Shown here: piece after piece, positions 1-64,000 of the stretch
Layout: each line of letters begins with the position of its first letter
Position numbering within the stretch: position 1 is the stretch's first letter
Origin: Pelomyxa schiedti
Lineage: Eukaryota > Protista > Evosea
Direction of reading: 5' to 3'
Assembly (NCBI GenBank): GCA_020536535.1
Contig: JAHLWZ010000835.1
Location: 25,562 to 89,561, forward strand
Length of the DNA stretch: 64,000 nucleotides
Made by a program: the position numbers and the translations under genes
The notes under the pieces: generated by a model
Seen by the model: the letters and a program-made list of their open reading frames with translations, nothing else
The model's database searches: none
What the model was told of the DNA's origin: nothing

Positions 1-850
1 TGTCACAAGTTATGCCAACAGCCTTATTGGAACAAACTCGTAACGTACTGCGCAGCTGCTTCAACACGATTGTAGTAAAGCATGTGTTTACTTTGCAGTT
101 CGAACGTGGCGTGGATGACAGTAGAGAGCTTGTTTCAACTCTATTTTCCAAGTTGGATCGCACTCGTAAACAACGCGGAGTTATCTGTGCCTCCCCGGAA
201 TCCATTAAGTCTTTGATGTTGAAATTTGTAGAACAGCTTCATGCCATTGAACAAGTCAATATAAACAGCTTGACCCCAACAGGCTCCCAAAGGACTACAG
301 TTGAATCTGTACGCATGCGTGACCAGCTCCTAGCACGCAGCGATATGGCAGATGAACTGGTCAAGATTCTTGATATGTGGAAGCGTGGGGTTCTTATAAT
401 GGATGAAGTTGATGTACTACTCCATCCCCTGAGATCTGAGCTCAATTTCCCCATTGGACATAAGGACGCCATTGACATGTCTGGCCATCGCTGGGATTTG
501 CCAATTCACCTCATTGATGCAATCTTCTTTGCAACCACTGGCCGTAGTTCTTGTGACGTACAGACTTTCTCAAAACAAGCAGCTGCACTCAAAGTCGATC
601 CTGCTGCTCTCCTCAAAAGCATATCCGTTGCAGTTTCTCAAGGATTTGACGCACACAAAATGCAACACCAACCGCACCTTGTTCTTTTGGACCAGGATTG
701 GTACCATGGCTCTCTAAAGCCACTTTTGGCTCAATGGGCATTGTTATGGCTATATGACCGATTTGTTGGTGCTGTCACTGTTCCTAGTGAAATACTTTAC
801 AGTTACATAACTGGTGAAAATCCTGACACCCATAGAACAAAAGTATCAAC

Positions 851-882
<32 letters not shown>

Positions 883-3800
883 ATCTTAATTCTTAATCCT
901 CACTCTGATTTTTCACAGATCGAAGAGGGTCTTTTGCCGGAATCGAAAAAGCTCCTTAATTTGACTAGAAATTGGCTTCTTCACCTGTTCCCTCATGTCC
1001 TCGCTAAGATAAATCGAGTAACTTTTGGCTTGTTGACTCCAGCAGACATGTTAAATATCGATCCTCGTACCCCCCAAAGTAGACTTCTGATGGCGGTATG
1101 CGTTTCCTCATCTAAACTTTACTAATTTTCTGCGTAAAACAGGTGCCGTTCGTTGGTAAGGACGTGCCATCACGTTCATCCGAATTTGCTCACCCCGACG
1201 CTGTTATTGGCTTGACGATTTTGGCATATAGATATGAAGGCGTTAGGCAAAGTGACCTTATGCGCGTGATGTCACAATTGAAACAAGACTTTGCACGGCA
1301 GGTTGGTCCCCGGGAGCAGAGACCCGCCAGTACAATGTTCAAAAATTGGCTTGCACTTGCCAGGGAAACCGCTTCTGCAGCTGTTGTTGCTGCCTCTTCA
1401 TCAATTCTTCCTCTGGCACTTTTCCAGCCAAATGATCCCAAGCAAATGACACAGGTAGTCTTCATTTTTTTACTTTTTATTAATTAGTCAACCTAGCTCT
1501 ATGCCCTTGTAAGAAGGCTGCCGCAACTAATACATTATTATCTCTGTCAACATGTCTTCCCAGCTTGCATGAACTTCCAACTACTGAAAGTATGAACAGT
1601 AAAATGCTGTATTGCCTCCAGCTTATTGCCCTTCACAGGTCAGTGCTTGTGGGCATGAGCTTGGTAGCAATTTGTTGTTTGGAAGACGCATTGGCTTCTC
1701 AGGGACACCTTCGAATCTTCTTCCACTGGATCTTGGAGAGTGTCAATACGAGCCTGGATCTGATGGAAAGATCCTTAATGTTCTTACATCTCCAAATGTC
1801 GTCTCTGCATCTTTGAAAACTGTGAACTCCTTTAACCAATAAAATGTAAATGTAACACCACTGTAAGGATTGGACGGCAAAAAGCCTGCTCCGTGACATT
1901 TGTCAGGCAGATCCTCCCTTCCTTGCCCTTATTGACACAGGCGCCCTAATCACTGGAATGGACAATGAAGAAGTTGCACATTTCATGCTGCAATTGTTGC
2001 CTGGTTAGAATTTGTGTTTTCTCATTCCCTGTTTCTTACCACATTCACAAGACTGGATGGAGGGCTTCGTTTACCTTGACAGAGCTGATAGGCAAATGGT
2101 ATTACTTCGCTCTGGGCAATCAGTCAAGCTTTCTGAGTGTGGAATCAGTCCAAGTAGGAGGTTCACATTTTATGATCAGGTTTGATGTTACTACTCTACA
2201 TTGTTCTTCTCTAAAGTAGGGAAAAACAGGTTCACACTACAGGAATGGATATTAAACAAGCGTCAAATGCAAGAGCAGTTGTGACTATAGGAAAGGATAT
2301 GACATTTAGGGACTATGCCCAAGGGTGCTATCGAATGCGAGGTTGGAAAAATATCAGATTATTAAACGGAAATGCGGACTCATTATTGATAAAAGGAATT
2401 GGAAAGGGCATGTGCATTCATGTGTTTGTCATCCAGGAAGTACTCAACAAACTTGCTCAAGATTTAGGCACCCATCAGTAAGAAATTTACCCTTGTATCT
2501 CTTCTTACCCAAGGCAAGGACGAACCGACCCGAATTGGATATTCCTGCATGGCTCCTTCTGAATTCTATGCGAATGGAGAGCCTCCAGTTTGTCAAGATG
2601 GGACAACAAGTAATTTACTTCCATCCAGTTATTCCACCAGTAGGGACTCATTATACCGAAAAGGAACTGCAAAATATTTTCCGGAAAAAAGCTCTTTCCA
2701 CTCTTTTGGATGAATCAAGGGCACACTACTCTGAGGCTCCAATGTACAGATTACGTAGATTCCACGATGCCCCACCACCATTAAATGAGTTTTTGCGCAC
2801 ATGTGTCCAACATTTCCGAGAGGTTTTTTCCTACTCATAGTTTTTTACCTGACATCTTTCTTAAAAATCAGGTTATTGACTACACGATTGAGAATGCAGT
2901 TCCGAAGCCACACAGGTACATTGAGAAGATTCAAGAAGATGTTGTGAAGCAAGAACCGCTTTCCATTGAAGCCCCCTCCAGGGATAGAGTCAATTCCGTT
3001 CTTAAGAATTTGGGGCAGGTTGGAGCTTACAAAACAACAAGCCGGTAGTTAATCGGTATCAAAGGTAACTGCACAACAAGAAAGTGAAAGGATGGGACCC
3101 ACAGAATCTGACCTTGGGCTAAATGCAGAAGTTGTCCATGAGCAAGAAGCGCAAGCACAGGAAGAGGCAGAAGAAGAAGCAGAAGAAGAACAACAGAAGA
3201 TCAGTGCTTTCACTCGGGATGACGAAAGCCACATCCCTTGGAACGGTACTTGTGCAACATTAATGGCCCAGGCTCTCACCCCAAAATAAATGCAGCCTCT
3301 CTTCTCACTGAGATTCCTAGTGGGGAGCTCAAGGGTGGGGAACCTTTTTACAAGTTTAAACATTTCCACGTACGTGAACAACAACCAAAATTAAAATTCC
3401 CGGAGAGCATGATGCTCTCAGACAATTTCTTCCGGCCAAGGTATGAAACTTCCCTCTTAGTTGGGAATTGAATAACAATGTTATCAGATGGGTTGGTGTT
3501 GGTGATAGGCGGCTTAAAAATGTTGCCGTTTTCCTTGAGTGGGCACCAGTGATGTCATCTGAAATTGCCCGTGTGCGCACACCCCTCTTGATGAAACAAA
3601 TAAGTACAGGTTGTGGCAATACAAGTTGCAAGACTCCGACTTGTAGATCAAATCCACAGTATGCCACCATTTTTTGTAGTTTCGCCTCTCAAATATCCAA
3701 AGAATGAAGCCACTGGACCCCTCAGATACTCCCGCTAAATTAGCTGTGCAATTAGCACTCCAAACATCCGCTGTGGCTGATCCCAAACGTCATCTTCCTC

Positions 3801-5292
3801 TTTTCTGCCCCTCCACAATCGAGGCAATGATTCAACCAGAGTTCTCAACTTCTCTGGCCAAAACATCCAACAGGTACTTGTCCCACTGTCCTTGTGGGAT
3901 TTAGGTAAATCCTTGGCAGGTTTGTGGTGGCATTATCCCTTGCCGAAGCAGAGACAATCAGAAAGATAATCCATAGTGAACAAACGCTTATCACAAAAGC
4001 TGCACTTGCTTTGCATACAATAGATGGACTCTTGATGGACAACACACCAAATTATATACCGGAGGCATGCCTACTTTTTGCACAAATTATCACACTTACA
4101 TCTATTTTTTCTTAGCTATCTGGTGAGCTTGGACTCGTAGGGATGGCGTTGCAGAGTCTCCGTTTCTTCAACTGTGAGATGTACTTCTCTGATGAAGGTA
4201 GATTCATTTTTCATTTCTGTGCTCCATGTAATGTGGTAAAAGAGTTGGACGCTCTGGAGCACTCACTTGCCGCTTCTGGACTCACCGACCGCCTTCAATT
4301 CTTCACGGAATGTTTGAGGTGCCATTATTTGTGACTGCAATCTGTTTGCTTACATTCGTAGGTTGCGGAGACGGCAGCGCAATTTGTGGGGAGATACACC
4401 CCTTGCTAAGTTCTTCTCACCTCGTGAAGAGTGGAAGAATTTGCGGGCTCGCGCGATTGCGGAACAAATTTCTATTGTATTTCCGAAATCCATGTCTCTA
4501 TTATTTATATACTTTGTTCGCAGGCAATCAAGGCCGCGTTGCATGATAAGAAGCAACACCTAGACCCCTACCAAATGTTTGAGCACTTTGATGACGACCA
4601 TGACGGCAAACTAAGCTACGCTCAGGTGGCCCTTTCAGAAATATGTTCGTAACCTCAATTTACTCACGTTTTGCCCCTGTAGCTCGATCACCTGTTTGAT
4701 TGGATGAGACTTGGTTTTGCACCTGGTGACTATCACGAGATTGTCAAAATTCTAGATACTGCCAACACTGGGACCGTCTCCCAGAGGGATTTCATAACCA
4801 CTTTCGGAATTCCCTCGCACGACGAAGTTCTAGCCATCGAAGCTGTGAGCTACCCCTTGATCCATTAATAAATTCCACTCACTCCCTCCCAGGAGAAACA
4901 GATCAACAACGTTCCTGCCGAACCCAAACAAACGGGCCGATGGCGTTGCAGCAACTGCACATACATGAATTCACCACTGGTATGCATCCATTCCCTCAAC
5001 ACACAAACAAAAAAAAAAAAGCAAAATCCAATCATCCACACGCAGCACAACACAGAGCTACGCACTCTTCTCTATCTTCCCAACACAACACAACACTCAC
5101 CACCATGTCCCACAGGAAACAACTTGCTGCATGTGTGAAGTTGGCTGGTCAGGAGAGCGAGAGTGCCCAAGGGACAAGTGGATGTGCCCCCCTGAGCGCG
5201 GCGGGTGCACATTCTTCAACCCAGTCTCCCAATTCTACTGCGAAATGTGCAACAGGGCGCGCCCTGACCTCATTTCGCACAGGTTGGTGTGA
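1..5292 (+). CDS. Large DUF3638/DUF3645 protein (SF2 helicase-like core) with AZUL, EF-hand pair and two RanBP2/NZF zinc fingers; 5' end outside window; multi-exon
   Basis: Spliced translation shows LIMDEVDVLLHPLRSELNFPIG (DUF3638), PFVGKDVPSRSSEFAHPDAVIGLTILAYRYEG (DUF3645) and FYDQ|VHTTGMDIK...DYAQGCYRMRG. It also has QISTGCGNTSCKTPTCRSNP (AZUL-like), EF loops DDDHDGKLSYAQ and DTANTGTVSQRD, and fingers WRCSNCTYMN|...CCMC and WMCPPERGGCTFFNPVSQFYCEMC. Stop TGA at 5290-5292. The introns checked are GT-AG. Confidence 0.85.
853..882. repeat. C30 homopolymer inside intron 843-918
   Basis: Direct count of the C run; the intron has GT at 843 and AG at 917-918. Confidence 0.9.
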
Positions 5293-5443
5293 GCAGGTCC
5301 ACGTAGTTGTACCAAAACGATGGGTTCTATGCTATTTTGCTATTACTAGATGACTAATTTTCCCCGAGCGGCTTTTGTCGACAAATAACAAACAAAACCT
5401 AAGATTCAAAAAAGTGGTGAAGATTAAGTTAATTGCGACACGG

Positions 5444-7657
5444 ATGTCGTTGGACGCCAACACGCAGCCGGAAATGCGACAGCAGGAGAAAGAGGAGAAG
5501 AAGGTAGGGAACGACGAGGCAGCTGCAACCACAGTAGTCACGACGCCCGTCAAAAAGAAATCTGCTGCAACGTCACCAGCGTCCACTGGCTCGAAGAAGA
5601 CGGAAAGTTTGGCTTCTCGTTTGAGACCGCGGCGACCTGCGAGGAAGTTTTACGCTGAGGAGAGCTGGGAGGAGGAAAAGAAGGCCAAGAGGGCAAAGAA
5701 GGCGAGGAAGTCCCGATCCAACAAGGAAAAGAAGAAAAAAGGAGGGGGGGAGAAAGCACCAAGAAAGGACTCTGGTTCGAAGGCCTCACCCAAATCGTCT
5801 GGTGCGTCGAAACACTCTGAGAAGCAAATTGTTATTACCGTTTCAGATAGTGATAGAAGTGAGTCTGAGGAGGAGGAGGAAGAGGCACCAGGTGGTGCCA
5901 GTGGGGTGTCATCAAGTGAAGTTGATAAATCAAGCCAATCTTCCAGTACTAGTCCTGTGAAAGATGGGAAGGATGCTGCGAGTACTAGCCCTGTGAAAGA
6001 TGTGAGTGATCCAGTGGATGCTCCCACTTCCCAACGTGACAATTATATGAACCTAGCAATCAGGTTGTGTAGTGACTTGGAATAAAATTACTTCCATTAA
6101 CCTCCAGCGACAGAAGTCTGTCAGGAAAAGTAGGGACAATTTCTAATATGAGCATGTTTCAAAAGCGTACACTCCCTCTCTATGTAATACTCATATTTAG
6201 ATTACATAATTATTCTTTCTTTTACAGATTATATCGTGCCGTTTTATTCAGCATTATCAAAGGTTACCTCTCCTTCCATTTTTTGGTCTTCTTATTACTT
6301 TTAAGGAAGAAAAATCAAAGGAAATATGTCGCACCTGGCAGGAGGCTGGATATGAGAGACTGAAAGATTTCCTTTTCGTACTACGGGACAAGGGGTGTAT
6401 CCTAAAAAATAACCGTGCAATACTTGAGAATCAGTCAAAACCTCAACTCTAAAGAAGACATATCACTCAAGCATAACTGTGTGCGCGTTATTTTCGATGG
6501 TTCCAATCACCTTGCTGAAGATGAAGATGAAGATGAAGATGCCGCAGGTATCTTAAATTCCTCACAACTTCGAGGAGTAAGAAAATTACAGAAGATCGAC
6601 AATTGCCAATAAAGAGACCGCCTGACACAGACGCCTCTCAACTTGCGGAGCCCCCTCAGAGCAAAAAACCCGAAGTTGATGAGGCTTCAAAACCCACAGC
6701 AGTGGCAACAAGCCCAGTGTCAAAAGGCGATGAAAAGTGTGGTGAGTAGTCTGCCTTAACTATATGGAAAACTCAAGTGCAAAAAGAAGTACCCAAACCC
6801 GAAGCCGTGGTGAAAGTGAAAGGTTCTAGTACACGTTGGTTCTGTAAATTTCTAAGCAGTAATCAGAAAAAATCACATGCCCAGTGTGCAATCATGAGCT
6901 GTCAGATTCCCCACCAGACCAACGAATCGTTCATATTAACGAGTGCCTTGATCGCCAAGAACGCAGGGAAAGAAAAGTTCGTTGTCCTTCCTGTAGCACT
7001 GTTTACCCCGCTTTCGAGCTTGGAGTGCATTTTCTCTCTCATCAACTCGGTTCCCCAATGGGTGCAGCCGAGCCTCGCTCCTGGACAATGCCGGTCATGC
7101 TGAACATGTCCTGCCCTTTGTGCCCGGGAAATGTGTGCCAGACCTTTTCTTTTTTTTAATACAACAACCTAATCCTTGCTTTCCCACAGGCGCCAGAGGT
7201 TGACTTGCTACTTCATTTTCAGGCAGTTCACAGGCACCACCTCTTTTGGCTCCTAAGAAAAACTTGTAATTCTACTTTAGAAACTTGTTGACATCTGAGA
7301 CAATTACTCTTTACGACACCTATGTCCGGCGATGCTTCGAAAATAATTCGACCAACCCAAAGACTGAATACCTTGGTACATGTAACCATTTTCGGGCTTT
7401 TCCGTTTCACCCATGAACAGTGGTGGTACTTACAAAGGAGACGAGCAGCAAGGCAGGGGAATGCTCCATTTGCTGTGAAGATTTTTGTGAAGGTTCTTTT
7501 TCCACATCTCCTCATTCTTCTTTAACCAGTACAAAAAAAAAATGTAGGTCAAGAAGCAGCAAGGCTGCAGTGCCTGTGCTTATTTCACAAGCACTGCATT
7601 GAACAATGGTTCACCAAGCCAACTGGTGCTGGTTGCCCTGTCCACAACAAAGTGTGA
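5444..7657 (+). CDS. RING-H2 E3 ubiquitin ligase (ZNRF-like C-terminal RING) with Lys/Glu/Ser-rich N-terminus, UBZ-like and C2H2-like zinc fingers
   Basis: Exons give CNHELSDSPPDQRIVHINECLD (UBZ4-like), CPSCSTVYPAFELGVHFLSH, CPLCPGN|...LLLHFQAVH and GECSICCEDFCEG|...ARLQCLCLFHKHCIEQWFTKPTGAGCPVHNKV*. Stop at 7655-7657. Linkage of the 5' exon to the finger exons is inferred. Confidence 0.75.
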
Positions 7658-7956
7658 CTTCCTCACCTGAGTGTTCTCCCCAATAACCCACGACGCTTGT
7701 TTGTATGGCTACTTAAGAAAGAACAGGGCAACACCCTTTTCTCTCCATATTTTTCCTTGTTCAAACAATTCCCAACACAACAGAATCCTTCCTTTCACTC
7801 AGCACCATAATAACTCCCACGGCGTGGTTCCTGATACCAACTTTGTTCGGCTCTTCTAGCCGTTTTTAGACCTGTTCTCTGAATTACCGTTTCGCTTTTG
7901 GTTGGTTTTTAGAGAGAAAACACCAGAAAATAACAAAATAAAATAAACAACAAACA

Positions 7957-9139
7957 ATGTCAGCAACAACCTCGAGTGCCACTTCGACGACGATTACGCC
8001 GCCGGCAACAACCACGACCAAGACAAGCACGCTGAGATCCAGTGGCCTCATTGCCAGGCCCCACGCGTGCACGTTCGACAAGTGGTTTGGACCAAACAAG
8101 AACGTGCGACTGCGCGAGTTTGGTGATTTGTCGGCCATTGCAAAGGCTCCCATAATCCCTGGGTTTCCCTCCGTTTCATTGACCTCCATTCTTACCGCTG
8201 GCTATTTGGCAGAACAAGTATGTTAGAGGATACTTTTTGTGTGTTACTGTTTGTTTGCATTTTGTATCTTGGGGTTTTTTTTTTTTTGGGTACATTGAAT
8301 ATTACAAACTGAGAACTTTTTTCCTAAAGCTGGAGCTGCCTTTGATTGGTGTTATATCATCACCACTCTTCCCACCCCGTTGTGTTCTGGACAGGGGGAG
8401 GCCATGCCACCCAATCAGGATATTTGGTGATGCCCGCCTTGTTGTGATCATGTGCGAATTCAAGGTTTCTCCTGCCATTCGAACTGAGTTTTTTTGAAAC
8501 AAAATCGTAGCTTGAACCTCCAGAGTTGGCTGCCGCTGTGTGTGAAGCCATGTTTGATTTTTCCGCTCGACACCAATCATCGATGATTATCACTGTGGAG
8601 GGTACTTGTTTCTCAGCTCCAGTGTTTTATGTCATGATGTAACAGGTGATCCATCCAAGAAGCCAACTGATGATGACGGTTTTGCAATTCAGAACCTTCT
8701 CTTTGTTTCCACCAGTTCCATCTTTACTGCAAAGATGTCAGGTACACAGTTACCACTTTCTAATATCCAACTCACAATATACTATCTGCAGAGGTTGGAC
8801 ACCAGCCCCTAGAGAATGGCCTCATTTCCGGAATGACCGGATTGATCCTTGCTGAAGGACCTCTTTGTGATGTAGAAGTAGCGTGCCTCCTTTGCCCATG
8901 CAATCCCATGTACCCAGAGGCCTACAGTGCTGTTGCAGTAGTCAATGCGATAGCCCATTTCCTCACTGATATCAGTATGCTCTTAATTGTTGCCTTTCTC
9001 CACTTAACCATCCTCAAAAGGAATTGATACCAGCCAACTGGAACAAAAAGCCCGCACTTTGCAGCAACAGGTCACAAACCTTCTCAAGGCAGAGAGCATG
9101 TCCAAGAGACCAGCACCTTCCTCTTTTATGTACGCCTAA
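7957..9139 (+). CDS. PAC2-family (proteasome assembly chaperone, PbaA/PbaB-like) protein with C-terminal HbYX motif
   Basis: IIPGFPSVSLTSILTAGYLAEQ|LELPLIGVISSPLFPPRCVLDRGRPCHPIRIFG; IITVEG; GLISGMTGLILAEG; NPMYPEAYSA; IDTSQLEQKA...FMYA*. Confidence 0.8.
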
Positions 9140-9173
9140 AAGGGTGGGTCCAAAAAAAAAAACTTTTCTTGTT

Positions 9174-12104
9174 TCAAAACAGTAGGATGTCATTTGGTGG
9201 AATCTGATCAAAATCATCTTGGTCTTTCTGTCCTGTGTCGTGGGCTGTGTTTGTTGGGGTTGTTTCCGAGTTCCTTTCAATGGATTCAACGCACACTTGG
9301 TTAGAATTCACCGCACGCACTGGTGTGAACTTCTCTGCTTCATTCTTGCCATCACTGGAAGCATCAGGGATGGGAGTAGTTCTCACAGGTGTGGATGTGG
9401 ATGTGGATGTGGATGTGGATGTGGATGTGGATGTGGATGTGGATGTGGATGTGGATGTGGGAGTTGGTTGCGTGCTTTCGGGAAGAACGGCGCCGGTACG
9501 GCTATCTCTGGGAACAATCCGGCCGTGGTGCGGGCAGGTGTGGGTGTCCCGCCTTGGGCAAAGGAGCCCGTTTCGAAGAGGGAAGTTGCATCTTTGTGGG
9601 GGTTTGGATGGTGGCTTTACCTGGTATATATCTCGTCGTAGAGTGGCCCAGGCAAGGCTGGATGTAGAAAACGATGTTGGTGCCGTACTTTCACCGAAGA
9701 AGCGATGTTCTGTCTGTGAAACATGGTGAGGGCAAAGGAAAATAACAAAGTGAAAGTACCCCGGTCCCCCTAGAAACAGTGTCCACATCCCAGAAATAGA
9801 GAAATACATCGGGTTTCATCACTGGGGCTCTTTTCAGTAGCTCTGGAAAGTGTTGAAATACTGAAGAAATTGTATCATGGATACCTTCTCGGGTTTCCAC
9901 GTGGTCAGGGCAAGTTGGTATCTCTAGTGGTCCTTGCTTCATAAAATATGGTACGTAATCAGGCGGTTTGTCAGACGGTTGTGCACAGGTAGTTGAGGAC
10001 GATGACAATGCTTGTGCTGCCTCTTCTGCCTGGCGACGTGCAATGTCTTTCTCCCTTGCTTCGGCATAATTTGGAACTGGCATGGGCACAAACTCGACGA
10101 AATGTATCCCATCTTGGTCAATCTGTTCCTTGAGCTGATTGCTGGCTTGTGGAGATGAAGGTTTGGGGGCGTTTCCTTCTGAAGGACATGTGATGTTCAG
10201 TTTTTCAGACTCGCGCAACAATTCTCTAACGTGTTGTAGCATGAGTGAGACACGAACAAGCATTTCTTCTGCAGAGACTTTGTCCTTGATCCTCTTTAGG
10301 TCAGTGGTGATAATGTCAAGAGTTTAGAGACATACTTCCGCATTGTCAAGCCGTTCTAAAGTAGAACACCATGTTTCTAGAAGAGGAACATATTTCACAA
10401 CGCAAGTGCCACAAAACTCGGTCAACTGAACAGCAACTGCGGAATTTGGCTTCACAGGTTTAGGAGGGGGGGCCGTAGGGTCAATTGTAGTTGATGTCAC
10501 TGCCAAGTGTTTCACTAGATCCTACAATTGTTGGTTTTTCGTGGGAAAAAACCATCCAACATGGTCAAAGTCTAGATCCACTCCATTTGTGCTGCCAATA
10601 TCGTCATAGATAATCCCCTCCTCTTCCTGAACATAATCGAGTGCCAGTGTCGGAGTGGCCTCCTCCGAAACAGCTTCATTGACCTTCACAGAACTTTCTT
10701 GGATCACTTCTTCCTGAAGGCTCTTGAGATAGAATTCCTGTTTTTTTTTTTTTAAAAAAAGAGTTTTTCATTGAAGGTATTACCATTTGTTTGCTGAATT
10801 CCTCCCACTCAGATTTAAGTATAGGTTCGTCAAGCATCATCTGTAAAAACTTTGCATGAAGGAGCTCTTGAGTCCTTTCCTTCCAGTTACGTTACTTTAG
10901 GCCTTCTCCAAGTGAATTGAATACCTGTTTTCTCTGTCGTTCAGCATCACTGGCGGGAGAGCTTCCAGAAGAAAGTGGAAAACTTTGCAGAGCTCCTTGC
11001 ATAAAAGAATGAGCTGTACGTAACTTCAGTGTACGTTACCCAAGGCAAAAAGAACGAGAATTGGAGACAACTTGCTGGTAAAGATCTCCAAATGCTGTTC
11101 GCCACTCATCCAAAAAGGTTTTCGTCTTCTCTCTAGGATGGTGATGGTAGCCGAATTGAGAAATAGAGTGTTTATTCACAGTTGTACCTGAGAGTTACCA
11201 TCCATTTTCGTGGTGGTGGAAGTGGATTGTTTACGTTAGTCCCCAAACAGAGTTCAAGAATTATCTGTTCATCACGTTAGACACCTTATTTTAAAGGACA
11301 AAACCCTCCCACAATGCTGGTAAAACAGGGGTAATACCTTTAATTCATCAATAATAGCATTCCTAAACGCAGATGAATGCATGAAAATATCGTGTAACAA
11401 CTCGAGCTGTAAAAAAAGCGACACGTTGTAGTTATCAGATTGTTTTTAGCCAACAAGTAAAATTTGAGCATAATGACATACCGTCAAACACCTTGTCTCG
11501 GCATTCTTAGCAGCCAACCTTGTCATAAAGAGATCTTTGACCTTGATAGAAGTGTGAGTTGTTGAGTTTTATTTTTTTATTTGTAAAGAGTAAACAGTGC
11601 AAGGTATGGAGTCGATAAATTATTAAGGTTTTGTGCTGCAGTTTATTTGGTCAGTTTTGTTTACTGCATTTTTTGTGTATTATGGGATGACATAGAAGCC
11701 AGAATCCACTCACACACGTGGTTTGTTTCGCCACATTTGGTCATCGCGCGAACCACTTGCCTGATGTCCTTTTTGACAGCATTCACCGGCGGAGGAAGCC
11801 TCACGCTGAACTCCACCCCCGCGTCGTCGCCCTCCAGGGACCCGCGGGCCAGCGCACGCAACGGGGACGGTGACGGTGACTGAGGATGAAGAGAAGGAGA
11901 GGCCGCAGCGGGCCACGAGCGACGGCCGGAGCCCACAGCCCCACGCCCACAGCCACGGCCGCGGCGGGACTTGGCCGACGGAGACGCTGCGGGAACGGGC
12001 TCGGCAGAGGAGGAGGAGGAGGAGGGGGCGAGCGACGAGCGGCGCGGGCGCTTGGGCGAGGACCTCACTGCCGTGTCGGTTGGGACCGTGGCCGTATTGA
12101 GCAA
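9174..12104 (-). CDS. UVSSA: UV-stimulated scaffold protein A homolog (VHS-like N-terminal domain + DUF2043 + C-terminal zinc finger); start codon unresolved
   Basis: DIRQVVRAMTKCGET, KDLFMTRLAAKNAETR, LHDIFMHSSAFRNAIID and ELCLGTNVNNPLPPP match the UVSSA N-terminus. RCNFPLRNGLLCPRRDTHTCPHHGRIVPRD matches the UVSSA C-terminal finger. Confidence 0.85.
9391..9456. repeat. (GTGGAT)11 microsatellite encoding (TS)n in the last UVSSA exon
   Basis: Direct reading of 11 perfect hexamer units. Confidence 0.9.
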
Positions 12105-12402
12105 CTGCCTCAGCTTGTCGCGGTTGTCCAGTGCCGTTGTGTTCTTTCTTGGTTGCGACTTGTCTTCAAAAAAGAAGAAAAATTTTGAGGATACAAAACG
12201 AAAAAAGTTTTTTGTTTAGTGGCGGGCTTTCTTTGGCTTTGGGTGCTGCAGCAGCATGTGGTGGAGGGTGGCTCCCTGGATGCCAATGACAGTCAGAGTG
12301 GGAAGAAGCCAAACACCACCTTCGGTTCCGAGCCCACAACCCCGGATCCCACTGGCCGACCCGCCCAGTGTGGGCTTGGGGATACGTCTCTAAATGTACA
12401 TC

Positions 12403-13148
12403 TCAAAGCCATAGAATAAGCCTGCCAGTCCCTCCATGATCAGTTCGAATCCAACACACCACAACCTCCGCAGGCAGGAGCCCGAGTAGGAGTGGGAACT
12501 TTGTTGATCGGCATCGGGTTCGGTTCGGTTTGTCGTCACCATTCTGAAAGGATATGTTAGTTCGACTCGTCACAAATGGAGATATGCATACCGGGTAAAT
12601 GGAAGAAGCTCGAAAAGGAGTCCATACAAACTGCCGAGATGACGCATCACCACGTGGAGCAGCAGTAGGAGTGGTAGTGGGAGGCAAGCCACAACCAATC
12701 AGTGTGACCGTAGGGTGGTTCTGAGGGGATCTACGGATGAAAGGGACTTTGTTGTTGTTGGAGACACTGACCACTGTTGCTGGGGGGGTTCGAGTTGGTG
12801 AACTTGGTGTTCCATTTGGTGTTGGGGTTGGAGCTGGAGCTGGAGTTGATGCCGACACCAATGGAGTGGTGGTTGTTGTTGTGGTTGTTGGTGTTCTGAC
12901 TGTTGGCACAGGTGCCAGCGACGGCGTTGTGCTGGAACCTCGAACAATCGGAGCACGTGGTAATGATGGTGATGCTGATCCCGCAGAAGAAGGCGGAGTT
13001 GGTGGAGGTGGGTTTCTTGCAGTGGTAGTGGTGGTAGGGGTAGGGGTACTCTTAGCGGTAGCAGCCGGCGGAGGTGGGATCTGAAGAGGGCTTCTGCTGT
13101 ATGAGTACTCTTAAGAATCCTTCTGGTTGGCGAGAACAAGGAGCCCAT
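12403..13148 (-). CDS. Hypothetical Thr/Pro-rich low-complexity protein (could instead be upstream exons of UVSSA)
   Basis: GC-rich open frame PPPPAATAKSTPTPTTTTT...MPTVRTPTTTTT...; frame discontinuity near 13080; no recognisable domain. Confidence 0.35.
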
Positions 13149-13459
13149 GACAAACAAGTGCACACCGGCGGCCGAAGCAAAATCCAATTGATTACTACGA
13201 CGACGAAGAGGTTGGTGGCGACGAGCCACAGGCAACACGTAGAGCGAGACCCAGCGAACGGAGGAGAATAGAGAACAAGCCAACACTACACCCATCCAAC
13301 TGTGTTTTTTTGTGGAATTTGACACGCAGGGCAACCACTCCTGTCACATGCCAAATCGCTGAAAAACAGGTTTTTTTGCCAACAAACCAAAAAAGAAAAC
13401 AAATCAACAACAAGCACATCTACACAATACAAACAAAAAAGGTACGCGAGGGGTGGCTC

Positions 13460-16007
13460 TCAGGCGTTGTTGATGTTGTTGAAGGAGGAGGGTTGGTTGC
13501 GAGCGTGGTAATCGCCACCATGACTATGACCGCGCACTGTTTGGAGGGATCGCGGCCCGCTGATGCCGCGGGGGTTGGTGCAACGAGAGCCGCACCTCTT
13601 GCACGCGTCTGTGCATTGGCGCCGGTGGACGTAGCAAGGGCACGTGACGGTATAGCAAAGGAACTTGGGGCCGTCGGAGCAACGGCAGTACGGGACATCT
13701 GCAGGGCGGGCAGGAGGAGGCGCCGCCGCCGCCGGGGGCGGCATGGCCGCGGCTGTGGCGACGACGGGCGGTGGTGGTGCATCAAGTTGGGGCGGGCGGC
13801 GCGGCAGGGGCGGGGGCGCGAGCACGCGTGCTGATGGGGGCTCGGCGGGCTGCCTGGCGGGGGGCGCAGGCCGCAGACGCTTTGGAAGGGGGATGTGGTA
13901 CTTTGGGGTGCACTTCAGCATGAAACGGAGCATTTGGTCGCTCATGGCGGGCTCTGAAAACGCCAGGACAGAACCAGTGGGGCCGCGTTGCATAGTGGGC
14001 CCTGATGTGGGCAATGCCCAGGGATGCGATGGCTGGCGAGGTTGCACTGCTGTGGAGGGTGGTGGCACGGCAATTGAGAGTGGAATTGAGTCGAGATCAA
14101 GGGGCGTGGAGGGGGCAGTGGTGGAACGGTGAGAGTGGTGTGCGGCTGAGGAATGGGGGGAAGGGGAATGTGAGTGGGGGTGGCGAGAGTGGGAATGGTG
14201 GCGGTGGTGAGAGTGGGAATGGTAACGGGGCTGTGTGGGACGTTCGCTCGAAATTGATGCGGGCGGTGGCGGGAGGGCAGAGGATGACGGCTGTGTGGGA
14301 GGAGGTTCAAGGCTGCTGGATTGGGGTGTACCAGGGAGCACTTGCTCTGACTGCTGCTGCGGGGATGAGCGGGAGGAGGTGGTGGTTGTGGAATGGTGAG
14401 AGGGAAAGGAATGGGGATAGGAAGGTGGTGTGGAGTTTGTTACTTCAGGTTCCAACATATTGTGTGGTGGAGCAGGGGAGGGTGAAGGTGTCTGTATGCG
14501 AGGAGGTTCAATGGGGGGAAAATGGCGTGGTGCTGTGGATGGTGGCACTGAGGTTGGTGAGGTCCAGTCATAGTAGAGGATAGAGTCATCATCAGCATCA
14601 GAATCTATAGAAGCCCTCTGATCACTGGGACTCTCAGCGGGTACTGCTGGAGCCACAGATGGGGTCACGGACCGGTGAAGCGAAGAGAGTGCCGGCAGTG
14701 AAACCGGAATGGAGGGCGGCTGCAGCACTGAAGGGAGCTGCAACCGGGGCGAGGATGGCAAGGCCGGCAGCAGCTGGTCCATTGAACCGACCTCCTTTGT
14801 GGGGCTCATTGAAGTTACAGGGGGTGCTGTGAGGGCAGGGGAGGCTGATTGCAGCTCCAGGTGGCTGAGGCTTGTTGATTGGTCAATGTGGGTATTCTGG
14901 GGTGGTGCCGTAGAAGGCGGAAGAAGTGAAGGGGAGGCAACTGATGAGGCTGGTTGCAGTTGGGCAACTGAGGGGGCAATCATAACTGAAGCAACGCGAG
15001 GTGGCGGGAGCGGTGAGGATGAAGGCTCCCGCTGGCTGCTTGTTGGTTTTGGAGCACTATGGGGCACCTGGGTGAAATGAGGAGAAGGAACGGCTGAGGA
15101 AGAAGGCGTGGGCGGCTTCGTTGCCTCCGATAATGCATTATCCAAAGAGGGCTCATCCTCGCCAACTTCAACATCCCCGGCAACGGCACTATCGTCAGCA
15201 GCCGTAGGAGAAGGAGGCCTCACCACTTCCTCGGAGAACTTCAGCACCCTTGGCTGTACCAACTTGATGTATTCGGCCTGTGGTCGGAGTAACACCACCC
15301 ACGCGCCTGATGGCTTCATATGCCATATCTTTCTTTGTGCCGCTTTAGCATCATTGACTGTCTTGAACTTGACATAGTATCTTGTACTCCACTTTTGCAC
15401 GTTACGCCTGTTGAAATGAGTGAGTGGTGGCCTCAGTGTGGCCAATTAGTTCGTGGTTGTTGGTGCTCCATACCTTCTCACACTGAACAATTTCGCAAGC
15501 ATTTGTCTGCTTATATTAGCAAGGCCAAGGACAACCCTCCTGGTCCTCGGATCGCTGCAGAATGTGGCAGGGCTGCCGTCTCTGCAAAACTCCGGCGCTG
15601 GCCGACGGAGGTTCATATTGCCTTTCCTCAGTGCTTTGCGTAGTGAAAACGAGTTGTACCGAGTTTCTACTACATATACTCGTTCACCAAATGGAATTAT
15701 CCTTGCATGTGACCTATTACAAATGAGAACAGCATTCTTTGATTGACACACAGCGAGATTGGATTGCAATACAAACGCACAGTAGTATCATAGATAGATA
15801 TTGAATGGGGGTGTGTGAGGAAGGAAATCAAACGAGGCATGACCCATACTTGTATTTCGCCAGCAAGACCCTGACAGTATTTACAGTTACCTTACGACCA
15901 AGTACCCTCCTGGCGCCTGCCGGTAGGCGAACCCCTCTTATGAGTGGTGGGACCCGCGCCTTGATTGTGGGCGGCGCTCCCTCGTCACCCTCGGGATCAT
16001 CGTCCAT
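13460..16007 (-). CDS. RRM-like + long Pro/Ser/His-rich region + C-terminal CXC (tesmin/MSL2-type) domain protein
   Basis: 661-codon terminal exon; RRVVLGLANISRQMLAKLFSVR|...YYVKFKTVNDAKAAQRKI; C-terminal CRCSDGPKFLCYTVTCPCYVHRRQCTDACKRCGSRCTNP (9 Cys). ATG MDDDPEG at 16007. Confidence 0.65.
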
Positions 16008-16101
16008 CTCGAAGTGTGTCGTCGCAGTTCGGTGTTGAGGGACTATTATTTTCCTCTTTTGTTGAAAAAGAAATTTAAGATTCAAATCTTCTCATGAGAC
16101 A

Positions 16102-19100
16102 TCAGGACAAAATTGGGTAGTGACGTGGAGAAATGTGTTGGGGTATTGCACAGAAAACTGTGTATGGTGTGGGTAAGAGCGGAGTTCTTTGGATGGAACT
16201 CTGGAGTGGGTGTGAGATAGGTTGTTGCATGGGAATGCATGCCTTCCAAGGAAGTATTGTTTCCACATCATCCTTAATGTGTGCAACATGATTTGCTGTG
16301 CATCCCCTTTCAGAGATTAGTCCCAGAACAAAGTAACTGCGAGGTGCAGTTTGCCAGGACGAAAAAATTCTGGAAGAAGAAATCAAATACGGGGACGAAG
16401 TCCATGCGGTTGTACTAGTTAGAGAAAGAAAGAGTAATATCGTAAGAAATTTGCCGTAGCTGGCGAGGATTTCTTTGAAATATCCTGAAACTGAATTTGG
16501 ATTAGGAAGAGATGGAACAATGAAGGAAAAGTGCCATTTGGTGCATTGGTTTTCCAGAAGTCTATATATTGAACGTGTGGCCTTGCTGAAATGTGAAACA
16601 CACTCAGAGTCGCCACCATGACACCACACATTTTTTCGGAGGCCTTGAGGTGATAGTAGCCAAGAATAGTTCCTGACCGACTTCATGAGATCGCACTGGT
16701 AGACAATATTAATAGCCAATGGACCACAATCTAGGGGTGTAATGTTGGAAGACAACGGGAGTACAACGATATTATACTCCAAAAGTACGCTTCTATGACC
16801 GTCCCCAAACGGACGCGGTACTCGGTCTGTTAACTTCAATAGCTGATCATAGAGGGTGACTTGTTTAGTGTTTACCTGTAAATTCCAGAATAAACTGCGG
16901 CCAATAATGGAAGGATTTTGTATGGCTCGCAAGAGCGGAAATTCTACAAGAGTCGAGTGGTGGTATGTCTCGGTTTTAATTGCCTTTATAACTTATAAAT
17001 CATTTGAATACCTAGGGGATACCTGAATAATTTGCAACAAGTATATCAGCAGTTGTTAGTCTGTGAATTTTGCGATGCACTTCACTGTTTCGTTGTAAGT
17101 GGAAGGAAAAGTTTACATACAACCTGCATAATCCCGAATCTTTGCAGCCGGATATGAGGCAGCATCAAATAACTGTGGGAAACATCAATTAATTTATTTA
17201 TCTATGAATGTTACAATGAGTGCTTCTGATGGATCAATGAGCGGCCAGTGCTCCAAAATTCTTCAAAGAAAATATTTTCAGAACTGGAAGAAATGAGGTG
17301 GTATACTTGAAGAGTTGGGTTGCAGATGTAATATCAAGGAAGAGCGCACACAATAGAAGCTTGAGTAATATGTCAGTACGGAAAAGCAGCAGCCAATAGC
17401 CGTGGGGACCATAGCAGACCAGGCTCGGCTGCTTTTCCGTACTGAAAAAATACCAAGGTTATCTTCTTCAGGTGGGTTCCCACTCTTCTTCAGGTGGGTT
17501 CTCCACTTCATCCAGAGGGGGCAATTCCAGCGGAACTGTTTTTTTTTTTTTTAATTTTAAAAAATGAGTTTAATACCATCAGGTAAACAATGAAATAATG
17601 GAATTGGAGGAGACTCAAGTTCAAAATTGATAACAATGCATTTGGGATTAAGATTTTCCGAGGTAGTGCCTGTACAACATGAATGAGGTAAGATGGAATT
17701 TGGGGAAGTCCTACTCAGAGGCTTTACTGTGGTATTCCACATATGCAAGCGATGGGTACCTCCTTTGAACACCCCATCATAGTCAAATAAACTGAAACGC
17801 ACCCCAGCAAGAGGTTTTACTTTTCTTCCGGACAACCCTCGTTGCCCATACAAGTTGAATAGAAGTCTGGATTCCTGCTGTTGTTCAGATGACTTTGTTA
17901 CACATATACATACACGAGGAAGTCGGTTAAATAAGATTTTACTATGCAGTAGCTCATTCCACATAGTTGTTGGCTTGTTCTGTGTGACCATATGCATATT
18001 GTTGATCTTGTGTTTCCCATAGACCTTGTACTGAATATATATCACAGGATTGGTGCCCCTCCCGCCTGGTGAAGTACAATTTGACAGAAACATAGAAGAA
18101 AACCTCGGAATCTTCTAGGCTTTTAGGTTCTTGGACTGCTTGAGTACATCGTACATCAAATCTTTTTCAATCAATTCTGGGCAGAGCATCTTTTTTTGCC
18201 TTAATCCTTCAATGAGGAAGGGGAGGGAATTGCACTGAACAAAAGACCTTCAATGGATAAAAGTTTTACTTGGAACTCGAGCTCCACTTTCGAAGATGGT
18301 AGACACACAGTCAGCAAATTCCACTTGATAGTTGCTTGGGGCTGTGGAAATAGGAAAGACGGTGCGGTAATCACTTTCATTCAGTGAGTGAACGAGAAAA
18401 AGTATGGGGGAAAGGACACACACGTGATATTGGTCAATTGACAAATCGACACGTTTCCTTCTCGATACTCGGTGACGCACATATTCCACAGAAGATGCTT
18501 CCAGGTTAGTGTGCAAAATTTGTTCTCTTGACCCGTGAATCTGTAACTATTACACAGAGTTTACTGTCAATGATGAAAACCTTAACGACACATGTCTCGG
18601 GGGCAACGGAAGTGGAATTCAATGAATTGCACTCAGAAACAGCTTGAGTGATTAAATCACATATCTTCATGGACCCTTGTTGCTTAGTTAGAAATAGGGG
18701 AAAAAAAAAAGAATTTTATTTGTCTGAGAGGGCTATTCATCTGAACAAAGTAGCAGTGTGTAGTGACAGATTCGAATCTTTTGTGTTTGTTTCCAGAATA
18801 TTGTGTTTGGGTTGCCACAGTCGTTCCCTGAGATAAAAGAAGAATTTGAAGTGATTCCACTAGAACAAGGGTTAAGGCTGCATATCACACAAACTACACA
18901 CTGTTCCCATCATCTGGACTCAATAAGGCGTTTACCATTCATTGCCTAAGTGTTCATCAGGAAGGAATAATGAGATTGGAAGAGGGTACATTATTGTTGG
19001 TACAGGGGAATTTTTATTCTCTTTCGTCCCGTTATCTATTGTAATGCGCAATTCCCTGGGTCTAATTCTAGAGGTATCAGGATCAAATTGTGACGATAAC

Positions 19101-19427
19101 GGGGGGATGTGCTTTGATTGGAGAGCAACACCAAAAAAAAAATAAAAAAAACCTTGACCATTTGTTTGTGCAGTCAAAAAAAAAAACTTGTTGTTTGTAT
19201 CCTCGACGTGGCGATGCGGCGGAGGAAACCGATGAAGCTGTCGGCGTGGCCCTGGTCGCCGTTGTGGGAGTGACGGTGTTGTCGTTCTTAACGCACGTAG
19301 ATCGTTGGGCGCAACGCCGCTGACGGGCAGAAGGTTTTTTCTTTTTACAAAATAATTTTTGTGAATTTCGCCGTTTCGTGGAGTGATGGGTCGAAATTCC
19401 GCAGATGTTTTTCATCAGTGATCCCAT
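16102..19427 (-). pseudogene. Class I-like PI3K remnant: Ras-binding + C2 + helical domains, no kinase domain, in-frame stop
   Basis: IHGSREQILHT..SVEYVRHRVSR (end of RBD); LLFNLYG...PLAGVRFSLFDYDGVFKGGTHRLHMW (C2); ILEHWPLIDPSEALI|LFDAASYPAAKIRDYAVKCIAKFTD*QLLIYLLQIIQ|AIKTE...RAIQNPSIIGRSLFW (helical, TAA at 17056-17058). No lipid-kinase motifs before the stop at 16102. Confidence 0.65.
17462..17506. repeat. Tandem 22/23-bp duplication (TCTTCTTCAGGTGGGTTC[T]CCAC) in the PI3K-like locus
   Basis: Two adjacent near-identical copies read directly. Confidence 0.9.
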
Positions 19428-20041
19428 AATGTCCGGCAGGGAGTATTGAACAAAAAGCGCGCGTCGCGAGAAAAGATAAAACCAGCTCTCGTCGAGAGTT
19501 ACCCGCCGTGGCGAAAAGTCAGTGCGGCGTTCAATCTCCTACACCTGCGGGCGATTGCGCCAATCTTCCCAGTACCCAGTCTGGTTGTAGGGGTGTCGTC
19601 GACACTTTAAATAAAAAAGAATTTCCTTCTATTTCTATTGCAACTCTTTTTCTCTTATGGCTCTTGTGTTTGCGATTACGTGCGGATTTGCGACAACGTG
19701 TCGTGCGGCGCTGTGTCATTTTGAGTTTTTTTCCTTGTCTTTTTCCCTGTGCTGTATGAGCCGGAGAAGGCGGGGCGTTGCCGCATTTATGTTTGGTGTG
19801 GAATGTGCTATTAGAACCAAGTGTCAATTTGAATGTTAACAGGCAAGCCATCAACCCACAAGATTGGCAGAATTTTGCGCTTTTACTGTTCGATTTCAAT
19901 CAGGAAAGAGCCTTCTTTGTTTCGAAAATTTTTTAAATAAAAAAAATGCTGCAGCCCCATGTAAACATGATTACTACACCACCAAACAGTAGGAAACGAC
20001 AATAACAACAACCACAGCGGTGTCTTATTGACTGAGAACAA

Positions 20042-21768
20042 ATGGAGCGTCGCCAACCAAGCAGCAGTGTGGGTGGTGTTGGTGGTAGTCGCGGTCGCGG
20101 TGGTGGCGCCGGGGAGCCTCCGAGGGATGGGCATGTTCGTGGGGGTCCCCCTGAGAGTGCCGCTGCGCCTGCGACACGGGAGAAAGAGCACAGTCCCCAA
20201 CCACATAAATACTACCCTTGGAAAGTCCCTGCCGGGGCCCTGCGCGTTCTCGGAGTCGCGCCGCCAGAGCCGCTGCGCAGACTTGTGGCTCCCAGTGTTG
20301 CTCCAGGGGACGCCCAGGTGCTGAGCCTAGAGAGGACGACGTGAGCGATGGTGGTCAGAATGACGAGGGGGATGAGGCTGGGGCCGGGGAGGGGATCAGC
20401 AAGCCCAAGGGGGAGCCCCTCACTCGCGACCAATTGAAAGGGATGATGAAGGACTCATATGGAAGGTATGTCTTTTTCCTACTCTCTTGGTGTTTCTGGT
20501 TGTCATTGATTCGTTTTAAAACCACACCCAGTTCAACCCTTACAACATACAGGTTCCTGTTGTACCATCCAACTGGAAATAGATTGTATGTTGACTCTCT
20601 GGCCCAAGATGAAGCAGAAAAAACGGAACAATTAGACGATTTAAGGAGGGTACTCATGCCACAAGGGATTACATTGCACCCTCCAGCACCCGAGTTCATA
20701 CTCTCAGCTGAGCCTTCACAGCGGAAACCAAGGCCCGATTTGAGTGACCCTAGCCGCGTATGGATTCGCGCGTTACCCCCCACCTCTCTGAAGAAAGGCA
20801 ACGTGGATGTGGAAACTCTATACGAGAAGATTGCTGCAGAATTAAACGATATTGAAAGCGGCCAAGGCCAAAAAATCAGGTTCGTTGAGCCATGACACTA
20901 CTTGAGATCTAACTCTATGTAGGTGGAAAGAAATAGTTAGTGGGGAGAGTCCATACCACCCCTATATTGAATTAGAAAGCAAGGCAGATGCCACAAAAGC
21001 AAAAAAGTTTCTTAAGTGGGTTGATGATGTACAAGTGCAATGGGTCAACAGCCAAAGTGACTTGACTCCTTATCCTGTACAAGGCACTGGAAAACAGAAG
21101 CCACCTGTCACTTCTTCCACAACGGCCATCACGTCTACATCCACTTCAAGCAAAAAAACGACAGCTGTAGATCTTGAGAGTGTGAAGGAGAAAGAGCATA
21201 AGAAGCCCAAGGAAATGAAGAGGGTTGATGACATGAGGGAGAAGGGGAAAGAAAAGAGGGGTAAGGGAGATGCTCCTGAGAAGAAGGAAAAGAGGTCCAA
21301 GGCAAAGAAGCCAAAAGGAGACTCAAGTTCTGATTCTGACTCCTCTGTGAGATCATCCAAGAGGTATGAAAGAAGACTTGTAGTACATTGATTCTGACTC
21401 TAATGACAGGTCTAAGGCCAAAGAGAAAAAAGGAGACTCGAGTTCGGAGAAGCTTAAGGGGGACAAGGGAGATGAGTCTGAGAAGGAAAAGTTGGCCAAG
21501 GCAAAGAAGAAAAAAGGAGACTCGAGTTCCGATTCTGACTCCTCTGTGAGACCATCCAAGAGGTATGAAAGATGACTTGTAGTACATTGATTCTGACTCT
21601 AATGACAGGTCAGTGAGTGCATGCTGCTGCAAGAAGACATGTGCCAAAGCCTGCCGGTGCAACGTAAGCAAACGACCTTGTCAACGTCATTGCAAGTGCA
21701 AGTGTTGGTCTCGCGGAAAATGTGATAACCCTGCAGAAGACCAACAACATAAACGTATACGCACATAA
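20042..21768 (+). CDS. RRM-like + Lys/Ser-rich region + C-terminal CXC domain protein; 5' frame unresolved
   Basis: VWIRALPP...LYEKIAAEL...IR|WKEIVSGESPYHPYIELESKADATKAKKFL..VQVQWV. The last exon (after AG at 21607-21608) encodes SACCCKKTCAKACRCNVSKRPCQRHCKCKCWSRGKCDNP; stop at 21766-21768. Confidence 0.65.
21311..21612 (+). repeat. Direct duplication (period 199 bp) of an exon end plus a 46-nt intron
   Basis: Introns 21364-21409 and 21563-21608 are near-identical (GTATGAAAGA.GACTTGTAGTACATTGATTCTGACTCTAATGACAG), and the preceding KGDSSSDSDSSVR-coding blocks match. Confidence 0.9.
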
Positions 21769-21865
21769 AACGGCCTTACACAAAAATAAGTACTATGCTT
21801 TCTTTTGTTTTTACTTTTGCATCAAATTTATTTGAGGACCAACGGTCACGGCACCCCGGCCGAAG

Positions 21866-24722
21866 ATGACAACAGCACCGGAAAGCAGCGCCAGGGTTGC
21901 CATCCCTGGGCCCGCCCCCGCGCCCCTGCTCCCGCCCTGCCACCCCCGCCCCCCGCCCCCCGTCTCCCCCGCCGCTGCCACCACCACAACAACAACAACA
22001 ACAACCACCACGACTACTGCCGCCACCGCCCCGCCCCCTGCTCCGCCGTCGTCCTCGCCCACGGGCACGGGGTCGCAGTCTGCGTCGCGGTCTCCTTCGC
22101 CCTCCTCGGCGCGGCTGGTGCACCCTACGGCGCTCTACTCTGGGGGCGTGTGCCACGTCTCGGTGACCTACCCGCTGCCGCCGGCCCGCCGCCCCCGCAC
22201 CCGGTCCTCCTCCTCCACCTCGGGCACCCGCGGGGCCCCCGAGCCCCGCAGCAGCAGCAGGGGGCACAGCCCCGGCCCTGCCACTGCCACTTCCACGTCC
22301 ACGTCCACGTCCACGGTTGGCACTTCGACTGGTGGTGTTGGTGTTGGGGGCGGGGGTGGGGGGGCAGCGTCGGCCGTGAGCACGGGGGAGGTTGTCTTGC
22401 TGGTTCCCTTGTGTGTCACTCCTGCCCAGGTTCCTTTGGTTTGGTGGTTTTTATGTGTTATTTGGTTAACTGTTGTTGTTGTTATTTGGCTATTGATTGA
22501 AGATGCTACCAATTTTCATACACACACTAGAGTACTGAACTTATTTCTTATACTGGTTACAGGTGCTGGAACATGTAGCCTATAGCGTTGGCCTGCCCAA
22601 ATCGGGCACATTTACTGTGATCGATGAAGGAACTCATTCACCACTGGTTCCCAACGCCCCGTTGTCTTCACTTTTCTCAGACTCTGGGACTTATCACGTA
22701 TCCTCCCATTCCTACTTCTGGGAGCAAAGCTAACTTCGTTTCTAAACAAGATTCACATCAAGAAGCCCGATTCATCTTCTCCATCTCTCCGCCCTTCATA
22801 TTCACTACGGTCTTTACGGGAGGCTGACAAAGAGGTTTGTGTCTTCTCTTAAAACTATTGGCCTTTTCCTCTTTTCAGGCCTTTACTGAATTCTTTAGGT
22901 AGATGTCTGTTTTTGCACCTCCAACGGCATCAGGTGAAGTCAGCGTTCTGCAATGGATTGACCTAGCCGACAAACCACCACTGCCATTTGTATGGTTCAA
23001 GTATACCGACAGAGAAAATCCTGACAAGTACACTTTAAAAGACTAATGCAAGTCTCACTAAATTTCGTTCAGAAAGGCCTGGTTTACTTTTTTGTATTGC
23101 ATGGAAACACATGAGGACCTTTTCTCTGTGCAATCGTGGCTGAAATTGTTGGTTGACATTACACATGTATCAGTCCTTTTTCCCCCCATTCACCAAACTG
23201 ATACAAACAGGTTGACTGTTTTGCCTTTGATTATACTGGTTTTGGAAGTCACATAGGCTTGCCGACTGAGGATAGTTGCTATCAAGATGCAGTATTGGCT
23301 TATCTGTTCCTTACATGTCACGTACCTCCAACGCGAATCATTTTGTATGACGGGTGGGGAAAAAAGCGTGTTAAATACCCTTTAGAATCGGAAAAGGCTA
23401 TGGAACAGCTCCCGCAATTCACCTTGCTGCCGCTATTTCTGATAAAAGTTTTGAAAGCACTGCCCTGAAGAAATGCGGAGTACGGAAGGGCGAAATGGCT
23501 TCAATGTTCTCCACCAATAAAAAGATTGCAGCCATAGTTTTGCTTGTGAGTTAGAGTCTTTTTTCCCCACTACTGATTTGTACTAGAATGCAACAAAGCA
23601 CTCTCGTAAACTGCCAACGAAACTCACTCCACTATCGGGTCTGTGGAGTTCGGATGTATTTGATACAAGAAAAATGGTCCCTTTAGTCACTGCTCCCGTA
23701 CTTATGATACACGGACAAAAAGATCCCCTCTTTCCCACAAACCACGCTGTGGTATGCCAAAAAAAAAAAATTACCAAAAGACCATCACCCCTTAACAAAT
23801 GACAATTAGGAGTTTTACAATATGTTTCCTTGCCCTGCTAAGTTTGTTACTATAAACAATTGTGGCCATGATGTACTCGAGAGTGACGATGATACAATGG
23901 AAGCTCTACAAACTTTCTTGCACACACTCAACGCCACAGAGTATACTTACAACTCTACAATCCGGCCACCCCCTGGTTTTCACACCTCTCCAATTGAATT
24001 TTGTTGACACCTTCTCCAGCCGCGATTTTACAATCTCCTTCAAATTTTGTCAAACAGTGGCTCGGAACTATAGGGTTGGCACAGTATTCGGAAATGTTTC
24101 TGGTAAACGGGTGTGTCTCGTGACCCATCATACATTTCTTGAAAAATTGACTCTTTCACCCCCAGATATTACGACATTTTATCAATCAGTGGCATTGATG
24201 CTGTTGATTTGGAAATCATTGGCGTTGATGATAGTCACAAGCAAACCATTCACGAAGCTGTAATTGCTCTACGACGTTGTTCTCAGTAATTTCACAGTTT
24301 TCTCCTCTAACCTGAGTCTAGGAGAATCCGAAAAACCAGCAACAGCTAATGCTATAGCAACCATTTCCCCCGAATCCGGAATTTTTGCCCATGAGTCGTT
24401 ATCTGGAATTCATCACAGTTCCAGTGACGGTGCCTTGCATACACACAGTGCCTCCTCGGAACTATTTTCGTCAAGTTTAGCACAAACAACATCAGTGACA
24501 AGTCCATCACTTCTTTCTGAAATCAAGTACAGTTCCCCTCAACCCAATTCCAATTCTCATCACCTTGCCTTTTTTCACACACCTTTATACATTATGCACT
24601 CATTCATACATAGCACATTTGTATTGAGTCAGTCAATTGGGTCTGCACTGTCCTTTGTTGGGGACAGTGTTGGACTTGTAGATCACAAAAAAGTCAAAAC
24701 CAAACACACGCACCACCTGTGA
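21866..24722 (+). CDS. ABHD17-like alpha/beta-hydrolase-fold protein (nucleophile Ser->Gly) with C-terminal SAM domain
   Basis: VDCFAFDYTGFGSHIGLPTEDSCYQDAVLAYLFL...RIIL|IGKGYGTAPAIHLAA; PVLMIHGQKDPLFP; CGHDVLE; WLGTIGLAQYSEMFL|..YYDILSISGIDAVDLEIIGV (SAM). Confidence 0.7.
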
Positions 24723-24800
24723 GAAATGTGTATTTTAGCAAACAGAAAAAGAAAATTTTCTTTTGTATTAAATTATGCTTTTCGGTTTGTCCGAAAAATC

Positions 24801-27800
24801 TTATGGAAGAATGTTTTCTTTGAGCATTTCTAGCTGGGCAGTGAGTTGCTCAATTTGTTGTTGCAGCTGGATATTGTCAGAAGACCTTCGGGCAACATAA
24901 TTCGTGAAAACATTGTTGCGGTCACTTGTTACTGTGGGCTGTGGTGCTCTACTAAGGTTTGTGTCAAAAGTTGCATAGAAAATATAGTCTCCGGAGCCAA
25001 TAGTGATTCTAGCTCCCACTGGTGAGTGTGACTGTAAATAAATGTGTAGTTATACACAAGGGTAAACAAATTTTGGGGAGTACAATGACGGCATCCAGAA
25101 TTCCAATTAATTTGAGGTTATTTTGGCTGGTAACTTCGAAGCCATCAAAAATTAGTGTATCCCGCTCTGAGAGCTTTAGTACCGCAAAATCTGTTTGGAT
25201 TGTCAACATTGAAAATTCTGAACTTCTGAATACCAGGTAGCAGTAAGACGGCACGCGAATTGTGTGGTACTTGAACTGCAACTTGATAAGTATCCTCACT
25301 GAGCCATTGCCAGTGTAGGGAAATGAGCCCTTTTCCCGACTCATAAGATGCACCAACCAACTGGAGCTGGTCATGTCTAAGTGTTGGAGGGGAGAGTATT
25401 ATCTCTTCCAACCCGTTTGGATTAATCTAAACTACTGATTGAGTCCTCGTAGCAAAGGTATGTTTGGCATACTCCGGCTAAGTAACGATAAAACCATGAA
25501 TCAATGGAACCAAACATAATGTGGTTTCTACTGTCCACTCTTGGTCCCTCGAAAGGTGCATCCCATACCTCAAAACCAGTTTACCGTAAGATGGGAAGTA
25601 ATAAATTAAATGGTACCTCCCATAATGTTGTAGCGTTTTCGAAGGGGTTATAGGCCATATAACCATAACTTGGATAGGTGGTTTGCTGGACGATCTGTAA
25701 TGCAACCTCATGGTAACCCAATTCAGAAAGGAGAGGAAATAGGAATCTGAGGAGTGTGAGGAGGTGTAATGATGCTCTTTAAGTTCTGTGCCTTGTTCCA
25801 ATGATTCCCGTTGTGAGATGTGTGTCGTACGCAGCTATATCATTCAGAAGTGATTGTACAACAACAGTCTGAAGAGGATGTGAATTGGAAGAAGAGAAAT
25901 TCACCAAAAATGCACCTTGAGATCGGAAGGAACCACATTAGCAGTTAGGGCAAGCACATTTGCCGTCTGTTTACCATCTGCATAGCCACTCAAGGATTTA
26001 TTATAGAAAACTTGGTGAAATTCCTGGCATATAGTGTCAAAAAAAGAAATGCGACAACTAACATGTCAGACATTTGAAAAGTATGTGTAAAGGTCAGCAT
26101 AGTATCTAGGCAGATGTTAGTAATGCAAAAGAAAGTGGAACAGTACAGGGAATCATCTGAGTGATTCAACAAGCTGCTTATTGTTGACAGGTGTTGCAAA
26201 TCGTTTAGAAGAGCAAAAGAGGAGCAAAGTGACTGGTTTGTCATTGTTACTGGCGGAGGTGGTGACCAGTCACCTTGAAGTTTTTAACTTTTTTTTTTTT
26301 GATAAGTATCAAACCATAATTGTAATACATCTTTGCCAGTCCCAGAGGATCATTTTCAGTAGCCCTTTGGACCAAATAGTCTACCCAAGCCACAATATTG
26401 TCATAGTACTGTGAAACTGTTGCTACGTCACCATAGTGGTCAATAAGATAGAATGCGACGGTAGTAACTGCAGTGCCCCAACTGCCAGTAAATTAGCACC
26501 CGTACAGTGAGTGGTTAATTGGTTAATATATGAAAAGGCACACTTGGGATCGCCTGGAAGCTTGCCAATGGAGAAGGGAACAGTATCTGGAATGGCTCCA
26601 TTGGAAGCTTGGCTGTCGGCAATTTGTTGCAAAAAGGCGGCATAAAATGGTTGCAAGTCGAAATTAAACATCGCTTCGTCAACTGTGAGAGCAACATCAC
26701 CCAACCAACCTTTGCGCTCATCACGCTGAGGACAGTCTGTGTTTTGGGTATTAGGATGGTGTTACAAGAACATAACTTGCCTGAAGGTATCCCCATAAGG
26801 TTTCCCTTCTGGCCCCAAAACACATTGGAATGAATGGCATTGAGTACATCATCCGATGTCTCAAAGAAGCCTACCTGTGGGTTTTAATTTGATAACATGC
26901 ATGACTTAAATTTCGCTGGTGAAACCTCATTTACATCAGTGTGTACAACAACAGCTTTGATGGAATCTAGGGTTGGAGTGGACCAGCTGTGCCTAACCTT
27001 CAAGAATGTGAAACACCAAAGAACAGCTTTAAAAAATACCTCTACATAACGGAACCCATGCACTGTAAATCTTGGTTCATAAATTTCACCAGACTTATTG
27101 CCATAGAGTATGTATTGATCCGTCACAACAGCACTACGTAAGTTGTCAACATATCCCATGCCAGTGTATATCCCATCAGAACTTGATGGGTGTTCAGCAA
27201 TTTCAGTGTATTTAATCTGTAGTACTTTGAGCCAAACAAAGTATGGAGGGCGAGATATACAGAGATGGAAGATCCAGCAGGGCCTACAACACGATATTTT
27301 ACCTGTGTACAGATCAGGAAAACGAACCAAAAATAAATAAATACCCAACCAACTAGGTTTTGTCCGAAGTCATATATATATGTATTGGCTGCTTTGTATG
27401 TGCAGGAGAGTGCTGAAATTTCTGTTTTCTTGAAAATTGGAATCAGAAGACACATATTTCCATAATCATGTGTACTTCTGGTCTAACAGGTTCCACGGTC
27501 ATTAATGTAAGTTCTCCACCAGGAGCGTCCATAGCCTCTGCAGCCAGCCACAGAGACGATGGATCACTGAACCCAGGGTTCACCCACCCAGGTCTATATA
27601 ATCTACCATCCACATGTTCACCGTGGTAAAGGCTGTCCTTATTCCATTTCAATTTGCTGTGGCTTTTCTTGTTTTCAACTTACATATGTGATTGAACCAC
27701 TCCTTCCGACCCAGGTTGTGTCAGAGTAGACAGTTACAGTTTCGCCAGTATTCACTTCAATGACCAATGCAAGTATCATTCTAGGAGGGCCATAGTTTGG

Positions 27801-28788
27801 TTCTGCTTGACAGCCAAGCCATTGGTCCTGACCTTAGGCCTCAATAGAAATAAAGCTGGTGAAACGATACCTGTGAATACCAACCATTTCCCAGCATTAC
27901 ACCAATGGCATTGGTCCCAGTGCGTAAAATGGATGTAACATCATAGGTTACATACATAACACGTTTCTGAACAAATTGAGTGGGTTTTAGACAGAGGACA
28001 ATACTTCATATAGGGTCCAAGTGGGGTCAAGTTTTCGGGTTGCATCAACAGCCTCACCATTAATGTAAAGTTCATAGTATCCAATGCCACTTATGTAAGC
28101 AATTGCTGAATGAATAGCTGAAGTTAAAGGGAATTCCTTAAAAAATCAATTAAGAAAAAGGGAAAAGTGATTTTGGACAGATACCTTCCTGAGCTCATTC
28201 ATTGTTATGACAGAACTGCCAATCCAGGTGGCATTACTGAGTGCACTAGAACTGACCACCAAAAACTTTCCATAAAACGTGGCTTGTGAGTTCAAGTTGG
28301 TCCAAACCTGTACAAGAAAAAAAGTTTTCAGTAACAAGGAAAAACCCTCTCGGACATACTCTCACTGACCACTTGTAGTATCTATGAGGGGCCAATGGCA
28401 TGGGTCCAGAATACTGTACATGTTGTGACTGGGAGGACTGCACCATTCCACTATCCCACAGAAATAAATCCTCATCCTGAACCTCTATAATTACAACGAG
28501 ATAATAAAATCCAGAAACAAAACCCTGAAGAAGAAGGGGAAAAAAGAATGCCTGAATCTGGATTTGATACGCGGCCTGCACCAAATTTCTGGCACCCTCT
28601 GCATCCAATTTCCACGAAAAGGACGGTCTCACTCCTTCCTCGATAGAGTCCACCCGTGATTCCGAGTCACGGAACGCAGTAGATCCACCCTCAGTCCTCA
28701 GCCTGCCCCTCAGTGTCAGTCCCATGCAACACCCAATCGCCATCAGCAACAGATTCAATGACACAAGTGCCCTGCCAGCCCTCGCCAT
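24801..28788 (-). CDS. Alpha-L-rhamnosidase (GH78), secreted (N-terminal signal peptide)
   Basis: MARAGRALVSLNLLLMAIGCCMG signal; RPSFSWKL..QAAYQIQ|V...WDSG.VQSSQS; YKWSVRV|W; YISGIGYYELYING; YIYDFGQNLVGW; YEPRFTVHGFRYVEV; DTVPFS; WQWL...VQVPHNSRAVLLLP. Confidence 0.92.
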
Positions 28789-29028
28789 CTTTCGTGCAAA
28801 AATCTGAAGTCCACGCTTCCACTAACTCATCCTTCTCAATCAACCAGGAGGTGCTCTGAACTGGAGAGGTCCTGGCTCAGGAAGGCTTATGCATATGCCA
28901 GCAACTGGGCCCAGAGATTCCGCAGGGAAATGCTGCCTCTGAACCCCCAACACCATTAATTGGGTTGCAGATTACATAAAAGAAAGGGTTTTTGCCATAA
29001 AAAACAAAAACAATAAACAATAAAATAA

Positions 29029-32000
29029 ATGTCGTTGAACGAGAGACGTAGCAATGACATGGACGTTTCTACTTCGAGAGAAATGGAAGATGAATCTCGA
29101 GCCTATGGTACATCTCGTGTTTGGTTTTTTTACGCTTCTAACAGCTACAGGCGTGAAACTTCCGGATGGGTATCAATTAGTTACCACGAGTGATACAAAG
29201 AAGATCCCGGTGCCCCCTGTGGCGTTGGTGTCACCTTCGCTTCTTTCCGTTTGCATTCCGACCGTTTCTCGCGAAGCACCGACAAGGGAACGGCACTCTA
29301 CCGCCACATCTACTTCTTCATCTAATTCACCTACACTTCCCCACGTAAATTCATCCTCCACTTCAACTCCATGTGTGAATACTCCCTCCATTACCTCCGA
29401 CACTACTGCGTCTCTTGTAACAATCGTAGCACATAGACAGAAACCACACCGCCGATCATTTCAAGCCTTATGTGATCACAACACCGATTTCATGACAAGT
29501 GATTTTAGTACCTCCCTTCACAACTATGGTGCCTGCACCTCAGCTTTATCAGCTATTCCACCTACTCTTACACAAACAACCAGCTCACCCAGCACCTCAA
29601 ACACGTTAGACGACAATTTTGTAGATGATTTCAATGTAAGCAGTGAGAGTGATAGCGACAGTAGCAATAGCAAAAAATACACCAGTTCTAGCAGCTGCAG
29701 TAGTCAAAGTGAGAGTGAGACACCTCCACAATCTACCGGCGACGAAAGTTTGGACACCCCAGAGCATGCACCCCAAAATGATACTGACAATGAAAGTGAC
29801 GATCAAAGTATGGATACTGACGGAAGTGATGACGCATTCTTACATTCAGTAACTGGAGGCGGTGCCAGTGGGATTGGCTTTGTGTGGATAACCGTCATTC
29901 CCCTTGTGGTGAACCTTACTGAAATCGAACTAGAAAGGGGAAGACTACTATGCGCCACCTCCCATCGCAATTTACACAACGTTAAAGCTGTAAAGACAAT
30001 CATTGCGGTGAGTAGCTTACTCCTTTATTTATATATTTATATTGCTAAATGAGACTCAGGATGGAAGAAGCTTGTTGTATTTCGTCACGGAAACTCTCAA
30101 ATCATCTCAAACACTACGACAAATGCTCGATCAACGAAAGCAAATAAAACTCAAGCTTGGAACTGTTTCAGGCCTCGAACCTGCTGTAATTGGGGTTCAG
30201 GATGCTGATGACTCTTGCACACTACGAGATAGTCACCAAAGTACTACAGAGAACAATTCGTTGGATCAATCCACTGATCACCCACAGACAACCAAACCTC
30301 AGCACAACCATTCACACCATCACAGACAAAAAGCTCCTCCCACTTCAGGAGCGAAAGTCAACTCCACAAGCTCTGCCCCAACGGAATCACCAACATCTTC
30401 ACCCAAGGAAGCCCCTGCAATATGTGATATTGAAGTAGAAGAAGTTGACGAAAATTTAGAGCACGCTTATTCCTTAATGGGCCTTTGCAATGCCTTACGT
30501 TTTCTTCATGATGAATGCAAGCTTGTTCATGGTGCCCTTAGTTCAGATAGTGTGTATCTTGCCAGAGATGGAGGCCTTAGAATCGCTAACCTCTGGTGCA
30601 CGATGTCTCCATCTTTGAGATTTGTAACGCAATCTATAATATCTCCACCAGGTACCTGCGTCTCCCCTTTCGATTTGGCATTTTTATTTACCAAATTAAG
30701 AGGTTTTACGAGGTGAGACCCCAACCAGTGCCTCTGATGTATGGTCATTGGCGATTTTATTCCTCGAACTTCTTAGTGGCGAATGCCTTGCGCCGTCACA
30801 GTGCAGGGCACTATACTCAAACTCCATTACATGTGCCTCAGCACTACCTAATCCACCACCGCATCTGGTAACATTTGTTCATACCATTCTTGGGTCCAGG
30901 CAGTCAGCCTGGATGAAACTAATAAGTTCAATGCTCCACCCTGACCCTCTCCTCCGACCTTCTGCTCTCTCCGTTTTGCAAAGTCTTATATGCAGTTTTT
31001 CACCTGTGCCCTTGCAACGTAAGAATGAGACATTTCTTTTGATTTTTTAACAGTTCCAAGCAAGCCTTGCCCTTCTCAACTGCCCAAAGCCCACTTCTCC
31101 CCCGACTGCTGATGAAATTGAACTACGACAATGGCTACACTATATAGAAGTGGCGCCAATGCGTGCCCGCACACTTATGCGTAAGGCTTTACAGTCTGAC
31201 CCAAACTGTGTGACTGCAATGCTTTTGTTGCGCCGTCTATACAGCCGTCATCCCCTTACAATGCAAGATCTTTTACCAGTTGTGTCATGCCCAAAAGAAA
31301 GTCTGTTACAGAGGGCATTGAAGTCTCCTAGACCTTCACAGGTTGAGCTTTTTGCCAGTATTTATCTAATTTCTATAGGTGAGAACCCGTGTCACTCTGG
31401 AGCAAATAGCAGCACGAGAAAAAAATGCATCCTGCTATTTCTTTTTAGCACTTTGCCACAAACATGGAATTGGCACAGCAAAGAGTGATATTGATGCTGC
31501 GGAATACTATGTGGTTGCTTGTTCGCTTGGGAATGCTGAGGCCTGTTGTAACTTGGGTGTTTGTTACAGGTATCAACACACTTAGTGACCCGCCATTCCT
31601 GAAGTCTCTTACAGAAATGGGTCTGGTGTTGGGTCACTGGATGAAAAGAAGGCTGCCCAACTTTACAGACTTGGTTCAGAACTAGGAAATGCTGAAGCCA
31701 GGCGAAACCTAGCCTGGTGCTATTCAACAGGAACGGGAGTTGTTAAGAGCTATCGCATTGCAGCGAAGCACTATCACATATCTGCAATCACACAAAAGAA
31801 TGCAGCCGCTTTATGCAACTTGGGCTGGTGCTATTTACAAGGCTGTGGCGTGCAAAAAAGTAAAAGAAAAGCTGTAAAGATGTATGAGAGGTCCGTTGCT
31901 CAAGGACATGCTCTTGCTCAATTCAATCGTAAGTTCTATTGAACCTTTCTCAACATACAAATAAGTGACTTGCAGTTGGCTGGTGTTACGCTGCCGGCAT

Positions 32001-32448
32001 TGGAGTTTCACGAAATGACATCATGTCATCCAAGCTCTACCGCATGGCTGCTGAGCAAGGTGTTCCTGATGCACAGTGCAGTTTGGGCTGGTGCTTTGTA
32101 AATGGAACAGGTGTACGGTACAAAGATCCACAGGAAGCTGTGCGTCTTTTCAGTAAAGCCGTTGAAACATCACAGGACCCACTAGCACAATACTCACTGG
32201 GGTGGTGCTATTACCATGGACAAGGAGTGAAGCAGGATGCAGTGGCGGCACGGAAGCTATTCCGCAGTGCCGCCGAGAAAGGAAATGTACTCGCACAATA
32301 CTCCCACGGTGTATGTCACTACCACGGCATTGGAGCAGCCAAAGACACGAGAGAGGCCGTCAGAATGTTCAGAATGGCTGCTGAAAAAGGCTACAAGGAA
32401 GCCCAAGTCATACTCACACAACTGAGTGTGAAACCACAAAAAGATTGA
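29029..32448 (+). CDS. Pseudokinase + Sel1-like repeat protein
   Basis: LCNALRFLHDECKLVHGALSSDSVYL...LRIANLW; SASDVWSLAILFLELLSG; followed by about 8 Sel1 repeats (e.g. AQYSLGWCYYHGQGVKQDAVAARKLFRSAAEKG). Stop at 32448. Confidence 0.85.
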
Positions 32449-32545
32449 AGAAAAGAAAAGAGTTGTGAATAACAGGGCCTTTTTTTTTTTACAAACATGA
32501 AATTGACAATGCGTCAGGTACAATGGAGTAGAAATTAGAAGCAGT

Positions 32546-33514
32546 TTAGAACTGCTCAAAAAACTGGCATATTGTGGGGTGCCTCTTAAATCCACGGAAA
32601 AATTCTTCTTTGGAGAGGAAGCCATCCTGGTGGTTGAAATAAGTTAGAATTGTGCACGGGATGGCAGTGAATGAAAGTACTTGGTTTGTGTCACATTTAT
32701 CAAAGATAATAGAAGTGACTTGGTCTATTTGCTTTAGATCCGCCGGAGTTAACTCGAGATCATCGGCTGATTTCCCTGAAGCAACAGAAGCACCAGCTCT
32801 TTGCTGTGGCTGTAAGACTTGGAAATGTGAAGAGGTGCCAAACCTCTTTAATGAACACTGAAAATACATGTCTAGTTCCGGCGTTATTTTATATGTATTT
32901 AAAAGGGTGGAACTAACTTGACTTCATCCTTAGAAACAAGGCCATCATAATCCCTGTCAAACAACTGGAAGGACGCTGTATCAGGTAAAAACGACTTAAA
33001 ACATTTTTTCCTTTGTTACCTTCAAGTCTCTGATCTAGATAAGTGTAAGCGAGGTAAGAGTTTAGAGGAAAATGCATACCTAGAGTCCCTGCTTGCGTTA
33101 TTGCTACCATTGTCAAATATTCTTTGATGTCCATAAAGCTTCATTTTTATTAGGGTGAAGTTATAAGCAGAATGCGGACCGCCGTACCCACTATGGTCTC
33201 TGTCAAAAATTTCAAAAGTCTTCATACGATCAAAATACAGTAGAATAAACTGCAGAGCACACCTTCTCAGCAGATTCTCTGCACATAGTTTCATCCAAAA
33301 TACTATTTACAAATCCTTCTCTCGAAATCAAGCCGTGCTGATCGGCCTGGCTACGAAAACTCTCCATCACCTGCCTGAGGTATTCCGGTGACACTAAGGA
33401 AGGAAAAAACGTCAGGATCTGATTCGACTCGGCACGCACGCAACACGTACAATTGTATTGCCTCCGTATGGACTCCACATCTGCTCTCGTCATGCCTGAC
33501 TCCCCTGACCCCAT
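32546..33514 (-). CDS. N-myristoylated EF-hand calcium sensor (NCS/calcineurin B-like), paralog 1
   Basis: MGSGES start; FEIFDRDHSG|FMDIKEY; FQLFDRDYDGLVSKDE; FDKCDTN|QDGFLSKEEF...CQFFEQF*. Confidence 0.88.
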
Positions 33515-33760
33515 CTTCCGTTGTATTTTGTGATTGCTTGGTTTTTGTGTTCGTTCTCTGAATCTCGAAAAGCTCAGAGATTTAACCACAAACAACCAAA
33601 CGCCAGAACTCCCTTCCATTAATTACAAAAGAAGCAACTCAGGGTCTCAGAAATCTCCGGATTTCTTGCGAAAAAAAAGAGAAAAAATGAGAGCTTTGCC
33701 TGTATCCAGGCAGAAAATACAACTACTTTGCAATGGTTTTTTTTTTCCCTATTTAAGGGA

Positions 33761-34759
33761 CTAAAATTGCTTGAAGAAGCCACATACATCTGGATTCTTG
33801 GTGAATCCAACCATGAACTCCTCCTTAGAGAGCCAACCACTCTGTTTCCCATTAGCTTTTCTTTTGAAAACGGTAAATAAAATGGTATTGCACACCCTAT
33901 CAGTATCGACTTTGGTAAAAATTGTCTCAACAACTTGGTTAATAGCGTCCATTGCAGTCTTGTCAAGCACCACAGAAGCAGTGGATCCACCTGTTCTAGC
34001 AACCCGCTTCTATTGGATTGTAAGGAGAAGTACTATAAATGAAACAGGCAACCTGCTTCACGACCATGATGAACATTTCTCTAACCTCATCACGGGTTAC
34101 TCTTCCATCACCATCCTTGTCAAACAGTTGGTAAGAAGCTGTTTTGATTTTTAGTCAGGTGAATTTATCACTGTAACCAGAGAGAAACGCCTTCACCTTC
34201 AAGCTTTTGTTCTGGTTTTCGGAGGGTTGTTGGGTAAGTCTAGTCCGTAAAGTATTGTAAAACATTTACCAAGTGTTCCACCATGAGTAACTCCCATCAT
34301 AGCAAGGTACTCTCTTACATCCATAAAACTGTTGCGGTGTTAAAGGTTTCGAACGCATTGCAACGGACCAAACCCGCTTCCATCACGATCAAAGGATTCA
34401 AAGACCTTGGTGGCATATGAACAAGAGAAAGGAACAAACCCTCTTTTTTTTTTTTTTTTTTGTAGTAATTATAAAAAGGAGGTACCTTATCAGCCAAGTC
34501 GGCGCACATAACACCAGAAAGAATAGTCATAAAGGCTGGTTTGGTAATTCGCCCGTCCTTTCCAGCGTGCGTGTTGAAACTCTTCACGACAACATCGAAT
34601 TTATCGGGTGGTACTGCAGAATGAAAGAAAAAGCAGTGTTACGAAAAGAAAAAAAAAAAAAAGTGGGATTGAATTAGTTTATGGAAACACACTCGCGTAT
34701 TGTCTTCGTATGTTTTCTTGTTCCTCCCTCGACAATGCACCACTATTTGACGCCCCCAT
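33761..34759 (-). CDS. N-myristoylated EF-hand calcium sensor, paralog 2
   Basis: MGASNS start; FESFDRDGSG|FMDVREY; FTKVDTDR|SGWLSKEEF...CGFFKQF*; intron positions shared with paralog 1. Confidence 0.88.
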
Positions 34760-34986
34760 AGGAGTTTTCCTTGTCTTGGTTTTTTTTTGTTTACTCGTTC
34801 TTTTCTTTGGTTTTGAGAGAGATGTTAGGATTCTGGGAAAAAGCCGGCATCGTTTCTCAGATTCCTCAGGGGTGTTTTCCTTCAGTCATCTTCCCACCTG
34901 TGGGATCCCCCAATCTCCACCACATCTCTCCTGTAACCCCCCCCCGCAGACAACTTGTCCAGCTTTCTTTTGGCCAACAAACAGAC

Positions 34987-37079
34987 ATGAACGAGACCCT
35001 TGGGTTGATCGGCCACCAAGGCGATGGTTTGGCCGCTGCCGCTACTTACGATCCCACAATGAGGGATTACCGCCCTCGTGGGGGCTCTTCGTCTTCGTCA
35101 ACGTCGGCTTCTGCGGCGAATTTGGTTGCCAAACCCATAATTGTGCCGGCCAGCCTCAGGGGCTATTTGTTTTTCATTGCATTTTTTCAATGCATGGGTG
35201 CTCTGGAGTTTGGGTACAACACTGGTATTAATATAATAAAATTATCTAGATACTTACTATGTGAATGAATACTTGTATCTTGAAGATATGTTTCCATTTT
35301 CTTTTTGGTCATTTATGTGTTCATTTGCAGCTATATCATCTCCTGCAGCTGGACCAATTGTTGATGAGTTTTCTCTTTCCACGTTCCAGCAGGAGGTCTT
35401 TGTTAGGTCTATTGCTCTTTAACCATTATATTCTCATGGTGGCACAGTGCCGTGCTTATTACTGCACTTTTTGGCGCCCTGTGTGCTGGGTTCTTTGCTG
35501 ACAAATTTGGAAGGAACAAGGTTCTCATTTTTGATGATTTTATATTTGCCACGGGTATTGGTATAAAGAACCACTCTCTGCACTTATGGAACTTCAGGAA
35601 TTGTTGTTGAAGTTTTAGCTCCAAAATTTTGGGTGCTGATAATAGCTCGATTTATTGTTGGCCTTGGAATTGGTATAATAAATCTCAAAATTTTTGTTCT
35701 CACCCGGCTCCAAGGTGTTGCATCTGTAGTTGTACCTCTTATGGTGCGTCATTTAAATTTCCAGTTGAGCTAAACAAGGAATTGAAGGTAACAGAGATAT
35801 CCCCAAAACAAATTCGTGGGGAAATTGGTACAATGAATCAGCTTTGCATTGTGCTTGGAATTGAAACTGCCTACATAATGGGTGCGGCTCTACAAGAAGT
35901 CCAATATAGTTGGCGAGCTATGCTGGCTATACCAGCTCTCTTTGTATTTGTTCATTCATTGAATTATCACTTATCCTCTTAGTGTGTAACCCATTTTTTT
36001 ATGGCTTGTATATTGGATGTGGAAACACCTCGGTGGCTTGCACTCAAAGGAAAAATTCACAGAGCTACCAGAATGCTCAAACGTTTGCGGAAGTCTCTCG
36101 ACATTACTTCTGGTTACAATCCACCTCTGTCTTGAGGGATACATATTGTCACATCCTACTTAATCATAGAACTCAAGGAGCTGCAACAAGTTGCAGATGA
36201 GTCAAACAACCGAAATATATCTCTCAAAGAAGCATTCAGATCATTGCGGTGGCGTGTTCTTGTTATTTCCATGGGATTGCTTTTTTTTCAGCAGGTTTTA
36301 TTCGTTTTGGAGTACTTCTTTTTCACAAGCTAAAGATAACGGGCAACAATGCCATCATGTATTACATGGCAACTTTTTTCCAAGATGCTGGGATGAGTGA
36401 AGCCAAGTCTAATTATGTTTCAATACTTGTTGGCGCTGTCAAGGTATGTTGGACTTCTCAATTACCACTCATTTTTATGTGTATACAGGTCTGCATGACT
36501 ATAGCCAGTGTATTCCTTCTTGATCGTGTTGGCAGAAAACCTCTTCTCCTTATTGGCATTTCATGTATGGCCATGACTCTTCTTGGAATTGCCAGTGTCT
36601 TCTTTTTTGAAGATAAAATGACTGAGGTCGATCCGTTTTCTACCCTTAACCTAACAATGCACACAGACCGCCCTTGGGATAGTATGTGTAATTTTCACCA
36701 TTCTTTTTGTAATGGGGTATGCATGCAGTCTTGGGGTAAGCTCCTATTCCTTACGGATTTAATGTAACTAAAAACTTCATACCAGTGTGTGCCGTGGATA
36801 GTAACCTCAGAAATATGTTCCAATAGAGTGAGAGCTCTGGTTATGAGCCTGGCACTTGGTGTCAACTGGACAACAAACTTCCTTGTTTCTGTGACTTTTC
36901 TATCCTTTGTGGAGGCAACCAATGAGCAGACTGTATTCCTATTTTTTTCTGCCTGGGCCACTATCGCTCTGATCTTTGTAATCTTTTTGGTTCCAGAAAC
37001 CAAAGGCAAAACCCCTCAGCAAATCGCACACCTAATGCATGACACCCTACCCAAAGAAACACTAGTAACATCTTCATGA
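34987..37079 (+). CDS. MFS sugar porter (GLUT/SP family)
   Basis: LEFGYNTG; FADKFGRNK; ARFIVGLGIG; TEISPKQIRGEIGTMNQL; SWRAML; LLDRVGRKPLL; PWIVTSEICSNRVRA; VPETKGKT. Confidence 0.92.
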
Positions 37080-37136
37080 TTGTATCCTTTAGTTCAAAAT
37101 AAAATTTTTGGTGAATCCATTTTTGTGGTTTTCAGT

Positions 37137-39445
37137 CTACATGATAAGACATGGAGAGTGTGGTTTTGACAGCTCCCCAAAGTGCTGCAATTGCTTTACA
37201 AAACCAATGTTGGGGCACACAATAAGCCTTCTTTTCTTCACAAAATCAAGAGCCTCTTGCCATCCAAGGTTGTTCTTGTACATTACATATGAAGTAACAA
37301 TAGTAGCAGACCGGGATATACCAGCAGCACTGTGTACATTATGATATTATTAGTGTTATTCAGGGAGGTGGGTTTTTTTTTCTTGATTTTTGTGAAGCAG
37401 GGAGAAAATGACACACCAATGAACTAGCACTGCAGTTCCAGAATCCCGGGCCTCATCAATGAACTTGTGGCATGTGCTGAAGTGCTCCAGCAGATTGGCC
37501 TCATCATGGTCCTCAACGGGAAGAATCAAATAATTAAATACCTAGAGAGAAATGAGAATGTAGACGAATTGTTTTAAACAAGAGAAACATTGTACCTCTG
37601 GGTAGGGTCCTTTTGTGATGGGAAGAACCGAAAGTACATGAGTCACGTGTTTGGACTGCATTTGGTAGTTAAGGAGGTGCAGGGAAGGAAACGGAATACC
37701 AGTAAAAAGTTTTTGTTATTCCCTGCCCGGGCATTTCCTAGCCACAGGTTTGGCAGTATTTCATCTGCAACGTGTTCTTCTGTATATGGGGGGCAAGTTG
37801 CTGGCATATGAACTGGAGGTGAGAGCTAGATTTGTTGGTGATTAAGTGGAAAAATGGAAGACAAAACCTTGTTTCCAGTGAGGAATAATTGGTTAAGCTT
37901 TAGAGAAGAAATTTCTTCTGGGAGTGACTCAAGATCATTATAGCTGGGAAAAGCATCAATTAGACGCTGTGCCACGTCTCGAGATGTAGCAATACCTCAC
38001 ATCCAAAAGTGTGATGCTTGTAAGTTGAGAAACAGATGGTTGGATGATAGTGATTCCGTTTTTGCTCAAAACAAGAGATTTCAAACATGGTGGATTGAGT
38101 TCAGGAAAAGATACAAAGCTGTTATCGCTGTTGGGGTATTAGAGAAGGTGATATGTTTCTTCCTACCTTGCAGAAAGTGAAGTGAGACTGCCTAACATCG
38201 AGATTTCTTCTGGGAAATCCCGGAGGCGATTGGAAGTGAGGTCAAGACTACAGAATTAGCCATCAAGAAACAACAAGTTGCAATGGGTCTGTACATTTTA
38301 AGAGAGACAAGGTTTGATATATGCTGATGTGGCATGGAGAAGCCTGCGATCATATTTTCCGAGAGTTTGAGAGTTTCCAAAGTTCCCAGGTGATATAAAC
38401 ACGAGGGAACGATAGTGAATTTATTATCGGACAAGTTTAGCTCTGACAACATTCTCAAGTTGCCTTGGGGTATTAGAACCAGAGCAAATGGCAAAAGATA
38501 CCAAAAGAATCTGGCAGAACTGCGAGCCGGTTTTTATTCAGTGATAAGAGAGATAATGCTCTAAGTTGGCCTAAGAAAAACCTTATTAGTAAAAGAAGGA
38601 TTAAGAGTGGAAGAACCAAAATTGTTGGGAAGGTCCCCAATGTCGTTGAAAGAAAGAGACAACTCTCGGAGGTGCATTAAGTTGCCTTGGGCAAGTGAGG
38701 AATAGAAAATTACCAGTAAAAGAGAAATACAGAGAAAGTCTGGCAAGAGCTTAAGGTGATTATTACTCATTGCAAGAGTTGCCAAATTCGACATTGTAGA
38801 AAGAGCATTCGGTACGAAAACGAAGTCATTTGAGGACAGTCTCAGAGTTGTTAGGTTGACTAGACTCTGTTGCATTCTTAGGAACAGTATTTGTTTCTCA
38901 ATTTGAGCACACAGTGAAGCACTCATCCATGTCTTGTATCTTATTATTCGTCAAATCCAGAGTATTCAGTGCCATAAGTCTTGATATTCCAGAAGGAAGG
39001 ATAGTGATCCCATTGCTAGGGAGAACAAGAGAAGTCACCCACTCTGCAGTCAAAAGGACTGGTGGGAATTTACTTGGAAGTGTCAAGTCCCTAGCTTTTT
39101 GTGGTGCCTTAGTTTTACACCAATAACAAACTAAAGAACCAATAAAACAACAACAAACAAAGCAACTGCTAGACGAAAAGTGGCCAAACAGTGACATCCC
39201 ATCACCACCACACACTTCCAAGTTATTTCCAGACGCGAATTCTCCTTTGCTCTCTCCATCAACTTTCTCACCGCCTCGTCAGTCATTTCCGTCAGGTTGT
39301 CCTCCCCAGAAGCTGACCCATAAGTCTCTGCCGGGGCACTGTGTATTCCAAGCACTACTGTTCGCCTCTCCTGTGGTCCCAATGTAAATACTGCACCTGT
39401 TGATGCAGTTGTTGCCGATGCCGTGGTACTGGTAGTGGTTGACAT
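37137..39445 (-). CDS. Leucine-rich-repeat dual-specificity phosphatase (architecture of Dictyostelium MPL1)
   Basis: Many LRRs (LNTLDLTNNKI, LTTLRLSSNDF, LSELNLSDNKF). C-terminal LPVEDHDEANLLEHF...VLVHC|AAGISRSATIVTSYVM...CPNIGFVKQL; the catalytic Cys codon is split by intron 37330-37416. Confidence 0.88.
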
Positions 39446-39605
39446 CGTGTTGGGGAATTATTTTTTACTTCTCCTTGGCGCCAGAAAGGTCACAGTTTTT
39501 TCGGAAGGCACATACCTCAACGGCTGATCAAAATCAACTTTTTCTCAGTCACCGAAAACAAACATAAAAGTTTGACAGCTAATTGTTTGCTTTGTTGGAA
39601 GCACA

Positions 39606-41632
39606 TCAGGACTCGTGGGGTGTGGGTTGTGTGCCTGGTGGTGGGGATTCCGGTTGTGTTTGTTGGGTGCTGCTGGATTGGGTCAGCAGTGTTTGAGGCT
39701 GTGGTGGTGGTTGTGTTTCTGGGTCGACTTGGGGTGGTGCTTGCGCAGGTGCAGTCTGCGTTGCTGTCTGTGTGGTGGTGGTTGTTGTCTGCGGCTGTGG
39801 TTGTGACATTGGTTTCACGGCCACAAAGAAAATGCATTCGTAGCAGACCCTCAAGAGTGACTTCGAGTTGCTCGTATATGGGCAATTCACTCTATTCTCT
39901 TTCTGTGTTGTTAGTGAGTTTTTGGATTCTTTGGATCGTTGATTGTTTGTAGAACCTCGATCGTGAAGCCGTGTGCGAGAATAACTGAGCGCACTTCCTC
40001 CCAAGTAAGCTCCACTGAGGACTCCCATTCCATATCAGCATAGTGGTACAGAAGTGGGCCTAAGGAAGAGTCAGTCGTACTAATGCTTTTTTAACAAAAG
40101 GGGCATACCTATGTTCACCCATAGGCCACCAGGCTTTAACATCGTTGAGATAATTTCAACATATTCAATAATGTTGTGTGCTGTGTCCTGAAGAGTACAG
40201 TGAGACACTTTGAGATAATAAATACAGAACAAACTAAGAAAAAACAAGTAGCTAAGCAATCCCATTGCTCTAAATGTAGCATAAGCCTATGAATCTACGG
40301 ATAATGAAGGAACCTCTCTGTGGAGAATAAACTTCAATGAAATCACCGGCAACCATTGAGAGAGTTTGTTTGCCTGCGAGAGCATCAGAGGGAAGAACAT
40401 CAGGTACAGTAACACGTCGAATCTGGGATTTGTCATGCAATCATAAGAAAAAGGTACGGTAGAAACCTGGTCATTAAAAGCTACCACGTTGCTACTTTGC
40501 CTTATGTAGGGAAAAATAGAAAACTCATCAACTCGTGTAGTCCTGCATTTTCATTATTACATGTACCTGTTTCACAGGGATTTATACTTGTTCAGAATAA
40601 GGTGGGACCCAAGCAGCATAAAATATGAGAATTCATTCCCTTGACTATAAAAACCTAACCCAAGTTCATATCTAAGCAAATACGCTTCAACAAACCATGT
40701 GCAGCCAATTCAAATGTTAGCCTTCCAAGTCCTGCCCCTGGGGTAAGAATTCTAATCGAATTCCTGTATGCGACAATAAATCCGTGCACAGAGCCTTATT
40801 TGCAAGAGTTACAGACCTGGTCTCAATACTGGGAAATCTTTCCAGGATTTCAGAAATAATTGGGTTGTAGCATGCCTCACGTTCCACTCGACCCTATCAA
40901 TTAGTTGAACTTTAAAAAAAAACAAAAAAATGTATATTTTTTACCTCAACTGACCAATCTCTAGCAAACTGACATAACGTTGTCTTGACTTTCTCCATGT
41001 GAAAAGGAGCAACAGGTTTTGTGGACTGAAGAAGTGGTAAAAATACATAGGAATGAAAAGAGCCAAACCTGAACCCGTGGATACACTTTATTCTGGAAAA
41101 CTGATGTGTGGTCACTGACAAGAGTTTCTAGGAACGTTTGATTGGTTGCAGAAAGCTCCCTGAGAGTAGTGAAGCGTTTCTGGACCTGAGGGACCAGTGC
41201 TTTGTGTTTTGGAGGAAGTTGCTCGAAGTCCCGCTCGCACTTGCACAGCCACATATCATTGTACCTGCAAGTAAGTGTTACGAATTAGCGATCCCATACT
41301 GCTTTGTGTAGTTAAATTCAAAGGTAACTTAGTTACTTGAGATAGTAAAGAAAAGCGCAGACAACTTCGTTGAAGTGGGCTTCTTCCTCCTCCTCCGCGC
41401 TTTGTGCATTTTGCGGCTGTTCATCCGTAACGTGGTGATGGTGGTGCTGTTGCTGCGGTTGTGGCTGCTGCGTATTCCCGTGTTGGTGGTGGTTGTGTGC
41501 ATTGGCACAAGATGCGACGTGGGTCATTCCCTGGTGTTGCTGGTGATCCGCCACACCGTGCTGCTGTTGTCTTTGTTGCTGGGGATGGTGGTGTGAATGT
41601 GACGCATTTCCGCCGTGACGACACCCCGGCAT
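39606..41632 (-). CDS. CARNMT1: Carnosine N-methyltransferase (N2227 family) with His/Gln-rich N-terminus and Thr/Pro/Gln tail
   Basis: MEKVKTTLCQFARDWS; ILTPGAGLGRLTFELA; YSQGNEFSYFMLLGS; HNIIEYVEIISTMLKPGGLWVNIG|PLLYH. Confidence 0.9.
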
Positions 41633-41781
41633 GGCGTACTCGTTTAATTAGTGAATAATAAGTGATGGCTAAATCTTGACATCTTCAATCATAATTACTG
41701 CCCCAAACTTGGTTGTCACTTAGACAGAACGAAGAGAAGAATTGACAAAAAAAACAAATAACAAAAAAAAAAATATAAAAA

Positions 41782-43987
41782 ATGACAGCGGCGGTTGCAA
41801 CGCAGCAGCAACAGCGAGCGGTGCAAGCCGTTCGTAGTGCTGTGCGTGTTGATGAGTTCGGAGATCTTGTTGGTGTTTCGTCGGCGACGCTGTCCATTGC
41901 GCAAAACGTGGCCCGGATCTATCGCGAATCTACGTGCAAATGGTTCCGCAGTAACATTCCACTGTCGCCGCCACAACCTAGTTCTTCGACTTCATCAGCA
42001 TCTACGACACCAGCAACGCCAAGCGCAACGAGTGTCGCTCCAAGGGTATTTGCCAGCCTCCCTGTAGATACGCAAGTGTGTTGTTTTCTTTTTTATTCCA
42101 AGTGTTGTAACTCATTCCAGAAAGCAGTGTTCAACGAGGGTTGTTCCCTTGTCATACGACTGAGCGTCGCATCTTTCCTTGCATCGGAGCGCTTGAAGGT
42201 TTGCTATATCACCTTCTTGCTTTTCCTCTTGTACCTACTTTCTAACATCCTTAGGCGAACACTGTGATTCAAATATTGGTCCGGCATCTAGTCGATACTT
42301 TCAACCGAACACCTGCATTATTGACAGATAACATGTTACATGCCCACTTTCAAGACGTTGTCCTGTTCCTTATTTCCCAACTCTTCCACCTCAGCACTTC
42401 GCCCCATTCAGTTCTTGGGTGCGCCCCAAATTCCCAATCTCCACAACACCGCACCACTCCACTCTCACCCCCGCAAGTTCTAGCAGAAAAGCCCTTGGTA
42501 TTGCTGCAGTGGTGCTTGGCAATTCTTGCACTAGCAGAGAATGGTTACTCCAAGCATGAAAGGTACTTCACTGCCTGTCTGAAGCATCTAGATGTCTGTC
42601 TGCGTTCCTGTGTCCCCAGACTTCGTGTGTAAAGGTTTCTAAACGCAAATAACTTATTATTCTTCAGGTGATTTTTATTTGGTTGTAGCACAACAAAGTT
42701 TGAGTAAAGTGCACTTGCTCCACGCACGTCACATTATATATAATGGAGGTGACATTATACGTGATGCCAGACCACTGCTTTGTGCGGCCAAAGACACTTT
42801 GCAAACATTGATAAAACAACCTGGTCAACAGTGCGCAATCAATTTATGAATGGTTTGTCTTTTTAACAACTACTTCAAGTGTCCCACAGGCCTGCTATTA
42901 TTTGGCCAGGGCTTGCGTTCTACTTGGAGAAATAGAGATTGCCCGCTCCGTACTTCAAGATGCAGCCACCGTAATGCACCTAAATGTTATCCTTCACTGA
43001 GAACTATCTCCAGAAGAAAATTCTGCCAGAACCCAAAGAACTATTGTCTGAACCTGATTTTGAATCAATACGTGATGCACCTTGGTTTGCTGCAATATGT
43101 GGCATTCAGCCCCCAGCACCAAACCAACTGTCACCAAATACTGAATATACCATGCTCAAGTCGTCTCTGATGGGGGGTGGATTTTCTGTTAAGAAGATGA
43201 TAGACCATTTGATAAAGCCTGGTCATTTAAAGTACATTGAATGTTAAAAAATACTGACGCTTCTCCAGTAATGCCAACAGCCTTGAAAGAGTGCGGGCAA
43301 GTTTTAACCGCGAGACAACGACTGGCAGCCAGGCTGGCTATGTACCAACTGAAGTAATTGCCTGTTGATTCACCCAAACATTTCTCTAATCACATCTTAC
43401 AGGGAGAGGAGAGACATTCCTGGTGATGGGAACTGTCAGTTCTATTCCTTATCTGATCAGATGTACGACACAATACACAGGGTATCCATGTAGCATCCCA
43501 GTCCTTTTTAGTAAGTTCCTTCAGGCAGCGGATCTACGTCGCACTGCTGTCGCATGGCTTGAAGCCCACAAGGAATGGGATCCCGGCAATGGTGCTTTAC
43601 TACATTACTTTGTTGCTGATCAGACATGGGAGGCGTATTGCAGACAAATGTCAAAATCAGGTTCACTCCTTCTACTCCTCCATTGTTTGACAGTGAAAAA
43701 TGTAGGCACTTGGGGGGATAATTTGACTTTGATTGCGATATCAGAACACTTCCGTGTCCGAATAAGTGTAATTTCCAGTGTAGCTGGTGACAACTTTATT
43801 ACTGGTATGGACAGTTCCTTTCGAAGAGACCTAAAAAACGTGTAGAGATTACCCCAAGTGCTCTAAAAGGAGACCCCACAACCAAAGTTTTGCTCCTGTG
43901 CCACTTCGCGGTTTGTTCCTTGCTGTTTTCTTCACTGTTCTTATCTTCCAACAGGAGTACCACTACGGGAGCCTCGGCTCAGTGTGA
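41782..43987 (+). CDS. OTU-family deubiquitinase with helical N-terminal region
   Basis: DIPGDGNCQFYSLSDQMY (Cys box); WEAYCRQMSKS|GTWGDNLTLIA; CHFA|EYHYGSL (His box). Stop at 43985-43987. Confidence 0.85.
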
Positions 43988-44075
43988 CCGCACCAAATGT
44001 GAAAATATTCCTTGTTGTAGGACCAAAAGGAAAACGGATTTTAATACACCACATTCTTTTGTTTTTGGTGGAATG

Positions 44076-46213
44076 TTAGCCAGCAAGCTTCCTCTTGGCC
44101 CAGGCTGAGGCCGGTGTTTGCCAATAGCCTCTTCCCCACATGGCATCAGCCTTGGGCCACCCAGTCGTCATTTTAGTGCCACAGTCTTTGCCAAGGGCAG
44201 CGAGGGTAAGGCCATTGATTACGAAGGAGTGGTCTGTGACCTGTGTGTGTGGATTGAGTGTGGTGAATGGATTAGTGGTGATGGAGTTGGGTGGGCCCGG
44301 TTGTTGTGTTGTGTGTACCTCGGGGCCTCCTTCGAGCTCAAAGTTGTAGAGTCTGTCGATGTACATCTTCTGTAGAGTGCCAATCTCGAAAGGGTGCACC
44401 CACTCATTTCTTACCAGAACGGGGTGCCCAGGAGTAAGAGCCAGACCAGATAAAATCACCATGCTCTTCTCACACTGTGTCTCTAGAACTTCTACACGGG
44501 CAATGGCCCTAGGGGTACCTAGTTCTGTCAAGACAAGATCACCAACTTCAATGTGCTCAACTTTCCTGTAGGAAAATCAGCCTCAGAGGAAAGACAGTTA
44601 TTTATGACGGGGGACATTACTTGAGGGAGTTGTCTGCCATAAGAACGTCTCCATCTCCGGTAAAGCATGAAGGAACACCGGGAGCTTCGACTTCTGTCTT
44701 CATTGTGGCATCAACTTGCAGCCAACGGCGGAGAATTTCTTGCCTTGCTGCCTCTCGTTCTTGTGGAACTTTGCAGACAAACATTCCATAGCCGCACAAT
44801 CCAAAGGCACGGTTGTGGAGATCTCTTTTGAGTTTATTGTCACGTTCTACGTGAAGTGAGATGTTTAGGCTAGGTGAAGGCGGGAAACGGACCTATCACT
44901 TTAGGGTCTGAGAGCAGGAGCAGCTCCAAAGCATGGAAGGTTGTCGTTATTAAACGGAAGCCAGAAGGTTTTGCGTTTATGTTCACACCAGCTTTTGCAC
45001 AAAAGCATATAGCTACTTCTTCAGGGATTGTGCGTGTGTTTAAGTCGGGTATTGGAGTATGAAAGCGACTGTGAACAAGTGAGACATTGCACAATGTGGT
45101 GACTGCTTCGTCAACGTAAAACTATAAGGACAAAATAGTGAGAGGAGGGAGGTGGAAGTATTTCAATTGTAAAACCTGTCCTGTATGGCACGTACATTTG
45201 CAATACGAAAGCAAACTTGTGAGTATATTTACTAAAACGTCATTTGGCATCATAAGTAGTAGACATCTGAAGGCAAGTTGGATTTTACAAAAAACCATCG
45301 AACTTACTCATCTGCGGGCGGCGTTTCAGCAGGGTGTGTGAACTGCGTTAGTCCATATCTACATGAGGGCACTGGAGGGATAGTAAAGGGTCTTATCTTG
45401 TGTCCAGTGTATCTTAATTTTGTTAAACTGAGGCGGAATCCACACTAAAGGAGCACTAGGAACCGTATTTTGCGGACATTCCCACTGGTATGGTTTCGCT
45501 GAGTCATTGACAATAAGTTGACTGTGCGATTACCACTAGAAAGCTTAACTCTGGCTGCATCCATTCTGTTCATATTGTTGCTCTCCAGGAACTGTTCCAA
45601 AAGAGTACAATCCTATCAAAGTGAGTAAAGTGGCTGGAATTTTGGAGAAGAGAAGTACAGAAGGTTCAAATGGGTACCATCGGTCACCCATCCACCACCA
45701 CTGGGGCCCTAGCTCCTCAGGGAGGGGCTTGCGTGCAGCAGTGCTTGTGGTGCTTGTAGTTGTAGAACTTGAGGTACCAGTGCGAGAAGGAATGATGTGT
45801 AATCGAATTTGAAGGTCCTGCATAGGCCTTTTAGAGTTGTCCAGTTCTCTCAAAGTGACTTCATACTCCCCAAGCCTAAACAGAGGGAAACTTGCTGATT
45901 CACCAACAGGCACTAGCAATACAATTTTTTTTTTTTTTTTTGTCATACAAATGTGTTGGCTTTTAAAGACTCTCAATAAAATGAAGAATAAACGAGTACC
46001 TTCTGTCACAACGGTTCCAGAAGTTGGAAACGCACATGAAGCGATCCACTGGGTTATATCGACTCAGTGTCAGCCACAATTATGGGAGGCGGAAAAAAAA
46101 GGGTACAAAAACGGTAGAATTACCCTGGCCCTCGACACCACTGAAAGTGGCGTCGTCCTCAAGTGCTGAATTTCAATGGTTTTCCCTGGAGGTGGTCGCC
46201 ACGGCCTCGACAT
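44076..46213 (-). CDS. Beta-sandwich(?) + WWE + F-box + C-terminal Hint (Vint-type) domain protein
   Basis: Continuous frame through canonical introns: WWWMGDRWYPFEPS|DCTLLEQF...RTVNLLSMTQRNHTSGNVRKIR (WWE); LLLMMPNDVLVNILTSL...LCNVSLVHSRF (F-box); PS-CFTGDGDVLMADNSLK|KVEHIEVGDLV...LTPGHPVL...LYNFEL...HSFVING (Hint blocks A, B, F). Confidence 0.8.
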
Positions 46214-46392
46214 TTCAACTGTTTTGTAAAATTAAACGACTTCGAGGAAATTTTTTTTTTTCGATCTCATTTTTGGTTGTAGTAGGGCACAGATTCCCAC
46301 CGCCTACCACAACACCATTGTGAGTGCATCATAGGAACTGGAGGAAGTGTATGAGATAGCTGGCAAGAAAGAAAAAGGCACCATAGCCACAA

Positions 46393-47647
46393 CTACCGTG
46401 TGCTGTGTGGGAGTAAGTTTTGATAAAGATAATAGAGGTAAGGGAAGTTACATGTAGGAATGGCAAAACTGGTGGGGGTGAGGGGTATAAGCAAGCTCAG
46501 GATTAGGGCTAGAAGCCAGAAATGGTGATTTCTGCAGAGAGTGGCACAATTCCAGCAAAATGTAAAAGCTGCGTGGATTGTGGCAATGATGGCCATGTAG
46601 TTGGTGCCGAAGATCAGTGTGCACCCACACACGATTGGGGATAAGACGGGAATCACCGGCTGAGCTCTACAACTTAGGTTCCCGGTGCCTGATAATACAA
46701 GCATCCCCAGAGAACGGATAGGGCATACAACTAGTGGGATGCACAAAATAGAAAGTGCAGTTTGGAAAAGCATCTAGATGTAGACTAAGTGTCATAAACA
46801 ATTGACTGTAACTCTACCTTTACAGCCACAGAAATATAGCCTGGCTCTCTGTAATTAAGAAGGTGCATCTGAGAATTAATGTACAAAGTATACAATACAG
46901 TCACACCAGCTAGGTCTGAAAAAAAAAAAGTTAGAGGTGGCAATTTCTAGTTGTAGTATTATTGTAGACTTTACCCTAATATCAAGTGGACTCACATGGA
47001 ACAATCACATTGATAGTGAGTATGCGCCCACAGCAAATAGAACAAAAAGATTCCATCGATGTCCCATAATTCAGTTCCACAGAACGCGAAATACCTCTGC
47101 CACTGCACGTCAGTGCTCGCGCCAAAGCCACAAATGTAACTGCCAGCCAAATAAATCCCCAGATGACCGTTTCTTTCTGCACATTCCTTCTAACACGCTC
47201 TCTCAAGTACACACTCTAATTTTGTTTTAGGTTTAGTGTTTATGCAGTTGCACTACAAATCAGATTAAACAAACAAACGAACAACCATAAATAAGGGCAC
47301 CATTAAAAACTCCAGCACCAAAGTGCAGCGTACATCAAGTTAACAGCTCGGGTTATTCCCGTAATTCACACCTTGTGAATCTCTTCAGGGTGCCTCACAA
47401 GCCACACCAGCATCTCAGTCAATCTCTCCCTCGTAGCCTTCTGCGTAGCCCCTTCGCACTCCTCCAAAGTCACTACCGCCCTCCTTTTTACGCCCAAATT
47501 CGCCGTGCACGTAGTCGCGCTGCCACACAATTGTGGGACCTCCCCAGCATTCACGCAACCCGCAACAGGTGCATTCCCATCTCCCTGCGCCTCCTCCTTG
47601 TCCATTTCCTCCAACGCATCCAGTAGATCTTGATCAATGTCAACCAT
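46393..47647 (-). CDS. Hypothetical membrane protein
   Basis: MVDIDQDLLDALEE start followed by several hydrophobic segments (VIWGFIWLAVTFVALA; LFQTALSILCIPLVV; TLIFGTNYMAIIATIHAAFTF). Exon joins unresolved. Confidence 0.35.
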
Positions 47648-47730
47648 TTTTTTCTTGTTTTTTCTTTTTGTTTTGCCTAGCCAAAGTGAAATGTATTCAG
47701 CACAGTCTATGTACATTGCTTTATCTCTGG

Positions 47731-50603
47731 TCATTCTTTGGAGGAACTTGGGGAGGTGAGTGCATGCAAACGCAACAAGGCACGTTCTATGATCATTCTA
47801 TTACGAACCATACAGAGCTTGGGCCAGCACATTCTTTTCCCTGTTGTACCGTTAGAAATAAAGAGTAAGGGAGTTGCAGGTTTGTTGAGTTTGTGTAATA
47901 ACCTGTTATGAGGTAGTGTGACATGTCGGAAACACTTGGGTCACTCAGGGCATGAAGGTAAAACCACGGGTGAGGCTTGAGGCTCAACGTAACTTGGTAG
48001 GTGCGAGTTAGTGCAATTATGTAAAACTACTAGTTACAATCGTTATCTACCTGTTCCTCCAAAATCTTGAAGGAACAAATAGCTCCAATTGTATCCCAGA
48101 ACAGATGGAATAAGGTCCAAGTTACTGGCCAGCCTAACCGAAAATGTCATTCAGTAATAGAGGAACAAAATAACCACCCACATGAGCCACTTCAGCATAT
48201 CCAGTTTAAGATATAATTCGGCAAACGACAGTAAAAATCCTCCACGATAACCTCTTCCTTCAAATGGTGTCACATAAAAAAAGGGGGGGTAATATGAAGG
48301 GGAGAACCTTTCCGATGTGGGCTAGGACTACCCGCATTGCCTCGACTAGCAAAGAAGAAAGGGATTACCTGGGCTATGCGTGAGTGGCAACCATTAGGCT
48401 TACAGGCATACATGGGGATTGCATTGGCTTACAATTGTGAACTAATTTGCCACATTATGAATATTAATTCAAGAAGGATAGGGACAAACTTTGACATTAA
48501 AAAACTGACTCAAGGCATCTTTTGGGATGTCGTTTTTCAGACATCCGTCGCGCCATTTGGTGCTGCCAAAGTCATGGAAAGGTTCGACAACTCCTATTAT
48601 TGGTGAAAACAATTTCCTACTATGTTGTGTAAAAACAACCTGTGTGCTCATTCTTACAGAGCAGACCAACACCAGTGAAGGCAAGAGGCATTGCAGCAGA
48701 CGCGAGAATAGCGGTATATATGACAACATTTGGGGCCGTGAGGTAATTGAGAAGATGAGGTTCACAGTGACCACCAACAACGGTAATGTTCAATACGCGC
48801 CCTGTGTCCTAGGGGTTACACCAAGAAGTATGGAGGTGGAGGCGAACCTGTGAGCGAATAGGCCTCAGCAAACGTTGTATTTCCTTTGGTAAACCACTGC
48901 AATGCAGCTGCCCACCTAGTTTCACTACACATGTGCCCTTCGGACCAAATGCGTTCAAGGATTATCTAAATGAATTGGCTGAGATCGCGATGGGTGGGAC
49001 TGACAAGAAACTTTGTAGGATTCATCATTGAATCTGAGATGTGAGGCCAAGTTGCGTGCAGTGAGAGACTCTCTTAATTCAGAATCGGTTCTGACACAAG
49101 CAAAAGCAGCCACAAGTGCACCAGCACTTGTACCGGCTATTACATCAGGTAACATTCCTGCATCAAGTAGTGCCAAAATAACACCAAAGTGAGGAAACCC
49201 CTGTCATTTTAAAGTGTAAAGAGACAAAAGCTAGTCTGAGAATAGAAAACCATTGCTGCCCCTCCAGAAAGGCATAGTGCCGTTCTTCCATATGAACGGA
49301 TAAGTCTATCTGCCCACCGACCCAATGGAACTTGTTGTGGAATAATTCCTTCTGTTGCTTTGGAAATAAGTATATTGATGGACAGGGCTGTTTGGTCGAC
49401 AAACGACTTGTGCAATAATTAGCCTTATTAATCAATGAAAATGACATGCGGGATACCTGAATAGCTTTGCTTGTTCCGTAATGGCAAGCTGCATAAACCT
49501 GCTCCGAATGCACACCGCCGACATTGACTTTGCAGGCTGTATTGAGCATCTTGAGGTACCGTGAAACAAAGACGTTATCAGAGAAATGTTCCTCCCCGCC
49601 AGAGCTGATCGTAGGCAGGATGGGCTCTCCGGGGGATGATGTTATTAACTGAGTGCTTTCAGTGATACAGGTGAAGTCTATTTTTGAGCTTTCAGGTGTT
49701 AAAGTCTTCCTGGAGGAGTTTGGTGACAGTACAAGAGCAGTTGAGGTGGTTGTAGTAGTGGACAAAGAAGAAGTGATGTGCGAAATCAATGCAGCATCAT
49801 ATTGAGGGCTTATTTCACGCCACGTGTCGTTGTTGTGCAATCTATCCAATTGCTGTGCAGCAACTACCCACTCCTCATAAGACATGGCCCGTGCAAGATC
49901 ACTGCGTGCTTTTCCAAAACGAAGTTTCTCATACCTTCAAAGGTTTTTTCCAATGGTTAGTGCACACTGTACTCACTAATAACTAACACTCACCAAAAGA
50001 CAATGCCTCGTAAAACGAAGTAGAATAGAAGCTCCAAACCAATGAATGCCAGACATATCAATAAAAGAGGCCATCTAGTCAACAATCTCATAATGCCACT
50101 ACTCATGAAACGCCTTGGCGGTGAAATATTACCAGAATCAGATAAGGAACCTCCCATGAATTTGCCTGGGATGGCGGTCATTTATCATTTAGAACATAGG
50201 CAAAAGAAAAAAAACAAAACAAAAGACCACAAACTGATTTAAGAAACAAAAACCAAAGTATGATACTTCGAGGGTGCCTCACAAGAACACCACTGGATGA
50301 CAAAGTAAATGGGCCATTTGATGCACTTCCAAAAGGGCATCCCGGGTCGTTGCAACAAAATCCATCTATTCTCGGAGTGCGAAAAGGAGACGTGCTAGGC
50401 GACCTGCTTACGGGACCAGAAACAGTAAGATCGCTCATCGCCGTCATCGTAGTCGTTGCCGTAGTCGTAGTAGTTACAACACCAACACCGGACCCCGAAG
50501 ATTCCTTGCTCGACACTGCCACCGGGGTAGGTTTTAACACCGGATCTAGATCTCCTTGCTGCTGTCGTATTTCCGGCACCGTGTCCCGTCCCTCGCCGCT
50601 CAT
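47731..50603 (-). CDS. Patatin-like triacylglycerol lipase/phospholipase (TGL3/4/5-SDP1 family, DUF3336 + patatin)
   Basis: YEEWVVAAQQLD; YGRTALCLSGGA; VIAGTSAGALVAA; GRVLNITV; LLNYLTAPNVVI; WRDGCL; IVSQCNPH; LFLQDFGGTVT; KRMCWPKLCMVRNRMIIE. Confidence 0.9.
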
Positions 50604-50702
50604 CTCCCTTCTTTGGGTTTTTTTTTCCCTTGTAGAAACCAAGTTGGACTCTCTTCCTTGTCTTTTCCCTTCGGAAACAACGAAAGATCAACGGCGTTCG
50701 AG

Positions 50703-53700
50703 ATGTCATCTCGGCCAGGAGGGGGTAGTGATGCTGTGGTGGCTGCAAGCAATTGTGGGAATGCCCCGTCTGCAATCACGCAGGCCGATGATTCATTTTT
50801 TTTCGAGGTGTTTCTGGTTTTTCTCGTTCCAGTCTCTTTTCTCGTTGTAAATGTTGGCTCTCTCTTTTTTTTTTTTTTGACTTTATAAACAAAGATTGTT
50901 GTTGGGTCACCCTTGGAGTGGATCCTTGGGGATGACAAAGTACTTGAGGTAGTGGACAACAATTATGGGATTTTCGTTTTGCTCAGTGGTGGTAACATCA
51001 AATTGCAGAACTTGCTTAGGTACTTCACCAGAGAATCAGCAAATTACCAACCTGCCTTGGAATGTATGATAGAATTGTTTATAAGAGTGGAGGAATCTCT
51101 ATTGACTTCAAAGTAAAACCCTGTGACTACATCACAAATTTGCCAACTCACAGTCAAAAAGAGATGGGATGTTCTCTTCCCAGGAAGTCCCTGTATTGTA
51201 TTTTCCTTATCAACAACAAATTTCTTCCTCTCTTACATTTTTAGTGGTCCCTCGTTTATAGCTTTCCTTTTTCAAATGTTAGATCACTCTCTTTCAATCT
51301 CAGTCCAGGTAGCTCCAGAAAGTTATTGAAGCTGCTAATCTTACCTAAGGAGGTGCACTACTTGCAGCCTGTGACCTCTTTGGTACTTTCTTGCATCCCT
51401 CTTCTGTGTCACCTTCTATCCACAGCAGACTGGTATGCATTTGTTTTTTTCCCTCGTCATCTCATTTCTTATTGACAGGAACATACATTTTTTTGTTCTA
51501 TTTCTTGATAAGCTAGCTTCTGTTATATCATCTGATTGCTTTGTTCACTTTACCTTCCCTTTATTGGCTGGGTTGCTTCAGGCATTTACCCAACTACTTT
51601 CAGTTACCCCAACACAAGTATGCATTTAAATAAGAAACTTGAAGATGAAATCCTTCCCATTAAAACTTTAAAATAATGGATGTCACATTAATTTTCAGAT
51701 AGATCTTGGTGAGCCAGTTTTGACTCTTCTTGGCAACCTAGCTAACAGTCCACGCTTGTATGCACTTCATCCAGATATACATCTAATTGTAACTACATGG
51801 CTGTGTGACAACAACTCCGTGGTTTAGCCTTAAATAGTAATAATGTACCCCAACATGCAAAAAAGGATTGGCAGAGAATCTTGCATGCTGTGTCATCTGT
51901 TAAAGCCCTAGAACAACTACACGCATGCCTGGTACTCTCTCTTGAATAGATTTTTGTAATTTTCCAAGGTTACCGATAGATCACCAGAACACAATGTAGA
52001 GGATGTGATCGGTTATTTTCTCCAAGCCTTGCCTGTTATTGCTGTTTCAGAATTCTCAACGGACATCATCTCTTCTGTTCTTCAAATTTGCTGTAAGCAA
52101 CCCTCTGCTCAATATTATGGGGCTGTGCTAGCACTTTTTCGCCACACAAGCGCGCACATTAGATCAGAGGCTTATTCACTGGCTGCAGCACTTGCTTTGC
52201 CCCAGCAACCACCCTCTTCTAACAGAGATGCCCTATCATTACCTATAGAAACCCAGCCACTTTCTTTCAACTTGGAACTCATGGAAGAAGTTGCAGTTGT
52301 TGGTCTAAATGATACGGAGGTATTTTCATGGTGGTTCATTCTGTTTGACATTTCAGAAAATAAAAAGGTGTTCACACATGCACAAGATATTTGTTACTCT
52401 ATCCTCGGTGCCTTTGGGCAAGGTCTCCAAATTGACTGTGTCAAAGCCATTTTACCCCACATGCAAGCACATATTATCTGGGATGAGCAAGCCAAAGCTG
52501 ACTTTGCAAGTTTGTCTTCTTTTTTGCCATCTGAAGAATTCTTGGTAAACCCTTAATGTTGTTTAACTTCTTAAAAATCTTAAAAGGAATACCTCACTCG
52601 GTTCCTCTTCCATACCGATCCCAGGTAAATTTGCATTCTGAATATTGGCACGCTTTATTTTCCTTATGAAATTTTTGTCTTTTAAGTGTGAGGACATGGG
52701 CCTGTGGGATGTTTCTCTCCATTCTTTCTCTCAGTGCAAATTCACCATCACTTGGAAAATTTTCTGGTGATCCTCTTTTTATTACGAATGGCTACCCTAA
52801 TGATGAAACTGTTATTGCCTCTCCGATTCCGCCCAAAGTATCCAATAAAACCCCTTCGATTTTATGGAGCTGGCATTCACACACTTTTAGAAGCCAGATG
52901 TTAGAAATTTAGTTCGCATGTTCTTGGCCCATTCACAAAATGTTTCTGGCTGTGAAAGCATTGCCCATCAACTAGTTTCTGCAATTTCTGGTACCCAATT
53001 TCTTCTTAGGATACTTTTCCCTCATTTCGTTGTCATACAGCAACTGATATTCAAGGAAATGTCCCAGACCTTATCAATGCAGCTATGCAGGCCATATTAT
53101 CCCTAACTCCCTCAACTCCAACCACCGCAATCCATGCATACATTCTCCTTTTGGACTCTCTCCTGTGGCACTACCCCCTCCCATCTCTTCTAAATTCTGC
53201 TGCTGGGTGTGTGGGTGGTCTCGTGCGCCTTGCCTTTGAGTTGCATTCTCCACAAGTATGCAGAATTATTCGTACCACACTTGAATTGCTCCTTTTTGGA
53301 AAACCTGGGACTTGGGCTCCTGAAGAGTCTTTTTCCCCCCAGCTTGTCATTGCTCAGAGTAACCAGTGTGCCATCAAAGTTTTGCAAATTCCCGAATTTG
53401 TCTCAGAACAGTTTATTTTATCTTGCCAGGTAACCGACTGCCAATATGTCATTTTTGACAAATTTATTTGCAAACAGGTGCAGAGCTACAAGGTTTCACG
53501 TGCAGTGTTAGAAGAGCCAGATACAACAGAATCATTGGCAGTGCACCTGGTCTCTGAATGTGCAGCAATTTCAATGGAGTATCCACACAGACTTTTAGAA
53601 ACAGAATTTTCAACAATTTCTTCTGCTGCGTCGCATCTACAAGTGACAAATGCTCTTCATACCTTGTATGACTTGTGTGTGTGCGATTCAACGGTATTGA

Positions 53701-56700
53701 ATGCCTTTGTTCAAAGCAAATGGTTTTCTTTCTTAAGCAGGTAAAGAAGTAATTACTTAAATTCTCTCTCCTTGTTTCTTTTCAATGCTTCTTCAAGTTC
53801 ACAAGATTGTAAAGATTTTTGAGAGTGACTCCTATGAGCACTGAAGATTACACCGTCTTGGAATCAATTCTTAACCTGTTGTCATTTGCATTTCAGAGAC
53901 TTATGCCTACCCCGTCTGACCAGGATCAAATTGCGCAATATGTAATTGAAAATTTGCTGCACACTCTCACTCAGTTTTCCAACCAAAGGTAACAGACCAG
54001 CCAAAAATTCGTTAAAATTTTACACTTCCAGTAGTAGCAGACAACCAGTGATTGTGTCAATACTCCGATTTCTTTCTTGTCCATTCATTTACGAGAATTA
54101 TCCAAGAACTTCACTTGTTACAATCTTGGAGGCTATTCTCACAGAAACAACAGGTATTGATCCAGATGCCTATTGTGTTCCTCTTTTTAGAAACTATCCC
54201 GCAGATAGCCAGGTGCGGCTTTCTGGGCTCAGCTGTTTACTGCATATCTTGTTGAACAGTACTGAGGAACCACTACCTCCCTCCGGCCTAGCAATTATAC
54301 TTGGGCGCTATGCAAACAACTTCTGGTCTGTTTATACCGTCCTACAAACTAAGTAACCAAACAATCAATGATCAGTGAAGATGGCTCGAGGAAGCTATTT
54401 AAACTCTCCACTGTGTGCTTGTGTGCACTAGAAGTAATCTCCATCACTGTAGTATCACTATTATCTTATAAGTTAAAAAGAATGACTCCTTGTCTTCACC
54501 CCTGGAAGATTGTACTTCTTTCCTTTCCCTCACTTCTGACAAAGATCCGATTCTTCGGTATGTTCTCTTCGATCACCTTTCTTCTCATAGAATTCAACAG
54601 TACGGCGGCTCTGGTACTGTTAACAAGATGTACTGAAAATGCCAGTGACAGTGTTTTGGTTTCCTTTATGGCTGAATTGGTGCGAAGTAGTGTGGTGAAT
54701 CTCTTCAATAGGTAGCAGCCCCTTTGTACCAGATAAAACTATTACCCACAATTAAAAAAAACAAGTAATGAGTGCTGGTCCATTCGAACAGCTTCTGCAC
54801 AGTTCCTGAATAACTGGTTCTATCGAATGGATCACCTGAGTGCCACGTCAAAGGGAGACATTTCTGAGGATCATGAAAATGGGCTTCTGGACACTATGAG
54901 ACGAATCAGCAATGACATAAGGGTTTCCATGAAGACTATACCAACTGATTTCCATGAATGCCCACGTGCGTTTCAGTATTCTATTCTCAAATTACTCTAC
55001 TGGGTTGCAGTACAATCACCAGAACACCTAGAAGTGGTATGTATCTCCACCAATCAAATCCCTCCACCCTTTTCTCATGTTCTATTTGCAGAAATTCCGT
55101 TCCTTATGGTCGCAGCTTCCAAACTTCACACAAGAGGATAGGTCCTCAGAAACAGTTTTTAATAATGCTCCGAGTCTCGTCTTGCAATTTTTGTGTGCAT
55201 ACTTGGATCATCCACTCCCGCCTTTGTGTTGTGACCCTGAGTTGCCACCATTGGAAGTCTCTACCTTGTTCTCTTTTCTTGAATATACTGATGGTAGTTC
55301 CTGTTATGGTGACCGTTTAAATTTTCTACTTCTCTTCTAGAATCCATTCCCCCACAAGTACTTTTCATCCTCACAAGAGTTGCACTTTTATGTGGATCTC
55401 CAACATTAGCCCAAGAAATGTACAGTAAACCGACCCCTACATTATCTTCCATTTTTACCAATGTTTCTAGATTACTTTGGCTTCTCAATCTCCTTGAAGA
55501 ACCTGTGACTGTACCAAAGTGTTCTGTACGTGGAATATATGTTGCTCTGAACACTATTATAAATTCTCTCCCTCTCATTGGTGGAGAGGCACTTGCACCG
55601 GACTCTGTTGTCAACTCACCCTTCCTTGAAAGACTTGTCCCAAGGAAGCGTAACCATCGCCTGCACTTCAAGCAAGCTCAGCAGAACTTGATGGACAGTT
55701 CTTCTCTACAAAGAGGAATCTGTGCCAACATATGTCTGCTACTTTTAACTTGCATGAGAGATCCGGAAAAGCAACACCTTTTTTATCCTGAGCAGGTCCA
55801 GCTGTTACACTGTGTCATTGATAAGTCTCAACAAGCTATGGACTTATTTTTGCAAGGTTTTGTTCATTGCCGTTTTATGTACTTAAAGCTTTCTAAGAAG
55901 AGGGATTTGAAGATGTGATTGACTGCATTCATGCTACTCTCTCATTACAACAGGTTACACCCATCCAGTAAGTAACTGTGTTAAACCATTATACACTCAA
56001 ATAACAGACTGGGGATCTAAGGAGTGTTACATGCTTTTTTCAGTTTATCCTAAATCTTACATGGAAATTCCCTGAAGAAAAAGTATGGTGTTGAACTTTG
56101 GTTTCTGTTAACTGACGAACACAGCAAATAGTGGCCAAACTGGGGGCATTCGATTTGCTTACTAGACACTGGAGTGTCATACAGCGCAATCCAGAACTTT
56201 TGGAGCTCTCCTTGCAGTTTACCTTGAGCATGCTTTCAGAACGAAGTGTTGCTCACACCCTTTTTGAAAAGGAATCACGCTCTGAAACCAGTTCAGCTCT
56301 ATTTTCCGCATTTCAAGATGCATTGCTCATTCCCGAGGTAAGGTTTATTGTCTGTACATCTCTCAACCCGGCTAGGCCTTTACCCTAGCTTGCAGTTGCT
56401 TGCAGCTTATTGCAACGAGCAAATCAAGTGTGGGAAAAATGCTGAAGGTACGTTTATGTCAGTATAATTAGTCCAATACCACCAACAGAGCGGGATAGTG
56501 AACTCATTCTGGTCTTCTTTGAAAGAACTTACAGTCTCATCAAAGAACAAAGAGGAGCAAACCACACTCGATTCTTTGAACATGTTACTGCATCTCCTGG
56601 GAACTATATCTCTGACACCTGGTGGAAGAGAGACAATGGTAGCCCTCCAAGGTAAAAAACTGGTTTTCCTCAAACTGTACCTCTAAATACAATTCAAATC

Positions 56701-57257
56701 AATACTCTCAGACCCAAACCCATTCACCTTACTTGCGGAGTTTCTGACACACACCAACTCATGTGTTCAGACATTTTCAAGTTTTATACTGGATAACTTC
56801 AGTACTGTTTCGCCTCACCCAATGTCAAACAGTATGCTGTTCCTCTGCATCCCTTCACAAAGTTTTTATTGGGTTCAACTTTTCCACCACTATCCCACAG
56901 ATGAGTCCTTTGCCAAATCAGTGTGGATAGCACAAAAACAAGCCTACAGTGTGGTGCCTCTTAATGTTGAACTTGTAATGCACTGCTCCTCCATATTGTG
57001 TGCTCTCATGCTCAACCAACAAGTGTGTACCAACACTTTTTTTGAGGTAATTCGTTCTCACTGAAAATAAAAAGGTTCTGGAGAGGTATTCGACTTGGGG
57101 TCCAGCATCTGTGCTTGGAAAAATGCTGTCACAGTCAAAAAACACACTGAAAAAGGTGGAACAGGGGTCTCAAACAGACAAGGACAGCACCTCTATCATG
57201 TTGGATTGCTGTGTCTCAAACATAAGCATTCTATTGGATTTGGTTCTGGGTTTATAG
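50703..57257 (+). CDS. Large alpha-helical ARM/HEAT-repeat protein, function unknown
   Basis: More than 30 short Leu-rich helical exons joined by GT-AG introns; stop TAG at 57255-57257. No catalytic motif recognised; whether this is one gene is inferred. Confidence 0.55.
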
Positions 57258-57410
57258 AAACATCAAGCTTGTACTCTTTTTAAGGTGGAAAGTACACTTT
57301 CTGTAAAGAAACAAAGTTGGTTACAAAAAGCAAAGGAGTGCTGTTCAGTACGTGGTAAAATTACAAAGGCCTGTACCTTCGTATAGCTTCCGCTTTTTGT
57401 TTTTGTTTCT

Positions 57411-57520
57411 GTTTCCTGGTGTGTGCCTGCGATTGTTCGGGTTCGAGTCCTGCTGTAACCAGGAACTGTGATTTGGGGGTCTGTGGTTCAACTCCCGGCG
57501 TGGTGACTCTTTTTTTTACT
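57411..57520 (+). other. Degenerate tRNA-like fragments (two B-box/T-loop motifs) ending in a T-run
   Basis: GGGTTCGAGTCC (~57429-57440) and GGTTCAACTCCC (~57486-57497), followed by T9. No complete cloverleaf could be folded. Confidence 0.3.
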
Positions 57521-59048
57521 ACTGGGCACACACAGACCCCCTTCTTCGGGCCAGTACAACAAACACAAAGCCCACCAAAAACAGTTGGGGTTCATGTGGC
57601 AGGTGGTGTGGGGTGTGGGTGACTGCCTCCTGCCCTGCTTTGTTTTTTTCTTTTTTAGGTGACAGGTGAGTGACATGGGTACATGAGTGAACATTCATCC
57701 ATGTCGTCAGTTCCAGTAACACCTTGACGTTTAAGGTAAGCCCTCAAGTATGCTTCATAACTCTCCTGTTGCGGTTGGGCTCCTTCTGTGAGAAAGTGAG
57801 ACAATTTTCACAAGGTTAATAGTGCAACCTTGTTCCATGATCATCATTATTTTGGCTAGATTGTTGTGGAAATGCAGCGCTTTGCCAGTGAGTGGCTGTG
57901 GCCGTTGTATTGGGGGAAGACGTCGTGCCGCTTCGCCTATTAGTGGAACTAGAGTCTCAGTGTGAATGACTCCTCTAAGAATATGCTCGGCCTGAAGTAG
58001 GGCATCATGGAGTTCTTTTTGGGAACCAGAGGCTGGATTGTGATGTATATTGTATAAAGCCTGCACAGCACCAAGATTAAAAGCGTTTGAGAGTGTGAGT
58101 GGCTCCTCCTCTTTTTGGAGCCACTTCACACTTTGGATGCCATGTAAGCAAGACAGGAACTGCCACATATCTGGTGTACATGCCGCGGACATAGGATAGT
58201 GGAATTTTGGTATGAGTGCTTCACAAGAAGGGACTGCGCTACAAGGCACAGTGCACTGCAGAGAAAGCGGCTGATATTCCCTCCCCATTGGGCAAAGATC
58301 CTAGAGCAACGAGTGTATCATGTGAGCCTAGAGCAATACCCTCATGGGGGGGTGACTTTTTCATATTGAATCGTAAAACCTTTATTAACTGAAACATATG
58401 GTTAAAATGAAGGGCCATACTATTCAAGTCTGCATAAGCAACAGATACTGTATTGTTGCTCCCCAGCTTACTCAGAACAAATGGAACAAGAGGGAGAAGG
58501 GCATGGGAAGTGGAGGGCAACTGAGAAAAAGAAGGGATCGGCCAATAGATCCCTCCTTTGTTGAGTAAATTAATCACTAAATCAGGGACTTCGTGATCGA
58601 GGTGGATAGCAGCATGCAACTCCGAAGATGGGCAAATGTCTCCTTAAGCATGAATGACCTGGCACTACCGGCTGTCATGCTACATTTTTGAGCGGCAAGA
58701 TTGGCAAGTTGCTCATTATTCAAGTTCAAGCGCTTACTGATACTCATATATTGATCAGCGTAGGGTTCGTACTCATCATCAGGGTAGGGCTCTGGGCTTG
58801 GACTCCATTCTTGAATTTCTTGGATATGCTGTGTTGTCAGGCACTTTGCCATGCTGTGTATAGCGGACAGTAGATAGAGGTAGTTTGTATGACTCAAGGC
58901 GGAATTGATCACACAAGGTGGCTCTGTTCTCCTTTAGAAAAATCAAGGAAAGGAGAAACATACTGATCAAGGTATCTGAAGGAGACGGATTTGGCTTTAA
59001 ATTCTAACCTCCCAGGGAGGATAATTCCTCGTACCTCCGGATACAGAA

Positions 59049-59246
59049 TTAAATCCAGACAACTAGTGAGAACACAAAGAGTTTTATCCGAACATTGTTC
59101 CACAACCTTAAATTAAATAATGGTAATAGTGTTAAATGGCACTAACAATGAAAAAGGTAGTTTTTGCATACGCTCGTCTTTCTGCCGAGGTCGCTGCACA
59201 ATGTTCGGATAAAACTTTTGGTGTTCTCACTAGTTGTCTGGATTTT
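59049..59246. repeat. Inverted repeat, ~49-bp arms (59049-59098 / 59198-59246), ~100-bp spacer
   Basis: ACAATGTTCGGATAAAACT(CTTTG/TTTGG)TGTTCTCACTAGTTGTCTGGATTT is present on both strands with 2 internal mismatches. Confidence 0.9.
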
Positions 59247-59539
59247 AAGGAATCATTAAAAAAAAAAAAAAAAAGTACCTTTACACCCCACTTCTTAAGC
59301 GACTCAAAAATCCACTGCCAACAGATGGATGTGGTGCAAATAACTTCTTTGGCAATTCGTCGAGGTGGGTATCACGGTAATGTGAGCATGTCCAAGTTTT
59401 ACCGTAAGTTGTCCCTGAGGCAGATGAAGTTGTAGAAGTACAAGTAGCACCAACGGCCAACTGTGGCACAATATCCATATTTCCCGTCATGTAGTGTAAG
59501 GCCTCGTAGTGCCTTTTCGCGTACTCCATGGTCTTGTCA

Positions 59540-59846
59540 GCCTTGCTACAGTCTTCATATGGGCACTCCGGGAAAGGCAACACCACCTCGGGGTCCAGCT
59601 TGTAGCGCCGCCATTGCGAAACCCAGTGCCCGATCTTTTGGTATATTGCCTTCGGGTCAGGTAGTGGTGATTTGGTCCAGCAGAAGGGCTCCAAAACTCT
59701 CCCGTCGACGATGAATGGCAAAAATACGACCCGAAGGCAATATACCAAAAGATTGGGCACTGGGTTTCGCAATGGCGGCGCTACAAGCTGGACCCCGAGG
59801 TGGTGTTGCCTTTCCCGGAGTGCCCATATGAAGACTGTAGCAAGGC
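59540..59846. repeat. Inverted repeat, 119-bp arms (59540-59658 / 59728-59846), 69-bp spacer
   Basis: Arms are reverse complements with one mismatch; the same peptide appears in ORFs on both strands. Confidence 0.92.
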
Positions 59847-59917
59847 AATTTTTTTGTAGTTTGAGTTCAATTTGAGAGCTTGAGATTTGTGGCACTCCAG
59901 AATCATTTTGGTGGGCC

Positions 59918-61014
59918 ATATCCATTGCCCACTGGGGGCAAAAAAACTCTTAGAAGTGTCCGGAAAAGACATCTATCCAATAGACTTACCAATAGAAAGC
60001 TCTTAACCTAAAAGTCTAAGTCCGGATCTGAGCCTCAGGCTAGATCTGTTCGGTGAAAGGTTCTCGGGTCTGGCAGCGGACACCAAACTGTGGGTCGTGA
60101 CGTGGGGCATTGTATTCGCATCCCAAAGCGGAGCTGTTTGCCCCCATGACCGGTGATGCTGGATTTGCGACACCTGAAGAGGAAAAAAAAAGGTCTGCTT
60201 CCGCTACAATCACAGTCCAGCTTGAGACTTGGAGGAGCTGGGAGGCGCAAGGAATGGCATGAGAGTGCACGTGCATCTGAACGCAGAGGGCTTGAGCGCT
60301 TCCCTTCCTCCGGCTACTAGGTGAGTGGGTGATCTGATGTTCGCGAAAAAATGCTTTTTTCTTTCCTTTTCCCTGACCGAGACTCCTTGGGCTGCAAACT
60401 GTGAACTGTGACGTGGCTCGTTGTGATTGCGGGTACAAGAGGAGTAGTTTGCCCCCAAAGCCGGTGGTGCCGGATTTGCGACAGTCAAAGAGGAAAAAAA
60501 TAATCCAGGTTTTCTGGAAAGTGGCCATCAGGGGGACAGTGTCTCTTGAAGCGGTGAGCCTTCCCCTTGTGTGCAGGCGACGATTACCTGCACGAGTGTT
60601 GTTTCCCAGGCCTGGGTTGGACTGAAGTGTGAGTGTAGGGGAAGCTTTGATGGGTGTTTAAGGGAAAAAAAAACATTTTTTTTTCTTCTAGTGTCGCATA
60701 TCCAGGAACACCGGTCTAGGGGGCACACGACTGTACATTCTCTTGTTGCCACAACGGCCCACGTCACTACCCACAGGAAGGTGGTGAAAGAGGTACCTAT
60801 CCAGCAAAGAAGAAAAAAAAACACACACCGACCTTCCCGTTTTGTAAGTTTTTCTGGGAAGTCCTCGGAGGACAACCACCAAAAAATGTTTGCCCCCAGC
60901 GTCCACTGTTGAGTCCGTAGCCCAATTTTGCCTAAAGTGGGGAATGGATATCCATTGCCCACTGGGGGCAAAAAAACTCTTGGAAGTGTCCGGAAAAGAC
61001 ATCTATCCAATAGA
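59918..61014. repeat. 67-bp direct repeats (59918-59984 and 60948-61014) bracketing ~1 kb with internal degenerate repeats
   Basis: ATATCCATTGCCCACTGGGGGCAAAAAAACTCTT(A/G)GAAGTGTCCGGAAAAGACATCTATCCAATAGA occurs twice. Internal blocks ~60090-60195 and ~60397-60505 resemble each other. Confidence 0.88.
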
Positions 61015-61559
61015 AGAGTCACTAAAAGTCTAAATATCTAAGTTTAATCTCTAAGTTCTGTTTCCTTCAGTGGGAAAGGAAGGTAGGAAACTGCACCAAA
61101 GGAGAACAAAGAGGCACAAAGGATTTTATTCATCTTGGAATGGATGGATACATTTGGGTGTAGGTTATTGTGTATTTGTATATTCTTATAGAAATGAAGT
61201 GACTCAGTGTGTGTTTATAAAGGATTCCAAAGTCAAGGGAAAGGTCTTGGGTATCTCGATGATCTTTCTGTGAACTTGATTTCCGAACTTGGTAAGTGAT
61301 GACTCAGCCTCCGAGTCTCCAGTCTCGAGTCTTGCGAGTGCGCCTTGCGCACAGTTTGCCTGTGTGTTCGCAGAATCACACAGTTCTAAGCTGGTTCCAG
61401 ATGCGCAAAAAAGGTCTATTTTTAGTGGTAAAGGAACTCTTCGTAGTGGCTGGTTGTGTGGCAGTTCCAGAGGGTGCCAAAGCCAGAGGGAAAAGAAATT
61501 AAGATTATTTGTTTGGTTTGAGGTTGGTTTTTGCTACAATTGGGGGTAAGCCCACACAA

Positions 61560-63290
61560 CTGGGCATTTATTAAATTTACTTACTGCATGAAGCCTTTAA
61601 GGTGGATTGTATTCAAATCTTGGGTGAATGATGGTGGTTGTTTGGAATTTGGCCTGGGTTGGTAAACCCAGTGCCCCACAGACTTCCACACGCGCTAGTT
61701 CCCGCGGGAGTGTTGAGGTGTGGAAATTATTAGCCCTATGATGGTTTTGGCTGCAGATTCGGCTGAGTCTGGGGAGTTGGGAATTATGTTGAGGGTCTTC
61801 ATTGGGTTCAGTTTCAGTTCTTGCCGGAGTTCCGAATTATGTTGGCACCTGTTAAGGATGTGTTTTACTGTCTCCGGTGAATCACATCCATGCCGGCAAG
61901 TCAGAGTGACTTTGCATACATGGGCCATGTGTTTGTTAAGGGGTTTCATGTTGGTTACAACCAAGAGGGCTTGGTCCCAGATTGAGGGGGGATGCCTGGG
62001 GTGTGGAAGTCCCTTATTAAGTCTTGCCAGTGGTTGCAAAGGCTTAATTGGGTGCTTTTTGCATATGCTCCTATAGATGTCTGTGGGAGAAGATAGGTGG
62101 CATGGGAGATGCTTATTCAGAGTTTCTATCTCCCAGACCGGGGTTGTGTCATCTTTGATGAGAGGATTATGCTGGTTGGGGTTCTGATATCCTGAGATGG
62201 CCACTGCAACATTCCACCACTGTGTATCCAGCAGGGGTGTTGCCAAGCCTCCTTGTTTCTTGAGGGCCGTCAAGTGTTCCTCACTCCATCCAACTGCAAG
62301 TGTAAATTTTTGGTCATGTATGGATGCCAGACTTGACTTGGAGAGAAAATTTCAAAACGGCATTGGTATTGAAGGATGGAGTGGATGTAAATGTTGGTGG
62401 CCAAGGACTTTGGGTAGAATGTCTTGAGCCCTTCTCTGGGTCTTGTTGATCATTGGTTCAATTCTTTCTAGAGCGGAGATGTGGCCAATAAGGATGCCAA
62501 GGTATTTGTACTTTGTTACTGTCTGTACTGGCCACGCAGTTGATGTTATCTTTAGCCTGTGGGGGGTGGGCTGCCAGGACTTCTGTATTCTTGTAGTTCA
62601 GAGCAGCTCCTGTAGCCTGACAGTATAAATTGAAGATTGGAGCTCCTGTGTCCAGGTCCTCTAGATTCTTCCAAATAGTGCAGATGTCATCTTTGGTTTA
62701 GCTGGGGAGTCATGGAGTTTCATGAGAAAAGTGTCTATCACAACGTTGAAGAGGAGCAGAGAGAGGGGCCATCCTTGCCAGACTCCTCAACCTTATCCCT
62801 GAGGGTAGGTATGCTTCAGTGTTCTGCATTAGATGTGAAATTATGGTGGTCCATGTTTGGAGCTCTGCTTCTAGGCCCAATATCCTCAAATGAAGAAGCC
62901 CAGAAAGCAAACTCAGCCCAATCCCCCATCTCACAGAAACAGACAGTGAAGCAGCTATTCTATCCTGCAAAACAAGATCGGCCCCTGGCCCAGATGGGGT
63001 GACCTTTGTGGCATGGAAAGCACTCCCAAACTCTCAGCATCGATTCTGTGCAACATGTTCTATTGGCTATCGGAACACCCTGCCCCAGATCACCTCTCAT
63101 GGTCCTAGAATCTTTTGTGATTTCATCTTTCCTCTTTGAGTTGCATGCAGGTAAGGTTGTTGGTAAGAGGGTCCAGCATTTGAGGATATAGAGTACTTTT
63201 GGTTGGTATCTTTCAATAATCCTCAGAGGAAACTTTTGGTTGGTATCTTTCAATAATCCTCAGAGGAACTTTGTCTGGAGATCAATTTCG
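61560..63290 (-). mobile_element. Degenerate non-LTR retrotransposon (L1/Tx1-like), RT + C-terminal zinc knuckle, copy A
   Basis: GVWQGWPLSLLLFNVVIDTFLMKLH (62712-62788), KDDICT (decayed YADD), YCQATGAALNYKNT, KYKYLGILIG and CRHGCDSPETVKHILNRC; stops and frameshifts; AATAAA at 61567-61572. Confidence 0.8.
63195..63268. repeat. Two tandem copies of a 37-bp unit
   Basis: ACTTTTGGTTGGTATCTTTCAATAATCCTCAGAGGAA x2. Confidence 0.92.
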
Positions 63291-63299
63291 CTGGTTGGG

Positions 63300-64000
63300 T
63301 ATACTGGTGTTTATTTAATCATCTTTGATCCTGCCTGACGCCTTTAAGGTGGATTGTAGTGAATCTTGGGTGGATGATGGTGGTTGTTTGGTAAACCCAG
63401 TGCCCTGCAGACTTCCACATGAGTTAGTTCTGGTGGGAGTGAAAATTAGATGTGTTTTACTGTCTCTGGTGAATCGCATCCATGCCAGCAACCAGAGGGG
63501 AGGGATTCCTGTATCCTGAGATGGCCACTGCAACATTCTGCCACTGTGTATCCAGCAGGGGTGTTGCCAAGCCTCTTGTTTCTTGAGGGCCGTCAAGTGT
63601 TCCAGTGATGTGCAGTTGGATGGAGTGAGGAAGTGTAAAATTTTGGTCATGTATGGATGCCAGACTTTACTTGGAGGGAAGATTTCAAAATGGATGTAAA
63701 TGTTGGTGGCTACTATTCTCGTTGGTAGAGCCCTTATCTGGGCCTTACTGATCATTGGTCCAATTTTTTCTAGTGGGAAGTGTATCCCTGGGTATGCTTT
63801 GGTGTTCTGCATTAGATGTGTGATCATGGTGGTCCATGTTTGGGGCATTCCTAAATGCTCCAAAATGAGACTACTACTAGGGAGTGGTCAGAGGTGCTGG
63901 ATTCCCATTTAGTCTGAGAACTAGTGTCTCTGAGAGTTGTAACAGCTGCATGGTGGAGTGCATAGTATAGCAGGTTTCATTCTGGATGTGTGTTGGGGAT
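63300..64000 (-). mobile_element. Internally deleted second copy (B) of the same non-LTR element; runs off the window
   Basis: Collinear blocks homologous to 61590-61700, 61860-61900, 62185-62280, 62300-62400, 62445-62475 and 62808-62860; AATAAA at 63310-63315. Confidence 0.8.

Follow-up and report, generated by a model that had tools for sequence, protein, structure and literature searches.

Hint domains are known in eukaryotes from three settings, namely inteins, hedgehog/Hog proteins, and VWA-Vint proteins. In hedgehog proteins, the HhC part transfers the N-terminal fragment to cholesterol, and no biological role has, to our knowledge, been assigned to the Vint domain. The Vint family is defined by a gene structure in which VWA and Vwaint lie upstream, and classical Vint proteins may also carry a U-box (Burglin 2008, PMC2362128). 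These VWA-Vwaint-Vint proteins, Pfam model PF14623, and structure 8r2c, the crystal structure of the Tetrahymena thermophila Vint domain, are among the closest known counterparts of the gene described below; one classical protein, P0074, contains a U-box, VWA and Vwaint. At the BUBL locus of Tetrahymena, a ubiquitin-like domain lies ahead of the BIL2 Hint, which attaches it to lysines on other proteins in an ATP-free reaction (PMC8616854).

The gene analyzed here, Pelo_12169, is located on the minus strand at 44076-46213 of the window (the whole stretch of DNA analyzed, 64,000 nucleotides of contig JAHLWZ010000835.1 from Pelomyxa schiedti). A preliminary description of this DNA had proposed a WWE domain, an F-box and a C-terminal Vint-type Hint domain in a single gene, an architecture that holds. 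We regard Pelo_12169, with a probability of roughly 0.6, as a cytosolic SCF (Skp1-Cullin-F-box) substrate adaptor that is synthesized as a precursor and processes itself, with a predicted cut at S382/C383.

Pelo_12169 and the classical Vint proteins are intracellular protist proteins with Cys1 and the block-B TxxH motif, with Hint as the last domain, and with neither a C-extein nor a terminal Asn. They differ in the E3-ligase module, which is a U-box in classical Vint and an F-box in Pelo_12169, and in the tail, which reads LGKDCG..GWP..D..G.GYW in Pelo_12169 and LGH....H.yFG..L in classical Vint. VWA and Vwaint gave no Pfam match in the Pelo_12169 product, P0125, and the Hints of F-box-linked proteins formed a clade separate from classical Vint (SH-aLRT 96). 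With hedgehog HhC and BIL2, Pelo_12169 shares the Hint fold and the Cys1 and TxxH residues of thioester-making chemistry, which places the thioester at the end of the upstream domain; it is passed to cholesterol in hedgehog and to lysine in BIL2. Unlike hedgehog, Pelo_12169 has no sterol-recognition region, and neither a signal peptide nor a hydrophobic N-terminus was found in its sequence, which is consistent with an intracellular role. The C-terminal Asn and C-extein of BIL2 are both missing from it. The features of the locus are listed below, with exons running from high to low coordinates and slashes marking the predicted cut.

44076..46213, minus strand: whole gene Pelo_12169 (P0125), 10-exon model, identical to P0125
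46213-46124, 46048-46000, 45912-45659, 45612-45464, 45412-45308, minus strand: exons 1-5
45266-45176, 45121-44893, 44846-44621, 44565-44319, 44240-44076, minus strand: exons 6-10
45412..45703, minus strand: WWE domain, residues 117-181 (Pfam PF02825; AF2; Foldseek)
45413..45463, minus strand: intron 4, 51 nt, GT..AG, joining the WWE exon to the linker/F-box exons
45352..45363, minus strand: CxYG motif, C198-G201, in the WWE-F-box linker (WWE-class homolog alignment)
45050..45309, minus strand: F-box-like domain, residues 216-270, with helix 1 LLLMMPNDVLVNILTSLL and helices 2-3 TTLCNVSLVHSRF (hhalign, MAFFT, VIA-align, Atlas features)
45202-45185, minus strand: CKCTCH in the F-box insert of 17-20 aa, in the gap between helix 1 and helix 2
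44686..45049, minus strand: helical linker, residues 271-376 (AF2, conservation)
44181..44667, minus strand: Hint core, Vint type, residues 383-500 (Pfam PF14623, Foldseek, phmmer)
44665..44667, minus strand: Cys383 codon TGC, Hint residue 1, in the context VPS/CFTGDG
44435-44424, minus strand: block B, T442-P-G-H445 (TPGH)
44079..44180, minus strand: C-terminal tail, residues 501-534, after LGKDC500 (tail comparison, conservation)
44078-44076, minus strand: stop codon TAA

Domains of the Pelo_12169 product

The Hint domain matched Pfam Vint (PF14623) over residues 382-500 with 72.7 bits (cut-off 27, E 4e-20); positions 1-117 of the 166-position profile were aligned, and its C-terminal third (118-166) was unmatched. 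The AF2 model of the domain (pLDDT >90) had 8r2c as its top Foldseek match (E 1.4e-8, rmsd 1.8 A over 127 columns, 28% identity), and phmmer recovered 8r2c at E 6.9e-8, making it the nearest solved structure. BIL2 was second among the structure matches, which also included inteins and hedgehog HhC. In alignments, Cys383 corresponded to position 1 of the Vint profile and to PI-SceI intein Cys1, placing the predicted scissile bond between S382 and C383. The Cys codon, the TxxH motif and block F proposed earlier are all present, the last as LYNFELEGGP..DHSFVING. Two introns cross the Hint core (44566-44620 and 44241-44318), and both were spliced in RNA contigs. The tail, with the sequence ALGKDCG..GWPK..GRGYW, contains GWPK.D and GRGYW and is confined to the F-box-linked subfamily. 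The protein ends 14 residues past GYW, with ..GRGYWQTPASAWAKRKLAG followed by the stop codon; the lack of a terminal His-Asn was thus correctly called, and neither a C-extein nor anything else was found downstream of the Hint in Pelo_12169. Splicing is therefore impossible. Two other identities were considered and rejected. The Hint is not a Hog domain because PF01079 scored 15.2 bits, under its cut-off of 29.7; its N-terminus is also non-hydrophobic and its tail unrelated. An intein or BIL is ruled out by the missing HN motif and C-extein.

Conservation was assessed in 69 aligned relatives of 20-55% identity. C383 (Cys in 69/69), H445, P446, and W453 were invariant, and T442 was present in all but one (68/69). 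In and next to the tail, G516 was found in 64/69, W520 in 59/69, and C500 in 45/69. The retention of the acyl-shift residues across such diverged relatives is therefore a signature of selection on them, and the invariant Cys1 and His with a near-invariant Thr fit a Hint that would be competent for the N-S acyl shift.

The WWE domain passed the Pfam threshold (PF02825, 39.6 bits against a cut-off of 21.1, E 7.2e-10), and its extent is close to the ~45460-45705 given in the preliminary description. It is crossed by introns 45613-45658 and 45413-45463. The AF2 model (pLDDT ~90) matched HUWE1 (6pfl) and TRIP12 (9bkr/9bks) in Foldseek with TM scores by target of 0.71-0.77, and these HUWE1 and TRIP12 structures are bound to ADPR, ATP or ADP. 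A WWE domain together with a ubiquitin-ligase module is common to Pelo_12169, RNF146, Deltex, HUWE1, and TRIP12, the module being an F-box in Pelo_12169 and RING or HECT in the WWE E3 ligases. Set against the ADP-ribose/iso-ADP-ribose-binding residues of RNF146, Pelo_12169 retains a Trp-rich start, the M.Q Gln, and the R.IR Arg. The adenine-stacking Tyr of TRIP12 (vYTIDF) had no obvious counterpart in the alignment with TRIP12, and the WWE ligand is therefore uncertain; from the analogy with other WWE domains, a mark of the ADP-ribose type on a target protein is the probable one. CEACAM matches obtained from the PDB by phmmer with the WWE piece were spurious, arising from a short LSSGNRTV..L stretch.

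The F-box had been placed at ~45170-45280; a domain of this kind was recovered there by several approaches, but that extent was too narrow, the actual one being 45309-45050, with introns 45267-45307 and 45122-45175 crossing it. Vint and WWE passed in Pfam, but the F-box models (PF00646 / PF12937) gave no match in P0125 even at E<=1, and an exon-by-exon Pfam scan likewise found Vint and WWE and no F-box. P0004, of the ortholog class, reached 17.8 bits, under the F-box cut-off of 24.3. At the equivalent place before a same-clade Hint, Pfam-significant F-boxes were found in P0011 (40 bits) and P0039 (50 bits), and P0019, P0024, and P0025 are further paralogs with a Pfam-significant F-box before the Hint. 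The P0125 segment aligned with such verified F-boxes in MAFFT, and hhalign of the WWE-class segment against those of Kelch-class paralogs gave E 9.7e-4 (probability 22%), the match covering helix 1 and helices 2-3 and bridging the insert. A profile search of the PDB with the segment returned FBXL5 and Skp2 as its best three matches, at E of only 0.2-0.7.

Structural comparison used the AF2 model of residues 208-382 (pLDDT 86.7). Among 48,161 PDB chains searched with VIA-align, Cdc4 (Z 6.0), FBXO31 (5.3), and FBXO3 (5.0) were the sole matches with Z>=5; these best three chains are Skp1-bound F-box proteins, and Z 5-6 is the 'middling' range of the tool. The top 15 also included Fbs2, Fbw7, beta-TrCP, and FBXO42, all at model residues ~5-112, so that the matches reach into the first helices of the linker. 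With language-model features, ~90/100 named Atlas matches were F-box clusters (top score 0.89). Foldseek with the F-box/linker model against the PDB and AlphaFold-SwissProt returned only non-significant helical-repeat matches, and an Atlas feature search with the exon after the F-box gave nothing informative. Taken together, the fold comparisons give moderate support for a divergent predicted F-box with a CxCxCH insert. In common with Cdc4/Fbw7, FBXO31, FBXO3, Skp2, and beta-TrCP, it has an LPxE-hydrophobic helix 1 and LCxLxLVCxRF helices 2-3, and the predicted three-helix module with the linker helices superposes on Skp1-bound Cdc4, FBXO31, FBXO3, Fbs2, Fbw7, and beta-TrCP. Both Pelo_12169 and the canonical F-box receptors carry a protein-recognition module in the same polypeptide. 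In Pelo_12169, however, the recognition module precedes the F-box, a reversal of the canonical order, helices 1 and 2 are separated by the 17-20 residue CxCxCH insert, the F-box is invisible to Pfam, and the C-terminal domain is a Hint of the autoprocessing type. This domain order is unusual among F-box proteins, and the Hint occupies the usual position of the substrate-binding domain. One homolog, P0016, has neither the CxYG motif nor the CxCxCH insert. C198 of this motif and C238, C240, C242, and H243 of the insert are candidate ligands for a metal. The helical linker, which contains intron 44847-44892, was modelled by AF2 as helices with pLDDT 80-97 and carries the family motifs IPEE.A..C, (L/W)..LL..DPKV, and ER..A...I..RW..D.

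Proposed processing and its alternatives

In the proposed mechanism, the N-terminal WWE would serve as the recognition module and the central F-box would dock on Skp1. Cys383, with Thr442 and His445, would convert the Ser382-Cys383 bond, through an N-to-S acyl shift, to a thioester, which water or some other nucleophile would resolve. Of the two predicted products, the WWE-F-box adaptor would comprise 382 residues, about 43 kDa, and the Hint fragment 152 residues, about 17 kDa. Cleavage may be controlled by a ligand that binds the tail, as in ligand-regulated Vint cleavage. Actual cleavage and its purpose, Skp1 binding, and ADP-ribose binding are the steps that we infer.

The thioester could instead be attacked by a specific nucleophile (for example a lysine on another protein, a lipid or another small molecule) without ATP. 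We consider this unlikely, and the same applies to the consequence that the WWE-F-box fragment becomes covalently attached via its new C-terminus. Hedgehog HhC, which passes its N-fragment to cholesterol, and the lysine-conjugating BIL2, second-best structural match of the Hint, are precedents for such a transfer, and the subfamily has its own conserved tail, GWP..D..G.GYW, where Hog/Vint domains have the adduct-recognition region. The subfamily-specific Cys500 (45/69) resembles, by position only, hedgehog C143, which makes a branched thioester (PMC12054796), but the counterpart of hedgehog Asp46 is not conserved ~45 residues past Cys1, the residue preceding Cys1 is very variable (G, P, S, A, K, Y, and others) as opposed to the Gly-Cys of hedgehog, and no acceptor is known. 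For the F-box-Vint proteins in general to be self-conjugating SCF adaptors, passing the thioester to a partner protein, at a lysine or another nucleophile, or to a lipid, without ATP or E1/E2, appears slightly less likely again; possible partners would be a substrate held by WWE or Kelch, or an SCF subunit.

It is also rather improbable that the Hint is inactive as a protease and stays attached as a binding or regulatory module in the usual position of the substrate-binding domain. It is located exactly where canonical F-box proteins have WD40, LRR or Kelch, and its tail is unlike that of classical Vint. Degenerate Hints, however, normally lose Cys1 and the block-B residues, and it is therefore hard to explain without catalysis that, in 69 diverged relatives and in at least 25 paralogs, Cys1 and the block-B His are invariant and the block-B Thr nearly so. 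Self-processing stays our preferred reading of Pelo_12169.

Gene structure and transcripts

The coding sequence of 1605 nt specifies 534 aa in 10 exons, separated by nine introns of 41-87 nt, all GT..AG, so that the single frame through GT-AG introns proposed earlier was reproduced. The modelled protein is identical at 534/534 residues to P0125, "hypothetical protein Pelo_12169 [Pelomyxa schiedti]", and on public contig JAHLWZ010000835.1 the called gene covers the identical 2138 bp. RNA evidence came from contigs of four single-cell transcriptome runs. Introns 44241-44318, 44566-44620, 44847-44892, and 45122-45175 were spliced in these contigs, as was intron 45267-45307 with a support of just 6 nt, and the F-box exon was connected to every Hint exon. 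No contig from the four runs covered 45336-46303, i.e., the WWE and 5′ exons. The splicing check suggested earlier was thus positive for the five downstream introns, but the WWE and 5′ exons were without RNA coverage. Pelo_12169 is a real, expressed gene.

Support for the join between WWE and F-box, where RNA contigs are absent, comes from homology, including single-ORF Mastigella cDNAs. Intron 4 excises an in-frame TAG located after the WWE exon and produces the junction VRKIR-YTGHKIRPF..VPSCRYG, which corresponds to RRIRYVGSDTKIRPY..LPKCLYG in P0008 and to other homologs; the same join is present in the NCBI model. Introns of 33, 72, 105, and 114 nt were also considered for this join and rejected, and the 51-nt intron was the only choice left standing, preferred because it reproduces the RIRY.G...RP junction of the homologs. 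In Mastigella eilhardi, complete Trinity ORFs contain WWE, an F-box-like domain, and Vint in a single ORF. The claim of one gene is accordingly upheld by RNA for the F-box-Hint exons and by these homologs for all three domains.

Two separate products, a WWE part stopping at TAG 45445-45447 and an F-box-Hint protein starting at Met220 on a separate or internal transcript from ~45313, would agree with the uncovered 45336-46303 and with one run X3 contig that stops at 45313, preceded by a Smart-seq template-switch oligo tail and therefore marking a cDNA 5′ end (Smart-seq2 was the transcriptome method for P. schiedti, PMC8887013). This is very improbable, as the 46 codons 5′ of the F-box are conserved as coding sequence, RP...VPSCxYG lies between WWE and F-box in every WWE-class homolog, the 51-nt GT-AG intron gives the exact frame and the RIRY.G junction of the homologs, the NCBI model is identical to the one built here, WWE and Vint share one frame in the Mastigella cDNA ORFs, and a transcript from 45313 has two out-of-frame ATGs ahead of Met220.

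The F-box-Vint family and its significance

The P. schiedti genome encodes at least 25 F-box-Vint paralogs. The family was also found in Mastigella and Pelomyxa sp. JSP, and as F-box-Vint in Trimastix. In the Archamoebae, its members form a clade of X-F-box-Vint proteins, in which X is WWE, Kelch, Ras-Kelch, Fic-Ras-Kelch, WD40 or ankyrin, and Hint was the final domain in all 120 database relatives. A word-indexed protein search with P0125 returned itself and one paralog, and the Trimastix protein P0030 returned itself alone; such few matches reflect the limits of the word index and are not evidence of absence. In a fold search of the AlphaFold-cluster and ESM-Atlas databases with the whole model, Hint proteins only were obtained, with no clear further F-box-Hint protein. 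The architecture, which the preliminary description did not recognize, is still undescribed, but it is not a single case, having at least 25 paralogs, and the members of the family are already public, as hypothetical proteins.

Pelomyxa also has a second class of Hint, with the motif LCG.H.R.G..SPL..L. When an F-box was sought in this class, only a helix 1-like match was obtained (hhalign E 6e-4 against the WWE class and 0.036 against verified F-boxes).

The family is small and lineage-restricted, being found in Archamoebae and in a small number of other anaerobic protists; its breadth is therefore limited, yet it offers a clean comparative set. The F-box-Vint proteins represent a fourth eukaryotic setting of Hint, at the C-terminus of F-box adaptors with interchangeable recognition modules, and together with the U-box of some classical Vint proteins they suggest that autoprocessing by Vint and E3 ligases are generally linked. 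No described WWE-F-box protein is known to us, also after a literature search, and the combination would connect ADP-ribosylation with cullin-RING ubiquitylation by a route not described so far. If self-conjugation were true, covalent tethering of the adaptor would offer a new means of wiring or localizing a cullin-RING ligase, analogous to the ubiquitin-like conjugation by Tetrahymena BIL2 and the cholesterol transfer by hedgehog. We know of no described precedent for an SCF adaptor processed by protein-splicing chemistry; if the Hint is active, Pelo_12169 and its relatives would be SCF adaptors that are matured, switched or covalently tethered by protein-splicing chemistry built into the same polypeptide.

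Gene structure and transcripts

Open segments on the minus strand (43500-46800), spliced across nine introns (GT..AG, 41-87 nt each), form a coding sequence of 1605 nt (534 codons), running from an ATG at 46213 to a TAA at 44078-44076. Every residue of this model was identical to P0125, deposited as "hypothetical protein Pelo_12169 [Pelomyxa schiedti]", whose 2138-bp gene on JAHLWZ010000835.1 (GCA_020536535.1) equals the model span, in agreement with the single frame through GT-AG introns from WWE to Hint proposed in the preliminary description. In P. schiedti, an archamoeba, genes contain 7.43 introns on average, 98.4% of introns being GT-AG; the genome paper cites the Smart-seq2 protocol in its methods and is silent on Hint, F-box and ubiquitin (PMC8887013).

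Features in the window
46306-46975, minus strand: separate upstream transcript ending near 46306, ~90 nt before the Hint-gene ATG; introns 46403-46451, 46774-46817 and 46916-46974 spliced; C-to-T difference at 46622 in run X4
44076-46213, minus strand: Hint gene (WWE, F-box-like segment, Vint-type Hint)
45715-46213, minus strand: residues 1-113
45352-45363, minus strand: CxYG motif (C198-G201)
45185-45202, minus strand: CxCxCH insert (C238-H243)
~42000-44054, plus strand: OTU-domain (deubiquitinase-type) gene, 566 aa, converging on the Hint gene; introns 43481-43523, 43659-43703, 43804-43844 and 43910-43953 spliced; its RNA contigs overlap those of the Hint gene by ~10-15 nt at 44039-44054

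RNA evidence came from contigs of four single-cell runs of one sample, with at least 99% identity to the region. Introns 44241-44318, 44566-44620, 44847-44892 and 45122-45175 were skipped exactly, including the first, which is 78 nt long, in frame and free of stops, and the F-box exon and every Hint exon lay on one transcript. The RNA check on splicing thus bore out the F-box and Hint introns, while no contig of the four runs covered 45336-46303, leaving the WWE exons there without RNA support. One contig of run X3 ran on past 45266 with six further bases, AGATGA (45313-45308), preceded by GTACATGGG, apparently the 3′ terminal part of the template-switch oligo used in Smart-seq. Although its anchor is very short, the step from 45266 to 45313-45308 confirms intron 45267-45307; the apparent oligo tail places a cDNA 5′ end at 45313, inside exon 5; this is probably a truncated cDNA. 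An internal start near 45313, yielding a product with F-box and Hint only, is less likely; two out-of-frame ATGs would precede Met220 in such a transcript.

The WWE exon reads into a TAG at 45445-45447, and several in-frame introns could bypass it. As homologs such as P0008 (a WWE-class relative, with RRIRYVGSDTKIRPYLPPTLPKCLYG at its WWE-linker junction) decide the join, the 51-nt intron 45413-45463 was chosen, its removal giving VRKIR joined to YTGHKIRPFTIPPVPSCRYG. That the WWE part is a gene separate from the F-box-Hint part is very improbable, since the linker RP...VP.C.YG is kept in all WWE-class homologs, making the 46 codons 5′ of the F-box coding, and since P0004 and P0014, complete ORFs in Mastigella eilhardi Trinity transcripts, each join WWE and Vint in one frame (P0004 also with a weak F-box-like match).

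Hint, WWE and N-terminal regions

Searching the whole of P0125 with Pfam returned Vint at residues 382-500 (72.7 bits, E 4e-20, profile positions 1-117 of 166) and WWE at residues 117-181 (39.6 bits, E 7.2e-10). With an alignment of 69 family sequences as input, AlphaFold2 gave pLDDT ~90 in WWE and >90 in Hint, and confidence was low for residues 1-113 and 188-208. The top Foldseek match of the Hint in the PDB was the Tetrahymena thermophila Vint 8r2c (E 1.4e-8, 28% identity, rmsd 1.8 Å), also recovered by phmmer (E 6.9e-8); behind it in the Foldseek list came BIL2 (from the BUBL1 locus of Tetrahymena), numerous inteins and the HhC domain of hedgehog. The WWE model matched the WWE domains of HUWE1 and TRIP12 bound to ADPR, ATP or ADP (TM by target 0.71-0.77), and keeps the Gln and Arg of conserved WWE motifs, one Tyr being absent. 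The WWE and Hint calls of the preliminary description stand, as do its Cys1 and TxxH motif and the missing terminal His-Asn. There is also no C-extein.

Conservation in the 69-sequence family alignment
C383 (Cys1), H445 (block B), P446, W453: invariant, 69/69
T442: 68/69
D407: 68/69
G497: 66/69
G516: 64/69
L496: 63/69
H484: 61/69
C500: 45/69

The residue preceding Cys1 is variable among these relatives. The tail, which lies outside the matched stretch of the Pfam Vint profile, reads LGKDCG..GWP..D..G.GYW in the P0125 subfamily, whereas classical VWA-Vwaint-Vint proteins have LGH....H.yFG. Residues 1-113 had no Pfam match; WWE-class homologs share the motif (F/Y)PL...G..(L/V)G.L.E(L/I) here, followed by a Ser/Thr-rich stretch, and the region may be a small unrecognised domain.

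The F-box-like segment

The F-box is the weakest of the domain calls, yet we consider it probable. In the segment, LLLMMPNDVLVNILTSLL corresponds to helix 1 of an F-box and LCNVSLVHSRF to helices 2-3, and between these two motifs sits an insert of 17-20 residues holding CKCTCH. Pfam gave no match even at E≤1, and Foldseek found nothing for residues 208-382 modelled on their own with AF2 (pLDDT 86.7). A PDB profile search returned only FBXL5 and Skp2, both non-significant. Kelch-class paralogs sharing this type of Hint have significant Pfam F-boxes at the equivalent place, and the WWE-class segment aligns with these across the insert (MAFFT; hhalign E 9.7e-4).

Pfam F-box scores of Kelch-class paralogs
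P0011: 40 bits
P0039: 50 bits
P0024: 36 bits
P0025: 38 bits

Language-model features of residues 210-300 pointed the same way, ~90 of 100 named clusters being F-box families. Among 48,161 representative chains compared by VIA-align, only Cdc4 (Z 6.0), FBXO31 (5.3) and FBXO3 (5.0), all from Skp1 complexes, reached Z≥5; Fbs2, Fbw7, beta-TrCP and FBXO42 came next within the top 15, and all F-box matches lay over model residues 5-112. In this model-based comparison the Z values are modest and the enrichment of F-box proteins is striking. The preliminary F-box assignment draws on motifs, paralogs (with hhalign), language-model features and VIA-align, against the silence of Pfam and Foldseek.

The CxCxCH insert is conserved between helices 1 and 2 of the WWE-class F-box, and the CxYG motif ~40 residues 5′ of it. 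Relatives P0017, P0022, P0027 and P0126 have the insert, and P0016 lacks insert and CxYG motif at once; the two could form a metal-binding site.

Family and proposed mechanism

Exhaustive phmmer with the Hint exons against 1.84 billion representative proteins yielded no more than 120 relatives at E≤1e-3 (37 at E≤1e-10), with the Hint C-terminal in 120/120. By source name they are overwhelmingly P. schiedti paralogs (at least 25 named proteins), the others being transcripts of Mastigella eilhardi and of Pelomyxa sp. JSP, a few environmental contigs and, from Trimastix marina, the single protein P0030, which has Vint and an F-box-like match (26.2 bits). In a Hint-region tree (maximum likelihood, quick search, midpoint root only), all Archamoebae F-box-linked Hints formed one clade of 35 rows apart from the classical Vint clade (SH-aLRT 96); the Kelch class was monophyletic (support 93), and the WWE class was not resolved as a single group.

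Architectures
WWE-F-box-Vint: P0125, P0001, P0008, P0004, P0014, P0016
Kelch-F-box-Vint
Ras-Kelch-F-box-Vint
Fic-Ras-Kelch-F-box-Vint: P0127 (P. schiedti, 1075 aa; AMPylase-type Fic, Ras-like, Kelch propeller, F-box and Vint together)
WD40-...-Vint: P0017
ankyrin-...-Vint: P0126
LCG.H.R.G..SPL N-terminal module with Vint-type Hint, without Pfam assignment

The last is a second class within the same Hint clade in Pelomyxa and Mastigella (P0005, P0006, P0007, P0010, P0012, P0018, P0033, P0131). Its conserved module, with the motif LCG.H.R.G..SPL..L..d.l..I, had no Pfam match; resemblance to F-box helix 1 is confined to the final part (hhalign E 6e-4 and 0.036). The sequences of the family are not in themselves new, since the proteins are public and automatically labelled by Pfam. 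Literature searches pairing Vint or Hint with F-box or WWE turned up Burglin 2008 and otherwise unrelated papers alone, and the F-box-Vint architecture, its Archamoebae expansion and the separate Hint subfamily appear not to have been described before.

The reading with the best support takes P0125 as the precursor form of an SCF substrate adaptor. The WWE would read a mark on the target, probably of ADP-ribose type, the F-box would dock onto Skp1, and the Hint would perform an N-S acyl shift at the predicted scissile bond S382/C383, after which the thioester would be resolved. That selection has kept Cys1, Thr and His in many diverged paralogs speaks for a catalytic Hint, and the lack of a C-extein would limit the outcome to cleavage or transfer. 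Precedents for transfer are hedgehog, to cholesterol, and BIL2 of the BUBL locus, to lysine (PMC8616854). In hedgehog a branched thioester also involves a second cysteine, C143 (PMC12054796), with which Cys500, specific to the P0125 subfamily, could be comparable. Classical Vint has been paired with a U-box (Burglin 2008, PMC2362128), as in P0074, a classical Vint protein; in the P0125 family the E3 module is an F-box. That Vint occurs repeatedly with E3 modules suggests a functional connection of a general kind between its processing and ubiquitin ligases.
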